Source of the DNA: Cyanobacteria bacterium auto_48_18
Lineage (GTDB): Bacteria; Cyanobacteriota; Vampirovibrionia; Obscuribacterales; Obscuribacteraceae
NCBI GenBank assembly: GCA_036170915.1
Contig: JAVHQC010000022.1
Coordinates: 32,001 to 96,000, forward strand
Length of the DNA stretch: 64,000 bases
Direction: 5' to 3'
This document shows positions 1 through 64,000 of the stretch, piece after piece (within the stretch, counting starts at the first letter, position 1; each line of letters starts with the position of its first letter). Below the pieces are notes generated by a model that saw only the letters and a program-made list of their open reading frames with translations, did no database searches and was not told the DNA's origin. The position numbers and the translations under genes were made by a program.

Positions 1-259
1 CACTTTTGGCCATACCATGCAGCCATTTTTGCATAGTCAGATAGGTTTGCACTTCGGTGCTGAAACTGAGATGCAAAATAGCGAACGGTTCAGCAGGCAG
101 TTTTGCCAGAGTTTCTTTGATTGCGTCTTCGCGGTTGGCATAGCCTGTGAGAATCTTTCCTGCGGCATTGAGCAAGCCGTTTTTGAAAGAGCCTTCGCGA
201 TCGCAAAAAATCGATTTAGCGGTTGAGCCGATGGTCGGCACATAAATTACGGTTTTCAT
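1..259 (-). CDS. hypothetical protein, partial (runs off left edge)
   Basis: Open frame from ATG at 259 (MKTVIYVPTIGSTAKSIFCDREGSFKNG...) to the window edge with an A-rich leader; not in the supplied ORF track. Confidence 0.7.
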   Translation of the reverse strand, partial: MKTVIYVPTIGSTAKSIFCDREGSFKNGLLNAAGKILTGYANREDAIKETLAKLPAEPFAILHLSFSTEVQTYLTMQKWLHGMAKS

Positions 260-323
260 GATTTGCTTTTTTTGTTTGAGAATTGTTTTGACTTTCGAGC
301 CGAGATTGAAGAGCGATCAGAAT

Positions 324-503
324 TCAGGGCTGCATGTACGGCCGGTAGAGGCGCCTTAGCACACAGAAGCCAGCCAGGTAGAAGACCACTCCCAGAAGGG
401 GGCCCAACGTGCCCAGTGTGCAGAGCCAGATCGAGATGAAGACCACAATAACAACGCCAAGTATGGCGCCGAGCATCAATGCGATGTACTTGAGATAGAG
501 CAT
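324..503 (-). CDS. small membrane protein (59 aa, 2 TM)
   Basis: ATG at 503 (MLYLKYIALMLGAILG...) after leader ATTCACTAAAAAAATAGAC; two hydrophobic segments. Confidence 0.6.
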   Translation of the reverse strand: MLYLKYIALMLGAILGVVIVVFISIWLCTLGTLGPLLGVVFYLAGFCVLRRLYRPYMQP

Positions 504-724
504 GTCTATTTTTTTAGTGAATGAAACAGGCGTGCACCGGTTTCTCAAAAACTAAGAGAAAAAGCGAAGAGATTGGAGCTAATACTTACTTTGCTTGCTG
601 AGAAAGAGGCTTAGACCTGGTATTTCTTTAATTGGAGAATATGCTTTCACCCTACGTACAATGGCGGCTGGCTACAAGGCAATATTGCCGCTAATGCAGC
701 ATTTAAGAGCAATTCCTTACTGCT

Positions 725-750
725 CAACTGAGTTACTTAACAATAGCGCC
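725..750 (+). repeat. left copy of 26-bp inverted repeat
   Basis: CAACTGAGTTACTTAACAATAGCGCC; 25/26 identical to the reverse complement of 7386-7411. Confidence 0.9.
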
Positions 751-756
751 TTGCAG

Positions 757-2028
757 TTAGTCGGGTTGCGCCTCGCGCGCCTTGGCTAAATCTGCTTCGG
801 CATGTTTTTCATCTTTCATCAGACGATAGAGATGAGCGCGACCTTGATAGGCTTCTTTGGCGGCGTTAGGAGAGCGATTGATTGCTGCGGTGTAGTCGGC
901 CATGGCTTTGTCATATTGCTTGAGGGCTTCGTATGACTGAGCGCGCCCGATGCGGCTTGGTTCAGAATCTGGATTGGCTTTTAGGGCGTGGGTAAATTCT
1001 GCGATTGCTTTAGGATACTGTTTGCCCATAGCCTGATAAATGGCGCCGCGTGTCTCGTAGGCGACGTTTAAATCTGGATTTTCGGCAATAACTAAATTGG
1101 CATCAGCCATGGCTTGTGCCAATTTTTTTGTTTTCCGGTAGCAATCCGCTCGCAACAGCAGGGCCACGGCGCGATCGTTTTTGGCGATGGTCTTCGTGGA
1201 GCTAACTGATTCTGCTTTCTTGCATTGCTCGATTACCGAGCCGGCATCTTTGATGGCGGCAACATAGTTTTTCTGTTTGTAGTAACTGATGGCTCGCTTT
1301 AACTCGGCTCTGCGTCCCAGTGTTTGATCCGAATCTGTTTTTCCTAACTTGATGGCTTGGTTGAAGTGCTCGATTGCTTTTTTCTGATCGGCTGATTTTT
1401 GTAAAAGGTTACCGATATGTAGATGCAGCGCTGCACTGGGTGTAGCAGCCACCTGTGCGGTGAGATAATCTATAGCACCTTTGATATTTCCTTCTCTTTC
1501 GAGATCATTGGCTTTGGTGTCGATCACATCAGTCAGCAGTTTTTGCTGACGGGCTGGGCGCAACTTGATGTATTGCTGCATGTCGGCATTGGCTTCTTTG
1601 AATTTGCCTTGTTTCCGATAAGCAATGGCTCTGTTGTGATAAGGCATGGGCGATTTAGGATTGAGCTTTATCGCCGTTGTGTAATCAGCTACAGCTTTGT
1701 CCATTTGATCGCTCATGGCATAACAAAATGCACGCCTGTCGTATGCGTCAGAAAGTTTGGCATCAAGGCGAATCGCTTCGTTAGCATCTTTCATTGCCAG
1801 GTCGTATTGATCAAGATCAACGTATTCAGCTGCCCGTTCAGCGAAAAATCCAGCATTGCCGGCCGCTTGTTTCTCAACAGACTTGAGAATCTGCATGGCA
1901 CTTGCCACTTTTTTTTCTTTTCGCAGCTTGTAGGCTTCGATGACGGCTTTGTCAACAATACGGTCTGCAAAGGCAGCTTGATTTGAAAATAGCAACGCTG
2001 CACAAACTAGGGCTACTTTGTTTCTCAA
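757..2028 (-). CDS. exported tetratricopeptide repeat protein
   Basis: Signal peptide (ALVCAALLFSNQAAFA); many TPR units (AVADYTTAIKLNP, AMADYTAAINRSP); GGAG before TTG start. Confidence 0.9.
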   Translation of the reverse strand: MRNKVALVCAALLFSNQAAFADRIVDKAVIEAYKLRKEKKVASAMQILKSVEKQAAGNAGFFAERAAEYVDLDQYDLAMKDANEAIRLDAKLSDAYDRRAFCYAMSDQMDKAVADYTTAIKLNPKSPMPYHNRAIAYRKQGKFKEANADMQQYIKLRPARQQKLLTDVIDTKANDLEREGNIKGAIDYLTAQVAATPSAALHLHIGNLLQKSADQKKAIEHFNQAIKLGKTDSDQTLGRRAELKRAISYYKQKNYVAAIKDAGSVIEQCKKAESVSSTKTIAKNDRAVALLLRADCYRKTKKLAQAMADANLVIAENPDLNVAYETRGAIYQAMGKQYPKAIAEFTHALKANPDSEPSRIGRAQSYEALKQYDKAMADYTAAINRSPNAAKEAYQGRAHLYRLMKDEKHAEADLAKAREAQPD

Positions 2029-2152
2029 TTTTTCTCCAGGGCGATGCGGCTATTATTTTAGCGCATAAGCCAAAATTGCAACGGAGACCGGCTAGTCAAA
2101 GGCATCCATACTACTATGCGGATGCGTAGATGATGGCTTTTTAAAAGATAAA

Positions 2153-2191
2153 AGTAAAAAAGAGGTTGATTGGTTCAACCTCTTTTTTACT
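2153..2191. terminator. bidirectional intrinsic terminator
   Basis: Perfect 17-bp inverted repeat AGTAAAAAAGAGGTTGA-N5-TCAACCTCTTTTTTACT just after the stop at 2199. Confidence 0.8.
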
Positions 2192-2198
2192 GAATACA

Positions 2199-2468
2199 TC
2201 AATCTTTGTCGCGAATGTATTCAACCACCAGGACGATGATGAAAGGCAGTAAGAATCGCCATTGCATACCAAAGATGGCAAAGGCAATTAGTGCCAGGGC
2301 GTTGTAGACAAAAGATGTTATAGCCGCTCTTGCAACCTTTTTAGCATTGGCCTGCTTAATCCAATCGAGCGGGATGATTGGACGCACAAAGCGCAGGACG
2401 GGCTTACTGACAAAGTAAACGATAACCAGCGCAAGGATAGCCAGAACGAGTGATGCGATTGAGTTCAT
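2199..2468 (-). CDS. small membrane protein (89 aa, about 3 TM)
   Basis: ATG at 2468 (MNSIASLVLAIL...) after A-rich leader; hydrophobic segments. Confidence 0.7.
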   Translation of the reverse strand: MNSIASLVLAILALVIVYFVSKPVLRFVRPIIPLDWIKQANAKKVARAAITSFVYNALALIAFAIFGMQWRFLLPFIIVLVVEYIRDKD

Positions 2469-2549
2469 GTTTTTGATTTGTTTTTTTTGTGAATTAAAAG
2501 AGGAGTTGAACATCGGTTCAACTCCCGGTTCTCTAATAACGTAGTAGCG

Positions 2550-3347
2550 CTAATTCAAATTAACGGTTAGCCAGGGCAAGTTTTTCTGCACGAGCTCGCT
2601 GATGAGCCCGCTAACTACAGCTGCAGCTGTCATTCTGGCGGTTTTGTACTCATTGCTTTTCTGCAGTCCGTTGAGGTCTGGTGTATTCATCCCGGTCCTC
2701 AACATCTGGCCGGTTCGCCAGCTCAATGATACTAACTGACCGGCTGTAACCAGGTCACAGGCGCAGGAGCAGATTGAAGCGATTGTCAATGCCTCGTTGT
2801 CGTCGCGCCTGATGGCGTCTTTCTGAAAAGTAGCGGCGAAACGGTCTGCCAGGAGCCACGCTGCTCTCAAGCGTGCACGTTGGCTTCTGTCGGCTTCTTC
2901 GGCAATGACATGCAGATAGTCCTGTTTGCCTCTTGAGTGAACAGGCAGACAGAGTAATTTGTCGTCGGTCATTTCCAGCAATGCTGCGTTATGCAGTGCG
3001 GTTTGCCGTTGCGCCATGATTTTGCCCAAAAGTGCATTAACGGCGTTCAGTCCTTCAGCCACTCCTAGTGAGCGAGCAATGCGATACTCCCACTGTTCAC
3101 TGTCGGGCAGCTCTTCCATTTTCTTCAGCTCGCGAAAGGCAACGTCAAGTTCAGTGTCGATGCATGTGGACAAGTCGTTTGCCATGTCGGTCAGGCAGAG
3201 GCCGATGAAGAAATAGATACGCGCCTTCTTGTCGGCGGGAATTTCTGCTTTAGCAAAGACGTTCTTGAATTCGCGAATATGCATCCGCTGGTGGTCGTTT
3301 TGAACCCGTACCAGGAAAAGCTGGCGGTGAGCGATTCTTTCGTTCAT
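2550..3347 (-). CDS. hypothetical helical protein
   Basis: 265-aa ORF, A-rich leader, no recognisable motif. Confidence 0.75.
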   Translation of the reverse strand: MNERIAHRQLFLVRVQNDHQRMHIREFKNVFAKAEIPADKKARIYFFIGLCLTDMANDLSTCIDTELDVAFRELKKMEELPDSEQWEYRIARSLGVAEGLNAVNALLGKIMAQRQTALHNAALLEMTDDKLLCLPVHSRGKQDYLHVIAEEADRSQRARLRAAWLLADRFAATFQKDAIRRDDNEALTIASICSCACDLVTAGQLVSLSWRTGQMLRTGMNTPDLNGLQKSNEYKTARMTAAAVVSGLISELVQKNLPWLTVNLN

Positions 3348-3397
3348 GTTTGTGCATTTTTAAAGTGTTAAACAATCAAGTAACTGCTGAATGCACG

Positions 3398-3652
3398 TTA
3401 CGAAACAGGCTGAATCAGGTAATAATTCCCGTCGCTGTGGTCAGGTACTAGGTCATATTTCCAGCCTTGGCTTTCAATTTCAGCCAGTAGTTTTGCTTCC
3501 GTTTTTTTCGTTTTGAAAGCGCTTTGACTGAAGGTAAAAGCCTTTCCACCTTTTTGCAGAGCAATAGCAATAAGGATGCGCCTGATATAGGTGGTATTGG
3601 TCTCTTTTTTGTGCGCAGCCCGAGCCTCGGCTGGTGTTGGAAATGTGTTCAT
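3398..3652 (-). CDS. small hypothetical protein (84 aa)
   Basis: ATG at 3652 (MNTFPTPAEARAA...) avoids overlap with the upstream gene. Confidence 0.65.
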   Translation of the reverse strand: MNTFPTPAEARAAHKKETNTTYIRRILIAIALQKGGKAFTFSQSAFKTKKTEAKLLAEIESQGWKYDLVPDHSDGNYYLIQPVS

Positions 3653-3737
3653 AATACAAATTACATTTGTGATGCTGGAAGCATAGTTTGCTCCCAGCAT
3701 CATTTGAAAAATGTTGTTACTAAATCGGAGGCTAATC

Positions 3738-4634
3738 TCAATTGTTGCGAGGGCCAGCGGGGCCTGGTTGCGGACTATCTGACGACGGTGCACGATGACC
3801 TTGCTTCTCCACTTCGGTAATTGAGCCGTAAGCCATAAATGCATCGCGTACCATAGAGTTGCATGCACCAGCTACGGTGGCGGCGGTCATGGCATAGGCT
3901 AGCAGCCACTGCTTGCGAACGCCGGCGTCTTTGGGTGACAAATCGCCAATCATAGCTATGGTGTTGATAGAGACATCAGCAAGGCTCACGGCCTGAGCAA
4001 TTACCTTTTTGCCAAAGTCGATAATTTCGCGCAAAGTTTGCACTTGCACTCGACCTTCAAATGATTGGTCTTCAGGCACGAAATAATTGGCGCTGACCTC
4101 GTTTGAGCAAATGGAAAGCTCTCCGACGATTGAATCGACCACGTTCCGCAGCATCTTCAGTTGTGCATTGACTGCACCATCGTGCGGTCCCATAGCTTCA
4201 TTTGAAACCTTCTCCTCTCCGCGGCTGAGGTTACCTACAATAAAGGTGCTTGCATGCAGCATAAATCCATTTACCCGGCTCAAAAGTTCGTTACCGATGA
4301 TTTGCGCGTGAGCCAACACCTTGATTTTAACCAGCGCTTCAATAATGAGCCGTTCTTTCTCAGTGTCGTCATTGGTGGCATAAACTTGCCCACTTAATGA
4401 CGTTACTTGTTGGCTCAAATCGCCGCATTGTATTTGCAACCAATCGCGCTGGTCCAGTACTTTCAAGCCAGCGTTAATCAGCACAGCCGTGCGGTGGTCA
4501 TGCTGTTCCGCTTGGAAGCCTTTGAGTATTTGCCTCAGCGCACTGCCCTGCGAATCAAGCTCTATGTGTGAAGAGCCGCGGTGCGAGAGCGAGAGCACCA
4601 TCATTAAGTCTGTTATTTTTTCTTTGCTAAACAT
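3738..4634 (-). CDS. hypothetical helical protein, possible paralogue of 2550-3347
   Basis: 298-aa ORF; C-terminal QxVSL...MTAAxV motif shared with 2550-3347. Confidence 0.75.
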   Translation of the reverse strand: MFSKEKITDLMMVLSLSHRGSSHIELDSQGSALRQILKGFQAEQHDHRTAVLINAGLKVLDQRDWLQIQCGDLSQQVTSLSGQVYATNDDTEKERLIIEALVKIKVLAHAQIIGNELLSRVNGFMLHASTFIVGNLSRGEEKVSNEAMGPHDGAVNAQLKMLRNVVDSIVGELSICSNEVSANYFVPEDQSFEGRVQVQTLREIIDFGKKVIAQAVSLADVSINTIAMIGDLSPKDAGVRKQWLLAYAMTAATVAGACNSMVRDAFMAYGSITEVEKQGHRAPSSDSPQPGPAGPRNN

Positions 4635-4690
4635 CTGCTTTAAGCTTTAAATGGTGAATAAATAAAAGAGATTGCCGGCGGTGTTCCGCG

Positions 4691-5164
4691 TTACGCTTCA
4701 GCATCACCGAACAGAAGCTGCAACTGAGAAAGCAGCATTTGTTCAGAAATGACCGATTCTTCAAACAGCGCATGCGAAGGGTTACCGAGCACCGGGGTGT
4801 CATAACCAATCATAATGCCCGAAAGAAGACCGGAACTGAGGAAGTTTTCGACCTGCTGGCCCTGCACCACTGGTACTTGTTCTGCCGTAATCATCGAGCG
4901 CAAGATGGCGGTTTGCACCAGATCTGACTGAGGGACCTCTGCTGTAAGACTGTCGTAGTCAGCTTCAGACAAGGCACTGAAAGTCAGCACCGCGGCCAAT
5001 ACCATTGAGCGGCTGCATTCGCGAGCAAGCCTCTGGCTCTGGTAATCAGTTAAGAAGCAATTAGCGGCTGCGACCAGTTGTTCGTTGTTGTACTTTGCGA
5101 GTTGAGCAATCATGATTGTAAGTTTTGTGCACAATGAGTCATCGTCATCGTGCTGGTTAAACAA
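4691..5164 (-). CDS. hypothetical protein
   Basis: 157-aa ORF filling the gap in a co-oriented gene run; TTG start. Confidence 0.65.
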   Translation of the reverse strand: MFNQHDDDDSLCTKLTIMIAQLAKYNNEQLVAAANCFLTDYQSQRLARECSRSMVLAAVLTFSALSEADYDSLTAEVPQSDLVQTAILRSMITAEQVPVVQGQQVENFLSSGLLSGIMIGYDTPVLGNPSHALFEESVISEQMLLSQLQLLFGDAEA

Positions 5165-5208
5165 ATTTTTTAAAAGCTTTTCCCTTCTTAGGAATTAAAA
5201 TTGGAGGC

Positions 5209-5260
5209 TAACCAATGAACCAGATTTGCGGCTAACTGCCCAAGTCTGATCCATTGGTTA
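5209..5260 (-). other. long intergenic RNA stem-loop after the S1-like gene
   Basis: TAACCAATGGATCAGA...TCTGGTTCATTGGTTA on the minus strand; 16-bp stem including G-U pairs. Confidence 0.6.
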
Positions 5261-5275
5261 TTCCCCAAAGGCAAT

Positions 5276-6484
5276 TTACTTCTTCAGATAATCTGCCATT
5301 TGCCTGCGACCCAGAGCAATACGTGAGCCATCAGCTTCCATGCTCAGAATCACCACTTCTGTCTGCTGGCCAGGCTGGAAAGTTTCTTTCTTGCCACCAG
5401 CAGTGTTACCCAGGTCGCTTACGTGCAACAGCCCTTCAACACCGTCTCCAATGTGAACAAAGTAACCGTAGACTTTCGCTCTAAGAATTTGCGCTGCAAC
5501 AACCATGCCGGGTTCCAGCATTTTTAGTGTGCGTTTCTTGCCAAGCGATTTCATCGAGAACGAGATGCGCTGTAATTCCGGCTGTACTTTGGTTACTTCC
5601 ATTTCGATGGTTTCACCGATTTTCAGCACTTCGTTGGCTTTGTTGCGTGGATAGCCTGCTACTTCGGTGCGGTAAATAAGACCGGTGATGCCGTTGCCGA
5701 TAGTCACCAGAACACTCATGTCGATGTCGTTCTTCGCGGCTTTGATGAACTTAATTACGGTGCCGGTTACTGCATCTCCAGGGCTGTAGCTGGCGATTTC
5801 TTTGCTCAAATTTTCTTTGGCAGCATCTCTCTGGCTTAAAACCAGGTAGCCGAATTCACCGCCTTTATGCGGATCAACGCCCTGAATCTTGGCGGTTATC
5901 ACCGTGTCCACCATGGCCTCGGCGTCAGTGCCAGGGTTCAGTTCACTGTTAGGAATAAATCCACGCACACCTTTCAGCCCGTCCGATTCAAAGACAACTC
6001 TTAAACCGGCCGCCCTCCTCGTGCGCCTGTCGGTTGCCAGAGCGAATACTCTTACGCTTACTTGCTCGCCGGCTTCGTTGATTTCTTTCAACTTTTCCCA
6101 TGCTTTGGCCTGCACATGTGATGCGGTAACGATGCCTTCGTCATTCTTGTCTGAGGTGACAAAGAAGGTTTCGTTGTCTCCGATTTCCAGGTTGCCGGCT
6201 TCTGCAGCAGGAATGAACGCATCGTACTTAAGGCCGATGTTGATGAAGATACCCTTCTTGTTCTTGATGGTCACTTCACCTTGAATGAAATCTTTGCGGC
6301 CAGGATTGGCTGCAATGTTTCTGCCTTCAAGAAGTGCCGTCATCTGCTCATGCTGCAGGGCTGCGGTTTCCAGTTCACCAGGTTCAAGGAATGCAGGGTC
6401 GATTGTTTTCAGGCGATCGTAACCGAACAGTTTTCTGTTTGCATTTTTGGTTTTCTTTGCTGTTTTTGCATTTGCGTTTGCCAT
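5276..6484 (-). CDS. rpsA: ribosomal protein bS1-like protein, about 4 S1 domains, divergent (possible paralogue)
   Basis: S1 repeats: GIFINIGLKYDAFIP, GVRGFIPNSEL, GITGLIYRTEV...LKIGETIEMEV...RISFSMK, YGYFVHIGDGVEGLLHVSDL...RIALGRRQ. Confidence 0.8.
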   Translation of the reverse strand: MANANAKTAKKTKNANRKLFGYDRLKTIDPAFLEPGELETAALQHEQMTALLEGRNIAANPGRKDFIQGEVTIKNKKGIFINIGLKYDAFIPAAEAGNLEIGDNETFFVTSDKNDEGIVTASHVQAKAWEKLKEINEAGEQVSVRVFALATDRRTRRAAGLRVVFESDGLKGVRGFIPNSELNPGTDAEAMVDTVITAKIQGVDPHKGGEFGYLVLSQRDAAKENLSKEIASYSPGDAVTGTVIKFIKAAKNDIDMSVLVTIGNGITGLIYRTEVAGYPRNKANEVLKIGETIEMEVTKVQPELQRISFSMKSLGKKRTLKMLEPGMVVAAQILRAKVYGYFVHIGDGVEGLLHVSDLGNTAGGKKETFQPGQQTEVVILSMEADGSRIALGRRQMADYLKK

Positions 6485-6665
6485 GTTGTTTAAAATTAGT
6501 GCTCGTCAGAGCGTTTAAAAATAAAGCCCCTGTGCATCGTTAATTGCTTAACGCCGCAGTTTTACGCCATTTGCACCTCGAGTTACGAGTTACAGAGTCG
6601 TCTTCAGGTGGGGATAACTGAATGTTTTCAATAAAAGAAAATTGTGTGTTTAGAGACCGAACCGA

Positions 6666-6953
6666 CTAATTGCTGTGCTTATCGACAATCAGTTTTTGCA
6701 GTTGACGTTTTGCCCGTGCAGGTAAATGCTTGCCGAAGCTAAGACCACTATTCAGCAGTTTGCCGAATTTGGTGTCTTCATTTGTAAGCTGTGAAGCGTG
6801 AGCAAAAATCTCCTTAGCGCTAACCGGGTATTTGACGGCAAAGAGCACTTCTTCTTTTTGCTGTTTGCGTTTGCGATTTACGTAGGTAGCGTGACCAACA
6901 ATTAAGGCGGTGGCGGCGAAGGCCAGAAGGGCGATGAAATTACTACTTTTCAT
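6666..6953 (-). CDS. small protein with N-terminal membrane anchor
   Basis: 95 aa; hydrophobic N-terminus followed by a basic stretch. Confidence 0.65.
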   Translation of the reverse strand: MKSSNFIALLAFAATALIVGHATYVNRKRKQQKEEVLFAVKYPVSAKEIFAHASQLTNEDTKFGKLLNSGLSFGKHLPARAKRQLQKLIVDKHSN

Positions 6954-7385
6954 GACTGAAATTTTTGAGGTGAATAAATGTTTGAAATCTGTTTGAAAAT
7001 TGCTGACACTTTCCCATCTCCTCAGACGGAAGATTCGGATATGCGGTGGTGGCAGTGACTTGGGTTTTGAAGGTTTTTTTTGAATCTTGCGGAGAGGTGG
7101 TGATTGAGTTATGTCACTACCCTAATGCTGCAGCGCTGTAGATCAAAGGAATTTTGGGCCGTTACTCGCTCAGACCGAAGGCAAGCAAAAAAGGCACAGG
7201 CGCCTCAATGCCGCTGCGGGGCCAGTTTTACCTCTTTAATAGAAGAATATCTGTGGGCATCTTCCCATGGCCTTTTGCCTTTGTAAACTGACTTGGATGC
7301 TGCTAAACAGCAGGCTGGCGGAGACTTGACCCGCTGACTAAAGTGCGCGAAATTCCACCGTCTGGGCGTTTCCTTTGTGTGATAT

Positions 7386-7411
7386 GGCGCTAATGTTAAG
7401 TAACTCAGTTG
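7386..7411 (-). repeat. right copy of 26-bp inverted repeat
   Basis: Minus strand reads CAACTGAGTTACTTAACATTAGCGCC; one mismatch to 725-750. Confidence 0.9.
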
Positions 7412-7515
7412 CGGGAGGCGCTCAACAGTTGTTGGCAGGGCCTTTTAAGATCTTTCGAGGGGCTCGGTGAGGGCCAGATCGTCGCGGGTTATAATGAAGG
7501 CTCCCGGGTTTATTC

Positions 7516-9369
7516 ATGCGATTTCCACAGCTCAAACTTTCGCACAAAGGCATATTGATGGTGGCGCTTCCTCTGGCTATTCAGGGTGGGGTGTACCTTA
7601 AGCTGAAAAGCGATCTGGCTCATCTTGAGCGAGAAACACGTGAGCTTGACGTGCGGCGTGACATCGTCAATCGCGTAAACCAAACTCTGCTTTATACCTT
7701 TTATGGCTTTCAATCGTTGATGCAGTTCAAGCTTTACGGCAAGAAAAGCAGTCGTGTTTATTTTGAGACGTATACAAAAAATCTGATCAAAGAAAATGAC
7801 GAACTGGCCGACATCATCGACAAAACTGAAGGTGATAAAACTAAAGGTGCCAGGCTGAGATTTCTTTCCCGTGACTACATTGTCGCCTTGAAAGAGTCTC
7901 AGTTTAATCCTGACGAGCAAAATCAGTTCGCTTCTATCACTGATGATTTGCTGCGTAATATTCACTTTCGTGACGTTTCGCGTGAGATGTTCACCGCCCT
8001 CAAAGACTTAGGTTTGGCAGAACAAGCCCGAGTTACTTATGCATCAGGCCGTGAAGAAGCTTATCGAAAGAAAGTACAGCAAGCCACTGATATGACAGTG
8101 CTTTTTAACGCTATCGTGGCACTTCTGCTGGCGATTGTTTTTGTGCGCGGCACGGTGGCAAAGCTTAACGTGCTAAAAGAGAATACAAGACGATTTGCCG
8201 GCAGCAAACCCTTGCTGGAGCGCCTTAACTCCACCGATGAGATTGGCGAGCTGGATAGCTTTTTCCATACCATGGCCGAAGCTCTCAATGAAGCGCGCTT
8301 GAAAGAAAAGTATATGAATGCGCTTCTGCAAGACAGCAAAGAACGCCTGGAAAATTTGATCAACAATATTCCAGCGGCCCTTGTGGTAACTGACGAACAA
8401 GGCCGCATTCAGTCTCTTAACCCCACCGCGGAAAAGCTTTTTGGTTATACCAATGACCAATTGATTCAGCAGCCTGTGGAAAAACTTTTTGCCAGACTGA
8501 GTAAAGGTGAGTCTCTATTCGAAAAGCTCAATAGTGGCTCTGGGGGGCATCCTGTTGCACTGGAAGGCCTGTCGTCTGATCAGGAAATCATCGCGGTGGA
8601 AGTAACGGCCACTCATTTTGCTGGACCAGATGGAAAAAGTATTCTTGCTACTATTATTGATGTCACCGAGCGTTATCGCCTCGAGGCGCTTAAACACGAG
8701 TTCTATGCTATGGTCAGTCATGATATTCGTACTCCTCTTACCACCATCAGCGGTATCTTGCAGTTGGCCCGCATGGGCCGCTATGGCGAAGTCAACCGCG
8801 AGCTGGCTGCGCGTTTTCAGGTGGCAGAAGATAACACGCATCGCTTGCTAGAGATGGTCAACAAACTGCTTGATCTGGACAAACTAGAAGAAGGCACAGT
8901 CGAGCTGCTACTCGAGCATGTGCCGGTAAAGTTTGTGGCCGGTGCAGCAATTGGCTCTACGCTGGCTCAGGCTGAGGCTAAGCAAGTGACTATTTCATGC
9001 ATTGATCGCAATTTGTCAGTTATGTGTGATGCTCACTATTTGACTCAAGTGATGACCAATTTGCTCGCTAATGCCATCGGTTATTCTCCTGCCTGTGGCG
9101 CCATTTTAATTGAGGCCCAAGAGCAGGCTGGAGGCCGCTTTGTTTGTATCAGTGTTAGCGACCAGGGCCCGGGCGTGCCTGAGGCGGCCAGAGCAACGGT
9201 TTTCGAACGCTTCAAGCAAAGCGATGTGCGGCGCGATCGCAAAAGTGGTTTTGGCCTTGGCCTCTCAATATGCAAAACCATAATTGATTTGCACGGTGGG
9301 CAAATCGGCGTTGATACCGCATCTGGTGGCAGCGGTGCCAGATTCTGGTTCAGGCTGGCAAAAGGCTAA
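7516..9369 (+). CDS. membrane sensor histidine kinase (2 TM, HAMP, PAS, HisKA, HATPase)
   Basis: DEIGEL HAMP motif, H-box VSHDIRTPL, N-box NLLANAI, DQGPG, GFGLGL. Confidence 0.95.
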   Translation: MRFPQLKLSHKGILMVALPLAIQGGVYLKLKSDLAHLERETRELDVRRDIVNRVNQTLLYTFYGFQSLMQFKLYGKKSSRVYFETYTKNLIKENDELADIIDKTEGDKTKGARLRFLSRDYIVALKESQFNPDEQNQFASITDDLLRNIHFRDVSREMFTALKDLGLAEQARVTYASGREEAYRKKVQQATDMTVLFNAIVALLLAIVFVRGTVAKLNVLKENTRRFAGSKPLLERLNSTDEIGELDSFFHTMAEALNEARLKEKYMNALLQDSKERLENLINNIPAALVVTDEQGRIQSLNPTAEKLFGYTNDQLIQQPVEKLFARLSKGESLFEKLNSGSGGHPVALEGLSSDQEIIAVEVTATHFAGPDGKSILATIIDVTERYRLEALKHEFYAMVSHDIRTPLTTISGILQLARMGRYGEVNRELAARFQVAEDNTHRLLEMVNKLLDLDKLEEGTVELLLEHVPVKFVAGAAIGSTLAQAEAKQVTISCIDRNLSVMCDAHYLTQVMTNLLANAIGYSPACGAILIEAQEQAGGRFVCISVSDQGPGVPEAARATVFERFKQSDVRRDRKSGFGLGLSICKTIIDLHGGQIGVDTASGGSGARFWFRLAKG

Positions 9370-9467
9370 GTTCGAAGTTTGCGCAAGACCTCGACATTTT
9401 TTTGTGTTGTCATGAACAGGCTGGGGTCATGAGGGGCTTACCTTAGCCCCGGCTAATACATTCGCCA

Positions 9468-9495
9468 TTGAAACTCATCAATATGCTTATATAAT
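9468..9495 (+). promoter_or_regulatory. sigma70-type promoter
   Basis: TTGAAA-16 nt-TATAAT upstream of the SD (AGGAG) and ATG at 9529. Confidence 0.5.
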
Positions 9496-9528
9496 CCAGC
9501 AGCATCTTTAGTAAAATTAGGAGTTTTC

Positions 9529-10467
9529 ATGTTTGCGCCGAAATTCAAATGCACATTGACCACTGCAATTTCTCTGGCCGCGTTGGTGGCACTACCAGCG
9601 GTGGCAGCGTCTGCCGATCCGGCGCAATTTGTCATGGAATACTACGCCGCCAAAGCTAAAGTCAAATTTCCGCTAGAGCTGCATGGCTTTTACTCTAAAC
9701 GGCTAGAAGTGAAACAAGCTGAGTTTGAAAAAATGCGCAAGGAAAATTCGCCTGAATATCGCATGATGATGGAGATGTTTAAACTGATAGGCGGTCAGGA
9801 ACCAACAGCAATCAAAATTGTCGGCACAAATACTGGTACTGCGGTGCGTCCGGTTTACAACATTGCTCCCGTAGTAATTCCTGAGCACTATAAGAAGCAG
9901 ATGACACCTGGTGCGAAGACATCATTGAAAGGCACTGTCGGTCTCGTTAAAGAGGCAGGAGCCTGGAAAGTAGATAAAGATTTCTGGAAATTTGAAGTGG
10001 TCAGCAAAGACGGCAAGTTCTCAGAGACTACTGGTTTTAACGACGAGAAGAGCGATGCTGGTGCTCGTGACTCTGATGCGCTTGTTAGCAGTCGCGGCAT
10101 CGATGGCGGCGATTCGCTCAGCAAGCTGATGGATGCTTTCAAAAATGAGTCTGCAACCATGACCGAGAAAACAGGTAAAAGCATTTATGCAGTGGTAAAA
10201 GTTGACGCCGACGGTTTAATCACCGATGTAAAAGTGGGTGGCGAGAAAACACCGCAACCCGCAGCTGAAGCTCAGGTTCGCGATATCTTGCTCAAGACCC
10301 AACCATTTAAACCATTGCCAAAAAAGTATGCTGGGCAGACTAATGCCTGGATGATGTTTGACTGGTCCGACAAAGGTACCGCCATCTCTGGACCGTATTT
10401 CAGCGAAGGCGAAGTCTCTGAAGATATTCGCAGCAAAGTACATACGGTGGAGCCGGCAGCAAAGTAA
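9529..10467 (+). CDS. exported protein, possible C-terminal TonB_C-like domain
   Basis: Signal peptide; VKVDADGLITDVKV...QPFKPLP resembles a TonB/TolA C-terminal domain. Confidence 0.7.
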   Translation: MFAPKFKCTLTTAISLAALVALPAVAASADPAQFVMEYYAAKAKVKFPLELHGFYSKRLEVKQAEFEKMRKENSPEYRMMMEMFKLIGGQEPTAIKIVGTNTGTAVRPVYNIAPVVIPEHYKKQMTPGAKTSLKGTVGLVKEAGAWKVDKDFWKFEVVSKDGKFSETTGFNDEKSDAGARDSDALVSSRGIDGGDSLSKLMDAFKNESATMTEKTGKSIYAVVKVDADGLITDVKVGGEKTPQPAAEAQVRDILLKTQPFKPLPKKYAGQTNAWMMFDWSDKGTAISGPYFSEGEVSEDIRSKVHTVEPAAK

Positions 10468-10484
10468 AATTGCGAAATAACTCG

Positions 10485-11234
10485 CTAAACTTCAATGGCG
10501 AGCAACTGCATCAAATTGATCAGAGCTGGTGTTGGGCTGTGTCGATTGGCGCAGCGCCACTTAAGATGAAAAGGCAATTTGTGCATGTAGTGACCAGAGA
10601 GCATCTCAACAATAGCTGCTTGTTCTGCGGTGGTGGCACGTTCAAAAGCTTCGATCAGCGGTTCAATTGCTTTTTCGTGTTTGAGCCAACCCAGCAAATA
10701 AATTGCTGCCATGCGGCGCGAGCTGCACTCTTGCTTTAACTCGCCTACCAGATTAACGAAGTTGGTGCGTTTAGCAATATCTTTTAAGACTTGCTTAGCC
10801 CGATTGACGCTTAAATGACCGCTGCCCGTGCTGACATTGTCGGCCATCATTTGCACGATAATTGCACGCCATTCGGCACTTTTTCCCGCAAATTCGAGTG
10901 CCAAATTGAGAATTGGTGTTTCGCAAGTTTTCAACTTTGAGGCAGTGGGCATTGTGCTAGAAATTGAGGCATTGAGCATGGAGCGCATTGTGCGTAAAGC
11001 AAGGGCAAAAGCAGTTTCCATCACCTGGGAATTATTTGACCTGGCGGCAATTGAGATGTACATGTCTAGTCTGGCTTGAACACTTAGTTCTTCCTCATCG
11101 ATAATCAGCGGTAGGGCGTGGCCAGTGGCACGGGCCTCAATATAATTAGAGAGGGCCGACAAGCTGGCCACCGCTGCTTCTGGCGCATGGGCGTGGGGAA
11201 GAGGTGAAAGATTTTGGCTGTCGTTAGTCTGCAT
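10485..11234 (-). CDS. HEAT-repeat domain protein
   Basis: RMAAIYLLGWLKHEKAIEPLIEAF is a PBS-lyase-type HEAT motif. Confidence 0.7.
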   Translation of the reverse strand: MQTNDSQNLSPLPHAHAPEAAVASLSALSNYIEARATGHALPLIIDEEELSVQARLDMYISIAARSNNSQVMETAFALALRTMRSMLNASISSTMPTASKLKTCETPILNLALEFAGKSAEWRAIIVQMMADNVSTGSGHLSVNRAKQVLKDIAKRTNFVNLVGELKQECSSRRMAAIYLLGWLKHEKAIEPLIEAFERATTAEQAAIVEMLSGHYMHKLPFHLKWRCANRHSPTPALINLMQLLAIEV

Positions 11235-11375
11235 TTTACTTCCCTGAACTCGCGGAACTTGATGAGCCGGGACTAATTCCCTGCTTACCGAATGTAAGCG
11301 GGCAAAATGACATTGACGTTACAGTTTTCTATTTCTATGTGACTATAATCTTGGTGTTGTTGAAGAGGGGCGGGC

Positions 11376-12047
11376 TTGTCAAAGGTTTTAATAGTTGAAG
11401 ACGACGTGTCTATCGCTCAGGTAGTCAAAGACGCTTTGACCGACGCGAAATACATGGTCGACATGGTGCACAACGGCGGCGACGCTCGTGAGTATCTGAA
11501 AAGCGTCACTTACGATTTGATTGTGATGGATTGGCAATTGCCTGACACCACCGGAATTGACCTGACTACAGAGTTTCGCGCAGCTGGGGGCACTTCGCCT
11601 GTTTTGTTTTTAACAGGTCGAAACACTGTACCTGACCGCATTACTGGTCTTGATTCAGGCGGCGATGATTATCTCACCAAACCTTTTGACATCCGCGAAC
11701 TTCTGTCTCGCGCTCGCGCACTGCTGCGCCGGCCGGCCCCGGTTACATATAAGTCGTTGAAAATACGCGAACTCGAACTTGACCCAGTGCAGCACGTAGT
11801 CAGTTTAAATGGTGCGCAAATCAAGCTCTACCCAAAAGAGTTTTCTTTGCTGGAGCTATTCATGCGCAGTCCGCAAAGAGTATTTTCCGGCGATGATTTA
11901 CTAAATAAAGTTTGGCCCACAGATTCAGATGCATCAATAGAAACTGTGCGCACCACAATTTTGCGATTGCGCCAGAAAATAGAGACAGACCCGGACAATC
12001 CTTTTATCAGGACCATCCGGGGTGTCGGTTATCGATTGGAGCCTTAG
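11376..12047 (+). CDS. OmpR/PhoB-family response regulator
   Basis: VEDD, DWQLP, DDYLTKPF, TIRGVGYRL. Confidence 0.97.
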   Translation: MSKVLIVEDDVSIAQVVKDALTDAKYMVDMVHNGGDAREYLKSVTYDLIVMDWQLPDTTGIDLTTEFRAAGGTSPVLFLTGRNTVPDRITGLDSGGDDYLTKPFDIRELLSRARALLRRPAPVTYKSLKIRELELDPVQHVVSLNGAQIKLYPKEFSLLELFMRSPQRVFSGDDLLNKVWPTDSDASIETVRTTILRLRQKIETDPDNPFIRTIRGVGYRLEP

Positions 12048-12050
12048 AGC

Positions 12051-13295
12051 TTAATAGTCGTTCTCTGGGGTGCTAGAGTCGCCGCGCATGGCATCCATTC
12101 TTGCTTTTAATGTAGGATTGATCGATTCCAGTTTTTCCAGGTTGTTGGAAACCGGCACGATGAAGCCTTTGTAGAGGCGGTGAGTGTTGTGACCAGTGGT
12201 GATGTTTTTCAGTTGAGTGGCCAGGGTGTCCATTTCTCTTTTTTGTTCGGCAGTGTAGTGGCCGTCAATTTTGATATCGAGCAAGCGGCAGGCAACATGG
12301 CTGTAACCTTCATTAGGTCTCAGTGTGGCCATGGCATCAATCTGGTTTTTCAGATCACTATCGCAATTATCTTTTGGTTTAGAGTTGGCCTTATCAGCTG
12401 CTTCACGCTCTTCCTTTTCTCTCAGAGCATCTTCAACAAGTTGGTCTTCGTATTTTTGTTCAGATTTTGAAATGCCGTCTTCAGGAACATCTACGTGGGG
12501 TGAGAAATCATCTACAGGAGCCAGGCCAGTTCTGCGATCGAGTTTATCGATGTTGATGCCGCGGCCGATGCCGAATGGTCCCATATGTTTGATTAAGGGC
12601 TGATCGCCGTTAAGCAGTGTTCTGACAAAGCTGGCGTTTCTTTCGTTGTAGACTTCGTCTTCTTCACCATTGGCGGCCTTTTCTTTGTAGTCTTTCAAGA
12701 AGGCTTTGTAGTCGCTCTTGCTGAGGCGTCCATTTTCTTTGTGAGAAGCGTCAAGGGCGTGCAGCAAAGCGCCGTTATTTTCGTACAGTGGAGATGCGGC
12801 ATCAAACGCTTGATCAGCTCTTAGCTCGCGTTTCAGAACACGGTTATTTTGTCTGCCCCAGCGATTGAGATCCGCATCTTCAATAGCGTTTGGATCGAAT
12901 TCAAATTGCTTGGTTGTGTGAGCCAGTTGGTCGTAGAAGGTTTTGTTCATTTTGGGCGAAGCTGAGGTGCTCTTCAGTTCGTCTGCGAAAATTGAAGCGA
13001 AGCCTCCTTGTTGAGAAATTGCGTTAACTTCAGGCTTGCTTATAACATTGTCGTTGTTCTGATCGAATTGGCCTTTATTTCTGCTCAGGTAAGCTACTGT
13101 CATGTTGGGCAGGTGTCCGGTCTCTGATAGCTCGGCAGCTACGTTCTTCCAATATTCCTTGTGTTGCGATTCAGACTTGAAGTCTCCGCGAGAATTTTCG
13201 TATTCTCTTTGCATATTTTGCACGGCAGAGTCGGCGCCGCCAGCAAGATAGCTATGGGAAAGTCTCTCAGCGTTTTTTACTGGATCGTCTGACAT
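12051..13295 (-). CDS. hypothetical protein with EF-hand-like loops and possible C-terminal LysM-like domain
   Basis: GGAGG SD before ATG at 13295; DQNNDNVISKPE loop; LRPNEGYSHVACRLL. Confidence 0.7.
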   Translation of the reverse strand: MSDDPVKNAERLSHSYLAGGADSAVQNMQREYENSRGDFKSESQHKEYWKNVAAELSETGHLPNMTVAYLSRNKGQFDQNNDNVISKPEVNAISQQGGFASIFADELKSTSASPKMNKTFYDQLAHTTKQFEFDPNAIEDADLNRWGRQNNRVLKRELRADQAFDAASPLYENNGALLHALDASHKENGRLSKSDYKAFLKDYKEKAANGEEDEVYNERNASFVRTLLNGDQPLIKHMGPFGIGRGINIDKLDRRTGLAPVDDFSPHVDVPEDGISKSEQKYEDQLVEDALREKEEREAADKANSKPKDNCDSDLKNQIDAMATLRPNEGYSHVACRLLDIKIDGHYTAEQKREMDTLATQLKNITTGHNTHRLYKGFIVPVSNNLEKLESINPTLKARMDAMRGDSSTPENDY

Positions 13296-13642
13296 GTAAG
13301 ATTCCTCCAAAAGGAACGAAGTCGGGGGGTGGAGGCAACTCGCCTCTCAGTGATGTCAATGTAGTGGCCGAATATAACAACCACATTGCATAGATTGAAA
13401 ATTTGCGAAGAATCAAAAAAACTTGGCGACTCCTTATATAAGGAATGCGCGGGGCAAAATTTGTTTTTTGTGTTACGTCAATGTTATGTAGCGAAGGCAT
13501 TATTACATCGTGAGTCGAAGCACCACCGGCAGAACCAGGGTGCGACGCATCGACAACTAAAGTTTCATCGGGGGATGGAAGTGGGGGAGGCAGGTTTTAC
13601 CTGTCTCTCTCTCATTTTAAGGCCCATTTGCCGTGAATCCAG

Positions 13643-14782
13643 TCAGGCTTGCATGAAGTCTCTAATCAAATTATGAAATTGAAAGACGCCGTTCTCCCAC
13701 TGAGGTGAATAGCGGCCGGTATCATAAAAGCGAGAACGGATGCCTTTTTGCACCAGCTCGACCACTGCTTCGTCTTCCATCTCGGTTTGATGAATATCCT
13801 TAACCGAATAATTGCCAAACCGCTCTTCGCGCCAGACATAAGTAAGGAAGCGGATTCTAGTAGTGTTGTGGCTTTGGGGCATGATCACATTGACAGACAA
13901 ACCCCAGGGATAAAAATTGAACATCATATTGGGGAAGAGCCAGTAGTAGTAGGCGGCAATCAGCTGGCCGAAATCTGGTGATGTGGGCGGCAGCTCAAAA
14001 GCATCTTCTTCGCGTGCGGCCACACCAATTTGAACATTGCAAAATGCATGAAAGTCAGTGTGATAGGCCTTTGTGTCAAGCAGCGAAACTAGCGATGGAT
14101 GGATGAAAGGCACATGCAGACCTTCCAGATAGTTCTCTATATAAAGCGCCCAATTAGCATTGATGAAATAGTCGCGAGAGAGCTCTGGTGCAAACTTGAA
14201 CTGATCTAAAGGAAGAAAGGACAAACGCTCTTTCATGGCACCGATGATTTGATCGAGTTCCAGAGTGGGTTCAACTGCGGCAAACAATAAATTTCCCCAA
14301 GTACCCATGGCTGCGTGCGGCAAATTGTCTTGTGCGTTGGGGAAATCTTCTGCTCCTTCAAACCCAGGCGCTGATTGATATTTTCCATCTAAAGCAAAGC
14401 GCCTGCCGTGATATCGACAACGAATCGAACTGTGTTCGCAGTTTTTTTCAATTAAAAGACTGCCGCGATGAGTGCAAACATTCGACAAGCAATTGAGCTT
14501 TTTTTCTTCTTGAGTGAGCAGCAAAGGCTCATTTAGACTGCCCTCTAACAACGTAAAAGGAGCCATAGCTCCGGTTTTTACCTGGCCGTTCTCAGTTAAC
14601 TCGGCAAAGATAGTTGGTGTGTCGCCTACAAATTGCCAGGTGCGCGCGAAAATTTTCTCAAGACTCAAATCATACTGCGCCGCGTCCAGATAAAAGCTGG
14701 CAGGCATGGTTCTGGCCTTCTCAACAGGCAGTGCATCTTGCGAATTTTGTTGTTTTATGGGGCGCGGTTTTTGACTGGTCAT
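13643..14782 (-). CDS. Rieske oxygenase alpha subunit (choline monooxygenase-like)
   Basis: CTHRG...CRYHG Rieske ligands; ENYLEGLHVPFIH and downstream ED iron ligands. Confidence 0.92.
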   Translation of the reverse strand: MTSQKPRPIKQQNSQDALPVEKARTMPASFYLDAAQYDLSLEKIFARTWQFVGDTPTIFAELTENGQVKTGAMAPFTLLEGSLNEPLLLTQEEKKLNCLSNVCTHRGSLLIEKNCEHSSIRCRYHGRRFALDGKYQSAPGFEGAEDFPNAQDNLPHAAMGTWGNLLFAAVEPTLELDQIIGAMKERLSFLPLDQFKFAPELSRDYFINANWALYIENYLEGLHVPFIHPSLVSLLDTKAYHTDFHAFCNVQIGVAAREEDAFELPPTSPDFGQLIAAYYYWLFPNMMFNFYPWGLSVNVIMPQSHNTTRIRFLTYVWREERFGNYSVKDIHQTEMEDEAVVELVQKGIRSRFYDTGRYSPQWENGVFQFHNLIRDFMQA

Positions 14783-14973
14783 GGGCCTACCTGCTGCTAT
14801 AACGGCAGTCTAAGGATACTGCAAAATCGAAATGCCATCTACCGCGTGTCATGTTTAGACTACATCAAAGCTCGGCTATGCAGCTCTAGAGCCAGTTTCG
14901 GGAGTTTCTGGAGGAACTTAGAGCGTCATTATTCGTCAAGGCGAAGGCAAGAAATGATGCTAAGGAGGCTTAT

Positions 14974-15372
14974 ATGAAGCTCAATAGAAGAAGCCGAGCT
15001 AACAAGCTTAGCGGCAGTGCACCCATTCCTCTCACGATTGTTCAGCCCGACGACGAGGCCGAGACTTATCGAGATGAAACAGACGGGGCATTTTTCAGAG
15101 AAGATAGCGGTGAGCTGTACGCTCGCGATTATTTTGCTGATGAAGAAGAAAGGCTGGGCAATCTTGAGACCCCCCACATGGCCAATAAAGATATTCGTGA
15201 GTGGTCAGATGGTTTGAGAGACGAAGAAAATCTCCAGGATGATCAGAATGAAGACGAGGAACTATCGCCCGAGTCAATGCTTCAATACGTAGACCTGGCT
15301 CTGGAAGCCGGTGACGTTGATAGCTTTGAAGTGTCTTTGCGACCAGCGGCAATAGATATTGCTGCGGCCTGA
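14974..15372 (+). CDS. acidic hypothetical protein
   Basis: AGGAGG SD; 132 aa, D/E-rich. Confidence 0.75.
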   Translation: MKLNRRSRANKLSGSAPIPLTIVQPDDEAETYRDETDGAFFREDSGELYARDYFADEEERLGNLETPHMANKDIREWSDGLRDEENLQDDQNEDEELSPESMLQYVDLALEAGDVDSFEVSLRPAAIDIAAA

Positions 15373-15395
15373 GCCGCCTGAGTTATACTTAGGCA

Positions 15396-15986
15396 ATGGT
15401 CGAAGAAAGTCAAAATTTGCCCAAGCTTGCGCCACCTGGTGCTGGTTTGCCAGCTTTAGAAATGTTTTTGCAAAAGAATATTGTGTTTCCGATTTTTTGC
15501 AAGATCACGTTTGACAGTGCTATCAGGCTGTTTGAGAAAGAATCAAAGTTGCTTCTGCGAGAAGTGACTTTGATTCCTGAGCCATTGCGCGATAAAAAAA
15601 TACTTGTGCCCAGACTTCCGGCCATAGAAGACAGTTCACGTTTCTGGTCGGCGGCAATGGTGCTCGAACATCTGATTATTGTGGGCAACAGCATTAAGAT
15701 TGTGGCACAGCATCTTGCTGCGGGAGAGAAGCCGCCAGGTGAGGCGAACATCGCGCAGGTGAAGCCTCCAGGCAATTTGTCGGGGGCCGTTTGTATCGAA
15801 CAATATCGCACTTATAGCGATGATTTTTTGAAAGCTGTACGCGGCATGCGTGGCGATCAATGGGCCACAGGTACTTTTAATCATCCCTGGTTTGGTCCGC
15901 TTACTTTGCACAAATGGATTTGTCTAGCTGCTATACACCAGCGTGTTCATCGCCGTCAGGTGGAAGCCATCATTAGTAGGCTTTAG
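15396..15986 (+). CDS. DinB/YfiT-family protein
   Basis: WSAAMVLEHL, HPWFGPLT, HQRVH metal-binding His triad. Confidence 0.85.
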   Translation: MVEESQNLPKLAPPGAGLPALEMFLQKNIVFPIFCKITFDSAIRLFEKESKLLLREVTLIPEPLRDKKILVPRLPAIEDSSRFWSAAMVLEHLIIVGNSIKIVAQHLAAGEKPPGEANIAQVKPPGNLSGAVCIEQYRTYSDDFLKAVRGMRGDQWATGTFNHPWFGPLTLHKWICLAAIHQRVHRRQVEAIISRL

Positions 15987-15995
15987 TTGGTTGGA

Positions 15996-16017
15996 AAAAA
16001 ACCTGCGCAGGTTTTTT
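15996..16017. terminator. probable intrinsic terminator
   Basis: Palindrome AAAAAACCTGCGCAGGTTTTTT right after the DinB stop. Confidence 0.55.
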
Positions 16018-16022
16018 GCAGC

Positions 16023-16071
16023 TTGACGCACACGCCCGATTCATGATAGATTGCGTACCAACTAGTCGGTA
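16023..16071 (+). promoter_or_regulatory. promoter and palindromic TetR operator
   Basis: TTGACG-18 nt-TAGATT with extended TG; operator TACCAACTAGTCGGTA (16056-16071) just before the tetR ATG. Confidence 0.7.
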
Positions 16072-16079
16072 TGTAATAA

Positions 16080-16709
16080 ATGGCGCGAACGAGAGATAAG
16101 GTCGCAACTAGAATAAAGCTGCTTGAAGCCGCTCGCGACACTATTCGCTTGAAAGGCTATGCCGGCACGACCGTAGACGACGTCTGTGCGGCGGCAGGCA
16201 GCACTAAAGGGAGTTTCTTTCATCATTTTGACAGCAAAGAGCAGCTCGGCATTGCTGCTGCTGAAAACTTCGGTGCTATGGCCCAGAATATTTTCAGTAC
16301 TGCACCCTATCATGCTCATCAAGATCCAGTAGATAGGCTTTTAGGTTACGTAGATTTTCGCATTGCCATGTTGGACGGCGACATTTCGCTTTACACCTGC
16401 TTGCTTGGCACCATGGTGCAAGAGGTTTATGCCACTCATCCCCAGTTGCGCGAAGTTTGCAATCAACAAATGGCAGACCATATAGCCGAACTGGAAATTG
16501 ACATCGAAGCTGCCAAAAAGCTCTATGCGCCTGACGCAACCTGGACCGTCAAAAGCGTGGGCTATTTCATTCAAGTTGTAATTCAAGGCGCGTTTGTTTA
16601 TGCCAAAGCCCAGCAAAATCCACAAGTAGCCATAGATAGCCTTATGCATCTTCGTTCTTATCTTCAGTCTATATTTCCAAACCGCACAAAAAAGGAAAGA
16701 GCAAATTGA
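16080..16709 (+). CDS. TetR/AcrR-family regulator (NemR-like)
   Basis: GYAGTTVDDVCAAAGSTKGSFFHHFDSKEQL HTH; CLLG motif. Confidence 0.95.
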   Translation: MARTRDKVATRIKLLEAARDTIRLKGYAGTTVDDVCAAAGSTKGSFFHHFDSKEQLGIAAAENFGAMAQNIFSTAPYHAHQDPVDRLLGYVDFRIAMLDGDISLYTCLLGTMVQEVYATHPQLREVCNQQMADHIAELEIDIEAAKKLYAPDATWTVKSVGYFIQVVIQGAFVYAKAQQNPQVAIDSLMHLRSYLQSIFPNRTKKERAN

Positions 16710-17206
16710 GCACCACAGCCAGCACTACCGCTAATACCACCGCGCCTGGGCGCGAATTAAGATTAACGCGCCTGATTGACGCTCCACGTGAGCTTGTATA
16801 TCGCGCCTGGACCGATCCGGAGTTGTTGGTGCAATGGTTTACACCGGCACCATATACGACTCCAAGCGCTATTTTAGATGTGCGGCCGGGAGGCTCAAAC
16901 GTGATTATTATGCGCGACCCTGACGGCAATGAATTTCCCAATAAAGGCATCTATTTAGATGTGATACCAAATGAAAAACTTGTACTCACCGACGCATATA
17001 CAAGTGCCTGGGAGCCGTCAGAAAAACCCTTCATGACCACCACGCTTACCTTTGAGAATGAAGGCGGCAAGACTAGATATACGGCCCGAGTCTGTCACTG
17101 GAGCGAAGCCGATCGCGAGGCACACGAAAAAATGGGCTTCCATGACGGCTGGTCTAAAGCCACAGATCAGTTGGAAGAGTTGATGGCGAAGCTACAAAAT
17201 AAGTAA
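16706..17206 (+). CDS. SRPBCC (AHSA1-like) protein
   Basis: APRELVYRAWTDPELLVQWF, DVRPGG, HEKMGFHDGW. Confidence 0.92.
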   Translation: MSTTASTTANTTAPGRELRLTRLIDAPRELVYRAWTDPELLVQWFTPAPYTTPSAILDVRPGGSNVIIMRDPDGNEFPNKGIYLDVIPNEKLVLTDAYTSAWEPSEKPFMTTTLTFENEGGKTRYTARVCHWSEADREAHEKMGFHDGWSKATDQLEELMAKLQNK

Positions 17207-17226
17207 TAAGAGGAACTGAAAATAAA

Positions 17227-17781
17227 ATGTTGAAGAAGATTGCAATAATCATAGCCGGTGTTTTAGTGGTAGCTGTGGGAGCCGTTCTAGCCATTGCTGC
17301 CGGTAAACCGGATGTGCTGCATGTTGAGCGATCAGCTCTGATTTCGGCTCCTCCGGCGACGATTTTTCCTATCGTCAACGATCTGCACCGGTGGACAGAA
17401 TGGTCACCTTATGAAGAGAAAGATCCAAAAATGAAGCGCACATTCAGTGGTGCTGATAAAGGCAAAGGTGCCGTCTACACCTGGGATGGCAACGACGAAG
17501 TTGGTAGCGGACGCATGGAAATTGCTGAAGTAACCGAACCATCAAAAATTAGTATCAATTTGCACTTCATCAAACCTTTTGAAGGTGACAACCTGTCTGA
17601 ATTTACATTCGTTCCTGAAGGTGATGCCACCAAAGTTACGTGGTCTATGACCGGCGAAAGCAAATTCCTTTGCAAAGTGATGCAGGTATTTATGAACATG
17701 GATGATATGTGCGGTAATGATTTTGCCAAAGGGCTGGCTAAATTGAAAACTGTGGCGGAAGGTGCTAAACCGGCTGCTTAG
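17227..17781 (+). CDS. SRPBCC polyketide cyclase/dehydrase-family protein
   Basis: N-terminal anchor; VERSALISAPP, WSPY, GAVYTWDGN, DFAKGLAKLK. Confidence 0.9.
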   Translation: MLKKIAIIIAGVLVVAVGAVLAIAAGKPDVLHVERSALISAPPATIFPIVNDLHRWTEWSPYEEKDPKMKRTFSGADKGKGAVYTWDGNDEVGSGRMEIAEVTEPSKISINLHFIKPFEGDNLSEFTFVPEGDATKVTWSMTGESKFLCKVMQVFMNMDDMCGNDFAKGLAKLKTVAEGAKPAA

Positions 17782-17782
17782 G

Positions 17783-18610
17783 TTACTCTAAAAAGAAATC
17801 GCGCATCAACGCAGATTTTGAATCTGGATTGACTAGATATTGATCGAGATTATCTACACCAGCTGTTTTAAGCACGTCTACATCAATAAAGAAATTTCCG
17901 GTGCAATCGGTTGCCGGTTGATTGAAAATAAAGTAAGCGGCGTCGGCTACTATTTCGGGTTTGCGACTGCATTGCATGGCTTTTTCACCGCCAAGCAAAT
18001 TCTTCACTGCAGCGGTAGCAATTGCTGTTTCTGGCCAGAGTGAGTTGACTGCGATTTTCTTAGATTTCAGTTCTGCAGCCATTCCTAGAGTGCACATACT
18101 CATGCCGTATTTTGCCATGGTGTAAGCGACGTGCGGAGCAAACCAGCGCTTTGACATATTGAGTGGCGGAGAAAGGTTGAGAATGTGCGCGTTAGCAGCT
18201 TTCTCTAAATGTGGAATAGCTAGTTTGGAACATAAAAACGTACCGCGGGCGTTGACTTGATTCATCAAATCGTAGCGTTTCATTTCGGTCTCTAATGTGC
18301 CTGTCAGGCTAATGGCGCTGGCATTGTTGACGAGAATATCTATGCCGCCAAAGTGCGACACTGTTTGAGCGATGGCAGCTTTTATTTGTTCTTCATCACG
18401 CACATCACATTTGAGTGCCAAAGCTTTTCCGCCTGCCGCCTCAATTTCAGCCGCCGCCGAATAAATTGTGCCTGGCAATTTTTCGTGCTCTTCTACGGTT
18501 TTTGCCGCAATGGAAATACTGGCACCGTCTTGCGCAGCACGCAGAGCAATTGCCAGACCAATACCCCGGGAGGCACCGGTGATAAAAAGTACTTTTCCCT
18601 GAAGGCTCAT
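17783..18610 (-). CDS. short-chain dehydrogenase/reductase (HSDL2-like)
   Basis: TGASRGIG, NNASAI, YTMAK. Confidence 0.95.
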   Translation of the reverse strand: MSLQGKVLFITGASRGIGLAIALRAAQDGASISIAAKTVEEHEKLPGTIYSAAAEIEAAGGKALALKCDVRDEEQIKAAIAQTVSHFGGIDILVNNASAISLTGTLETEMKRYDLMNQVNARGTFLCSKLAIPHLEKAANAHILNLSPPLNMSKRWFAPHVAYTMAKYGMSMCTLGMAAELKSKKIAVNSLWPETAIATAAVKNLLGGEKAMQCSRKPEIVADAAYFIFNQPATDCTGNFFIDVDVLKTAGVDNLDQYLVNPDSKSALMRDFFLE

Positions 18611-18628
18611 TTTTATTCCTAACTAATT

Positions 18629-20380
18629 TTAGTCGTCTAGATTATGCAGGCCGATTAAACTGGGCATTGACGGTCTGCCGCGCAGTATGCGCGAAACGCG
18701 CTGCACCAATTGATAAGTGGTGGGCTCAGCGTCGCCTTTGGGAAGCCTACCATTTTTTGCCAGCCAGGTGGCTCGACCCACGGCACCCTCAACCTGTTGG
18801 GGAGTCATGCCCAAGCCCTGCAGTTCAAGCTTTCCGGCAGGATTGTTGTAGGTGGTGACAAAGTCATTTAATTTGGTCACTGTTTCTACGGGCAACGGTT
18901 TTTTTGCGGCTGCTTCATAGAGATATTGACTGAGATTTTCATAACCGCGCCTGAGCCCTGCGCGAGGAATCAAATCGAGTTGACTGGTCGCTGGTCGCAA
19001 ACCATCACCAAGGTCGATATTCTTTACTGCCACTTTCCCTGGGGTTTTGTCAGCAATAAAATTGAGGGCATGGTTGTCCCATTCGCCCATAACTAAACGC
19101 TTAGCCCAGGCTTCTTGATAGCTTTCAAAAAGTGGTTTATTTTGCACAAACTCGTCAATTACTTTTTTCGGCGGCGGTTTGAAGAGTGAGCGTTGCCCGC
19201 CAGGATTCACAACTTCAAGCAAATTCTTGCCTTGCAATTCTTGTACGTAACCATGAACAGGTTTTCCGTTAACTTCAACGGTACGCGCCACTGAAACAGG
19301 CATTGAATTTTCAAGTTTGATTTTTCCGGCCAGGCCGTAGCCGGCTATTTCAGATTGCATACGTACGGCAAATGGTTCGGTGCCTGTATGCGGGCGGAAA
19401 AGCACAGGAATTTCGCCTTCAGCTGTTTTGATGGTGCCTTTTAATGTGGGGGTTTGCAAGTTGGCTACTTCGCGACCGGGTGTAAACTCGCCATCGCGCA
19501 AAGCTGCCTGCCGTGCGTCGGCAATTTTACCTAATTGAAATGGAGTGCTGCGGGCTTCAGCAACGGCATCAGGACCGTCTTTAACGTTCAGTCGCATGTG
19601 GCGCTCTGACTGCAGACCGCCCACTCGACCCGCAGCTGTAGTCACTATTCCGGAAGCGAGACCACGTTGTAAAATTAGCGGCAGATTGAATTGCTCGTCT
19701 GATTGCCACTGGCGCACAAATTCATTGCCGGTACCAGATGCGGTGCCCATGGTGCCGGCTGCGAGAGTGTGCTTGAGGGGTGTGTCAAAACGAATCGCAC
19801 CGCGGCTCTTCATGTAAGCACGACCCCAGAGGACGTCGGCGGCACCAAAAGTTAAAGCGTCTACAGCAAGATTGCCAGGATTGAAAGCAGTCTTGAGTGT
19901 AGTCGAGAGGCCATTAGTCAGGCTGTATTCACCGGTTTTAGTGACGTAATTTTCGCGGGTCAGGCCTGCTTCGGCAGTGCGACCGATTATGCCCAGCTGC
20001 ACACCGCTCATTGCCGGCGACAGGGCTCGTTTTTCCATCAGAGCAAAACTGCCTTTCAGAGCTGCGGCTTTGCCCAAGCCGAGCGTGGCATCGGTGAGCT
20101 GGTGGGCTGCAGTGTCGCCCACTTTGGCTTGATCGGCTGCGTAAGATAGAGCCAGCCCGCCCAGTGCCAGTTTGCCTTTCATAAACAGCGGAGCAGTTTT
20201 GATGAATGCCCTGCTGTAAGTGCTGATTTCGTCTTCGATGCCCGCGGCTTTGTCGCCAGAAGTGAACGTGCGCACCGTTGGCTCTATTGCCGCGCGCACT
20301 GCTACATCAAGATATGACCGCTCTAGAGCCGTGGGCTCGGCGGCTTTCGCTTGATTTTCGCTATGTTCGAATTTAGGCAT
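18629..20380 (-). CDS. protein with C-terminal PI3/4-kinase/HipA-like atypical kinase domain
   Basis: EIAGYGLA, GEWDNHALN catalytic loop, IDLG; Ala/Gly-rich helical N-terminal half. Confidence 0.7.
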   Translation of the reverse strand: MPKFEHSENQAKAAEPTALERSYLDVAVRAAIEPTVRTFTSGDKAAGIEDEISTYSRAFIKTAPLFMKGKLALGGLALSYAADQAKVGDTAAHQLTDATLGLGKAAALKGSFALMEKRALSPAMSGVQLGIIGRTAEAGLTRENYVTKTGEYSLTNGLSTTLKTAFNPGNLAVDALTFGAADVLWGRAYMKSRGAIRFDTPLKHTLAAGTMGTASGTGNEFVRQWQSDEQFNLPLILQRGLASGIVTTAAGRVGGLQSERHMRLNVKDGPDAVAEARSTPFQLGKIADARQAALRDGEFTPGREVANLQTPTLKGTIKTAEGEIPVLFRPHTGTEPFAVRMQSEIAGYGLAGKIKLENSMPVSVARTVEVNGKPVHGYVQELQGKNLLEVVNPGGQRSLFKPPPKKVIDEFVQNKPLFESYQEAWAKRLVMGEWDNHALNFIADKTPGKVAVKNIDLGDGLRPATSQLDLIPRAGLRRGYENLSQYLYEAAAKKPLPVETVTKLNDFVTTYNNPAGKLELQGLGMTPQQVEGAVGRATWLAKNGRLPKGDAEPTTYQLVQRVSRILRGRPSMPSLIGLHNLDD

Positions 20381-20522
20381 GCGGGGGCTATACCAGAGCT
20401 AAAAGCTACGCCAGTATTATGCCCTCGAAAACCCAAAAACCAAACGTATGACAGCCTTCGAGAGTGCTTCAGCGAATTTCAGGCTGACACTAACGATGTC
20501 TCTCTGCAAAGCCTAAGAAATT

Positions 20523-20566
20523 TTACAACTCATAAGTTGTAATTTTTTACAACCTTTCGGTTGTAA
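20523..20566. repeat. tandem palindromes TTACAAC-N6-GTTGTAA x2
   Basis: Copies at 20523-20542 and 20547-20566, 24-bp period. Confidence 0.85.
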
Positions 20567-20598
20567 AAATCCCTAGGGTGAAGATAAGACACTCTCAG

Positions 20599-21492
20599 TC
20601 AAAGAGCGCCGCCATTTGATTCACGCACTGCTTTGTAAAACTGACTACGCCTCAGCTGATTGACAAAACTTTTGCGTAGTTCCGTCGCACTCTCATCTTG
20701 CGCGTGAAAGCGCTCCATTAACTGCCTGGCTTTATCTGCACGACCACTGAAATAAAGCTGCACTAGAGTGTGATAGAGAGGCTCCCAAGTTTTTTCACTA
20801 CTTTTTACTTTCAATTCGTCTATTAATTGGTCATCTAGTTTGACTGCATTGAGCTTCTTTATAGCCGAGAGATCGACCACAAATTTATTGCGGCGCCAAA
20901 CCATTGGCACTTTTGGAAATTCATAAACTCCAGATCGCCAGTAGCGAAAAATTGCGTCTTCGAATATCAGAATTGGTTGTGATGGCCGGTTTGAGCGCAT
21001 GGTGAGCATGTGGCCGTCACCTAAAGCAAAGTGACCAATGTGGCTGAACTTGTGATTGAGTGAGTAAATATCATAGGTGTAGCAGCAGTGCGCGCCACCA
21101 GTCCACTGGCGAACAATCAATTCGTTGATGCCGTCACCAGTTAGATCAAACAATTTGATTTTTCCATGGCCTGCAAAACCCAGATTTGGATGCTCGCTGG
21201 AAGGATCCACAAGGGCAAAGTCATGCGCGCTCTGGTCGAGCAATACGCGACCGGCACGCGTCACCACCAGCCTTTTGTGAAAGTCGTCACCTGTTCTTTC
21301 TTTGATTTGAATTGTAAATTCGTCATGGCGGCCCAAGTGAAAGGTTTGATTATTGTCGGCTGCAGCCATGGCGGCCAGCGGCGCGATTATGGCTGTAAAT
21401 GATACGGCTGTGAATAGTGTAGCTGTGAACACAGCCGCCGCGAACAAACCCACGAGTGATGCGCTTTTTGGCTGATGGTGGCCTGAGGTCAT
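20599..21492 (-). CDS. exported hypothetical protein with GGAHCC motif
   Basis: Signal peptide; DLTGDGINELIV...TGGAHCC; ATGA overlap with the upstream gene. Confidence 0.8.
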   Translation of the reverse strand: MTSGHHQPKSASLVGLFAAAVFTATLFTAVSFTAIIAPLAAMAAADNNQTFHLGRHDEFTIQIKERTGDDFHKRLVVTRAGRVLLDQSAHDFALVDPSSEHPNLGFAGHGKIKLFDLTGDGINELIVRQWTGGAHCCYTYDIYSLNHKFSHIGHFALGDGHMLTMRSNRPSQPILIFEDAIFRYWRSGVYEFPKVPMVWRRNKFVVDLSAIKKLNAVKLDDQLIDELKVKSSEKTWEPLYHTLVQLYFSGRADKARQLMERFHAQDESATELRKSFVNQLRRSQFYKAVRESNGGAL

Positions 21493-22802
21493 GTTTCCGC
21501 CAGGGGCGCGTATTCTTCTTCACTTAAACCAAATGTCCAGGCCACGGCTTGTCTTGCCCGCATCATATTTGGTGGCACACGTAGAAAGTATTCTTTAATC
21601 GTTCCGTCAGGTTCTGGTGTAGAGTTTTGCACTCTCACCACAAGAATAGGCTCATCGCTGGCCAGGTTCATGCGGTATAAAATGCCGCATTGATCCTGGT
21701 GAATTTTAATAACTCGGCCTTCGCGCAAGTAATTGTCCAGGCCATATCGTTCGATCAGTACGCGGCGAATCTCAGCATTTGGTTCAGACTCGATTAAGTC
21801 AAAAGTAAGGGGTTCAGGCAACAGCACAACGTAGGCGGGCACGAGCACTCCGTGCCAGGCATAGATGCCCCAGCCATCGCGAAATTTCATGGCCATGTCG
21901 GTTTCGTTATGCAGACGACTGCGATTATCGCGGTGCAATGTCTCTGGCTTTTCGGTCAATATGCAAACATTTTCAAATGGCCACCACCAGCTGCTGGTCT
22001 TGGCTAATTCAATCAAACCGTGCAATGGTGCAGTACCTTCCACCCCAATTTGGCTGACAAAGTCATAGTAGGCGAGCCAACCGCTATCATGCTGACCAAA
22101 GCCGCCGTCCCACTTTTGCAAACCGGCAAGTACACCGGCCATGCCGGGCACCACCTGTCTGAGCGGTTCGGCAACGTAACTCCACACCTGTTGGTGCAGT
22201 GGTTTAACCAGTTCGTGATAGATTTGATCAGCAACCGCAGGCGAAAGTCTGCTGTCGATTTTTGCTTTGACCTCGCCTTCGGCCACTGCGCGAATCTGCT
22301 TGTAGACTGAGCTTCCGGCCAGTTGCCTGAGATACTTCCAGACATAAATGCCAAGATTTTCTGCGAAAAGATCCTTTACTTGTTTTTCAATGGCAATGCC
22401 ATGTTTTTCTGCAATCTTTTTTGTAGCAGCCTGGCGAATATTGCGGCGCACCGCCTGCCAGGTTTCGGGGCCAACCATTTCGCCCACAGTCTTGAGCGAT
22501 TGTTGCCAGACTTTATCCCAGACATCGACCTGTCCGGTGTTGAGCTGAGCAGGCCAATCGACGTCGCTGTAGATAAGCTTCATGGCCGTATTTCCGGCCC
22601 AGGGTGATTGCAACCAGATAAAAAGTCGCGGCGGCGCGAGACCAGCTGCGCGGTAGGCTTCTGTGGCGGCGGCTTCAGCTTGCGCGCGGTCGCTCGGGCT
22701 GGTGGAAAAACCAATTCCGCGCCACTTGATGAGGTTTTCTTCTAAAAGATGTTGATCAGCAGGAGGAAGCCAGGTGACGGGCCCACTGTCAGTCGATGAC
22801 AT
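21489..22802 (-). CDS. DUF6745-type domain protein
   Basis: WWWPFENVCILTEKP..LHRD, YAWHGV, NAEIRRVLIE, NSTPEPDGT..YFLRVPP, AVAWTFGL; likely ATG at 22802 overlapping the upstream stop. Confidence 0.85.
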   Translation of the reverse strand: MSSTDSGPVTWLPPADQHLLEENLIKWRGIGFSTSPSDRAQAEAAATEAYRAAGLAPPRLFIWLQSPWAGNTAMKLIYSDVDWPAQLNTGQVDVWDKVWQQSLKTVGEMVGPETWQAVRRNIRQAATKKIAEKHGIAIEKQVKDLFAENLGIYVWKYLRQLAGSSVYKQIRAVAEGEVKAKIDSRLSPAVADQIYHELVKPLHQQVWSYVAEPLRQVVPGMAGVLAGLQKWDGGFGQHDSGWLAYYDFVSQIGVEGTAPLHGLIELAKTSSWWWPFENVCILTEKPETLHRDNRSRLHNETDMAMKFRDGWGIYAWHGVLVPAYVVLLPEPLTFDLIESEPNAEIRRVLIERYGLDNYLREGRVIKIHQDQCGILYRMNLASDEPILVVRVQNSTPEPDGTIKEYFLRVPPNMMRARQAVAWTFGLSEEEYAPLAET

Positions 22803-23142
22803 CTCGAGGAGGCGCCTCCGGTACATATTCTCTTTGTTGCACAACGCGATAAACGCCTTCGGGCAAGAATATTGTGCCGTGCTCTTCGTGCACCAGGTTT
22901 GCACCGCCGGGTTTTGTCACTACGTACCGTTCGCCTTTGGCGGTGAAGAATGAGGCGGTGTCAGTGCTGATGGCGTGGGCGTGTCCTGTCACTTCACCAA
23001 ATTGCAAGATGATGCGCTTCTCGCATTCTACCTCTCGCGCTTCAGCCGGCAGCCTATCAATTTTTTGTACGAGCACATCACCCTGTCTGTAAGTTTGAAA
23101 CTTGATGGTTGGGCGGTCGCCTGTGCGGGTTTTTAAAAGCAT
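22789..23142 (-). CDS. small His-rich putative metal-binding beta-barrel protein, usual partner of DUF6745 genes
   Basis: YRQGDVL, GEVTGHAH, HEEH, YRVVQQREY. Confidence 0.85.
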   Translation of the reverse strand: MLLKTRTGDRPTIKFQTYRQGDVLVQKIDRLPAEAREVECEKRIILQFGEVTGHAHAISTDTASFFTAKGERYVVTKPGGANLVHEEHGTIFLPEGVYRVVQQREYVPEAPPRDVID

Positions 23143-23260
23143 ATGATTTCTCGACTTTAAAAATATTCGGATAAGTGAAAGTCCATTACTTTATCTGCCC
23201 AGTCAGCTTCATGCTGAAACTGTGCAATGAATCAAACGGTTAACAATTTATCGTATCAAT

Positions 23261-24313
23261 TCAACGCATTAATGCGCGAATGCCATAACGCATGGCGTGA
23301 TTGACCGTGGTGCGAGCCACTCGCGCGCCTGTACGCTTGGCTTGGGTTTTGATTGGGTGCGCTTTTGGCGTGTTTCCAATCATGGGCTGACTGGCAAGAT
23401 CTGCACCAGGTGCGATTTTGCCTGAGGCGTCGAGATATTGCTCGTGTTTGTCATAAGTTGGCTTGCCATAGTCTGAATAATGCGCCACGTCAAAGCGCTC
23501 GTAGGGCTCAAAGGGGTGAGTCGCCATGCGTTCGTGCATGACTATGTCTACTGTTTTGACATTGCGAGGCGGAGTTTCGCCGGTGGCCGGGTTTACCGCC
23601 CTTACGTTGTAGAAGAAATCGGAGGCAGGTTTTTTGGCTTCATATTTTAAATCGAAACCTTGCATGTGACTGCGTTTGCTCATGCCCGGGTCGTGTGTGG
23701 CAATATGGGCCGTTTGCAGTTTGGCAAATTGGGCTTTTTTGTCAGCCAGGCTTAATTCTGGATTGACCCAGATAGCATTGAGCTCTTTGGCCAGACCAAA
23801 TTCGTGCGCTAAATCTTCAGCGTGCCAGTAACCGGGCAAGCAGGTCAAAATTGTGCCGTCAGCGGCCAATACAAAAATCTGCAAATTATGCGGCCCGGCG
23901 CCGTTGGTTGTATCAACCGCGGTCTCATCCGGCTTATGTTTGCCTGAAGCCCCGGCATATTTCTGATTTTCGATGTTTCTGTAGCCCACGACAAAATCGT
24001 CTTTGAGCATTGAAAAAACTGGTTCTGTTGAGAGCGACACGGCCCTCAGGCTATTGCCGGCACTTCACGTACTGCCGTCAATTTTGCCCAGCATATGCAC
24101 CCAGACAATTAATTTGCCTGACCGTGACGCCTCGATTTGAGCTTTATTGAGCGATTTGTACCACTCAACCTCGCTTACGAGCTGGTGCACTCTGGCCGAA
24201 CAAACTTCGCCACTCAGCACCTGCTTAGCGGCCTGGGCTGGAGTTGCCAGCAGGGTAAGCATGGCAAGAGCTAATGTTTGGGAACTAATTTGCCGAAAAC
24301 GCTTCTGTAGCAT
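23261..24313 (-). CDS. putative exported thioredoxin-fold (SelN-like) selenoprotein, 350 aa with in-frame TGA at codon 83
   Basis: ORFs 24065-24313 and 23261-24040 share a frame; read-through gives WYKSLNKAQIEASRSGKLIVWVHMLGKIDGST-U-SAGNSLRAVSLSTEPVFSMLKDDFV; signal peptide present. Confidence 0.7.
24029..24048 (-). promoter_or_regulatory. candidate bacterial SECIS hairpin
   Basis: TGAGGGC-CGTGTC-GCTCTCA, 7-bp stem starting 16 nt after the TGA; G at the second loop position. Confidence 0.5.
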
Positions 24314-24566
24314 GACAGTTCTCTTGCCGGTGACTTGGAGGCTTTCACATTTTGAGTACGTGATGTGTAGACAATATCTTCTTTTAAGAGTATTGCAAAG
24401 TGAAAAAAATTGCTTTGACCGGGCGTAGTTTATCGGCTACGAACGTTTGCTGAACGGGCAAGATGATAAAGTCGAAACTATGTACCTGGGTCAAAGCGCT
24501 AAGCGCTTGCTGGACAACCTGCATGAATCATAAAATTAGTCATGCCAAAGTGAGGATCGGAGTAGT

Positions 24567-26891
24567 ATGCGTGTACTTCTAGTAGAAGACAGCTTGGTGC
24601 AAGCTGACGTCGCTCGAAGCAAGCTAGAACAAAGAGGGGTAACCGTTGAGTGTGCAAAGACACTCATGGAGGCTATCGACTTTTTGCAAAATTCTGATTT
24701 TGACGTGATTCTGTTAGACCTTTCGTTGCCTGACAGTCAAGGCGTTGAGACTTTCTACCGAGTGCGCGCCGCTGCGCCTGATATTCCAACGGTTGTTTTA
24801 ACTGGAATTGACGATCAAGACGTGGCGCTCACAGCTTTGAAAAAAGGGGCGCAAGATTATCTCGTCAAAGGCCAGGCCAGTGATGACTCTGTTTATCGCT
24901 GCCTCGGTTATGCCATCGAGCGCAACAACGTAGAACTGGCGTTAATTCGCAGTGAAAAACGTTTGCGCATCATCGTCGAAAATACTTACGACGCATTTAT
25001 TTCAATGGATTCGCACTGGCGCATTACTGATTGGAACGCGCAGGCTGAGCGCACTTTCGGATATAAAAGACAGGAGGCACTGGGGCGTCCGTTATCAATG
25101 ATTGTGCCGCAGCATTTGCGCCGCCAATACACGCGAGAAGTGGCAACCTTCTTCAAAAGTGATGAAGAAGATGATTTTTCGCGCATGCATAGCGAGCTGA
25201 TGTGCACTCACAAAGACGGTCATGAATTTCCCATTGAGATGGGAATTTTTAGAGTGAGAGTGGATAACGGTTGCGTTTACTGCGCATTTGGCCGTGACAT
25301 TACCGAACGCAGACAATTGAACGAAGAACTTGAGCGCCGCGTACAGCTGCGCACCACTGAACTGACGCGCTCAAACGAAGAACTAAAGCAATTCGCTAAA
25401 ATTGCTTCACACGATTTGCAAGAGCCACTGCGGGCGGTGCAAGGATTTGTTAATTTGCTTTCTGAGAGCACAAAGGGCCAGCTCAACAAAGACTGCGAAG
25501 AGTTCATGGAATATATTCTGGATGGCACTCATCGCATGCAGCAATTAATTCAATCTGTATTGCTGCACTCAAGCATTACCAATCATGACAATGACTTCTC
25601 GGCGGCGCCGTCGACTGATGTTGATGGAGTTATCGACGAAGTTCTTGCCAACCTCGATGCTTCGATCAAGGAAAATCATGCTACTCTCGAAGTCGATAAC
25701 TTGCCTGAGGTAGCCGTTGATCGCTCGCAGCTAATTCAGCTATTTCAGAATCTGATTAGTAACGCTATCAAATATCGTGGTGATCAACCGCCGCAAATAT
25801 TCATTACAGCCGAGCGAACTGTTGATGAATGGCTGTTTTCTGTAAGAGATAACGGCATCGGCATTGATTCAAAATATGCAGATCGAATATTTGATATGTT
25901 TGCCCGTCTGCATGGCAAGACAAAGTACAAGGGCACAGGCATGGGCCTGGCCATCTGTAAAAAGATCGTCGCATTGCACGGCGGCAGAATTTGGGTGGAG
26001 TCGGAATTAGGACAGGGGTGCATATTCCTATTTACTCTACCAGCAGCAAGAAGACCCCCGAGGAGAGCGGCCATGGATACTAATATAGAAATACTTTTGT
26101 TTGAAGATACACCTTCAGATGTGCGCCTGACGCAGGAAGCGTTGAAGCGTTCTGATCTGAAATATACGCTCCAAGTTGTTAACGACGGCGTTGAAGGGAT
26201 GGATTATCTCAATGAAGTGAAGCGGTCTGAGACCAAACGCTTGCCTGATTTGATTCTTTTAGACTTGAACATGCCACGTAAAAATGGCCACGAAGTGCTG
26301 GAAGAAATCAAAAGCGATAATCATTTGAAGGGAATTCCAGTGGTGCTTCTCACTGTGTCGCAGCGCGACGAAGACGTAATGGAAGCTTTGAAGACCAAGA
26401 TGAACTACTATCTGGCTAAGCCAATTACTTCTGCCAAGCTTTCAGTGCTTGTGAGAGCCATTTGTGAATTGCAGGCTGAAAATGCCGGCGGTGAACGTCA
26501 TCCGGTAGAAGAAGAAACGCATGTGCGGCTGGTGCTGGCAGGAAATCCACACACATCACCCACAATTTTGGCCAAGCTGGCCACTGATGCCAATGCTCGT
26601 GTACGTGCTCGAGTTGGTGAGAATCCAGAAACTCCAGAGCATTTGCTGACCAAGTTGGCTGATGATGAAGATTCTGATGTACGCCTGGGCGTTTCTGAGA
26701 ACCCAAATATTCCTGCTGCACTGCTCGAGAAATTGGCTAAAGATGCCAATGAAGATGTGCGGTTGTCCATTGCCGGAAATCACAAAGTGCCTAATACGAT
26801 TCTATCGGCCCTGGCCGAAGACCAGAACACCTTTGTGGCCGCTGGTGCAACTAAAACACTAGCTGAACTGGCAAGCGGTTCGCGGTCTTAG
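24567..26891 (+). CDS. hybrid histidine kinase: REC-PAS-HisKA-HATPase-REC-LRV/HEAT repeats
   Basis: LLDLSLPD; ASHDLQEPLR H-box; NLISNAIKY; GTGMGL; Rcp1-like LLDLNMPRKNG; C-terminal VRxxVxENPxxPxxLLxKLAxD repeats. Confidence 0.93.
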   Translation: MRVLLVEDSLVQADVARSKLEQRGVTVECAKTLMEAIDFLQNSDFDVILLDLSLPDSQGVETFYRVRAAAPDIPTVVLTGIDDQDVALTALKKGAQDYLVKGQASDDSVYRCLGYAIERNNVELALIRSEKRLRIIVENTYDAFISMDSHWRITDWNAQAERTFGYKRQEALGRPLSMIVPQHLRRQYTREVATFFKSDEEDDFSRMHSELMCTHKDGHEFPIEMGIFRVRVDNGCVYCAFGRDITERRQLNEELERRVQLRTTELTRSNEELKQFAKIASHDLQEPLRAVQGFVNLLSESTKGQLNKDCEEFMEYILDGTHRMQQLIQSVLLHSSITNHDNDFSAAPSTDVDGVIDEVLANLDASIKENHATLEVDNLPEVAVDRSQLIQLFQNLISNAIKYRGDQPPQIFITAERTVDEWLFSVRDNGIGIDSKYADRIFDMFARLHGKTKYKGTGMGLAICKKIVALHGGRIWVESELGQGCIFLFTLPAARRPPRRAAMDTNIEILLFEDTPSDVRLTQEALKRSDLKYTLQVVNDGVEGMDYLNEVKRSETKRLPDLILLDLNMPRKNGHEVLEEIKSDNHLKGIPVVLLTVSQRDEDVMEALKTKMNYYLAKPITSAKLSVLVRAICELQAENAGGERHPVEEETHVRLVLAGNPHTSPTILAKLATDANARVRARVGENPETPEHLLTKLADDEDSDVRLGVSENPNIPAALLEKLAKDANEDVRLSIAGNHKVPNTILSALAEDQNTFVAAGATKTLAELASGSRS

Positions 26892-26930
26892 ATTCAGGAC
26901 AAAAACTGAAACAGGTGGGTTTAATCTTTG

Positions 26931-26958
26931 AAAACTGAAGCGTGCACGTTTCAGTTTT
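26931..26958. repeat. 28-bp near-perfect palindrome (terminator or operator)
   Basis: AAAACTGAAGCGTGCACGTTTCAGTTTT, with an extra AAAACTGAA at 26902. Confidence 0.7.
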
Positions 26959-27260
26959 TCAGAGTGCTTCCTGCAGTTGCTGCTGAAATTGTTTTCTCGT
27001 CATAAAGGCAAATTTATATTTGTCAGCTTCGCGTGAGCTGAGTAAGAAAACGAAGCGTCAAAGATTGATGCTTATATTCAAAGAGCTTCAATAAGCAAAT
27101 TATTCTTGCTAGTTTGAGGCATATCTATTTCTCTATTCACCCGAACAAAACAAACAGCAAGAAAGCCATTCAAGCCCAGCCAAGCACTATTAAGCCAAAC
27201 CAGCGGTTCGGTGGTCTTGTCTTACTTTCTAAGCCTAGTAGCAAATTAGCAAAACCAGCT

Positions 27261-27698
27261 ATGAACGAACAACCTAAGAACTCTGGTGGCATGGCCGTCG
27301 CTACAGTTCAAAATCAAACTGGCTCGTTGACCGCAGCGAGTCGTTTCATCCTCAAACTTTTGGCAGGTGTTTGGTCACTGGCGCAATTGAACAGAGAAAA
27401 ACAAAGCGCCTTACAAAATTGGCATCGTGCCTGCGCGCTTACTGATGTGGCCCTTGCTAACAGATGCCGTGCGCAGTGGAAGCTTGAGCAATTCGACCTC
27501 AGGTTAAAAGCGTTAGAACCTACCTATCGCAGTCGGTACCAATTGCCTCTCCACTCGCGTCGCCGCAAACTCGAAAATGCCTATAACCTGGCCAGGCATA
27601 ATTTCGACGGTCTTAACCGCCAGGAAGAGCGCTTTATCAAGCGACTAATTACTCTGGAGCGACTGAAGTCAGCTCTTGCAATGAACAAAACCAAATAA
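27261..27698 (+). CDS. basic coiled-coil hypothetical protein (start uncertain)
   Basis: ATG at 27261 after an A-rich leader; Arg/Leu-rich. Confidence 0.55.
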   Translation: MNEQPKNSGGMAVATVQNQTGSLTAASRFILKLLAGVWSLAQLNREKQSALQNWHRACALTDVALANRCRAQWKLEQFDLRLKALEPTYRSRYQLPLHSRRRKLENAYNLARHNFDGLNRQEERFIKRLITLERLKSALAMNKTK

Positions 27699-27708
27699 TC
27701 CTGACAGT

Positions 27709-27915
27709 ATGCATCACCACAGAACACTTGCTTTGTATGGAATCGAGCACGATTTAAATGAGCTGAACGACGAGCCCGATCACAACGACAATCTGAAATC
27801 AGATGAAGAAGATGATCGCGGACCAATCGATGAAAGCAGGTCTTCTAGAAAGGCGTTGTCTCTTCCCAGGGGGAATAGCGGCGACGATGAAGGATTCTGG
27901 TTTCCTCGCAGATAA
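27709..27915 (+). CDS. small acidic hypothetical protein
   Basis: 68-aa ORF followed directly by a terminator. Confidence 0.5.
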   Translation: MHHHRTLALYGIEHDLNELNDEPDHNDNLKSDEEDDRGPIDESRSSRKALSLPRGNSGDDEGFWFPRR

Positions 27916-27920
27916 ATAAG

Positions 27921-27953
27921 AAAAGGGGGCACCAATAAAGGTGCTCTCTTTTT
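27921..27953 (+). terminator. intrinsic terminator
   Basis: AAAAGGGGGCACC-AATAAA-GGTGCTCTCTTTTT. Confidence 0.7.
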
Positions 27954-28099
27954 CTGCTACTTCCTTTGCGCACTCAAATATTTCTCAAAAAAAATCTTAT
28001 AACTATAAAGTGTAATACACCTGTTAACAACTTCAAAACATCTTGGGCAACCGCTGGCATTACAGTGACTGAGAAGCCTCCGACGATCAGGTTGAAAAC

Positions 28100-29659
28100 A
28101 TGAATGTGCTGATTAATATTGACGCCGGTCTGGCAAAACCTATTTACAGACAAATTGTCGACGAACTGAAGAGCGCCATTCTCGAAGGTTATCTCCAGCC
28201 AGGCGAGAAATTGCCTTCAACTAGAGATCTGGGTAAGACCCTGGGAATATCCCGTTTTACGGTCATGCGCAGCTACGAAGATCTGGCGAGCGCAGGCTAC
28301 GTCACCATCGCCACCGGTAGCGGTGCCTTTGTTCATTCAGACCTGCATTTCGCTCGACAAAAGCAAGGCTCCAGCGAAAGCGAAAGAGAAGTTGAAGTTA
28401 AACTTGATGGCTTTGAGAAGACCGCCGCCACTTCACGTTTTGCCCGCCAGATAATCAGGGCCGCGCAAATCGAGGCTTCAACCGGCCCCTGCTATGAACG
28501 GCTAAAAGTTGGTGTGCCAGACTCAGAGCTTTTGCCCGTTGGCCGATGGAAAGAAGTGCTCTACAGCTCCATACGCGAGGTGCAAACCACATCACCGCAA
28601 GAATACTATGACGGTTGCGGGCGATTTGAATTGCGCGAAGCAATTGTTGATTATCTCCGTCGCACCCGCCGTGTGCGCTGTGGGCCAGAGAGGCTGTTGA
28701 TATTTTCTGGTCATCAGAGTGCATTCGATTTTGTCTTGCGTCTGCTCGTTGATGCCGGTGACCAGTGCGCCATTGAGAGCCCAGGAGCGCCTGATTTCTA
28801 CCGAGCTATGCTGGCCGCCGGGGCTACTGTGCATCCTGTGGCTGTTGATGCCAGCGGCCTTAGTGTCGACCGCTTAAGCGACATCGCCGCCGATTTGAAG
28901 TTGATTTTCGTCAGCCCATCGCATCAAGAGCCGACTGGTATCACCATGACGGCCTCAAGGCGCCAGGAGCTACTGGCCGCCGCTGAGAGCCGCAATGCTT
29001 ATGTTATTGAAAACGACCTTGGTCACGAATTTCGTTATGGCATCAAAGCGCAATCATCGCTGCAAGGGTTAGACAACCACGACCGGGTAGTCTATATCGG
29101 ATCAGTTGCTCAGGTCTTGAACCCCCTTTCGCAACTGGCTTATGTGGTGCTGCCGCAGCATCTCGTTGAGGTGGGCTTGCAATTGAAGACGTTGCTCGAG
29201 CCGTCTTATTCTCCACTCGAACAAATAGCTCTAGCGAGATTTATGCAAGCGGGGCATTTTGAAAGACACATCAAACGCAGCACTGAAGTTTATGCTGAGC
29301 GAAGAGCCTGCCTGGTGCATGCCTTAACTGCTGGCTTGGGCCCAAAAATCAGTCGCATTGTCTCTACCAGCGGCAGTACCTTGAACGTCACTTTCCATCA
29401 AGCAATCAATAGCCAGAAAATTATGGAAGCCGCGCAAAATCATGGTGTGCCCATGATTTGTATGGCCGATTACCATTTGGCCTCTCACTGCGAGAACCAA
29501 TTTATTATGACTTTTGGCAATCTTGCCCCGCAGCAGATTGTTGATACCGTCAGTGCAATGGCCCGGCAGATTAATGCCGATTTCATGGTCAAAATGCCAG
29601 AACCTGTCGCCACACCGGCTTTGCACTCTCTGTCGCAAACCAGAGCGTTATCGTTTTAG
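28100..29659 (+). CDS. MocR/GabR-family GntR regulator with aminotransferase-like domain
   Basis: PGEKLPSTRDLGKTLGISRFTV wHTH; PSHQEPTG; GHFERHI; PLP-Lys position reads Gln. Confidence 0.93.
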   Translation: MNVLINIDAGLAKPIYRQIVDELKSAILEGYLQPGEKLPSTRDLGKTLGISRFTVMRSYEDLASAGYVTIATGSGAFVHSDLHFARQKQGSSESEREVEVKLDGFEKTAATSRFARQIIRAAQIEASTGPCYERLKVGVPDSELLPVGRWKEVLYSSIREVQTTSPQEYYDGCGRFELREAIVDYLRRTRRVRCGPERLLIFSGHQSAFDFVLRLLVDAGDQCAIESPGAPDFYRAMLAAGATVHPVAVDASGLSVDRLSDIAADLKLIFVSPSHQEPTGITMTASRRQELLAAAESRNAYVIENDLGHEFRYGIKAQSSLQGLDNHDRVVYIGSVAQVLNPLSQLAYVVLPQHLVEVGLQLKTLLEPSYSPLEQIALARFMQAGHFERHIKRSTEVYAERRACLVHALTAGLGPKISRIVSTSGSTLNVTFHQAINSQKIMEAAQNHGVPMICMADYHLASHCENQFIMTFGNLAPQQIVDTVSAMARQINADFMVKMPEPVATPALHSLSQTRALSF

Positions 29660-29766
29660 TTTTCTAGACGACACCCCTTCCATCTAATGTTTCTACTTTT
29701 GCTCTAGCTGAACAATGTGATATACAAAGATCATGGCTCAGATTTTGCATACTAGGAAACACTTAA

Positions 29767-31107
29767 ATGAAACGAGAATCAGTGGACACCCTGGTGAAAT
29801 TTCTCAAACTCCAGGAGAACTTGCACGGCGCTGAAAGTACTCAAGTTGGCAAAGTACTGGCCCGGCTTGCGGCAGTGCATGTAGAGAACCAAAACTACGC
29901 TGACGCTGAGCCGCTCTTGCAGCGAGCTCTGCGTATTGAAGAAAAGAGCGCCTCGCCAGACCCTGCTTTTCTTAGCGATATTGCTAAACAAATCAATCGC
30001 CTTGATTTTGAGCAAGAGAACCATGTGGGCGAAACTCTAGAAAGCCTCAAGGTCAGTACCGATCGCATTCCTGCTTTTTCGCCAATGTTTGAGCCCTTAA
30101 CAGGTCACGAACGTACTGAGCTGAATGAAAACACACTGCCGGGAGTTACTCATGGTCGTGTTGATCCGCTAGAGAATGCCATTAAAGACTGGCAGCTGCA
30201 GATTCGCCGCATTAAGCAAAACAGCGGCAACGAAAGCACCGCCGTAGCTGACGCTTTGACCAAGCTGGCAGATTTATACTGCCGTCGCGAGCAGTTAAAT
30301 GAAATGGAGCCACTCTTGATTGAGGCCCTGCGCATTCGCGAAAGTATTTGCGGTATCACCCATCTTTCTGTTTCTACAGACCTAAAAAATCTGGGCCGAC
30401 TCTATTATTTCAAGCAACGATTTGATCTGGCCGAGCCTTTGCTCAAAAGAGCCATGAGTATTCGAGAAGCGGCGCTTGGACCTTATCATTCTTATGTTGC
30501 CGACGTGGCCGAATGGTATTCACGGCTATTGAAGAAAACCAATCGACTCGATGAAGCAGCAGCTATGGACGCTCTGGTTGCCGAAAGCCGCACCAAATAT
30601 GGTAGCGACTGGGAGAAGTTCAGAGCTGCTGGTACTAAAGCCGTTGAAGCTGGTAATTTGCTCGAAGCTCAGGCCATGTGGCTGGCAGCTTTAGATGAAA
30701 GCGCTGATTTCAGATTTGACGACCCGCGACTTAGCACAACATTAGAATGTCTGGCAGAAATTTACTGGACGCGCGGAAAATATGACAAAGCCGAGCCACT
30801 GTGCAAACAGATTTTGCAAATTTCAGAGACGTTGCTAGGCTCAGAACATACTGACGTGGCGCTGGCTGCAAATAATTTGGCTTTGCTTTGTGAGCGTCAG
30901 GGTAAACATGCTGAAGCGGCAATTTTGTATCAACAAGCTCTCGCAATTGGCGAGAAATTTTTAGGCCGCGATCATCCAGACGTGGTCAATATACGCGAAA
31001 GTCATAGTAAAGCGCGGCATATGGCACAGAAACAAATCGAGCAGAAGCTTCAAGGTCGGTGGAATCGATCTGGCTGGTGGAAGGCCTATCAGAGCGAAGA
31101 GCGATAA
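29767..31107 (+). CDS. kinesin-light-chain-type TPR protein
   Basis: AEPLLKRAMSIREAALGP, NNLALL...AAILYQQALAIGEKFLGRDHPDV. Confidence 0.9.
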   Translation: MKRESVDTLVKFLKLQENLHGAESTQVGKVLARLAAVHVENQNYADAEPLLQRALRIEEKSASPDPAFLSDIAKQINRLDFEQENHVGETLESLKVSTDRIPAFSPMFEPLTGHERTELNENTLPGVTHGRVDPLENAIKDWQLQIRRIKQNSGNESTAVADALTKLADLYCRREQLNEMEPLLIEALRIRESICGITHLSVSTDLKNLGRLYYFKQRFDLAEPLLKRAMSIREAALGPYHSYVADVAEWYSRLLKKTNRLDEAAAMDALVAESRTKYGSDWEKFRAAGTKAVEAGNLLEAQAMWLAALDESADFRFDDPRLSTTLECLAEIYWTRGKYDKAEPLCKQILQISETLLGSEHTDVALAANNLALLCERQGKHAEAAILYQQALAIGEKFLGRDHPDVVNIRESHSKARHMAQKQIEQKLQGRWNRSGWWKAYQSEER

Positions 31108-31128
31108 CAAAAATAAGCAGGTACGATC

Positions 31129-32697
31129 ATGGCCAATTTGAGTGCAGTTCAAATTAAGGGCGGGATACTTTGTCCCACACAGCAAGACGCTTTCAATAGC
31201 TTGTTAGAGGCGTTGCCTGTCGGTAATGTGTTTGTAGTCTGGTCTGGCGCAGGCATGGGAAGGACCACCATGCTTCAAGAACTGCATCGCGTTAAGGGCG
31301 GTGAATTTCTTCAAATGCGAGACTATATCGATGAGCTAAGACTACAAAATCCCCTTTCAATGGAAGAAGCTCTTGATCAGATTGTAATGCGATCATTGCA
31401 GCGCAACGATCTCGTGATCATGGACGATCTTGATCTGGTCTATGACGTAATTTGTGGATGCGGTTACAACTCTGTTTATCCACGCTCCAAATACGTGGAA
31501 GCAATTTTGACCAATATAGCCGACCACGTTATTGCTCAAGGCAAGAAGATTGTTTTCGGCAATAAAGGCACGGCCGCTAATCCAATCTCTAACCGCTGTT
31601 TCTATGCTGGTTTTCAGCGTTTTGAAGTTGCAGATTATGAGTTCATTTGTCAGTCTTATTTGGAAGAAAAGGCTAAGCAGCTAGATTTCAAAAAGATATT
31701 CCGGTTTGCGCCGAAATTGCATGCTCATCAGTTAAAGAGCGCCAGTGTCTGGTTGCGCCATGATGAAGGCTTAGATACTGAAAAATTTATTGAGTATTTG
31801 CGCAAACGCAAAATGGCCAGCAATGTAGATTTAGAAGAAGTGGAAGCTGTAGAACTACATTCATTGAAAGGACTCGATGCCCTGATTGAAAGTTTAGAAG
31901 CAAACATAATTGTGCCACTTGAGCGCGACGATCTGGCAGGCGAATTTGATATCCAACCAAAGCGCGGTGTGCTGCTAGCCGGGCCTCCTGGTACAGGCAA
32001 AACCACAGTTGGTCGAGCCCTTGCTCATCGTCTAAGAAGTAAATTTTTCTTGATCGACGGGACTTTTATTTCAGGTAGCCGTGACTTTTATCAAAAGATT
32101 GAACGGGTATTCGAAGCTGCGAAAAGCAATGCTCCGTCAATCATATTTATCGACGAAAGTGATGTGATCTTTGAAAATAAAGATGACTTTGGTTTATATC
32201 GCTACTTGCTTACAGCCCTGGATGGTCTCGAGAGCGAGAGCAATAAAAGGGTTTGCATCATGATGACGACCATGGATGTGAGTAGCGTTCCCGCCGCACT
32301 TGTACGTTCTGGGCGCATTGAATTGTGGCTTGAGACCAGTTTACCCGACGTGAAGGCACGGCTTGAAATTCTAAGTGACCATGCTTCAAAACTCCCTCCC
32401 CAGTTGCGTGGTGTTGATGTCGATCACCTTGCCGCGCAAACCGACGGATTGACTGGTGCCGACCTGCGACGCCTTATTCAAGACGGAAAAATTCTTTATG
32501 CCTATGATTTGTCGCGCAATCGGCCGACAGAAAACATTGTCAATTATTTTGAGCAGGCCATCGAGACAATTAGAAGCAACAAAGAAAAATATCTCGAAGC
32601 CGAGGCGAAGAGCCGCACTAAGAATATGACCGCCGACCCATTTGCCTTCTTGCGCCAGTATCAAGGGCCCGATTCTGAGGAAGACACCCCATCTTAA
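31129..32697 (+). CDS. AAA+ ATPase with degenerate N-terminal and intact C-terminal AAA module
   Basis: GPPGTGKT, IIFIDESD, ALVRSGRIE; first P-loop is GAGMGRTT. Confidence 0.92.
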   Translation: MANLSAVQIKGGILCPTQQDAFNSLLEALPVGNVFVVWSGAGMGRTTMLQELHRVKGGEFLQMRDYIDELRLQNPLSMEEALDQIVMRSLQRNDLVIMDDLDLVYDVICGCGYNSVYPRSKYVEAILTNIADHVIAQGKKIVFGNKGTAANPISNRCFYAGFQRFEVADYEFICQSYLEEKAKQLDFKKIFRFAPKLHAHQLKSASVWLRHDEGLDTEKFIEYLRKRKMASNVDLEEVEAVELHSLKGLDALIESLEANIIVPLERDDLAGEFDIQPKRGVLLAGPPGTGKTTVGRALAHRLRSKFFLIDGTFISGSRDFYQKIERVFEAAKSNAPSIIFIDESDVIFENKDDFGLYRYLLTALDGLESESNKRVCIMMTTMDVSSVPAALVRSGRIELWLETSLPDVKARLEILSDHASKLPPQLRGVDVDHLAAQTDGLTGADLRRLIQDGKILYAYDLSRNRPTENIVNYFEQAIETIRSNKEKYLEAEAKSRTKNMTADPFAFLRQYQGPDSEEDTPS

Positions 32698-32698
32698 A

Positions 32699-32987
32699 AC
32701 CCAACGCTCTTATTTCACAGCTTTGACTGTGAGCTTTTCAAAGCTCACACTTCCAGTCTCGCCGTCGGCGCTCTTATCGAGCACCAGCGCCAGGTAGGCG
32801 GTGCGGCCACGAACAAGTTCAAGCTTGAGGTGAGTTTTGTTTTCCTTGAGAGCAAATTGTTGGCTCACCACCTGGTGCCCTTCTGCATCTAATTGCACGC
32901 ATTCTACAGCCAGTGCGATAGGTACACCCTCTTTAACCACATCACCCTCAAGCACAAAAGTATCCGGCAGTTCGTCGCTGTAAAGCA
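32699..32987 (-). pseudogene. orphan duplicate of the 3' end of CDS 33868-36120
   Basis: 289-bp direct repeat of 33857-34145, 24 mismatches by hand alignment; no proper start. Confidence 0.85.
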
Positions 32988-33012
32988 GACGAAGAGAGGT
33001 AGAAGTAATAAC

Positions 33013-33834
33013 TTACTTCAATCTGTTTGCTGCAGATGTGTCATTAAGAATGTCTATCAACGGCTTATAGCCTTCTGGCCATGAGGCCGGTTGGAAAAAC
33101 TCGAACCCTAAAAAATTCTTTGCAGCATTCCTGATTTTCTCAAATTCTTCTTCATGCTGAAGGCTATCGTCAATAAACTCAGTTAGCTGAAGCATCACTA
33201 GATCGTCATGTAACCACTTCACACTGTGAATCGGACAGTTGCTGAGTTTTTCGGTGCCGATAGCGTCAATATACTCCCGAGACAGCCAGGTACGCCAATA
33301 AAGATTTGGAATGCCGAGTTTTAGATGCTTGGTGTGGATCGAAACAGAGGGAAACTTATCATTGATTCCGCAACTAGAAACAGTGTCAATTTTGCTTTCC
33401 CTGTCGCGCTCTTTTTCCAGATTATTAGCCATATGCACATATGAAAAGTGAGCACCAATTTCAGCTGCTGCTTGGTCAGTAAACTTCAGTATTTCAGATT
33501 CTAGCCCCTCTACGTATTCTGCTGAAAATAATAAACTTGAATAGCGCCCGCTGATTGGGTAAGGTTCTTCAAGAAGACAACTAGCGTCAATCCACGGTGC
33601 TTTTGTACGCTTAAAGTGAACGATCTGCTCCCAGCACTCTTTCATTGTCTCTAGATTTTGATAAGTTAAGGGCCGTCGAATAGGCTCGGTTATATCAAAT
33701 CGATTTGGAAAATAAGTGGGAGCCAGAGCGTTCCACAATCCAAATAGTTTTTGCACATTGTGCCAGTCAATGAGTGAATTTTTCGACAATAAACCAACTG
33801 AAAAATGAGGAGTATCTGGTGGCATAATTGTCAA
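33013..33834 (-). CDS. hypothetical protein resembling polymorphic-toxin immunity proteins
   Basis: GIPNLYWRTWLSREYIDAIGTEKL..P...LVMLQLTE motif; lies between the duplicated segments. Confidence 0.65.
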   Translation of the reverse strand: MTIMPPDTPHFSVGLLSKNSLIDWHNVQKLFGLWNALAPTYFPNRFDITEPIRRPLTYQNLETMKECWEQIVHFKRTKAPWIDASCLLEEPYPISGRYSSLLFSAEYVEGLESEILKFTDQAAAEIGAHFSYVHMANNLEKERDRESKIDTVSSCGINDKFPSVSIHTKHLKLGIPNLYWRTWLSREYIDAIGTEKLSNCPIHSVKWLHDDLVMLQLTEFIDDSLQHEEEFEKIRNAAKNFLGFEFFQPASWPEGYKPLIDILNDTSAANRLK

Positions 33835-33867
33835 CCTCGATAAGTATTAGTTGAAGACCCAACGCTC

Positions 33868-36120
33868 TTATTTCACAGCTTTGACTGTTAGTTTTTCAAA
33901 GCTAACATTACCAGTTTCGCCGTCGGCGCTCTTATCGAGAACCAACGCCAGGTAGGCGGTGCGGCCACGAACAAGTTCAAGCTTGAGATGAGTTTTGTTT
34001 TCTTTTAGAGCAAATTGTTGGCTCACTATCTGGTGCCCTTCTGCATCTAATTGCACGCATTCTACAGCCAGCGATATAGGCACACCCTCTTTAACCACAT
34101 CACCTTCGAGAATAAAAGCATCAGGCAGCTCGTCGCTGTAAAGCAAATAGCGTCTCTCCCCTTCCAAGCATTTTTCGCGTGGTGCGTCTAGTTTAAAATT
34201 GAAATGAGAACGCTTTAGGTCATAGCAAATTTCGCTCAGCGCCCCGGTGGTAATCCACGCAGGTTGGCTGCCCGGGCGATCTTTGACAAACTGGCGCATT
34301 TTTCCTAAAGTCAGCGCCGCGTCTTTCAGGCTCGTTGGTCGCACGCGCTCGTAGACCGTGGCTTTGACTTCACCGTCTAAAATTTGAGGGGCGATGTTCT
34401 TGCTCACGGCAAAGTCTTGTGCCAGCGGCCAGCCTTCTTTAAAGCAACTCAAAACCGCTGTTAAAATGTCTTGCTCTTTAGCCGGAATGAAGAATTGCGA
34501 TTTATCTGGCACCACCACATATGATGCCCCCAGTAAACGCTCGAGAGCATACGAATCTTTTGAGTCGACGCACGGCAGCTCTGCCCAGGCAATAGTGTCG
34601 CCATATTTGCCGTAAAGTTCGCGCTCGGCATTGCGTAAGACTCCATCGCTGAGAATGTTGCTAAAAGCAGCCACATAAACCAGCCCTCGCTTGTCTATTT
34701 GCTTGGCCATCTTCATGCGTGCTGGTAGGCTCGGGTCTTGATTAGCGGCAATGGCTGAGCGCATATCAGTGACCAGGCTGTGCAGCGCGCCGCGGTCAGA
34801 ATATTGCCAGGGGCCATAGTTGGCTGAGAACAACGCTCCCAGTGGCTCGCCTTCTACTTCGACAAATGAAAGCATGCCGGGCATAAACTGTTTAATGGCA
34901 AACTTCTGTGCCACCGCTGGTGGCATCAGGCTGAACGCTAGATTTACTGCTCCAAAGCTCAGCAAAGCAATTGCGGTGGCAACTCGTGTGAAGTTGATTG
35001 GTCCGCTGAGCACGGCTATTAGCCCGAATAAGCCCAGTGCCACCAGAGGCGTAAAATACAAGGTGTAGTGCGTACCCAGTTCGTTGGGTCCCATAATCCA
35101 GAAAATGCAGCCGGTGCAGTAGAGCATCAAGACAAATCTGAAATTGTCTCTTTGCCACAAATTGGCTCGCCAGGCCAATATAATTCCTGACAGAGAAGCG
35201 AGCCAGATCACAATGCCATAAGAAGATGTGAAATACGAGAGGGCGTGTAAAAGCGATACGTGATACGACTCGTAGAGGGCATGATAGTTGTGCCGGGTGA
35301 CATTAACCAAAAATGAAAAGCCCAGCGCAATGATGGTAACTGCACCGGCCATGCCGATTTGCAGTAAAGGAATAAATTTTGCTTTGAGACCCTTCACAGA
35401 TTTTACTGTCAGCCATTGATCCACCACGAGAGCTAACACAAAGGCAATGGCTTCATAGGCAAAATAGCGACGCAGAAGCACTGCCAGGGCGAGGAAAAAT
35501 CCAAGATAATAGTTGTATTTTTCAGAAGAAAGGTCGCGATTTTTGAAATATAAATGTATGCACCACAAGAGCGTCAAAGCCGCACTATAGTCTGGATAAC
35601 CTCGCAGAAGCGGTGCCCATAACGGGGGCAGGGCGAGGCAGGCGAAAGTGAAAATGAAAAACAACCACTTTTTCGATGATACTGCCGGTTGGAACATGCG
35701 CACGCCGAGGCTGGCGAGCAATGCCACAAAGGGAATAAAATAAGCTAGGGTGACGCTTTCGATAAAACCGGTGCGATTGTCACCCAGCACCACCATTAGT
35801 GGCGCCAGAGGAGCGGTGAAGAATAAGTTGTGCGTGAGCGTGGCTGAGCTCACCAGTAAAAGTGGATAAGTTATGGGGCTATCGAGCATGGCATTAAGCG
35901 AAATGCGTGTGGCCCATTCGTAATAATTGAAGTCAGACCAGTAGTAAGGCGCTTCATAAGCAACATAGGTGCGTACTATCCATAGAGCTAGTGCCATTGC
36001 CGACAAAACGGTTATTAGACAGTGAAAGTTTGAGCGGCGCGCGGAAGAACCTGTTGGCACCGGCACAGGCGCAGCAGGCTTTGATGATTGGTCTAAATTT
36101 GGCGGCTGGTCAGCTGTCAT
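33868..36120 (-). CDS. multi-TM GT-C-type (ArnT/PMT-like) glycosyltransferase with extracytoplasmic C-terminal domain
   Basis: About 12 TM; YYWSD after TM1; LRGYPD; LLRR. Confidence 0.75.
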   Translation of the reverse strand: MTADQPPNLDQSSKPAAPVPVPTGSSARRSNFHCLITVLSAMALALWIVRTYVAYEAPYYWSDFNYYEWATRISLNAMLDSPITYPLLLVSSATLTHNLFFTAPLAPLMVVLGDNRTGFIESVTLAYFIPFVALLASLGVRMFQPAVSSKKWLFFIFTFACLALPPLWAPLLRGYPDYSAALTLLWCIHLYFKNRDLSSEKYNYYLGFFLALAVLLRRYFAYEAIAFVLALVVDQWLTVKSVKGLKAKFIPLLQIGMAGAVTIIALGFSFLVNVTRHNYHALYESYHVSLLHALSYFTSSYGIVIWLASLSGIILAWRANLWQRDNFRFVLMLYCTGCIFWIMGPNELGTHYTLYFTPLVALGLFGLIAVLSGPINFTRVATAIALLSFGAVNLAFSLMPPAVAQKFAIKQFMPGMLSFVEVEGEPLGALFSANYGPWQYSDRGALHSLVTDMRSAIAANQDPSLPARMKMAKQIDKRGLVYVAAFSNILSDGVLRNAERELYGKYGDTIAWAELPCVDSKDSYALERLLGASYVVVPDKSQFFIPAKEQDILTAVLSCFKEGWPLAQDFAVSKNIAPQILDGEVKATVYERVRPTSLKDAALTLGKMRQFVKDRPGSQPAWITTGALSEICYDLKRSHFNFKLDAPREKCLEGERRYLLYSDELPDAFILEGDVVKEGVPISLAVECVQLDAEGHQIVSQQFALKENKTHLKLELVRGRTAYLALVLDKSADGETGNVSFEKLTVKAVK

Positions 36121-36199
36121 GATTTGTGGGTTGAAAAGCTCAATTACACTGAGGTCAAGACAATGCTAGCATGGTGATGATGTTCAACTAAGAGGTCTT

Positions 36200-37504
36200 T
36201 TGTTCTTGGCTAAAGCCGTCCGGTGCCTGATGTTAACCGCCTGGCTGGGCTTTTTCATTTTCACTCAGCTGGCCACCATATTACTTTTGGCGCGGCCACT
36301 TGCAGATGGTCAATGGCATTTGCATGCCACAGCCAACAGCCCCACTCTGATTGATTTTTCACAGTCATACCAGGCCGGCCAGCTGGCTGTTTCAAAGCAG
36401 GCGCTTCATATTTATGAGCCTGAAGTGCAGAAGACCTGGGCAAATGGGCTGATACGCCCTTACGTTTTCGATAAAACTTTCTACAATCAGTCTGTTCCTT
36501 TTCTCTATGTTATTTGCATTCCTTTTGGCTTTTTGCCATACAGCAAAGCCTATGTGGTCTGGTGTCTGTTCTGGGAAGTACTTTGCCTTTCTATACTGGG
36601 TGTTTTTCTTCAGCGTCACAGCAGGCTGCAAGGCACAAGCCGTCTGCTTTTTCTTACCGGCGTAATGGCCTCAATTCCCGCTTATTTGTGTGTTTGGCAC
36701 GGTCAAACCACCTTTCTTCTGCTGGCTTGTTTTACGCTTTTTACTCACTTTTTGTTGGCAGGAAAAAATCTTTGGGCGGGAGTATCATTTGCTCTCACCA
36801 CTTTCAAGCCACAGTACGCCCTGCTTTTTGCAAGTGGGCTACTGGGTGCCAGAGCCTTCAAAGTACTTTTGTTTTCCGCTTTATTCGAAGTGTGCTTGAT
36901 GTTAGTAGCCGCACTCTTTCTGGGTTTTGAGAATATCGTCGGTTATCCTCATGTCTTGCTTCACGCTGAGGGAACTGAGAAATTTATTGGTGTCAATCCT
37001 AACTATATGACCAGCGTTAGAGGCTTGCTCAGTGTTTTGTTGCAGCATAAAACCGCCATGCTCACGACCATTGGCTTGTTGTTTGCTTGTTTGTTGCCCT
37101 GGGGCTGGCTGGCCCACAGGTTAGGGCTTGGCCCGGGCAAATTCGATAGTGAGAAAGGGCGCTGGTATCTCGCTCTTACTTTTGTCGCGGCCTTGATTCT
37201 AAGCCCTCACACGCATTATTTTGATTGTTTGCTACTTGCTGTGCCCGCGGCTCTGACATTGCCGTCGCTCAATTTAGTATCTATCTGGGCTAAAGCCGAC
37301 GAGAGCGGTGACCCCAATCGGTTTGTGTGGTACCGGCTCTGGTGCACCATAATGGTTCTTTATCCGCTGGTGAGCTGGCCAATTAATTTTGTCTCTAGCC
37401 GCGAATTGGAAGGAATTTGTTTTCTGGTTCTCAATAGTGCGCTAATGCTTTGCGGCGGCTTAACTTTGCAAAAGCTGGCGGCGGCGAAAACTCAACAGGG
37501 GTAA
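36200..37504 (+). CDS. GT87 (DUF2029) glycosyltransferase
   Basis: IDFSQSY, LPYSKAYVVW, HGQ, FKPQY, LSPHTHYFD. Confidence 0.88.
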   Translation: MFLAKAVRCLMLTAWLGFFIFTQLATILLLARPLADGQWHLHATANSPTLIDFSQSYQAGQLAVSKQALHIYEPEVQKTWANGLIRPYVFDKTFYNQSVPFLYVICIPFGFLPYSKAYVVWCLFWEVLCLSILGVFLQRHSRLQGTSRLLFLTGVMASIPAYLCVWHGQTTFLLLACFTLFTHFLLAGKNLWAGVSFALTTFKPQYALLFASGLLGARAFKVLLFSALFEVCLMLVAALFLGFENIVGYPHVLLHAEGTEKFIGVNPNYMTSVRGLLSVLLQHKTAMLTTIGLLFACLLPWGWLAHRLGLGPGKFDSEKGRWYLALTFVAALILSPHTHYFDCLLLAVPAALTLPSLNLVSIWAKADESGDPNRFVWYRLWCTIMVLYPLVSWPINFVSSRELEGICFLVLNSALMLCGGLTLQKLAAAKTQQG

Positions 37505-37647
37505 GACTTTTCGGCGTGCGGCCAAGCCGGCGGACAAAAAATGCTTCATTAATGTAGCAATCTGGCTCTAGACCCATTAAGATATTTTAGCAATTGCCGT
37601 GCCTGGCAGTTTTGCGCTCCACCAGTGAGAAAGGAAGTCGTTAGCGG

Positions 37648-39234
37648 ATGTCTCAAGTTGCCATTATAGTTGGTGCCGGACCAGCGGGATTGACCGCAGC
37701 TTTTGAGCTTCTTGAACGCAGTGACGTCAAGCCTTTAATCATTGAAAAAGATAGCGTCATCGGTGGTCTTTCGCGCACGATTGAGTACAAAGGCAACCGC
37801 ATTGATATTGGCCCGCACCGGTTCTTTTCAAAATCAGACCGCGTGATGGACTGGTGGATGCAGATGATGCCTGTGCAAGGGCTTCCTGGCCAAGAAGTAG
37901 AAATTTCATATCACAATAAGACACGCACAATTCCTGTCAGTGCCGATGGGCCATCACCTGATGATGTTGAAAATGTGCTGATTACTTTGCAGCGTCAGAC
38001 TCGCATCTATTACCTGCGCAAATTTTTTGATTATCCAATCAGTCTTAAACCAGTGACGTTTACGAACTTGGGCATGGCTCGCACCATACGCATCGGCCTC
38101 AGTTACATGAAAGCCATGGCTATGCCGATTAAGCCTGAAACAAATTTAGAAGAGTTTTTCACCAATCGTTTTGGTCGCGAACTTTATCTCACTTTCTTCA
38201 AAGACTATACAGAAAAAGTGTGGGGCATTTCTTGCTCTAAAATTAGTGCCGCCTGGGGCGCGCAGCGGGTTAAAGGGCTTTCCATTGTTAAAGTGGTGCT
38301 GCACGCTGCCAAAAAAATGTTGGGTTCTGTCACCGATTTGCGCCAGAAAGATACTGAAACATCTTTGGTCGAACAGTTTTTGTATCCGAAGAAAGGCACC
38401 GGTTCAATGTGGCAAGAAGTTGCCGATCGCGTGCTGGCTAAAGGTGGTGAGATTCGCACCAATTCTCAAGTTTCGCGTTTCATTACTGAAGGCAATCGTA
38501 TTACCGGCGTAGAAATCGTCAACAGTGTGAGCGGCGAAAAAGAAGTGCTTTCAGGAGACTATTTCTTTTCTACCATTCCTGTCAAAGAACTGGTGGCAAA
38601 GCTTGACGCAGATGTACCGCAAGAGCCAAAAGAAATCGCTGAAGGGCTTATTTACCGCGATTTCATCGAAGTGGGCATGCTGGTTAACGAACTCAAAGTC
38701 TCAGAGAAAACTCCCACCGGCAAAAAACTGATTGCTGATAACTGGATTTATGTGCAAGAAAATGACGTCATGATCGGTCGTCTGCAAATTTACAACAACT
38801 GGGGCAGCTATATGGTGGCAGACCCTACCAAAGTCTGGTTGGGGCTTGAGTATTTCTGCAATGAAACTGACGATATCTGGACCTGGCCTGACGATAAACT
38901 TAAGCAGCTAGGTGCTGATGAACTCGATAAAATCGGCATTATTGAAAAGTCGCAAGTAGTCGATTCGATGGTCATTCGTATGCCAAAAACTTATCCTGGA
39001 TATTTTGGTTCTTACGATCGTTTTGATGATTTGCGCAAGTACATTGATACGTTTGAAAATCTATTTCTGGTGGGCAGAAACGGCATGCACAAATACAACA
39101 ATCAAGACCATTCAATGCTTACAGCCATGGTGGCAGTTGATAATATCGTCGGTAATATTAAGACCAAAGATAATATTTGGGACGTGAATACTGAAATGGA
39201 ATATCACGAAGAGAAAAAAGGGTCAGATACCTAA
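37648..39234 (+). CDS. FAD-dependent oxidoreductase (protoporphyrinogen oxidase/UDP-galactopyranose mutase-like)
   Basis: [31 protein letters not shown]. Confidence 0.9.
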
Positions 39235-39995
39235 TTTTTCGTGGCCAAACCATCAGTCGATTTAGCAACCGAAAATTCGATGATGCGATAAGGCGGCTGG
39301 TCAGGAATTTTTGCCTTGAGAAGAGGCATAGCAACGTTGTACACCGGTGTGCCTGATATCAATGTACCTTCCAGTGTGCCTTTGTGCACATGACCATGAA
39401 AGACGGCGTTGACAGGGTTACGCAACAGTGGTTCTTCTAATCGGCTGTTACCTAAAAATGGATAAATTTCAACAGGTTCACCAATTACGGTGCCAAGTAT
39501 TGGTGAGTAGTGCAAAACAGCAACGCGGTAGGTAGTGCGCAAGCGTGCCAGGGCCGAATCAAGCTTGAGTGCTTCGCTCATAGCTTCATTGACTATACTT
39601 TTGATGCCGGCTTCGCCCCATGCTCCTAGTGAATGACGGCCGAAGCCACCGATATATCCTTTAATTCCGGCAAAACCTACGCCTAAAATTTCTACGGTGT
39701 CGCCGTCTAAAATGGTGATACCGCCGGCGCTTAGAATTTTGCTCACTTCCTCGGCTTGGCCGGTTTCAAAATCATGATTGCCTAAGACTCCCACCATTGG
39801 AATTTTTACGGAGCTCAGTTCTTTGAGGAGAATATGCGCTTCTTCAGGAGTGCCATAGTCGGTGAGATCTCCGCATAAAATCAGGATGTCAGCCTGGTCG
39901 TTGACGTTGGCAAAAAATGGTGCTATCAGCCCAAGGGCGTTTTTGCCACAGTGAATGTCGCCTACCGCTGCTATTCGCACATTATCTTTTTCCAT
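39231..39995 (-). CDS. calcineurin-like metallophosphoesterase
   Basis: GDIH, GDLTD, GNHD, HGHVH. Confidence 0.93.
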
Positions 39996-40161
39996 AATCA
40001 CTAACCAGTTGGTTTTCCTTCAAGTTTTATCACCAATTCGGGAACTATAGACTCTCAATTGCTTCTGTACTCGTTACGGCAGTGACGTACCGGTGGCACG
40101 TTTGTTTCATAGGTTGCGCTTCAAGATGGAAGAACTGCTCGATAGAAATCAGGAGAAAGCC

Positions 40162-40962
40162 ATGGTTGCTCTAAACAAAGGCTTAGATAAAGAAGCCCTC
40201 AATTTTTATGTTGATACGCTCAATCTATTAAATGGCACCGACATTCCTTACTTGGTAGGTGGTGCTTACGCTCTGGCAAAACACGCTGGCGTTGAGAGAC
40301 ACACCCGTGACCTCGATCTGTTCGTGCGTGAGGCAGACTGCAAACGCATTTTAGACTTTCTCGCCGGCCACGGATACAAAACCGAAATGACTTTTCCGCA
40401 CTGGTTGGGCAAAGCTTATTGCGGTGACATCTATATCGATATTATTTTCAGCTCGGGCAATGCCATTGCTTACGTAGATGATAAGTGGTTTGAGCACGCC
40501 GTTGACGGCAATGTTTTTGGAGTAGACGTGAAGCTCTGTCCGGCTGAAGAGATTTTCTGGTCAAAAGCTTTCATCATGGAGCGAGAGCGATTTGACGGGG
40601 CTGATATTGCCCATTTGCTAAGGGCTATGGCTTCTACCCTTGACTGGGAACGTGTGATTGATCGTTTCGACAAACACTGGCGTGTTTTGCTTACCCATTT
40701 AATTTTGTTTGGATTTATCTATCCGGCGGAACAACACAAAATTCCCGGCAAGGTGCTCTCGCAATTGCTTAAAAGAGTTGAAGACGAAATTGGAGTAGAG
40801 CAAAGCAGCCCTTTGAATCTTTGCCAGGGCACATTGCTTTCGCGAGAGCAATATTTACCTGATTTAGACAATTGGAATTATACGGATGCTCGGCTACAGC
40901 CTTGCGGCAACATGTCCAGAGGACAGTTGGCCCACTGGACAGCAGCAATTGCTGAGAAGTAA
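40162..40962 (+). CDS. Pol-beta-fold nucleotidyltransferase family protein
   Basis: LVGGAYA...TRDLDLF; AGGAG SD before ATG at 40162. Confidence 0.88.
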   Translation: MVALNKGLDKEALNFYVDTLNLLNGTDIPYLVGGAYALAKHAGVERHTRDLDLFVREADCKRILDFLAGHGYKTEMTFPHWLGKAYCGDIYIDIIFSSGNAIAYVDDKWFEHAVDGNVFGVDVKLCPAEEIFWSKAFIMERERFDGADIAHLLRAMASTLDWERVIDRFDKHWRVLLTHLILFGFIYPAEQHKIPGKVLSQLLKRVEDEIGVEQSSPLNLCQGTLLSREQYLPDLDNWNYTDARLQPCGNMSRGQLAHWTAAIAEK

Positions 40963-41046
40963 ATTGAATGTCTAATCTGTTACCGGCGTCTTTGATCTGG
41001 GCAAACTCGATTTTCAGGCCAGTAGATTCAAGCGAGGCGTGCTGAG

Positions 41047-41424
41047 ATGCCAACAATTCTCATTGTGGACGATGATCCGGTGACACTGAGTGTGGTTGCC
41101 TTACAGCTCAAGGAGCTTGGTATGGAGTCGCATGCGGCTAGTAGTGGAGTCGATGCCGCCCAGCAGGTGGCTTTAAATCAATATTCGCTGGTTTTGATGG
41201 ATGTGCAAATGCCGCATTTTGATGGCCTGGAAGCAACTCGAGCGATTAGGGAGTTGCAAGTAAACTCTAGCCGGCCACATTTGCCTATAATTGCTATGAC
41301 TGCGGAACCTGATAAAGAAAAATGCCTGGCTTCGGGCATGGACGATTTTCTTTTCAAACCGATATTGCTTGATGATTTTCGCGCTTTGCTTGACCGCTGG
41401 CTTGAACCCGAACCACTCACATAA
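41047..41424 (+). CDS. single-domain response regulator
   Basis: VDDD, LMDVQMP, DDFLFKP. Confidence 0.92.
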   Translation: MPTILIVDDDPVTLSVVALQLKELGMESHAASSGVDAAQQVALNQYSLVLMDVQMPHFDGLEATRAIRELQVNSSRPHLPIIAMTAEPDKEKCLASGMDDFLFKPILLDDFRALLDRWLEPEPLT

Positions 41425-41439
41425 GGAATTAATATCAGG

Positions 41440-42396
41440 ATGACAGGTATAGATCCGGCCACTAAGGCCTTCCTCGAAACAGTCAATGCTCAAAAAGGGC
41501 CAAAGATATACGAGATACCTGTAGACAAAGGACGCGCCGCTTTTACCGGCTTGCAAGACCTTGCCGTAACAAAGTTGCCCGTAGACATTGAAGATAGAGA
41601 GCTAGACCTGGGTGAAGCCGGTCGAGTGGAAGTAAGCATTATGCGGCCTCAGGGCAATACTACTAAGTTGCCCGTAATTATTTATTCGCACGGAGCAGGA
41701 TGGGTTTTTGGTGATCGCCAGATTTACGACCGGCTATTGCGTGATCTCACTGTAGGAGCGCAAGCGGCCCTAGTCTATGTGAACTTCTCACGCTCCCCTG
41801 AAGCTAAGTATCCAGTTGCCATTGAGCAAATTTATGCTGTAGCCAAGTATGTTTATGCCAATAGCGAAAGCTTTAACGTCGACGCGAGCAAGTTTGCTGT
41901 GGCCGGCGACAGTGTGGGCGGCAATATGACGGCGGCTCTGACAATGATGGCCAAAGAACGCGGTGGTGTGAAAATTGGCACCCAGGTGCTCTTCTATCCG
42001 GTCACCAATGCTGAGTTTGATAACGCATCATATAAAGAATTTGCCCACGATCACTTTCTCACCGTGGAAGCGATGAAATGGTTCTGGGATCAATACGCGC
42101 CTGATCACGCCACCAGGAAGGCTCCCACAGCTTCGCCTTTGCTTGCAACGCTAGAACAGCTGCAAGGTCTGCCGCCAGCGCTCGTTATCAATGGCGAAAT
42201 GGATGTTTTGCGAGATGAGGGTGAGGCATACGCGCACAAGCTCATCAGTGCTGGTGTGAGAGTTGAAGCAGTGCGTTTTCATGGCACAATTCATGACTTT
42301 GTCATGCTCAATGCCCTGGCCGAAACTCCCGCAGCCCGCGGCGCTATTGCCATGGCCTGCTCATATTTGCAGCGCTATTTTGCCGGTCAATTTTGA
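41440..42396 (+). CDS. HSL-family alpha/beta hydrolase (esterase)
   Basis: HGAGW, GDSVGG, DVLRDEG, HDF. Confidence 0.95.
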   Translation: MTGIDPATKAFLETVNAQKGPKIYEIPVDKGRAAFTGLQDLAVTKLPVDIEDRELDLGEAGRVEVSIMRPQGNTTKLPVIIYSHGAGWVFGDRQIYDRLLRDLTVGAQAALVYVNFSRSPEAKYPVAIEQIYAVAKYVYANSESFNVDASKFAVAGDSVGGNMTAALTMMAKERGGVKIGTQVLFYPVTNAEFDNASYKEFAHDHFLTVEAMKWFWDQYAPDHATRKAPTASPLLATLEQLQGLPPALVINGEMDVLRDEGEAYAHKLISAGVRVEAVRFHGTIHDFVMLNALAETPAARGAIAMACSYLQRYFAGQF

Positions 42397-42401
42397 TCAG
42401 A

Positions 42402-42551
42402 TTAAACGCTTGTGGTGCGGCCGGTAAGCATGTCAAAAAGAAATACTGCCACAGCTAAAGCTAATAATGTGTGCACGAAGCCGCCGCCAATATGAGATAC
42501 GAGGCCGACGATCCAGAAGAAGACTAATAGAGAAATTAACGTGTAAATCAT
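42402..42551 (-). CDS. lmo0937-family small membrane protein (49 aa)
   Basis: MIYTLISLLVFFWIVGLVSHIGGGFVHTLLALAVAVFLFDMLTGRTTSV; AAGGTG SD; below the ORF-track cutoff. Confidence 0.85.
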   Translation of the reverse strand: MIYTLISLLVFFWIVGLVSHIGGGFVHTLLALAVAVFLFDMLTGRTTSV

Positions 42552-42727
42552 GGTGTGTCACCTTTTTCTTACTACGCAGTCCTAGACTTGATTTACGCCT
42601 TTAAGTTCCGAATGTTGCAGCTCGACTGTAAGCCAAACTTACTGGTAAAAATTGTTGAGTTTGAGCCAATGGCTTGCAAAGCGAATATATTGGAGTGATA
42701 TGTCCGTTCCTTATTTGAGGCAAACTT

Positions 42728-43153
42728 ATGCGTAATCTTGTAAAAATCATGGTGGCACTGGCGGTGGCATCGCCCTTCGTGCCTTGTATGGCCGACGAAC
42801 TGACGCATAGCTCCACCACTACGATTCAAACTTCAACGAAACCAGGTTCAAGCAGTAGTGAATCGGTGGAAGTAAGAAAGGGCGTCAAGTTCAAATTCCG
42901 CGAACGGTTACACAATCTGCACGAAAAAATTGATACAGCTGTGGCTAAAGGCTGGATTACCGCTGCTCAGGCATCAAGCTTTGGCGCCGAAGCCGATCGC
43001 CTCGTCACCGCTACTTCCAACGCAGAAGCTGCTGGTTGGCCGAAAGCACAGGTAGACACGCTCGAGAAGAATGTCACCAAGCTGAATGCCAGTCTGGCTA
43101 CTGCGTCCACAACCAAAAGCGCTAAAGTGACTACGAAGACAACCGTCAAATAA
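42728..43153 (+). CDS. small exported protein
   Basis: Signal peptide; GAGG SD; Thr/Ser-rich. Confidence 0.8.
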   Translation: MRNLVKIMVALAVASPFVPCMADELTHSSTTTIQTSTKPGSSSSESVEVRKGVKFKFRERLHNLHEKIDTAVAKGWITAAQASSFGAEADRLVTATSNAEAAGWPKAQVDTLEKNVTKLNASLATASTTKSAKVTTKTTVK

Positions 43154-43199
43154 AGCGTTAAGTACAACGCCAAGTAAGTCGCGAGTAAAACGTCCAAGC

Positions 43200-43239
43200 A
43201 AAAACGCAGAGAAATTTTCGAAAATTTCTCTGCGTTTTT
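43200..43239. terminator. perfect 40-bp palindrome; terminator between convergent genes
   Basis: AAAAACGCAGAGAAATTTTCGAAAATTTCTCTGCGTTTTT. Confidence 0.8.
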
Positions 43240-43337
43240 CTGTGTTCTTTTTGTTCTACCGGTTGGGGTTAATTTTGGCTTCTACTTTCAATGTGTCCTC
43301 TATGTGGTGGCGTCTATGGTGCGCAAGCTTGTTGCCA

Positions 43338-43697
43338 TCAGGCAATGCAGGCTACAGGAAGCTCCAGTGTGGCTGGAATATTCCACATTACTGATTCACG
43401 ATAAAGAACATCATCTTGGAATAGCCAGTCTGAGCTCTTCTTCATTAACGCGACGTCGATAAAATCGCTGTCTTTGAATGAGTGGCTGACAAATGCCAGT
43501 CTTGGCAATTTGCCTGTTTTATAGCGGTTCTCCTTATTTGTCTTTTCGATTTTTTGCAGCACCTCAACGCGCTCAGCTGCATTAGGTAGATGATTGAGGA
43601 ATTTGGTCAATGTGCCATAGTGCCCTTTTTCTGCGGCATCCGTTAACTCACGGATTTTTGATTCCGGCACCAATGTGCTTGTAGATTTTTCTCTCAT
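43338..43697 (-). CDS. hypothetical protein
   Basis: AAGGAG SD before ATG at 43697. Confidence 0.7.
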   Translation of the reverse strand: MREKSTSTLVPESKIRELTDAAEKGHYGTLTKFLNHLPNAAERVEVLQKIEKTNKENRYKTGKLPRLAFVSHSFKDSDFIDVALMKKSSDWLFQDDVLYRESVMWNIPATLELPVACIA

Positions 43698-43959
43698 GAG
43701 CAAATCTCTCCTTCGTGAACTTTGCTTTAGCCGGGTGACAAAATTGATAGTAGTTGCATCTCTTTACAACGTCACTGGTAAAAATACTAATAAAAGGGGA
43801 AGACCATTGGGGCGCTAGGAGAAAGATTTTTTTTGTAGCCAATTTCAGACTTGTATATCTTTTTGGCTGGCTTTTATTAAAGCGATATCTTTTTGCTGGC
43901 GGCTGCTTGAAAAGTCGAAAAATTTCGCTTTCACTTCTTCTTACCCTGTTTCCCACTAT

Positions 43960-44934
43960 TTGTTTAGGTTATTATTGCGCCATTACAAGTGGGTCTCACA
44001 ATTGCGTTTCTGTTCTAAATCTTGGTTTGTCTGGAGCATCGGCCTGATTCTTCTCCAATCGCCATCGGCCGCTCTGGCCATCGGTGCTGGTTCGTTCACC
44101 GATATAAAGATGACTCCAGAACTAAACTTCGAAGCCGAGGCGCGAGGCGAGCTGCGTACCGATGCATCTGAGCTTGCTGACATTCTAGAAATTCGTCCAT
44201 ATGTAGATCGTCTACGCGAGCATCGCAAACTTGGCCCTGTTGAAACTGCCAGTTTGCCTAAGCCTTTAGTGCATGCCAAATTTATTTGTCTCACCCGCAT
44301 CTTTACCGCATCTGAAGAGGTGCGCAGGCTGAGCGCACGCATCGATGCTGACCTTGCTACTTCAAATGTGGCTTTAGGTGATCTTTGCAACAAACGTGAT
44401 AACACTCGCAACATGATCAACACTCTGAACTTCATGCAGGGTGGCATTCTCGGTATTACCAAGCAATCGATGTTTCTCAATGGAAATTTGAGGAGATCTA
44501 ATTATCCGTTAATTGTCAGCACCAGTGTTGGTACCGGTCTGGCTGTACTCAACACTTTTTTGCCTAACATATACAGAAATAAAATTGGGCAACCGGAAAA
44601 TACTCTTGTGCATTTTCTCAATCCCAAATATCGCCCGCCCGATGCTGAGTACAGCTATTTGTGGAAGTTCTTTACCAGTCAAATTCCAGGCTCATCTTAT
44701 GGTCTGACTCGGCGCGAAGTTTTAGTTAAACACTGGCATGATTTTGCCAAACTGAATGAGAAAGATCAGCTGCTTGAGCGCAAGCTGACAGCCACTCCTA
44801 ATCCAAACGAACATTTGTCCGAAGATATTAATGTGTTGTCTATGCGCATCACTTTGCTGCACGATTTAAAAACTCATGTGGAAGAAATCGACGGTTGCCT
44901 TTACGAATTACAGAAATCGATCAGGTCAGAGTGA
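43960..44934 (+). CDS. exported/membrane hypothetical protein, paralogue A (start uncertain)
   Basis: NFMQGGILGI hairpin and TRREVL..W motifs shared with the next gene. Confidence 0.8.
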   Translation: MFRLLLRHYKWVSQLRFCSKSWFVWSIGLILLQSPSAALAIGAGSFTDIKMTPELNFEAEARGELRTDASELADILEIRPYVDRLREHRKLGPVETASLPKPLVHAKFICLTRIFTASEEVRRLSARIDADLATSNVALGDLCNKRDNTRNMINTLNFMQGGILGITKQSMFLNGNLRRSNYPLIVSTSVGTGLAVLNTFLPNIYRNKIGQPENTLVHFLNPKYRPPDAEYSYLWKFFTSQIPGSSYGLTRREVLVKHWHDFAKLNEKDQLLERKLTATPNPNEHLSEDINVLSMRITLLHDLKTHVEEIDGCLYELQKSIRSE

Positions 44935-45860
44935 TGATAAAGAAAAATATTGTTGTGGCAATGTCAGCCCTGAGTCTGTGTTTTATGCAGCCAGTGTGCG
45001 CACTTGAGCGAATTTTATCCACTGAGCAAACGAATAATTCAGCAACAAGTTCAGCAACAAATTCATCGATTAATTCCGCGATGCCGCTTACTGCTGGTGC
45101 TCGCGAAGCCGCTCAATTACTTGGTTTAATGCCGTTAGTGCAAAGATTGCAAGAAAGCAAGTTGACTGGTGATCCAGCTTTAATGAGCGATGAGCAAATG
45201 GCGATACGGGTGCATCTGCTCGACAGAATTTTAGAAGAATCATTAGAAGTTAGAGTGGTGGCCGATCGCATCGACCGCGAACTGGCCTGGGCCTACACAG
45301 GCAAAGGCATGCTTGAAGCCCGCAGACAAAAAAGACTGAACTATCTCTTTACCGCCAACTTCATGCAAGGCGGAATATTAGGTATTCTGGCTGGACCCAT
45401 GTTTTTGAACAAGCAGCCCACTGCCGGCGCTGAACTCTTATTGATCGGCAGCAGCGTGGGCTTATTGCTCTCGACGCTCGCTCTGGTGGAAAGTCGCAGC
45501 GGCACTAAAAAAATAGATGGTGAAGTGACTGTGCTGGCTGATGTTTACGAGCTTAATCAGTCTGGCACAAAACAGCATGAACCGGCTGTGGTGATGAAGT
45601 TTTTCAATTCTGTTCCGCCAAATTCGCTTGATCACAAAACTCGTCGCGAGGTATTGATCGATGGCTGGAAGCGGGGCAAATATTTGCGCGACACCAGCGA
45701 AAAGCATTTAGACAAATTGGCTGCCATTAACCCGCCCGGAGCAAAATACAAAGAGAATATCGGCTTGTTAGGTGATCGCATTCGCATGCTCTATGACGTG
45801 CAATGGACAATCGAGCAACTCGATGCCGAATTACTCGATTTGATGCGGGCTACACGCTAG
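44934..45860 (+). CDS. exported/membrane hypothetical protein, paralogue B
   Basis: TGATG coupling to the previous gene; signal peptide; NFMQGGILGI, TRREVLI..W. Confidence 0.8.
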   Translation: MIKKNIVVAMSALSLCFMQPVCALERILSTEQTNNSATSSATNSSINSAMPLTAGAREAAQLLGLMPLVQRLQESKLTGDPALMSDEQMAIRVHLLDRILEESLEVRVVADRIDRELAWAYTGKGMLEARRQKRLNYLFTANFMQGGILGILAGPMFLNKQPTAGAELLLIGSSVGLLLSTLALVESRSGTKKIDGEVTVLADVYELNQSGTKQHEPAVVMKFFNSVPPNSLDHKTRREVLIDGWKRGKYLRDTSEKHLDKLAAINPPGAKYKENIGLLGDRIRMLYDVQWTIEQLDAELLDLMRATR

Positions 45861-45882
45861 GGCTACACGTTAGAAAATTTTT

Positions 45883-47439
45883 TTAGCTCACGCCTTCGCT
45901 TGGAGCGAAGAACACACCTGTGGGATCATACTTTTTGCGCAACTCTCCCAGCCTTTTGAAATTGGCTGGAGAATAGCTCTCCACAAGGTGTTTAGGATAG
46001 GTAATGGTGTCAGTTTCAGACACATAGTGCCCGTGCGTGAAGGGTGCCACCAGAGTCAACATTTTTTTATGCCAGGCGATATTAGCGGTATCATCGGCAG
46101 TGTCTTTCCACATTGTCCAGGGGCCGCCATAAAGCTTGGCACTCATTGAAAAGGCGGCGTCAGGCAGTTTTTCAGGCACATTAGACCCTGTGAAGACCGC
46201 ATACATAAATACAGTGTCTGGTGAAGGTGTGACCTTGAAGTGTTCTTTGGTCGCTTTAATAATTTCATCGAGATTACTGTTGGAGAACATGGCTTCAACT
46301 TGATTGCGCATATCAGCTTTCCATAATGCCCCTGAGAAATCAAAAAGATCAGGGAAAGTATATGGCTTGTTTTGCGGCTTCAACATACATTTATTTATTA
46401 CCGGGCAAGTATCAAGAATAGCCATGGCGGCATTGCCTTCTTCTTGTGACGAGACGAAAGAAGTAGCGGTTACCAGAGCACATTTACCATTTTCGGCTTT
46501 AGTCTGATCGGTCAGCTCCGGTGGTGCTGTGGCGAGCCAAAATGAAAGCTCTACACATGGTTTCATTTTTGGCGCCACTTCCTTAAGCCAGCCGGCCACA
46601 GCTTCGGCCTGGCTCAGCGGATAGTAGTACGAGCTGCATATGATCGCTTTGGGCAAGGGATAAAGTCTGAGGTGGTAGCGCACGGCCACAAAGAATGAGC
46701 CTGCGCCGGCTCCTCTGGCAGCCCAGAAATAATCTTGATGATGATCTTTGTCGGCGACAATCAGTTCACCATCGGCGGTGACCATTTCAATTTTTTCGAC
46801 GCTGCCAACACCTGGGCCCCAGGTGCCTTGATTCCAGGCCATTCCGCCACTGAGCAAGTAACCGCTCAATTTTACTTGAGGACAGTGACCTGAAGGGAAT
46901 GCCAGGTTTTTAGCGTTCAGCGCTTTTTGAATATCTCGATTGCTGATGATTGGTTCGACTATTGCGATTTTTTTGTCTTCGTCGATTGAAATCACTTTAT
47001 TCATCAGTGTGAGATCAATCATCATGCCGCCATTGCGCAGCGAAGGGTTGCACCAGTTGTGGCCGCCTCCGCGCACAACTACTTTCATTTTATTGGCTTT
47101 GGCAAATTTAACCGCAGCCATAACGTCGGCGTCGGTTTTAACGTTTACCACTACCTGTGGTGCGCGGTTAGCGTAGAGTCTGTTCCACAGACCGCTGTAG
47201 ACTTTGTCTTTGAAATTGCTGTCGCTTGGTATAGAAATTTCGCATTGCACAGCTTTGCGCAGTGCTTCCGCGTCAAAGCTCGCCTTGTTAGCCGCCAGTG
47301 CCTTTTCAGGATCGAATGTACCAACAAAAATAGATCCTGCTGCTGCCAGCCCACCTGCTAGAAATATCCTGCGGCTAATATTAATGGTCTTCTGAGTTTC
47401 TGCACCATGGGTGATTGGGTCCAGCTGCTTCTTCATCAT
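45883..47439 (-). CDS. Tat-exported FAD-linked oxidoreductase (berberine-bridge-enzyme-like)
   Basis: SRRIFL Tat motif; RGGGHN covalent-FAD His; PSGHCPQV; KYDPTGVF. Confidence 0.92.
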   Translation of the reverse strand: MMKKQLDPITHGAETQKTINISRRIFLAGGLAAAGSIFVGTFDPEKALAANKASFDAEALRKAVQCEISIPSDSNFKDKVYSGLWNRLYANRAPQVVVNVKTDADVMAAVKFAKANKMKVVVRGGGHNWCNPSLRNGGMMIDLTLMNKVISIDEDKKIAIVEPIISNRDIQKALNAKNLAFPSGHCPQVKLSGYLLSGGMAWNQGTWGPGVGSVEKIEMVTADGELIVADKDHHQDYFWAARGAGAGSFFVAVRYHLRLYPLPKAIICSSYYYPLSQAEAVAGWLKEVAPKMKPCVELSFWLATAPPELTDQTKAENGKCALVTATSFVSSQEEGNAAMAILDTCPVINKCMLKPQNKPYTFPDLFDFSGALWKADMRNQVEAMFSNSNLDEIIKATKEHFKVTPSPDTVFMYAVFTGSNVPEKLPDAAFSMSAKLYGGPWTMWKDTADDTANIAWHKKMLTLVAPFTHGHYVSETDTITYPKHLVESYSPANFKRLGELRKKYDPTGVFFAPSEGVS

Positions 47440-47461
47440 TACCTCAAAAAATCAGTACTTT

Positions 47462-48427
47462 TTATTTAACTGTGCTGTTGCTCAGACGCTTTTCGCCGTG
47501 AGCGTCATAAATAAATGGGCCGCCTTCGTCATTAACCACCAGCGGTTCATGCAGAGCCGCCAGCCGAACTGCTAATTCTTGTAAAACCGATGACAGACCT
47601 GCTTGTGCTTGATAGCGTAAGAGCTGGCTGGCAATCAACGAAAGCCTTTGTTTAAATGAAGGCAATTCCAGAGGTTCCATCAGTGGTGTTTCAAAAGCTT
47701 TGCAGTCGGCTCTTTGAAAACTGGCGGCAATGCTGATGCGCGAATAATCGCCGTGCTTACTGCTGCGGCCACCCCAGTGATAAACCGCTTCGTTCCAGGC
47801 CAGTATGTCGCCTGCTTTTGTCGGCAAAGCGCGAATATCTTGATAGTTGGCCACGCCACACTTGAGCAAATTATCGGGAAAGTTAGCGTCGTATTGCAGG
47901 GGCAGAATGTAAATGCAACCGGTGTCAGGGCTGGCATCAGTCAAAGAGATCCAGATATTTAAAGCTGTGGTGCGGCCATCGGCTGCCACGGTTCTCCTGC
48001 GAGAGCGGTCGCGGTGAGGCATAAATCCGGCACTTTGGCCTCCTGGTTCGACGCAAAATGTCCAGAGAGCCGGCATCATTTTGTAATCGTCGCCGAGAAT
48101 TTGCCCCAGTAAGCCATTTAGGTGTTGAAACTGTTGCCAGCACTGATCATAAACAAAGAGAAAAGGCGTTGGCCATTGCTCGTCGCGAATCTTTTTGACA
48201 GCATTCACCAGTGGCGGCAGCGTCTTGGCTTCCATTACATTTTCTATTTTGAAGTAGCCTTCTTCTTTGAGATCTTCAAGGGTGCGCTCGGCTTGGTCCT
48301 GTTTCAAAGCAAAAGATTTAGCACTGGGCTTGCCGCCCTGCGAAATAGTCAAATGCGGATTGAGATAAAGCCAGAACTCAGGATCTGTGGCCAGGTCAAA
48401 AAAAGATTTACCACCAATGTCGTACAT
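47462..48427 (-). CDS. phytanoyl-CoA dioxygenase-family Fe(II)/2-oxoglutarate oxygenase
   Basis: PHRD...WISLTDA...GCIYILP...YHWGG...RIS. Confidence 0.85.
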   Translation of the reverse strand: MYDIGGKSFFDLATDPEFWLYLNPHLTISQGGKPSAKSFALKQDQAERTLEDLKEEGYFKIENVMEAKTLPPLVNAVKKIRDEQWPTPFLFVYDQCWQQFQHLNGLLGQILGDDYKMMPALWTFCVEPGGQSAGFMPHRDRSRRRTVAADGRTTALNIWISLTDASPDTGCIYILPLQYDANFPDNLLKCGVANYQDIRALPTKAGDILAWNEAVYHWGGRSSKHGDYSRISIAASFQRADCKAFETPLMEPLELPSFKQRLSLIASQLLRYQAQAGLSSVLQELAVRLAALHEPLVVNDEGGPFIYDAHGEKRLSNSTVK

Positions 48428-48546
48428 GTTTTTAACTCAGCAGGCGGTCAACCCCCTAAGTTTAGCCTAACTGAGCAGGCTGTTGATTATTGATGAGACA
48501 GCTTTGGTATATAAACTCAGCCGCCGAAATCAAATTGGAGTTGATT

Positions 48547-49467
48547 GTGAGCAAGTTAGTCAGATGGTTGCCAAACTTAGCATCTGGATTGCTGCTCTCA
48601 GCTTTGCCGGCCCAGGCTGAGCAAACACAGTCGCCGCCTGGTGAACCGGCTGTTGGTCCGGCCACAAGTCTCAGTACGGGAGCCGCTGTGACACCAGTTG
48701 AGCTGGTGGCGATTTTGCGTAATGCTCGTGTAGTTGCCGCCGATTACCCGCTGCGGGCCAGTTACAACGAACGCGAAGCAGTTGTCACGACAAAACGCAA
48801 TCCTCAGGCCAAAGACAATGACTGCAAAATCGAGGCAGTGATGATGACCAAGGCCTTAATGGACTCATTTCCTGAAATTTTGCGCGTCAAAGTGCTGTTT
48901 TCAGACCTTGAGCAGCAGAAATATACATCGGTCAATCTGTCCAAGGGCGACATCGCTTCGTTTGGTGCTGGTAAGCTTGCCCAAAAAGATTTTTTAGACT
49001 CGCTTGAGATCAGTACTTTTGACGAAAATGTCTCTCCTTTTGCCTCGCGCTCGGATGGCGCAGTTTCTACCGGGGTCGCCCCTGGGCCCATGCAGGACAA
49101 AAGACTTTTGCTTTTAAGCCGTATTGAAAGTCTGAGGAGCAAAGGCACAAACGTCAAAGCGTATCTAGATTATTTTCAGACTGTAGAAGATGCTGCCAGG
49201 TCTGGAGATGAAGCGAAAGTGCAGAATCTAGTGGGTAGCCTATCAGGCAAGCTCAATGATCAAGAGAAAATGCGTGAGCAAGCATATGCCACCGGAGTGC
49301 GGTCAGAAGTTTTGCGTTTTCAAACGCAATTGCAGCGTTATGTTGTCAGCGGGCGCAAACTGCCGTTTGACCTGGGTCAAGTTGCTAAAATACAGCAGTT
49401 GGTTGTGGCCGGTAGAAATGCCGAAGCAAAAGCTTTGATGCAAACATTGGAGCAAAAACTTCGTTAG
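48547..49467 (+). CDS. exported hypothetical protein
   Basis: GGAG SD before GTG at 48547; signal peptide ending PAQA. Confidence 0.75.
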   Translation: MSKLVRWLPNLASGLLLSALPAQAEQTQSPPGEPAVGPATSLSTGAAVTPVELVAILRNARVVAADYPLRASYNEREAVVTTKRNPQAKDNDCKIEAVMMTKALMDSFPEILRVKVLFSDLEQQKYTSVNLSKGDIASFGAGKLAQKDFLDSLEISTFDENVSPFASRSDGAVSTGVAPGPMQDKRLLLLSRIESLRSKGTNVKAYLDYFQTVEDAARSGDEAKVQNLVGSLSGKLNDQEKMREQAYATGVRSEVLRFQTQLQRYVVSGRKLPFDLGQVAKIQQLVVAGRNAEAKALMQTLEQKLR

Positions 49468-49518
49468 AGACTTTCTTAGTTGTTCGAGCTTTTGCATCAT
49501 GCTTTTTAAGGATTGGTA

Positions 49519-51930
49519 ATGGTAGGACCATCAGGCGCTGAATTTTCGCCCGGTGATATCGTCGGTAAAACCTATGTGATCATTGGCTATATTGGCCGTG
49601 GGGCCATGGGTTTTGTTTATCATGCCAGGCATATCGATCTACCCAAAGAGTATGCGCTGAAAACTCTCCGCAGCGATCAAATTACTGATACCGCCTGGTT
49701 TCGCTTTCAAATGGAAGCGCAATCAGTGGCAAAGATGTTTCACCCAAACATTGTCAGCATTCACAATTTTGGATCGCACAAGACTGAAAACGGTCTGGAG
49801 CAGCCATTTTATGTAATGGATCTGCTTTACGGCGTGAGCCTCATGGAGAAATTGCGAGACCAGGGGCCGCCACCACTGCCCATTACATTGCAGATTTTTA
49901 TCCAGGCGGCCAGCGGATTTGGCTATGCTCACAGTAAAGGCATTATTCACCGTGATGTTAAGCCGGGCAACATTATGTTGCTAAATCAGCCGGATGCCAT
50001 GGGTGCCAGCGTCAAGATTGTAGATTTTGGCATCGCCAAACTTACAGCTGAAGCGGATAAAGCATCACAGCAGTTGACTCGCGACGGTGATATAGTCGGC
50101 AGCCCTTATTACATGAGCCCTGAACACAGTCTTGGTTACCCTACCGACTCTCGCAGCGATATTTATTCTTTAGGTGTTTCTTTATTTGAAACATTGACAG
50201 GTGAAGCGCCTTTCTCAGGCCCCTCAGCAGTAGATATTATGCTTAAGCACCAGAGCGACCCTGTGCCCGACATCAATAATTTTGGCGACCATGCAGATAA
50301 CGGAGAGACCCCGATTTATCCTGCTTCGGTGCAACTCGTGATTGAGCAAATGATGGCCAAATCACCTGAACAGCGCTATCAAACCATGGAGCAGGTGGCG
50401 GCTGATTTGTGGACGATATTGCAAGATGGGTCTATTGAACCTTTGCCTCTTGCACCAGGGGCGGTGCAAGATCGAGTCTCGCAGACCTGGCGAAATGCTA
50501 ACAGTAGTGGTATGGAAACAAGACGACTTGTTCCACTGTCAACTGATGATATAGACGATATAGATGATGATGAGCTCGATGAGCCTGGTCTCGACGACGG
50601 CGATCTTGAAACTATCTCAGGTGAGACCCAGCATAGCCCTGGTAATTTAGATGCAAACGAGAGCAGTGAAGACCACAGTCAAGTCGCCGCTTCCGTTACA
50701 GACATGCTGCAAACGGGCCGTTCCATTTCAAGGGTGCAGACCGTTCCTTCGAGCGTAAAAGTGCCCGTTGCTCAGCTCACTTTTTTAGTAATTGCGCTGG
50801 TCACAGCTGCGGTTACTGGAATATTATTTTTCGTCAGTAGGTCTTCACACAGTGCGGTATCTATCGTCAAGCCTGTGATCAAAAAAGCGGCTCCAGTAAC
50901 TGCGAAGATTGATGCTGAAGAAGACAAAGAACCTGGCAGCTCGCGCTATGAGACGGCGCCCTACTGCACCTTGAAGCGAGTGAAAGACGACGAAATTAGA
51001 AGTTTCAATTTCCCAACAGATTGTTTGATCGGCAGTATTGAATATTGGCACAATGACACAGGCAGTTGGGTGACTGCTAAAGCTAAGGGGCACCTGGAGC
51101 TTAAACGTTACGATTGGCCGATGTTTATCCCCTCCCGCCTTGTGGCAAAATATCCACAGTACTTAAAACGTTTTCGCAAAGGCGATGTTACCGCCATAAG
51201 GTTTGTCGAAAATTCTGATAGCGACGCGGTCTTTGAAGCTTGCACGGTAATTCCTGGTATTGAAGAAATAAAATTCTATGACACCACTCACTTGACTAAT
51301 AAGTGCATTTCTTCTTTAGATAAGTTCAAAGATCTTAAATTGCTGGATGCTTCAAAAAGCACCATTGGCGGCACTGCTCTGGCCAAAGCAGCCTGCTGTG
51401 AAAAACTAGAGAAGCTTTATTTCAGCAGGGGTAAAGATCTGCCTCCACTTTTAGACAAACTTAAATCAAATAAGGAATTGAGACTTCTGGATGTGAACAG
51501 CTGCGCTTTGAGCTATCAAGACTACAAGACTATTGCCAGTTTTCCGGCTTTGCGCAGCCTTAATGTTGCGTACACTGATGTTACAAAGGGCGAGCTTAAA
51601 CTTCTCGCCAAGTCTAAGAGTTTGGACGAGCTCAGAATGTCTAGCTACGACCTCGATCCAGAGATGATAGCGGTAATTCTAACAATGCCAAGAATCAAAA
51701 CCCTAGATCTTTCGGATACTAAGGTAACTAAAGCGCAGGTCAGACAACTGGCACAATCAAACAATCTTGAAGAGTTGAAAATGAAAGATTGTGGTCTCGA
51801 TGAAGAATTTATTCCGCTATTCAGAAAAATGAAAAGGCTAAAGAAGCTGCAGTTAATAGTGTTCGGCAAGACGACCGAAAAGCTTCGGGATACCTTCAAG
51901 TCTGGATTGCCTGGGGTTAAGATCGAATGA
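49519..51930 (+). CDS. Hanks-type Ser/Thr kinase with single TM and C-terminal LRR ectodomain
   Basis: GRGAMG, ALK, HRDVKPGN, DFG, YMSPE; TM LTFLVIALVTAAVTGILFFV; LxxLDLSxT repeats. Confidence 0.95.
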   Translation: MVGPSGAEFSPGDIVGKTYVIIGYIGRGAMGFVYHARHIDLPKEYALKTLRSDQITDTAWFRFQMEAQSVAKMFHPNIVSIHNFGSHKTENGLEQPFYVMDLLYGVSLMEKLRDQGPPPLPITLQIFIQAASGFGYAHSKGIIHRDVKPGNIMLLNQPDAMGASVKIVDFGIAKLTAEADKASQQLTRDGDIVGSPYYMSPEHSLGYPTDSRSDIYSLGVSLFETLTGEAPFSGPSAVDIMLKHQSDPVPDINNFGDHADNGETPIYPASVQLVIEQMMAKSPEQRYQTMEQVAADLWTILQDGSIEPLPLAPGAVQDRVSQTWRNANSSGMETRRLVPLSTDDIDDIDDDELDEPGLDDGDLETISGETQHSPGNLDANESSEDHSQVAASVTDMLQTGRSISRVQTVPSSVKVPVAQLTFLVIALVTAAVTGILFFVSRSSHSAVSIVKPVIKKAAPVTAKIDAEEDKEPGSSRYETAPYCTLKRVKDDEIRSFNFPTDCLIGSIEYWHNDTGSWVTAKAKGHLELKRYDWPMFIPSRLVAKYPQYLKRFRKGDVTAIRFVENSDSDAVFEACTVIPGIEEIKFYDTTHLTNKCISSLDKFKDLKLLDASKSTIGGTALAKAACCEKLEKLYFSRGKDLPPLLDKLKSNKELRLLDVNSCALSYQDYKTIASFPALRSLNVAYTDVTKGELKLLAKSKSLDELRMSSYDLDPEMIAVILTMPRIKTLDLSDTKVTKAQVRQLAQSNNLEELKMKDCGLDEEFIPLFRKMKRLKKLQLIVFGKTTEKLRDTFKSGLPGVKIE

Positions 51931-52643
51931 CAGCTAGTAATGATTTGAAACTTTCTGTAGTGATGCCGGCTTACAATGAAGAAGGCACTATCGAAGAGGC
52001 TGTGCGCGAAGTGCAGCAAGTGGTGCTTGATACTGTGGGTGATGCCGAATTTATTGTGGTTGACGATGGCAGCAAAGATGCTACTTCGTCAATTCTTGCT
52101 AAGCTTGCCGAGTCAGACCCTCGCCTGCATGTGATTACTCAAGTTAATCAAGGCCACGGGCCTGCACTTCGTAATGGCATTGAACATGCTACCGGGGCCT
52201 TTATCTTTTTAATCGACAGCGATAGACAGATCCCGATTGAAGCTTTCGATGCTCTTTGGGCGGAGGCCCCTACCCACGATCTGGTTATGGGTGTGCGGGT
52301 GCAAAGGCACGATCCGCCCAGCCGACTTTTGCTTACCAAAGTTGTGAAAGGAGCTCTGCAGGCTTTGTTTGGTGTTGCAGCTAAAGACGCCAACGTGCCT
52401 TTTAAAATTTTGAAACGCTCCCTCTGGCAAACTGCCCGTAATTTTATACCCGCAGACACACTGGCACCGTCTTTGTTTTTGGCTGTTTTTGCTCTGCGCA
52501 AATCGGCAAAGGTGCTGGAAATCACTGTGCCTCACCGCGAACGACCGGCAGGCACTTCGTCAATAAAGCACATGAAACTGATTAGATTTTGCCTCAAAGC
52601 TTTCAAACAATTAGGTGCCTTTCGCAGGACAATCTCTCAATGA
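51927..52643 (+). CDS. GT2 glycosyltransferase (polyprenol-phosphate sugar synthase-like)
   Basis: MPAYNEE, VDDGSKD, NQGHG, IDSD. Confidence 0.93.
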   Translation: MTASNDLKLSVVMPAYNEEGTIEEAVREVQQVVLDTVGDAEFIVVDDGSKDATSSILAKLAESDPRLHVITQVNQGHGPALRNGIEHATGAFIFLIDSDRQIPIEAFDALWAEAPTHDLVMGVRVQRHDPPSRLLLTKVVKGALQALFGVAAKDANVPFKILKRSLWQTARNFIPADTLAPSLFLAVFALRKSAKVLEITVPHRERPAGTSSIKHMKLIRFCLKAFKQLGAFRRTISQ

Positions 52644-54085
52644 TCACAAAGTGCAAATTTCTTATTATCGGCGCTGGTCCTACCGGCTTGGGTGCGGCCT
52701 GGCGACTGGCTGAGCATGGCTATAGAAAAGCAGAAGACTGGCTATTAATAGAAAGTGCAGAGGTCGCCGGAGGTTTGTCTGCTTCAGTGGTAGACGAGGC
52801 ACAATTTACCTGGGACAAAGGTGGTCATGTGATTTTTTCTCACTATGATTACTTTGATAAATTGTTGGATGATCTGCTCGGTGACAGCTGGGTGAGCCAC
52901 AGTCGCGAAGCGTGGGTCTATTTGCGCGAGCGCTTTGTGCCTTATCCTTTTCAAAATAATATCTGGCGCTTGCCTGCCGATGAGCAACTTGCCTGCCTGG
53001 AAGGCTTGCTCGACGTCAACAACTTGCGCGCTGCCGGCAGTCAGCAGCCTCCCAAAAGCTTTTTGGAATGGATAGAGCGCAGCTTCGGCAAAGGGCTGGC
53101 GGAAGTATTCTTTATTCCATACAACAAAAAAGTATGGGCATACGACCCGGCCAAACTATCAGCTCACTGGGTCGGTGAGCGCGTAGCCACCGTTGATATG
53201 ATGAAAGTTTTGCATTCGGTGGTCAATCAAAAAGATGATCGTGGCTGGGGGCCAAACGCGCAGTTTCGTTATCCACTGCATGGTGGCACTGGCGCCATCT
53301 GGCGCGCTCTGGCCGATCGCTTGCCCTCGCAATGCATGAAATACAATCAGAGCGTAGTTAAAATTGAAGCGACAAATAAGATTGCTCATCTAGCTTCTGG
53401 TGAAATAATCGAATACGAATATTTGATTTCAACAATGCCTTTAAACTTGTTGATTTCAAGCTCGCCCGATTTGCAACATCTTAAGGCCGACGCTGACTCG
53501 TTCAAGTATTCGAGTGTACACATCGTTGGCATCGGTATGAAAGGCTCGCCGCCTAAGGAGCTGCAAGCGAAGTCGTGGCTTTATTTTCCTGAGCCGCAGT
53601 GCCCCTTTTACCGCGTCACTGTTTTTTCAGGCTATTCGCCCCACAACGTTCCGGCTGAGGGTGAACACTGGTCACTGATGTGCGAAGTATCAGAGTCACC
53701 AGATAAGGCAGTCGACGCTGCCACTATCGTGCACGATGTCATAGAGGGCGCCCGGTGGGCAAAAATGATTGTGCCTGACACCGAGATAGAGTCAAAGTGG
53801 CATTTGCGTATTGAGCATGGTTATCCCACTCCGTTTCTTGGGCGCGATCAGTTGCTCGATGCCATTGAGCCTCAATTGCGGGCGCATAATATTTTCAGTC
53901 GTGGCCGCTTTGGCGCCTGGAAATACGAGGTATCGAATCAGGATCATTCACTGATGCAGGGCGTAGAAGCTGTGGATCACATTTTATTTGGTGAAGAAGA
54001 GAGCACTTTCCATTACCCTGGTAAAGTCAATGCAGGGGGCAAGAATGCCGTTCGACCAGTTCAAAATTTTACCCGGCCAGTCTGA
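52640..54085 (+). CDS. glf: UDP-galactopyranose mutase of the eukaryotic (fungal/trypanosomatid) type
   Basis: GGHVIFSHY, VPYPFQNN, WVGERVA, WGPNAQFRYP, PFYRVTVFS, GYPTP, SRGRFGAWKYEVSNQDHS; ATGA overlap with GT2. Confidence 0.8.
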   Translation: MITKCKFLIIGAGPTGLGAAWRLAEHGYRKAEDWLLIESAEVAGGLSASVVDEAQFTWDKGGHVIFSHYDYFDKLLDDLLGDSWVSHSREAWVYLRERFVPYPFQNNIWRLPADEQLACLEGLLDVNNLRAAGSQQPPKSFLEWIERSFGKGLAEVFFIPYNKKVWAYDPAKLSAHWVGERVATVDMMKVLHSVVNQKDDRGWGPNAQFRYPLHGGTGAIWRALADRLPSQCMKYNQSVVKIEATNKIAHLASGEIIEYEYLISTMPLNLLISSSPDLQHLKADADSFKYSSVHIVGIGMKGSPPKELQAKSWLYFPEPQCPFYRVTVFSGYSPHNVPAEGEHWSLMCEVSESPDKAVDAATIVHDVIEGARWAKMIVPDTEIESKWHLRIEHGYPTPFLGRDQLLDAIEPQLRAHNIFSRGRFGAWKYEVSNQDHSLMQGVEAVDHILFGEEESTFHYPGKVNAGGKNAVRPVQNFTRPV

Positions 54086-56486
54086 TAGCGTAAGCGCTAG
54101 AGCTAGCTGGCTAGACGATCTGATCACTTTTGCTTTGCTTACGGCTCTGGTGACAGCCATATTTGCTCCTGTATTTTTCAGCGGTGGTCTGCTGGCACCA
54201 GATGACGGCATCTATCAGAATTTGCCTAATTTCTTTGGTGCGCGCACTTTGTGGACAACTTATCTGTGCGCCGGTTTTCCCCTGGTGGCTGATCCGCTGG
54301 TGCAATTTTTCTATCCCCCCGCCATTATTTTTGCTCATTTGCCCATGGGGTGGAATTTGTATGTACTACTTGGCTATGTGCTCTCGGGATTTTTTCTCTA
54401 CAGATATGTGCTGCTTTTGACAAACAGCTGGTATAGCTCGTTCATGGCTGCTCTTGCTTTCACCTTCAGTGGTTATTTGCTCAGCGAAGTTAACCACATG
54501 CATGTGGTGCACAATGCCTTCTGGCTTACCTTTTTGCTTCTGGCCTTTGAAAATTTAGCCAGGCGTCTAACAGTTAAATGGTTTGTCAGTGCCGCACTGG
54601 CCGTTTGCTTGATGATTTTTTGCGGGCACATGCAGCACAGTTGCTATACCCTTGCTCTCTGTTTTTTCTATATTTTACTGCGTGGTTTTTCTCATCAACC
54701 ACTAGCCTCTTTAGAGCAAAGAAAATATTTTCTCTGCTGCGCCACCACTCTTTTTTTAGGCCTGGCCATGGCGTCTGTGCAGCTTCTACCCACCAGAGAG
54801 CTGGCATCTTTTAGCGGCCGCGCTAATTTTTCTTTTCAAGATTTTCTTGCTTTTAGTTTGATGCCTCTACAAGCGACCGGTCTGTACTTCCCGTATTTGT
54901 TTGGTGGTGCAGCTGGTGGCATTATTAATATTCCAAGCTTCGCTGCTTTTGCTGCTGATACAAGTTTTGTTTATCTAGGCTTCATTCCTATGGTGCTGGC
55001 AGCGGCAGTTGTGAGCGTGCGTAGAAACGTGCTGATATGGTTCTGGTTAGCTATTGGCTTGGTTGCTTTTTTGCTGTCATTTGGCGATGCCACACCGCTT
55101 GGTTGGCTGGTTTATCACATACCTCAATATGGGTCGTTCCGCTGCCTCCATCGTACTTTGCTTTACAGTGCTCTTGCCACGGCAATTTTGCTTGGCCTGG
55201 CTACAGCCGCCTGTTTGAAAGGTGAGTTGAAAGGACGGGCACTAACTAACTCGCTGTTTATAAATGCCTGTTGTTTGATAGTAATTTTAGTTGGTGCCAC
55301 CACTGTTCAAAGTGCTCTGGTGACTCAGGCCGTATCAAAAGGCATCGCAAATTTTAGTGTTTTTCCTTGGGCCAATGCGGCTTTGGGATTGCAATGTCTT
55401 TATTTCGTTTTCAGCGCCGCTGCCTCAATTTATTTTTGGAAGTATGCTGGTGCTGCTGGTCAAAAGCAGCTTTGGGCTAAAATCTTTCTGGCTTTAGTAC
55501 TCTGCCTCGACCTTGCCACCACCGGCTGGTATGCCGGTGAGAGTCGCTGGCGCCTCAGCTCGCCTGCTGCAGCAAGTTTGCAACCGGTAGCAACAGTGTC
55601 TAGTCTGGCTCCGCTTCTAGAGAAAAATCATCAGCGTATTTTGGCTGTGCGTGGTGCTTCCGGAACTCCTGATGAAATTCCTTGCAATATTTCGCGCTTA
55701 TGGCAAGTGGACAGTGCCAGCGGTTATGAGCCTTTAATATTTTCGCGCTACAGTCAACTATTGAACATGACAGAAGGCGGCTTCTTGAGGGTGCCCTGGA
55801 ATTACACGGCCGCCGACCGTTGCTTCGATGTTCTGGCCATTCGCTACGCTACCTGCGCTCGAGGCGACGTGCGCTTGTTGAGTCTCAAAGATGCAAATGG
55901 TAAGGCTATTTGGCAGAAAATGGCAGACAGCGGCGAAGCTTCTATATTTGAAAATCTTCGTGCTATGCCGCGGGCCTGGTTGGTATCAGATGTGAAGACA
56001 ATGTCAGCTGCGCAAGTCTCAACTACAATCAAAACGTCAAGAATGCCTGATGGACAGTTATTTGATCCGGCGAAAATTGCTCTTGTAGATCATGAGCTTG
56101 CAGGTACACCCATATCCAAACCCATACCAGTGGCGCCCAATCAAGACTTGGATGCGCTTAAGTCTGACGTGACTTTTGATAGTGTCGAGGCCGACCGGAT
56201 AAGCCTTGACGTGGACGCCTCACGTGCTGCTGTTCTAATTCTCAGTGATAGCCAGTATCCGGGTTGGACAGTAAAGGTCAATCAAAAGTCAGCAGAAGCA
56301 TTTGGTTGCAACTACGTTCTACGAGGCGTTTTTGTACCTGCCGGTAAATCCAAAGTCGTATTCATCTATCAGCCACCGATGTTCAAGCTCGGCCTGATAA
56401 TTTCTATCTGTGCACTGGTTGCCTTATCTATCCTTGCAGGATGGTGGCGCTGGAATATGCAAAGATATGGTCATGGGAAAATTTGA
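54045..56486 (+). CDS. YfhO-family GT-C membrane protein
   Basis: GFPLVADP..FFYP, QLLP, many TM, SASGYEPL, PRAW, YPGW...LRGVFVPAG. Confidence 0.9.
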   Translation: MPFDQFKILPGQSDSVSARASWLDDLITFALLTALVTAIFAPVFFSGGLLAPDDGIYQNLPNFFGARTLWTTYLCAGFPLVADPLVQFFYPPAIIFAHLPMGWNLYVLLGYVLSGFFLYRYVLLLTNSWYSSFMAALAFTFSGYLLSEVNHMHVVHNAFWLTFLLLAFENLARRLTVKWFVSAALAVCLMIFCGHMQHSCYTLALCFFYILLRGFSHQPLASLEQRKYFLCCATTLFLGLAMASVQLLPTRELASFSGRANFSFQDFLAFSLMPLQATGLYFPYLFGGAAGGIINIPSFAAFAADTSFVYLGFIPMVLAAAVVSVRRNVLIWFWLAIGLVAFLLSFGDATPLGWLVYHIPQYGSFRCLHRTLLYSALATAILLGLATAACLKGELKGRALTNSLFINACCLIVILVGATTVQSALVTQAVSKGIANFSVFPWANAALGLQCLYFVFSAAASIYFWKYAGAAGQKQLWAKIFLALVLCLDLATTGWYAGESRWRLSSPAAASLQPVATVSSLAPLLEKNHQRILAVRGASGTPDEIPCNISRLWQVDSASGYEPLIFSRYSQLLNMTEGGFLRVPWNYTAADRCFDVLAIRYATCARGDVRLLSLKDANGKAIWQKMADSGEASIFENLRAMPRAWLVSDVKTMSAAQVSTTIKTSRMPDGQLFDPAKIALVDHELAGTPISKPIPVAPNQDLDALKSDVTFDSVEADRISLDVDASRAAVLILSDSQYPGWTVKVNQKSAEAFGCNYVLRGVFVPAGKSKVVFIYQPPMFKLGLIISICALVALSILAGWWRWNMQRYGHGKI

Positions 56487-57264
56487 AATACCTGGTGGTT
56501 TTGTCAGCATTGTTACGCCTGCACTGGGCTACGACGTGCACTGCTTTCATTCAAGTGCCGATCCGGCCAAGAATGCAGGCAGCAAAATATTGCTGCAGCT
56601 ACCTATCATCATGATTCACGGTGCTGTTGTTTCGCGCCGGTATCTATTGCCGCTAGCAAAAGCGCTGGCCAACGATTATGTTGTTTACGTGCCCGACTTG
56701 CCGGGTCATGGTGCCAGCACAAAGCCTAAAGATGCTCTACCAGTGCAGGAACAAGCCGAAGTTATTCACGCCTGGATGCAAGGTCTTGGTCTGGAGAAAG
56801 TGGTGGTATTGGCTAACTCTTACGGTTGCGAAATTGCCGTCGAGTTGGCAGTAAGGTATCCACAATCTGTAGAGAGGCTCATTTTAACTGGACCCGCAGC
56901 TGATCCAGCTGCTCCGACAAAATTTCAACAAGCATTGCGCTTGTTCTGGGATGGAGTTCTGGAAAATCAGAAAATGTACTGGGTGCTATTTGTCGATATG
57001 CTCGAACTCGGCTGGCACCGAGCCATGCAGACTACTCAAATTATGGTCGATTATGACTATCTGCCCAGATTACCTTTGTTAAAAATGAAAACTCTTGTGG
57101 CTCGTGGCGAAAATGATCCGTTGTCTCCGCAAAAGTGGTGTGAGCAAGTAGTTAGCCTGATACCAGACGCTAGGCTTAAGGTGGTGCCTAAAGGGCCGCA
57201 TAATATCAATTTTAGTACGCCTAATGAGCTGGCCGACCTTGTTGCTCAATTTCTCAATGATTAG
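56467..57264 (+). CDS. alpha/beta hydrolase
   Basis: IHG, PDLPGHG, ANSYG nucleophile elbow, GEND, PH. Confidence 0.9.
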   Translation: MVMGKFEIPGGFVSIVTPALGYDVHCFHSSADPAKNAGSKILLQLPIIMIHGAVVSRRYLLPLAKALANDYVVYVPDLPGHGASTKPKDALPVQEQAEVIHAWMQGLGLEKVVVLANSYGCEIAVELAVRYPQSVERLILTGPAADPAAPTKFQQALRLFWDGVLENQKMYWVLFVDMLELGWHRAMQTTQIMVDYDYLPRLPLLKMKTLVARGENDPLSPQKWCEQVVSLIPDARLKVVPKGPHNINFSTPNELADLVAQFLND

Positions 57265-57742
57265 GGTCTTTATTGGTTAGATTGACAATTTTGGCATGAC
57301 TGGCCGCCACTAAATCAGCAGGGGTGATCAGTATTTCATTGCCCCAAACACCAGCACCAACTCCAAGTATTTCTTCATCCATAAGCGATGCTTCGAGAAT
57401 CGAACAAAAGCCTTCCGGTTGCCAGTGAAACGGAGGAATAGAGCCAATTACATAGCCAGTAATCTGCTGCACAATTTCAGGTTTTGCCATTGAAATATTG
57501 CGCGATCCCAATGCTTTTTTTAGAAGACCGGAGACGGCATTTTGATCGCCGCCCACCATCACCAGGGCGTAATCGCCGCGATCAGTGCCGAACACCAGAG
57601 TTTTTACCATCTGCCGCTCGCGAAAGCCTAATGCTTGAGCTACGTTGGCTGCGCCCTTTTCTGTGCTGTCGGCAAACTTGCGAATTTCGTAGGCAATGTT
57701 TCTTTCGTCTAAGTAGCTGTGAGCCGGAAGCTTGACTGTCAT
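57254..57742 (-). CDS. ybaK: YbaK/EbsC aminoacyl-tRNA deacylase
   Basis: VKTLV, TGYVIGSIPPF, GAG. Confidence 0.88.
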   Translation of the reverse strand: MTVKLPAHSYLDERNIAYEIRKFADSTEKGAANVAQALGFRERQMVKTLVFGTDRGDYALVMVGGDQNAVSGLLKKALGSRNISMAKPEIVQQITGYVIGSIPPFHWQPEGFCSILEASLMDEEILGVGAGVWGNEILITPADLVAASHAKIVNLTNKDPNH

Positions 57743-57888
57743 TTTCGACCTGATGGAAGAAGTGTTGATTGAAAATATAAGTTCGAACTCAGATTTTTCA
57801 GACTATAAGTTTAACCGGAAAGCTAAGCGGCGGAAGGTAAAGAATGGGACAATAAGTTTAACAGGGATGCATATTATGGAAATCGTCA

Positions 57889-58503
57889 ATGACTGGTAAC
57901 CAGGAAAGTGAAGCAGCGAAAATGAGCAGGCTGCTTTATGCCGAGATGGAACGCAAACTGCAAGACATGTTTGGGCCTGAGCATCGTACAGCTGCTCAGA
58001 TTGCTTTTGGTGGCGCCTGGCAGTCGTTAAATCGCATTGCCAAACACGGCGTTGGTGGTGTGCAGTCGGCTATCGACATGGTCAACGATCTAACAAAAGA
58101 ATTGAGTGAGGTAGAGTCATTCAGCATTGTGCCAAAACCTCCCGCCGAGATTGAAGTTGATATTCGCATTAAGAACGAAAAAGATATGCCGTTTAAGAAA
58201 AACGTGGCACCTTTTGTGGAAATAGAAGCGGTTTGTATAGCCAAGCGCGTACATTTTCAAGCCCTGGTTGATACTGAGAAGAGTGGCTTGCGGTGCAATA
58301 TTAATGAGGGTTTTTCAGTGCGCTTCAAAACTTTTTTAGGCAAGCAAACAGTGCCAATTAATGGCACGGCGATTTTGCGTTATGACGAAAATAAGCAAGT
58401 AGTGATGGAAGCTTCTACTAAATTGCCGGGCATTGACCTGCCGGTTAGCTTCACTCTACCGCTTAAGCAGCTGTTGCATGAAGCTCGCAAACACGTGGGC
58501 TAG
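57889..58503 (+). CDS. hypothetical protein
   Basis: 204-aa ORF, no motif recognised. Confidence 0.75.
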   Translation: MTGNQESEAAKMSRLLYAEMERKLQDMFGPEHRTAAQIAFGGAWQSLNRIAKHGVGGVQSAIDMVNDLTKELSEVESFSIVPKPPAEIEVDIRIKNEKDMPFKKNVAPFVEIEAVCIAKRVHFQALVDTEKSGLRCNINEGFSVRFKTFLGKQTVPINGTAILRYDENKQVVMEASTKLPGIDLPVSFTLPLKQLLHEARKHVG

Positions 58504-58508
58504 CAGGT

Positions 58509-59762
58509 TTAAACGATTTCCGCATATTGGTCTTTTTGCGGTAGTAGAGGAATCAAAAGCCAGCACCCTAAGGTTGCCACCGCGCTGACCACGATTAGTT
58601 GCGCAAATCCGTCTTTAAAAACATAGGTGTAAAGAGAGGCACCGATGTTGATGGAAATTTGCTCGGCAATATTGTACGCGGCAATGAGCACGGCGATGGT
58701 GGTGCTCTCAAAATCTTTAGGGCTGACATCGGCTGCCAGTCCGTAAACCAAAAGAATGGCAATCATTTCAGCAAATCCACGTAGAGTTTCTAAAGCCACT
58801 GCCGAGGCCGCCGAACCAAGCAGCAAATAGCCCAGTGTACTGGTAACGCCAACTACAACGGCTACTTTCGCTTGTGCTTGAGGGCTCAATTTTTTGTCGA
58901 GAAAGAAGCGATAAAAAACTGATCCCAATATCATGCCTACCGAAAATAGGGCACCTAGTTGGCCGATGAAAACCTGACTGAAACCTAGATCTTTAGTTTG
59001 ATGAAAGTATAGCGGCGTGCCGAATCCTGGGCTAAAACTCCAGCAGCACATGAATAAGCACACGAAGATCAGAGCACGTGACTGTGACTTTGCCAGCTGT
59101 TTTTTGATTGCCGGCAAGGAAATTTTAACTCCGGCTGATGGTTTTTCTTTGACTAAAATCCAGCTTGTTGCAGCGGCCAGAAAACAGGGTATGGCTGCGA
59201 TCAAAGCTGCGTTTGCCAGGGCGGTCTGCGGCGCAAAGTGACCGCAAAGATATCCGCCTAACAAAAACGAAATGATATTGGCACAGTAGTACCCGACAGC
59301 TTGAATGGCTTGAAACTTCCTGGTTTCAGCGTCAGGCCGGCCCATTTCAAGAGTCAGGCCGCAAAGAATGACAGTGCCGGCAGCCATGCCTGAGGCGGTG
59401 AGAAACAGAGCAACCATGAGCAAGGTAAGAGAGTGGCAGGTTGCGGCGGCCAGATAAAAAGCTCCGCTCAGGGCATAGACTAGAGTCAAGTATGATTTGC
59501 GTCGATAGCCGGCAAGTGGCACAGTGTCACTCAGAACACCGAAAATCGGTTTAATCATGAATGGCACCATTAGCACCGAAAGTAGTGCCGCTACCTGGGC
59601 AGCATTCATTTTCAGATCTTTGAGCAGGTAAAACTCTAAAGGCTGAGCAATCAAGCAAAAGTGCTGAGCAATACCTTGCGTAGCGTAGGCAATTATTATG
59701 TATACCAGGAAGGTGTTTTTCAGTTTGTTACTGGTTTGGTTTTTCAGCGCAGTGGGTGTCAT
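58509..59762 (-). CDS. MFS transporter, folate/biopterin (BT1) family
   Basis: PFMIKPIFGVLSDTVPLAGYRRKSY signature; about 12 TM. Confidence 0.9.
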   Translation of the reverse strand: MTPTALKNQTSNKLKNTFLVYIIIAYATQGIAQHFCLIAQPLEFYLLKDLKMNAAQVAALLSVLMVPFMIKPIFGVLSDTVPLAGYRRKSYLTLVYALSGAFYLAAATCHSLTLLMVALFLTASGMAAGTVILCGLTLEMGRPDAETRKFQAIQAVGYYCANIISFLLGGYLCGHFAPQTALANAALIAAIPCFLAAATSWILVKEKPSAGVKISLPAIKKQLAKSQSRALIFVCLFMCCWSFSPGFGTPLYFHQTKDLGFSQVFIGQLGALFSVGMILGSVFYRFFLDKKLSPQAQAKVAVVVGVTSTLGYLLLGSAASAVALETLRGFAEMIAILLVYGLAADVSPKDFESTTIAVLIAAYNIAEQISINIGASLYTYVFKDGFAQLIVVSAVATLGCWLLIPLLPQKDQYAEIV

Positions 59763-59790
59763 AGTTTTATGGGTATGGTCTTAAGCGCTA

Positions 59791-60699
59791 TCAATCAACT
59801 TGCACTGTTGGTAGTGCGTCATTTACTTCGCGCAAGAGCGAAATATCTTCTTCATTGAATTGAACATGCAATTCTTTCAAGTTTTTCAGTTGCTTTAGGG
59901 GGGCCACAGTCTTTGCACTCCACGGCCGGCAACCAAGCCAGAGAATCTTCAAAGCCTTGAACTGCGGCAAAATGGTAACAGCAGAATCAGGATATTCGGT
60001 ATTTTGAATGCTGAGAAACTGTAAGGCCGGCAGCTGTTTTAGCAACAGGAAGTCTTTGTTTGTCAGTTTAGTGTTGTGAATCTCAATTTTTTTGACTTGC
60101 TTAGAACCAGCTACAAGGGCGAGCACTGGAGCAACGCTATCGCCGCTCAGCCTCGCCGATTGGAGTTGTTTGATAAATTTGAATTGGTTCGCGGCCTTGC
60201 CATTTTCAACTTGATCAAGCATAAGATTTTTCAAGCGAGGCAAAGAGTTTGTGAAAGTCACTAAAGACGCATCAATACTCGCGTTTTTCACTCGCACTGT
60301 CTCAATCGATTTGTTGCCTGATAATGGCGTCATTATGCTCTTGCCGGATTCACCGGAAATTGTGATACCGCTTATGGTATCGCTGCAGACTTTAATCAGG
60401 TTTGCATTTCCGAGTAGAAAGGTGGAAGGCTCCAGCATTATTTTTGCCTCGGTCGGTATTTTTACCTGACCTTTGGCGGCCACTAATTTTTCCTGTTCGC
60501 TGTCGGGGCTGATTTTATATTGCAAATCGCCAAAGCTACTGTCGCCGGGAAAATTGATGGTTTTGGTTTTCACCCCGAACTTAGGCTCGGCGCTGACTGC
60601 ATTCTGGCGTGTTTTCGCCGCCGCTTCCTGCGGCTGGGCGCTAAGAAGAAGCAGCGAGGATGAGGTCAGCAGAATTTTTATCAGTGAGGCAAAAGTCAT
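59791..60699 (-). CDS. exported leucine-rich-repeat protein
   Basis: Signal peptide; LPRLKNLML, LPALQFLSI, LKNLKELHV. Confidence 0.82.
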   Translation of the reverse strand: MTFASLIKILLTSSSLLLLSAQPQEAAAKTRQNAVSAEPKFGVKTKTINFPGDSSFGDLQYKISPDSEQEKLVAAKGQVKIPTEAKIMLEPSTFLLGNANLIKVCSDTISGITISGESGKSIMTPLSGNKSIETVRVKNASIDASLVTFTNSLPRLKNLMLDQVENGKAANQFKFIKQLQSARLSGDSVAPVLALVAGSKQVKKIEIHNTKLTNKDFLLLKQLPALQFLSIQNTEYPDSAVTILPQFKALKILWLGCRPWSAKTVAPLKQLKNLKELHVQFNEEDISLLREVNDALPTVQVD

Positions 60700-60778
60700 A
60701 TAAAAGCGCAAGTTAATTGGAGAATAATCGATTATCATCAAATCTGTAGAATAATACTACAAGGATGACAAGCGAATA

Positions 60779-62326
60779 GTGGCAACAGCGGCAAATCGCA
60801 GACTCGACAACTTAGTGCACTGGCCACTTGTCGGCGTTCTTTTTTTTCTGCTGGTGTTTTTCTATTATCAGGGCTGGTCACTATCTCTGGCTTCACCTTA
60901 TGGCTTGGGTGAAGAAGGCTCATCAATGTGGGCGGCTCTGGCCCTTTCCGAAAACAGAAATCCTTATGATTTTGCCCGCCTATATTCGCACCCCTGGCAA
61001 TGTGTGGTTTATCCACCAGTTTATTTTGCCTTGCTCGGTTGGCTCTTCAAGATTACCGGTGCAGCCTTTTACCCCATGCGCATGTTCAGTATGGGAGCTT
61101 TCATTGTCAGTCTGGTCACCAGCTACCGCATCTTTGGTTTAAGTGGTTGTTCAAAGTTAGCGCGCATTATTGGGTTGCTTGTATTCTCATCATTCTGGAC
61201 AATTTGGTCTTATTCATTCAAAGGGCGAGTAGATATGCTCTCCCTCACTTTTGTCTTGCTGGCAATTCAGCAATATTTGGTGCTGGCGCGTAAGCCCAAA
61301 GATGACAACGTATTTCGCCTACCTCGTCTCATTGTTATAGCCACTCTCTGCCTCGCTGCCGCCTTTACCAAACAGGCTGCACTGGTGGTGGTGCCGGCGA
61401 TTGCCGCAGCGTTGATCATCGGCAGGCAGTGGCGTCTGGCACTTCTGTTCATGGGGCTAAGTTCTTTTCTCATTGTTGTTACCGCATGGTTGATTAACAA
61501 TGCCACCGCTGGTGGTTTTCTCAATCACATGTTATTTGCCGCCCAGGCACCTTTTCACTGGCAAGCTCTGCATAAGCACTTGCTGTGGCTCGGTTCTAAT
61601 TGGTTACCATTTCTATTGACTCCGGTGGCTTTGTTTATCATTATTGCCGGTTATTTTCGTGATGGTGAACAGCGCCAGGGGCCATACCGCCGTCATCTTT
61701 CAGCGTTGGCTCTAATTTCAACTTTATTTATTTTGTCCAGCATTTTAGCTTTTTATTCTCTGGGAGCCGAATTTGCCAATGTTGACGAAACCATGGTGTC
61801 TGCATTCTGTTGTGCCTGGTTGCTTGCACTAGCAATAGATCAAACAAAACGGCGTTTTCTTTTTCTGATATTCATTTGTATTGCAGTAGGCATTTATGTA
61901 ATCAGTGATTTAACTGAGCGGTTAAATCAGTCTGTGATTCCCATGATCAACGCTCGTGAAGTTATGCGCTCTGTCCCCTTCAACAAGGGGCTGATGCTTT
62001 GCGAAGATTGCTCTGTTGCCATCGATCTAGACGCCAGGCCTGAATTTGTTGATATTGCCACGTTTTTGCAAACGTGGCAGGCAACGCCTGGTTTGCTCGA
62101 AGATCGTATGCAGGATATAAAAAGGCGCATCAAGGCCAAAGAATACGGTGCCCTGGTGCTAAATGCGCGAGACGGCTGTCTGCTTAAGCCTCATTATTAC
62201 TGGGATGAATCGGTGATTCGAGCGGTAAAAGATAATTATCAACCCGTTGGCTCTTTTATGGACGAAGGTCGCATGCAAGATTTTTATTTGCCCAAGATTG
62301 AAGACCAGGCACCACGGCTGCGCTAG
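60779..62326 (+). CDS. GT-C (ArnT/PMT-like) membrane glycosyltransferase
   Basis: GEEG, YPPVY, GRVDM, FTKQ; about 11 TM. Confidence 0.82.
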   Translation: MATAANRRLDNLVHWPLVGVLFFLLVFFYYQGWSLSLASPYGLGEEGSSMWAALALSENRNPYDFARLYSHPWQCVVYPPVYFALLGWLFKITGAAFYPMRMFSMGAFIVSLVTSYRIFGLSGCSKLARIIGLLVFSSFWTIWSYSFKGRVDMLSLTFVLLAIQQYLVLARKPKDDNVFRLPRLIVIATLCLAAAFTKQAALVVVPAIAAALIIGRQWRLALLFMGLSSFLIVVTAWLINNATAGGFLNHMLFAAQAPFHWQALHKHLLWLGSNWLPFLLTPVALFIIIAGYFRDGEQRQGPYRRHLSALALISTLFILSSILAFYSLGAEFANVDETMVSAFCCAWLLALAIDQTKRRFLFLIFICIAVGIYVISDLTERLNQSVIPMINAREVMRSVPFNKGLMLCEDCSVAIDLDARPEFVDIATFLQTWQATPGLLEDRMQDIKRRIKAKEYGALVLNARDGCLLKPHYYWDESVIRAVKDNYQPVGSFMDEGRMQDFYLPKIEDQAPRLR

Positions 62327-63096
62327 TGACCAGTCAATCTTTTCTTGTCTGACTGAAACAGAAAATCTGGTGAGGCGAACATGGCATTTTTAGTCTTCTG
62401 GTCGGCATTGGTGGGCACGGCATTGTTCGTACCGTTTGCGCACAAAAAGTCTTTAGGGCGCTGAAAAAGACTCTCTGGCACTGAAACCGTTTTTTGTGAA
62501 GTGGTGTTGAAAATAGTAATTGCTTTGCGAGGCAAAGTCTCATATTCGTCGGCCCGTTGATCTTCTAGCGATAGATACTGCTGCAGTTTAAGCGGCACTC
62601 CGCCAACGGCAGGAATACTACCAGCAAAACCGCAAATCAAATCGATAGTCAAGGACGGTAACGCTGGCTCTTTCAGAACCCAGGCTCGGCTCCAGCTTTT
62701 TTTCGATGTTTGACGACTGTATACAAGCGCAGGTAAACCGTAAAGAGTGGTGCTTTCGCCTTTGCTCCACTTCTCGTCTAATAGAACGTCTGTGGCGCTG
62801 CTAAATGCCGTTGCACGGTTCATTTGCTCTACTGCCAGGGCGGTACTTTTAACGACGTAGCTGCGGCGAGCTATATTGATCACTTCAACTTCTTTAAACG
62901 GATAGCGCGTGATTGCCACTAGCCCTGTGGTGGGATGCTCCAGTCTGATAGCGGTTTTTGTCAGGTAGACCTTGAGTTTAGCGCCCAAATAATTATGTTG
63001 TTCCAGCACCAGGGCTGGTTTTGCCAGGCACGGGGCAGCGCTAAAAATAGTAGTGAGCAAAAGTAAGGCGCTGACTTTCGAAGAGAAGAGATTCAC
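62323..63096 (-). CDS. exported hypothetical protein (DUF4412-like)
   Basis: Signal peptide; beta-rich; GGVPLK...VPESLFQRPKDF. Confidence 0.7.
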   Translation of the reverse strand: MNLFSSKVSALLLLTTIFSAAPCLAKPALVLEQHNYLGAKLKVYLTKTAIRLEHPTTGLVAITRYPFKEVEVINIARRSYVVKSTALAVEQMNRATAFSSATDVLLDEKWSKGESTTLYGLPALVYSRQTSKKSWSRAWVLKEPALPSLTIDLICGFAGSIPAVGGVPLKLQQYLSLEDQRADEYETLPRKAITIFNTTSQKTVSVPESLFQRPKDFLCANGTNNAVPTNADQKTKNAMFASPDFLFQSDKKRLTGH

Positions 63097-63108
63097 GGCA
63101 TCTCCAAC

Positions 63109-63525
63109 TTAGGAAATATTGTTTGCGGCCGGCAATTTATGTTGAATGCTTTTGATCAATTTGCCTGATGCGTCATAGATTTGCCATTCGCCCACTTTTT
63201 TGTCGGCAATGTATTGACCTTGATCACTCAGCTGTCCGTTTGGATGATAGCGTTTCCAAAGGCCAGTTTTTTTCTGATCGGTGTCAAAGCCGCCTGTTTG
63301 CATAAGTTCGCCATTTTCGCGATACCAGGTCCATTCGCCTACCAGTTTGTCGTTTCTATAGCGGCCACTGGCCTTGAGATTGCCGTTGGCCAAATAATAT
63401 TTCCATTCGCCGGTTTTTTCACCATTTTGAAATTCACCAACGTTATCAATCGCCCCATTTTTAAACAAAACGGTGTGGATGCCGTTTTTCAGTTTTCCAT
63501 TTTTATCGATTTTGTTGTTTTTCAT
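63109..63525 (-). CDS. MORN-variant repeat protein (YwqK-like)
   Basis: GEWKYYLANGNL, GEWTWYRENGEL, GLWKRYHPNGQL repeats. Confidence 0.88.
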   Translation of the reverse strand: MKNNKIDKNGKLKNGIHTVLFKNGAIDNVGEFQNGEKTGEWKYYLANGNLKASGRYRNDKLVGEWTWYRENGELMQTGGFDTDQKKTGLWKRYHPNGQLSDQGQYIADKKVGEWQIYDASGKLIKSIQHKLPAANNIS

Positions 63526-63971
63526 TTTATTTGCCAGTCTTTAATTAACTCAGTTTTTTTTGCGTCATCAATCACCTGGGCCGTCCGAGTGATGGTGGGC
63601 TCGACAGTGGCAACCTCTTTCTGCCAGAGCAAAGTTTTCAAAACATTTCGCCGCTGATTGACGGTAATTATGGTTTGCACTTTTACCAGGTTGGCTTGAG
63701 GATACAACTTGACCGCATAATTTGCAGCAGCAATTAGATCATTATCGGTACTGCCTTCAAGCAGCCAGCCCGTGGGCTTGATGTATAAAGTTTCTCCCGA
63801 GACCGTCACTGCTAAGCTCATGCCGTCTACTTTTTGCCTCATGATAAACATGCCATAAGTCCACGGCGTGCGGTCAAAAAGCGTCAACACATCATTAGCA
63901 GGACCACCTGGCAAGTAGATGCGCAGGGGCATGAGCAGCATCAGGGCAATCAGTGAGCCGCAAAGCACCAT
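63522..63971 (-). CDS. hypothetical protein, possibly 5'-truncated by the window edge
   Basis: Frame stays open to position 64000; ATGA overlap with the MORN gene. Confidence 0.65.
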   Translation of the reverse strand: MVLCGSLIALMLLMPLRIYLPGGPANDVLTLFDRTPWTYGMFIMRQKVDGMSLAVTVSGETLYIKPTGWLLEGSTDNDLIAAANYAVKLYPQANLVKVQTIITVNQRRNVLKTLLWQKEVATVEPTITRTAQVIDDAKKTELIKDWQIK

Positions 63972-64000
63972 ATTTAGTGCCGAAAGCGACAGATTTGTGA

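Follow-up and report, generated by a model that had tools for sequence, protein, structure and literature searches.

Split SD-free leaders in a gene cluster encoding a second S1 protein in an uncultured relative of cyanobacteria

The 64,000-nt window analysed here, to which all coordinates refer, is part of contig C22 of the genome G000 and contains most of a run of ten co-oriented, SD-less genes on the minus strand. The genes are mostly of unknown function, and their carriers are uncultured relatives of cyanobacteria. A preliminary description of the window had quoted eight of the leaders, and every letter of these, their 13-20 nt spacers and their ATG positions check out on the minus strand. 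It was also right that the eight lack an SD (anti-SD duplex dG 0 and 0-3 G within -20..-1 in 8/8), and that five genes named for comparison (2028, 9529, 13295, 14974, 40162) are SD-led, with dG between -6.4 and -10.8. Two further SD-less leaders belong to the gene at 5113 and to a gene left of the window, such that dG against the anti-SD is 0 in all ten. The starts, which would have refuted the description had they mapped elsewhere, agree with the N-termini of orthologues, and the cluster is under purifying selection (dN/dS 0.05-0.39 against G232 in 12/12 genes).

Reading along the minus strand, a candidate sigma70-like promoter of the cluster may lie at 7119..7146 (TTGATC, 16 nt, TAGGGT). A consensus promoter scan does not list it; it is proposed tentatively, by analogy with relatives: 10 of the 14 aligned genomes have a promoter-like hexamer pair (18 nt apart) 130-150 nt upstream of the S1b start. 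The first gene (6666..6953) encodes a 95-aa orphan with a hydrophobic N-terminus (dN/dS 0.31 and 0.24), for which Pfam, NCBIfam and PHROG gave nothing above cut-off. Its leader (6954..6979) is hairpin-less, the 5′ arm ATTTATTCACC (6969-6979) being joined straight to a 15-nt G-poor arm (6954-6968), and its orthologues have the same form. The following gene (5276..6484) encodes S1b, a divergent second four-domain bS1 of 402 aa, and is preceded by a split leader (6485..6524) consisting of a U-rich 5′ arm (6513-6524), a GCTC/GAGC hairpin (6501-6512) and a 16-nt 3′ arm (6485-6500). Next comes a 140-aa orphan (4691..5113; dN/dS 0.11 and 0.08), with a split leader that had been missed earlier (5114..5165): the 5′ arm TTTGTTTAACCA (5154-5165), a 25-nt hairpin of -10.2 kcal/mol (5129-5153) and a 15-nt arm (5114-5128). 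A TTG at 5164 was rejected as the start of this ORF, orthologue starts favouring the ATG at 5113.

The 298-aa orphan at 3738..4634 has been replaced gene-wise, its dS against G232 being 1.66 where most neighbours have 0.25-0.52. Its hairpin-less leader (4635..4666) has a U-rich arm ending TTCACC and an 18-nt arm, and the 5′ arm is retained in G232 despite the replaced N-terminus of the gene. An 84-aa orphan (3398..3652) carries a split leader (3653..3713) with a U-rich arm (3702-3713), a 31-nt hairpin of about -22 kcal/mol (3671-3701), which precedes three distinct gene families across genomes, and an 18-nt arm (3653-3670; 15 nt in G232). The most constant passenger is an all-helical 265-aa orphan (2550..3347), found in 26/301 genomes and in genera g1, g7, g26 and g19. 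It has no specific fold match, and its family comprises 21 clusters among 1.84 billion proteins, with no remote relative there. The hairpin-less leader of this gene (3348..3376) has a 17-nt arm and the 5′ arm ATTGTTTAACAC, which also occurs upstream of an unrelated hydrolase gene in g7. An 89-aa orphan, predicted to be a membrane protein (2199..2468), has a hairpin-less leader (2469..2497) in which TTTTAATTCAC is followed by an A-tract, with zero G in -20..-1; an alternative, SD-led ATG at 2513 is buried in a hairpin, and in G232 it does not share the reading frame of the gene. A terminator-like 17-bp hairpin (2153..2191) closes these first seven genes. The run is then broken by an SD-led TPR protein gene outside the style (757..2028; dG -6.4), with a promoter-like site at 2052-2081. 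It resumes at 324..525 with a 59-aa orphan, predicted to be a membrane protein (324-503), and its hairpin-less leader (504-525), and at 1..290 with a 126-aa orphan that starts at 259, has a G-poor leader (260-290) and leaves the window to end at G000:C22:31879. Leftward past the window (G000:C22:31498-31818) the run extends to a 106-aa gene with a like leader.

The leaders had been described as sharing a CAC or ATTCAC motif. The motif is present as quoted, yet ATTCAC turned out to be just the 5′ half of a split element, in which a U-rich arm ending A(A/C)C(C) is followed by an optional hairpin, a G-poor A(C/U)AA arm of about 15 nt and the AUG. The hairpin is GC-closed and free in sequence; it is found in only 3/10 G000 leaders, the other 7/10 having the 5′ arm without it, and 20-49 nt of hairpin are tolerated between 5′ arm and AUG. 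For a test of the flanks, hairpins were chosen without flank sequence, while the flank patterns were written after the leaders had been seen. Of 53 such hairpins, 42 terminate 14-16 nt upstream of the AUG, and all three flank features accompany 32/53, as compared to 0/56 flanking genes and 0/31 random G000 genes (7/16 vs 0/25 when each 50%-identity group is represented by a single gene). Since different genes reuse leaders, some of the similarity may reflect shared descent. A fixed rule written from the 26 loci of the S1b clade gave 31 hits in these loci and none in 28 other extra-S1, 7 flanking and 29 rpsA loci; across G000 the strict rule gave 6 hits, containing just one of the three hairpin leaders of the cluster.

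The hairpins covary. In the S1b leader, 94.5% of cells in a 22-genome alignment are paired, with double changes at 3/5 pairs, whereas slid controls reach 35-46% and 0/500 shuffles are as good. The hairpin upstream of 5113 is 96.7% paired, with double changes at 3/10 pairs and 0/500 shuffles as good, in nine distinct rows from one genus. Rfam gave seven matches in positions 1-7600 (E up to 5), none near the gathering score and none on the leader element.

How unusual are these leaders in their own genome? SD-lessness by itself is ordinary in the SD-using G000, where dG is above -2 at 31% of 4256 leader-blind starts. The loose CAC-N13-20 pattern is present at 482/4256 of these starts and ATTCAC-N13-20 at 16/4256, 3 of the 16 being in the cluster. 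Mean G content alone is borderline against blind starts (P 0.035-0.17 at three window sizes), and a mixed-strand housekeeping stretch on contig C36 is equally G-poor. G-poverty and CAC combined gave P values of 0.16, 0.012 and 0.002 for windows of 8, 10 and 12 genes. A leader model whose training set comprised 55 non-homologous genes from 14 families in three other genera puts the cluster first in G000 (mean 3.04 vs 1.89 for the runner-up); permutation maxima were 1.82 +/- 0.21, and 0/2000 match the cluster score. The host ribosomal-protein cluster uses SDs, and the anti-SD is normal in 4/4 relatives having a 16S end. The genome-wide test for islands that had been proposed thus finds the style clustered at the window locus; it is neither the genome norm nor the style of ribosomal-protein genes.

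S1b is not the conserved housekeeping rpsA, a candidate that was ruled out, as rpsA lies elsewhere, on contig C9, and is far more conserved. The two are about 26-30% identical. Across the family, rpsA is 83-100% identical (full-length matches) and S1b 31-93%; within the genus the values are 99-100% for rpsA and 65-93% for the fast-evolving S1b. The four-domain S1b model (pLDDT 80.4) has a bS1-like fold, its top Foldseek match being bS1 in a 30S complex (E 3.7e-24), and a PDB profile search matches it to E. coli bS1 at E 1e-84. With rpsA equivalog models, S1b reaches at best 138.5 bits against a cut-off of 524, and 112 against 368 for PRK06676. S1b retains the N-terminal helix of bS1 as well as its four OB domains. 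In bS1 this helix and domains 1-2 provide the anchor on uS2; the S1b helix (residues 37-52) aligns with E. coli residues 3 onward and is only ~10% identical to the helix region of the host rpsA. Domains 2 and 3 carry loop insertions in 8/8 clade rows that are absent in 7 other rows. The S1b mRNA itself bears the split element.

The S1b clade occurs in four genera and heads such clusters though the passengers change. When the next four co-oriented genes were compared, at blind starts, with the remaining genes of the same loci, each genus showed lower mean G (0.10-0.125 vs 0.21-0.25) and fewer SDs (0-9% vs 28-35%). The family's other extra S1 copies lack neighbours of this kind, and beside those linked to trmD there is no G contrast (0.262 vs 0.247). 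The earlier idea of a module with its own initiation style therefore stands: it clusters in G000, and in four genera it turns up beside members of this S1 clade, mostly with other genes. The companion idea, acquisition from a lineage that does not use SDs, fared poorly: in the tree S1b falls within the extra S1 copies that belong to the family itself, with a branching that follows the genera, GC content of the coding sequence and hexamer scores resemble those of the host, and searches for a donor or a viral relative found none. A very old acquisition of the style may have taken place.

We consider it about an even bet that the leaders are S1-docked split ribosome-binding sites, thrS-like but SD-free, used regulon-wide and read by the S1 paralogue. 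Comparison among genomes shows the design, the fixed distance to the AUG, the hairpin pairing, the restriction to loci of a single S1 clade and the presence on the S1b mRNA; that S1b serves the cluster fits the co-occurrence and S1b's own leader. Also in favour, one membrane-protein family has the split leader in G270 but leaders of the SD type in G240 and G286, where it lies at other loci. The cluster would then be a small regulon set at translation initiation, every gene having its own leader of one design. From known bS1 biology, the roughly 15 G-poor bases would occupy the upstream mRNA path of the 30S, the hairpin would be looped out and kept outside the subunit, and S1 OB domains would grip the U-rich arm the way they do at the bipartite thrS site of E. 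coli. The main reader would be the co-encoded S1b, most likely by swapping with housekeeping bS1 on the 30S, or in a variant by delivery off the ribosome, and S1b would then activate the passengers and its own mRNA at the level of translation.

A bolder version, which we regard as possible but rather doubtful, sees a second translation channel: S1b-loaded ribosomes would be selective for the split SD-free leader, which housekeeping ribosomes would read poorly. The module would be a self-reinforcing switch, because S1b's own mRNA has the leader, and the leader would be a reusable cassette for joining it. If this were true, S1b would be to ribosomes roughly what an alternative sigma factor is to RNA polymerase.

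Several observations count against reading by S1b. G169 (92% complete, 40 contigs) retains two cluster genes with G-poor, hairpin-less leaders, and a search there for a multi-domain extra S1 found none. Only 3/10 G000 leaders have the hairpin, and about a third of host genes are SD-less anyway. The membrane-protein family mentioned above keeps a GAGG in its G292 cluster copy. Many of the family's extra S1 copies stand alone, and an extra S1 therefore needs no such cluster. The S1b-bearing genera are kin, with one origin in all, and leaders are reused. Finally, A/U-rich SD-less leaders are described as normal substrates of housekeeping bS1 (PMC10931766).

The strongest alternative, somewhat unlikely in our view, is that the leaders are real split initiation sites read by housekeeping bS1, with S1b a co-regulated passenger or an element-binding repressor or chaperone. 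The persistence of the leaders in G169, where S1b was not found, speaks for it, as do the loose specificity of bS1 for U- or AU-rich leaders (as described in PMC10931766), one study's account of cyanobacterial Rps1A/Rps1B that did not co-sediment with ribosomal subunits (PMC8136920), and an S1b evolving far faster than rpsA. However, it gives no reason for the design to be limited to loci of a single S1 clade and almost missing in the remaining 4.9 Mb, or for S1b to have clade-specific insertions.

It is improbable that the element instead directs RNA processing, in which a cut within the U-rich arm would leave a 5′ hairpin that stabilises the individual cistrons of a long transcript and sets protein ratios, with SD-lessness secondary. 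Stem-loops are known to act in processing and stabilisation of transcripts; here a single-stranded U-rich stretch abuts a stable hairpin on its 5′ side, gaps between style genes are long (50-181 nt), and hairpin strength differs from gene to gene. A fixed hairpin-AUG distance of 14-16 nt and a 5′ arm without any hairpin in 7/10 leaders are, however, not what processing would predict. Slightly less probable still, and already weakened by the tree and the host-like GC and hexamer scores, is that the style was left behind by an old phage or island, which came from an SD-free lineage and brought its own S1, as has been proposed for huge phages, in which SDs are rare alongside S1-like genes (according to PMC7162821). 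Many orphans, gene-wise turnover, and holin-like PF04020 and SPFH passengers in relatives would suit such an origin. Yet 29 scanned proteins contained no structural phage family (PHROGs gave just PagP-like, esterase, AAA, SPFH and one unknown family), a search including viral contigs found no viral relatives, and the 265-aa family has no remote relative in the protein set above; moreover, the style persists as synonymous divergence nears or passes 1, and is therefore maintained, not decaying. DNA-level signals (integron attC sites, leaderless-gene promoters or terminators) are very improbable: GTTTAAC matches the attC inverse core consensus RYYYAAC and genes are gained and lost singly, but the coding strand of the G000 cluster has no RYYYAAC...GTTRRRY pair within 40-130 nt, no integron integrase was among 14 window and 56 relative proteins scanned with Pfam, the 3′ flanks of the hairpins are A-rich in both orientations and thus no terminator U-tract, a -10 box would not tolerate 20-49 nt of hairpin between arm and AUG, and a separate promoter-like site lies far upstream.

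Whether bacteria use differently composed ribosomes for chosen sets of mRNAs is a long-standing question, and candidate cases seldom come with a defined target signal. Here an S1 paralogue, a precise leader design and candidate targets occur together in four genera, which makes the question directly testable with short leaders made synthetically and the two S1 proteins in purified form. A fixed 15-base geometry for SD-free initiation that tolerates a hairpin bears on how S1 positions start codons, and the leader could become an orthogonal translation part. A full-text literature search, covering few subscription papers, returned no paper on the S1b-leader module.

The closest known system is E. 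coli thrS, where a looped-out hairpin likewise stands between a U-rich segment upstream and an unstructured segment near the start, and where docking requires bS1 domains 1-3 (PMC3858243). In the cluster, too, the hairpin is preceded by a U-rich strand and followed by a start region free of structure. Whereas a weak SD is present in thrS, whose hairpin is a single-gene operator (PMC3858243), the start-proximal SD is absent from 10/10 cluster leaders and the hairpin is optional; the flanks are common to unrelated genes, next to which a second S1 is encoded. In E. coli rpmE, an operator hairpin similarly lies between the start region and an AU-rich bS1 enhancer upstream of it, but this concerns one gene with an SD, read by housekeeping bS1 (PMC10931766). 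Huge phages resemble the cluster in that an rpS1 gene correlates with SD-poor genes, whose translation it is proposed to aid (PMC7162821). Unlike them, the cluster is chromosomal, apparently vertical across four genera and endowed with a defined leader structure, and is limited to some ten genes of a genome that uses SDs; a search for phage hallmark genes found none. Cyanobacterial Rps1A/Rps1B share the phylum, the two S1 homologues per genome and a link to SD-independent initiation, though the passages on them make no mention of co-located targets (PMC8136920). In a profile search of 151 genomes of the phylum, the best matches were in the same class, other classes having none at E 1e-62. In Francisella and Flavobacterium, ribosomes with a bS21 paralogue or lacking bS21 are likewise described as translating other leaders when subunit composition changes (PMC9578407, PMC9976891); there a different protein and the anti-SD pocket are involved, while here an S1 paralogue is encoded beside its candidate targets.

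The preliminary description had attributed to this minus-strand cluster a set of leaders without a Shine-Dalgarno (SD) sequence, and the eight leaders that it quoted proved letter-exact on that strand: they carry at most three G within their last 20 bases and show zero anti-SD duplex, and the SD it had reported in five comparison genes is likewise present, with leader/anti-SD duplex energies (dG) of -6.4 to -10.8 kcal/mol. Two members can be added, namely the 4691 ORF, whose true start, from orthologue starts, is ATG 5113, and a 106-aa gene immediately left of the window (G000:C22:32001-96000). Past a terminator-like hairpin (2153-2191) the run is broken by a TPR gene that is SD-led and has a promoter-like site of its own. 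The cluster genes are real, since 12/12 compared genes are under purifying selection (dN/dS 0.05-0.39 vs G232) and Met1 and Glu3 are invariant in 14 aligned members of the 265-aa family. Replacement of a single gene amid retained neighbours is also seen (dS 1.66 and 0.92 vs 0.25-0.52). Further left, a PagP-like gene (G000:C22:29826-30398) has ATTCAC 22 nt ahead of a G-poor start and could belong to the run as an outlier.

This leader style is not the norm of the genome, G000, which uses SD sequences: 1363 unambiguous starts show a G peak at -8 to -11, with GGAG, GAGG and AGGA as the top enriched 4-mers ahead of them, and among 35 called genes of the ribosomal-protein cluster dG is <= -4.4 in 60%, with no duplex in 6%. 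The 16S end is normal in 4/4 relatives in which it was found, and a search of relatives' 16S ends for an altered anti-SD found none; the G000 16S end is not in the assembly. Among 4256 starts called without use of leader sequence (leader-blind starts), 31% lack a real SD and 482 have CAC 13-20 nt ahead, so that neither SD-lessness nor CAC alone is remarkable; ATTCAC at the same distance occurs 16 times, three of them in this cluster. Short genes, or genes following long gaps, are not SD-poorer than average. Mean G content by itself did not single out the cluster (borderline with leader-blind starts, P 0.035-0.17), G-poverty combined with CAC gave P 0.16, 0.012 and 0.002 for runs of 8, 10 and 12 genes, and the remaining G-poor stretches are mixed-strand housekeeping genes with no common motif. 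A two-class EM for genome-wide starts was discarded because it drifted onto coding sequence. An independent leader model, trained on 55 genes from three other genera with 16 homologues of cluster genes excluded, ranks the cluster first in G000 (mean 3.04 vs 1.89 for the runner-up; 0/2000 permutations). Isolated TCAC + A-tract leaders resembling the hairpin-less form described below stand at G000:C22:156644 (+) and C1:43942 (-).

What the leaders share is a split design: a U-rich 5' arm ending in A(A/C)C(C), for example TTTATTCACC or TTGTTTAACC, an optional, mostly G-C closed hairpin of 20-49 nt whose sequence differs among gene families, and a 3' arm of about 15 G-poor bases that begins A(C/T)AA and runs to the ATG. 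The ATTCAC motif noted earlier is thus real as sequence but incomplete as a description, being the joined arms (ATTCAC + A-tract) of a split leader without hairpin; in the window, 6484, 5113 and 3652 bear the hairpin. When hairpins of at least -12 kcal/mol strength were picked without use of flank sequence, their 3' end lay 14-16 nt ahead of the ATG in 42/53 cases in cluster genes. All three flank features, defined post hoc with the leaders already seen, accompany 32/53 of these hairpins in cluster genes, 0/56 in flanking genes and 0/31 among 500 random G000 genes (7/16 vs 0/25 when each 50%-identity group is represented by one gene). A fixed rule matched 31 times in 26 clade loci, which are its source loci, and never in 64 control loci; across all G000 it matched six times, once within the cluster, and on 10 held-out loci three times, two being orthologues of known leaders. 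A sequence-only pattern was rejected, as it matched in 42 of 101 genomes, about the rate of the reversed control; of six such matches checked outside known clusters, only the one in G270 was a true split leader, the other five falling away from called starts.

Pairing is conserved in the hairpin of S1b, the S1-like gene at 5276..6484 (-), with 94.5% of cells paired over 22 genomes and double changes in 3/5 pairs, and in that of 5113 (96.7% paired, 9 distinct rows); both exceed all slid controls and all 500 shuffles, the shuffle control being inflated by kinship. The S1b leader differs in length by one or two bases between genomes and is therefore non-coding. In the region of the open frames 3398-3868 and 3738-4634, in-frame ATGs inside the 3652 leader hairpin are present in G000, G232 and G096 and absent from G072 and G084, so the longer open frame is probably incidental. 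Across genomes, the same hairpin stands ahead of three distinct gene families, and no Rfam family fits the element. All that the averaged pairing profile shows is a dip between -16 and -9, because many leaders have no hairpin. We are highly confident that the split element is a selected RNA signal. In genus g7, the gene after S1b has a leader hairpin closed by GGAGG:CCTCC (L057:10617, L058, L059, L060, L061), in which an anti-SD-like CCTCC locks the SD-like GGAGG some 40 nt ahead of the start codon.

The S1-like gene is a second S1 of the genome. S1b is bS1-like, yet distinct from the housekeeping protein: its model has four OB domains and an N-terminal helix, with bS1 as best match, but it falls below every rpsA cut-off and shares only 26-30% identity with rpsA (contig C9). 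Its nearest relatives fall into 19 clusters, some of which bear the names Obscuribacterales or Melainabacteria, with identities of 44-100%, after which identity falls to 27%. At E 1e-40 it matches in 34/96 genomes of its own family and in 0/204 genomes of ten other families of the same class. Within the genus S1b is 65-93% identical, rpsA 99-100%. In a tree of 56 rows (quick search, SH-aLRT support only, long branches among extra S1 copies), a single clade (SH-aLRT 99), nested among the family's extra S1 copies, unites the 12 copies from g1, g26, g7 and g22, with g26 sister to g1, an order that rpsA identity also suggests. Loop insertions in domains 2 and 3 set this clade apart (8/8 clade rows, absent from 7 others).

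Extra S1 copies are frequent in the family and many adjoin trmD, as does an ancestral-looking copy in many genera. The number of divergent extra S1 genes reaches four or more in single genomes of the family (G240 and G268, L114-L119; G286, L128; G057:C4; G274:C97; others), and a few have a longer form of ~550-590 codons. S1 paralogues also lie inside clusters (L053:5387-5989, L054:10683-11294, L057:5938-7017, L061:12446-13528); g26 clusters contain two-domain paralogues of ~200 aa whose split leaders are very strong, g7 clusters a highly divergent 360-aa copy upstream.

The leader style follows the S1b clade. Using leader-blind starts, we compared the four co-oriented genes that come next to S1b on its downstream side with other genes of the same loci: mean G was 0.111 vs 0.229 in g7 (32 genes after S1b), 0.10 vs 0.221 in g22 (7), 0.117 vs 0.253 in g26 (6) and 0.125 vs 0.207 in g1 (44), and the SD fraction was 0-9% vs 28-35%. 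No such contrast was found beside six trmD-linked S1 copies. The passengers, i.e., the cluster genes beside S1b, vary by genus (orphans, alpha/beta hydrolase, PF04020, SPFH, AAA proteins, further S1 fragments), those named in relatives being largely membrane and protein-handling families. In G270 the cluster genes are spread over three loci; at one, which lies apart from S1b, a 588-aa membrane gene carries a complete split leader and a gene 259 homologue comes next, and another has homologues of 3347 and 3652. Where the 588-aa gene has homologues at other loci, in G240 and G286, their leaders are of the SD type, and the G292 cluster copy retains GAGG. G057 has neither S1b nor the 265-aa gene.

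Several known systems are relevant here. In E. coli thrS, the bipartite site has an unstructured start region and, beyond a hairpin on the upstream side, a U-rich stretch; docking requires bS1 domains 1-3 (PMC3858243); the E. coli rpmE leader resembles this arrangement (PMC10931766). The window leaders share the split-site layout of the thrS type but, missing the SD, fall outside it. Synechocystis has two S1 homologues (PMC8136920), non-SD genes of several phyla show C/A signals near -15 and U near -25 (PMC5397173), and bS21-based specialisation is a further precedent. Each single piece of the module has precedent; our full-text searches of mainly open-access literature found no paper on an S1b/split-leader module.

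The split element is probably an initiation signal, which would act at the upstream edge of the ribosome. Co-occurrence, S1b's own split leader and the clade's altered loops point to S1b as the preferred reader, a reading that we hold to be evenly balanced; a truly separate translation channel seems doubtful. Reading by housekeeping bS1 instead is unlikely, but it gains from G169 (92% complete), in which no multi-domain extra S1 was found although two cluster genes persist there, both with G-poor leaders of the hairpin-less form; this retention speaks against strict dependence of the leaders on S1b. That the element serves processing and stabilisation rather than initiation appears improbable.

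The suggestion that the module was acquired from a lineage that does not use SD sequences found no support, and a legacy of a foreign element is quite improbable: no donor lineage was found, composition is host-like and no hallmark phage genes turned up in the proteins scanned. Huge, SD-poor phages carry S1 genes (PMC7162821). S1 matches at 25-36% identity occur in the phage collection, and the one match examined lies in bacterial-looking ispH-rpsA-rplU DNA. Homologue searches with an SPFH passenger and the 126-aa orphan pointed to no donor; a structure search with the 265-aa protein yielded nothing beyond generic helical bundles (best Z 8.3), and this protein had no viral fold at E < 0.001 and no usable Atlas match, and the 298-aa protein had no Atlas match. 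That the motifs are DNA-level sites is scarcely credible; the hairpin is free in sequence and its distance to the AUG fixed, so the signal would act on RNA.

A stretch labelled Microcystis phage (L164, MW495066.1:10461-16865) has ispH, rpsA, rplU, rpmA, ruvA and ispD consecutively and looks like bacterial chromosome. The S1b cluster is often oriented away from a histidine kinase gene, and a sigma70-like hexamer pair, 18 nt apart, is conserved 130-150 nt upstream of S1b (G096, G084, G270, G258, G240, G268, G278, G246, G196, G292). Elsewhere in G000, contig C33 holds two nine-gene tRNA arrays (15652-16458 and 164122-165603), and contig C16 carries tRNA-Sec.

Follow-up and report, generated by a model that had tools for sequence, protein, structure and literature searches.

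Why should two open reading frames that share one frame on the minus strand be held apart by nothing more than a TGA triplet and eight sense codons? This question is raised by a locus in the 64,000-nucleotide stretch of DNA analysed here (the window), where an 82-aa ORF (24313..24065) opens with ATG and ends at TGA 24067..24065, and where an ORF of 259 aa, for which translation table 11 offers a GTG start at 24040, runs on to the TGA at 23263..23261. Only the first TGA (24065-24067) and the codons for S A G N S L R A lie between the two, and if that TGA is read as U, a 350-residue protein (P0001) results, with the context ...KIDGST-U-SAGNSLRAVSLS... around the recoded position. An earlier note on this DNA had described just this arrangement, which the sequence, the ORF calls and the read-through translation confirm, and had seen in it one exported selenoprotein of about 350 aa. 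That reading is now borne out by the conserved UGA, the hairpin behind it and the predicted fold, with the signal-peptide-like N-terminus pointing to export, and we consider it very probable that SelB and a SECIS element direct the insertion of selenocysteine (Sec) at codon 83 of what is one gene, coding for an exported selenoprotein some 350 residues long. According to the mechanism that we propose, a ribosome that meets the UGA at codon 83 would not terminate there; instead, an mRNA hairpin, whose loop lies 23 nt further on, would recruit SelB with Sec-tRNA(Sec), Sec would be inserted, and translation would proceed to the true stop TGA. The product would then be exported through its signal peptide as a thioredoxin-fold unit bearing the Sec at the N-terminus of helix 1, in the setting T-U-S-A, together with a conserved C-terminal domain. 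The features on which this proposal draws are collected in the table below. As judged from the N-terminus of the 350-residue protein, a signal peptide would be cleaved off, and N-termini of a similar, signal-peptide-like kind are found in nearly all homologues.

Coordinates of the features of the locus (positions in the window)
Feature	Position	Strand	Details
Whole gene of the candidate selenoprotein	23261..24313	-	ATG 24313..24311, internal Sec codon, true stop TGA 23263..23261; 350 residues
Signal-peptide-like N-terminus, residues 1-28	24230..24313	-	basic n-region, hydrophobic core, ...PAQA then AK
In-frame UGA, very probably the selenocysteine codon, residue 83	24065..24067	-	TGA at 77 of 79 loci, TGC/TGT in 2
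SECIS-like hairpin	24029..24048	-	stem 24048-24042 pairs with 24035-24029; apical loop CGUGUC 24041-24036
Predicted thioredoxin-like domain, about residues 35-185	23759..24211	-	AlphaFold2 model
TTNGAGPHN, residues 135-143	23885..23911	-	most conserved protein motif, just before strand 144-149
CLPGYW, residues 158-163	23825..23842	-	end of strand 154-160
Family-specific C-terminal domain, residues 186-350	23264..23758	-	no match to solved structures

Where a metagenome-assembled genome shows one in-frame stop, this may of course be a nonsense codon, created either by the decay of a pseudogene or by an error of assembly or sequencing, and it is on this explanation that the comparative data bear most directly. 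A scan with one genome per prokaryotic species returned 198 matching stretches, 146 of them encoding relatives, and the best 80 of these loci, which by title come mostly from Obscuribacterales, Melainabacteria or Obscuribacter MAGs, were taken for comparison. One of the 80 (L054) starts inside the gene; the remaining 79 span the TGA column in tblastn alignments, and 77 of them carry TGA, one TGC (L055) and one TGT (L056), with the frame and the spacing around the TGA fixed in all loci. The check proposed in the earlier note, whether homologues keep TGA or Cys at this column with conservation on both sides, thus has a positive outcome among the best 80 of the 146 relatives. The family is present in 16 of 21 related genomes, where 39 of 39 matches covering the column contain exactly one TGA, and the six stop-free matches are partial pieces that fall short of it. 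It occurs in all 12 genomes of the same genus and in 3 of 3 from the second family of the order, and in none of the five genomes searched from other families of the class; the genome under study itself holds three paralogues, this gene included, with one TGA each. In the alignment of 41 family sequences (38-87% identity), W51, A62, K67, G76, G80 and T82 are invariant before the TGA, and so are many columns after it. Conservation of the TGA together with invariant columns on both sides is something that neither a nonsense mutation, nor an assembly error, nor two independent genes can explain. With the same TGA recurring at 77 loci of independent assemblies, in 39 matches from related genomes and in the three paralogues, and with purifying selection on either side of it, the pseudogene or error explanation is refuted by the comparative data, and its probability is negligible.

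More needs to be said about two separate genes, one specifying an exported 82-aa peptide and the other a cytoplasmic protein of 259 aa initiated at GTG 24040, since gene calling with table 11 yields exactly these two and a GAGG stands just before the GTG. Public databases hold the family in much the same way. A word-indexed search produced 188 homologues of the read-through protein, and the 120 of them that were listed are mostly 245-265 aa long and match only the last 70-75% of the query, which corresponds to the downstream ORF; few are full-length. When the 41-sequence profile was used in a HMMER search, 1051 cluster representatives were recovered at E <= 0.001, and re-alignment of the best 150 of these placed the start of 126 after the column and the end of 13 just before it, with 11 spanning it; 139 of the best 150 are therefore cut at the Sec column. 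Are these the boundaries of real genes? Both GAGG and GTG belong to the hairpin itself and lie only 3 nt apart, most members of the family have GAGA instead, and the called starts of the downstream piece vary between homologues. Moreover, frame and spacing are constant in all loci, full-length Cys forms exist, and the predicted fold continues across the TGA, with strand 1 before it and helix 1 after. We accordingly hold two separate genes to be very improbable and ascribe the cut to gene callers splitting a single gene, which is what the earlier note had foreseen. Because the representatives are cut at the Sec column, the family is stored publicly as two fragments and is thereby invisible as a selenoprotein; all homologue names among the matches listed read ‘hypothetical protein’.

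The residues found at the column in the 11 representatives that do span it (among the best 150 of 1051) are Cys in five, Trp and Ala in two each, and Pro and Ser in one each. Cys occupies this place in P0007, P0020, P0127, P0165, P0172, P0257 and P0264, and the Cys forms are partly annotated as Planctomycetota. Ser, Ala or Pro stands there in some of the more distant relatives, implying that a redox residue is not required for the fold. As for the two ‘Trp’ forms, they represent TGA translated in the manner of code 4, and for one of them the corresponding locus, L096, indeed reads TGA.

What could mark this one UGA for recoding? The hairpin begins 17 nt and its loop 23 nt after the UGA; the stem comprises 7 bp at this locus, 6 bp of which are conserved, and the conserved element GAGRGC-CGUGUC-GCUCUC extends over positions +20 to +37 relative to the T of TGA. 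The consensus for bacterial SECIS elements, as set out in PMC13188914, comprises a loop of 3-9 nt, a stem of 4-16 bp, a G in the first two loop positions, a UGA-to-loop distance of 16-37 nt and an MFE of -7.5 or lower, and the hairpin agrees with all of these rules (loop of 6 nt starting with C-G-U, stem of 6-7 bp, distance of 23 nt, MFE of -8.8 kcal/mol with z -2.6 against shuffles). Like bacterial SECIS elements of the E. coli fdhF type, it lies inside the ORF just after the UGA and has G as the second loop base followed by U; unlike them, it is nearly invariant in sequence among family members whose proteins have drifted apart to about 40% identity. Of the alignment cells in 77 distinct sequences, 98.7% are paired, as opposed to 40-67% when the partner strand is slid by 1-3 columns. 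No covariation is seen in these sequences, the only variation being A-U/G-U alternation; given that the hairpin hardly varies, covariation says nothing either way, and it is frozen synonymous sites that support the hairpin. The codons at positions 91-94 (A V S L) are GCC in 77 of 77, GTG in 78 of 78, TCG in 74 of 76 and CTC in 74 of 78 sequences, and the codon entropy here is 0-0.29 bits, compared with about 1.1-2.4 bits at equally conserved four- or six-fold degenerate residues elsewhere. The two Cys loci, L055 and L056, use other synonymous codons at these positions (GCG GTC TCA/TCT CTT), and the hairpin is not formed in them. Conservation does not extend to a longer lower stem, and the 48-nt folds differ between paralogues; Rfam, scanned over 23950-24120 with E values up to 10, gave only four noise matches and no SECIS family. 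Its near-invariance turns the hairpin into a simple search signature for further members of the family. When the genome was scanned for the same type of loop after an in-frame TGA, 12 matches were obtained; three of them are the paralogues, and inspection of the remaining nine revealed no family context.

Could the UGA then be read through without Sec at all, by a near-cognate Trp or Cys tRNA or by a suppressor tRNA, with the hairpin as a mere stimulator? The absence of covariation in the hairpin would be compatible with this, as would the placing of Trp at the column by public gene callers in two family members, and selA was not found in this assembly. The Trp forms, however, are explained by translation tables, as seen for L096, and among close relatives the column alternates only with Cys. 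Alternation between TGA and Cys is the classic signature of Sec. The genome furthermore encodes a tRNA-Sec (75.8 bits, the gathering score being 47) with the anticodon tca according to ARAGORN, which lies some 21 kb from one of the paralogues of this gene, on contig C16, and is hence not a binning accident, as well as selB (333 bits) and selD (364 bits). The search for Sec machinery called for earlier was therefore successful for three components and not for the fourth, selA, of which neither TIGR00474 nor PF03841 detects a copy in the 86%-complete assembly. Because of this degree of completeness, and because a selA of about 520 bits is present in 11 of the 12 genomes from the genus, we read the missing gene as a probable assembly gap. 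Nor is the genetic code itself altered: TGA ends 590 of the 2234 genome ORFs of at least 300 aa (26%) and 11 of the 37 ORFs of at least 250 aa in the window, and it also ends this very gene. TGA being a normal stop genome-wide, the standard code applies and recoding must be local and site-specific, just as had been proposed. Taken with the fit of the hairpin to the rules for SelB-type bSECIS elements in PMC13188914, these observations leave read-through without Sec improbable, and insertion of Sec by the SelB/SECIS route is the reading adopted in what follows.

AlphaFold2, run on the 41-sequence alignment of the family, predicts one confident fold across the TGA (mean pLDDT 87.4, pTM 0.81), in which strand 68-74 and helix 84-93 enclose Sec83 and are followed by strands 107-113, 144-149 and 154-160 and by helix 165-182; a low-confidence helix at residues 6-21 falls within the signal-peptide-like region. 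On this model, the domain adopts a thioredoxin fold in which Sec stands where helix 1 begins and where CxxC proteins have their attacking Cys, and the position after the first core strand that the earlier note had assigned to it is thus reproduced. The same goes for its claim of a T-U site in place of CxxU, as the motif T-U-S-A-G contains no second Cys or Sec. When the model was compared with 48,161 PDB representatives by VIA-align, the matches were the DsbD-like C-terminal domain 3f9u (10.2), a thioredoxin of Thermus thermophilus (2lst, 9.0), one domain of a conserved protein of Methanosarcina mazei (3ira, 8.4), AGR3 (3ph9, 8.1), a thioredoxin-fold protein of Helicobacter pylori (4fyb, 8.1), DsbH (2ju5, 7.8), DsbD-gamma (1vrs, 7.7) and the UAS domains 2ec4 and 2dlx (7.4 and 7.0, respectively); the best E value in Foldseek was 1.5e-3. 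For the predicted structure, the fold class is secure, but no single family stands out. Identity to the Thioredoxin_7, DsbD-gamma, DsbH, AGR2/AGR3 and UAS domains (3f9u, 1vrs, 2ju5, 7tkv, 3ph9, 2ec4, 2dlx) is 10-20%, and, in contrast to all of these, the present protein has Sec for Cys and an extra C-terminal domain, whose invariant residues are R214, S215, D221, E225, D256, M259, H260, R262 and G283.

Two further motifs of the thioredoxin-like domain deserve attention. In TTNGAGPHN, T135, N137, G138, G140 and N143 are invariant among the 41 sequences and A139, P141 and H142 nearly so, and its codons vary freely, which places the constraint on the protein and not on the nucleic acid; by thioredoxin topology, this segment would correspond to the cis-proline loop beside the active site. 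In CLPGYW, P160, G161 and W163 are invariant in the same alignment and C158 is conserved in at least 90% of it. Judging by the sequences, Cys158 is a possible resolving partner of the Sec, but it cannot be an essential one, since a few Sec-bearing members (L044, L066, L097) have Ala or Val in its stead.

What, then, might such a protein do? It is most likely a periplasmic oxidoreductase with a single selenol, and we favour, with some reserve, a redox chemistry proper to an exported single-selenol thioredoxin-fold protein. In this chemistry, the target of the Sec would be a disulfide, sulfenic acid or peroxide of the substrate, and Cys158 or a thiol from outside would then resolve the selenenyl-sulfide or selenenic acid so formed. 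The conserved UGA, the Sec/Cys pairing, the hairpin and its frozen codons, most of the Sec machinery and the predicted fold are what the data show; SelB binding, export, redox chemistry, partner Cys and substrate are all points that we infer, and the redox chemistry goes no further than this because Cys158 is not universal, the gene neighbourhood offers no partner, and Ser, Ala and Pro forms exist. The flanking genes, namely those for a hybrid histidine kinase and a DUF6745 protein and a 117-aa ORF, recur next to 18, 11 and 13 of the 80 loci, respectively, and only in close kin, so no functional partner or pathway is indicated by the neighbourhood of these 80 loci. A promoter scan of the gene detected no promoter-like site, and a terminator scan detected one plus-strand terminator-like site inside it, no more than in shuffled controls. 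Among the sequencing runs listed, none of RNA contained this stretch.

Is the family already known under another name? Pfam and NCBIfam models compared with the joined protein at E up to 1 gave nothing meaningful and no match to the thioredoxin clan, PF13899 included, and a PDB profile search at E up to 10 gave no matches. A search at E up to 10 for longer fused forms (708-2020 aa) likewise found none, which is weak evidence since this range of lengths misses proteins of the size of SelN. With the Cys homologue P0007 as the query, the ESM Atlas returned ‘hypothetical’ clusters, with Cyanobacteriota as the commonest phylum, at 0.93, and clusters of the Thioredoxin_7 type at 0.77-0.80, the latter to be taken as leads only. 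Table 1 of the 2026 catalogue of prokaryotic selenoproteins, which lists 119 families, contains no matching entry (PMC13188914). Most families of this catalogue are defined by models of the Pfam or NCBIfam type, and it is for this reason that the lack of such a model for the present protein matters. The main text of PMC13188914 makes no mention of ‘cyanobacteria’, ‘melainabacteria’ or ‘obscuribacter’. Full-text literature searches found nothing that pairs selenoprotein with Obscuribacter, and the articles retrieved for selenoprotein and Melainabacteria concern, by their titles, nutrition or the gut microbiota only.

The closest counterparts in kind are the thioredoxin-fold entries of that catalogue, among which its Table 1 includes a Sec-thioredoxin with UxxC, a thiol:disulfide interchange protein (PF13098) and a Trx7/PDZ protein (NF041199) with CxxU (PMC13188914). 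With these, the family shares a thioredoxin-like fold whose redox position is taken by Sec, recoding of the UGA through an in-ORF hairpin, and the existence of homologues with Cys. It differs from them in its T-U-S-A motif without a second Cys or Sec, in its 165-residue conserved C-terminal domain without a fold match, and in its lineage, the Obscuribacterales. What we have before us is thus very probably a thioredoxin-fold bacterial selenoprotein with an in-ORF SECIS that belongs to a large and apparently uncatalogued family. It would add a family to the prokaryotic selenoproteome that stands outside Pfam, NCBIfam and, on the evidence of its Table 1, the 119 families of the 2026 catalogue, and it would do so in a lineage of non-photosynthetic Cyanobacteriota for which the literature searched contained no report of a selenoprotein.

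A different kind of relationship, a likeness to eukaryotic selenoprotein N (SelN), had been put forward in the earlier note. SelN has an adjacent Cys-Sec (C-U) pair, whereas in the present family Thr directly precedes the Sec, its codon being ACN in 80 of 80 Sec-bearing sequences. The two may share an ungapped run of matching positions after the Sec and again some 70 residues later, which serves as a lead only. No homologue among the matches listed is named SELENON, full-text searches of the literature found nothing pairing SELENON with the UAS domain, and, among the matches listed, those for SELENON and a bacterial homolog dealt with unrelated topics only. SelN, as portrayed in PMC10650576, combines a Sec-bearing thioredoxin-type domain that faces an oxidising compartment with an EF-hand and an N-terminal type II membrane anchor. 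The first of these traits, a Sec-bearing thioredoxin-type domain in an oxidising compartment, would be common to both. Unlike SelN as described there, however, the family protein has no EF-hand according to Pfam, and in place of a type II anchor its N-terminus is signal-peptide-like and ends in an AxA-type site. Because the hallmarks checked (C-U pair, EF-hand, type II anchor) are absent, the protein is not filed as a member of the SelN family. Could the Obscuribacterales family and its Cys-bearing relatives annotated as Planctomycetota all the same represent a bacterial homologue of the thioredoxin-like domain of SelN, with the Sec residues homologous? We regard this as a tentative idea that is rather unlikely to be correct; if it were, the family would provide a bacterial model, simple, soluble and multi-copy, in which to study the chemistry of a protein involved in human muscle disease.

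Whatever its ancestry, the family also bears on why the Sec trait is kept in this lineage. Among bacterial selenoproteins, FdhA is the most widespread (PMC13188914), and the model TIGR01553 finds no match to it in the 86%-complete assembly; for this reason, exported selenoproteins such as this one may maintain the Sec trait here. If so, the whole Sec machinery would be kept without formate dehydrogenase and mainly for the sake of exported selenoproteins.

How Sec and Cys forms are related to each other was approached with a quick maximum-likelihood tree, rooted at the midpoint, of 52 rows (the 41 alignment sequences and 11 database proteins), with all other homologues outside it. The Obscuribacterales sequences form one clade in this tree (SH-aLRT 97), within which a Cys/Ser group (L055, L056, P0016) is sister to the subclade of this gene (SH-aLRT 94), and the Cys-bearing P0007 is sister to the Sec-bearing L038 (SH-aLRT 98). 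Since the lineage's own Cys and Ser forms fall within the clade of Sec sequences, the tree suggests, without proving the direction of change, that Sec was replaced by Cys within the lineage and that the hairpin was lost along with it. The deeper branches of the same midpoint-rooted tree carry Cys or non-redox forms, some of which are annotated as Planctomycetota.

Searches of the whole genome from which the window derives (G000, an 86%-complete assembly) recovered tRNA-Sec, selB and selD, and no match to selA; likewise, the TIGR01553 profile for FdhA found no match anywhere in this 86%-complete assembly. Most of the Sec machinery is in place, and the Sec trait of G000 must be maintained by something besides formate dehydrogenase. 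The same genome holds two further copies of the selenoprotein family, L101 and L102 (47% identity), the latter with an open frame of 466 aa and a long additional C-terminal tail.

Not every relative carries a redox residue at the position of Sec83. Ser occupies this alignment column in P0016 and P0017, two database proteins closely related to the Cys-encoding loci L055 and L056, and Ala or Pro is found there in remoter, Planctomycetota-type relatives. Since some relatives thus fill the Sec/Cys column with Ser, Ala or Pro, the fold of the family also occurs without the redox residue.

Genes flanking the selenoprotein gene and family paralogues in G000
Feature	Location	Strand	Remarks
Hybrid sensor, 774 aa	window 24567-26891	+	divergent from selenoprotein gene
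117-aa ORF	window 22789-23142	-	downstream of selenoprotein gene, same strand
DUF6745 protein, 471 aa	window 21489-22904	-	downstream of selenoprotein gene; overlaps 117-aa ORF
L101, family paralogue	G000:C16:90999-91928		same TGA and hairpin core
L102, family paralogue	G000:C22:441468-442337		same TGA and hairpin core

The hybrid sensor, which combines two receiver domains, PAS, HisKA/HATPase and LRV/HEAT repeats, adjoins the selenoprotein gene in 18 of the 80 best loci from the genome scans, every one of them close kin of the window's copy. The 117-aa ORF, for which Pfam returned no match, and the DUF6745 gene are kept beside it in 13 and 11 of these loci, respectively, in close relatives only.

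Family loci also turned up in metagenome-assembled genomes (MAGs) titled Bryobacterales (L042, L057), labelled Proteobacteria (L037, L047, L052 and others), Actinobacteria (L050) or Fimbriimonas (L099), or bearing photosynthetic cyanobacterial names (L034, L045, L066). In a quick maximum-likelihood tree (52 rows, midpoint root), these loci group among Obscuribacterales sequences; the labels may be wrong in the records, or the genes may have moved.
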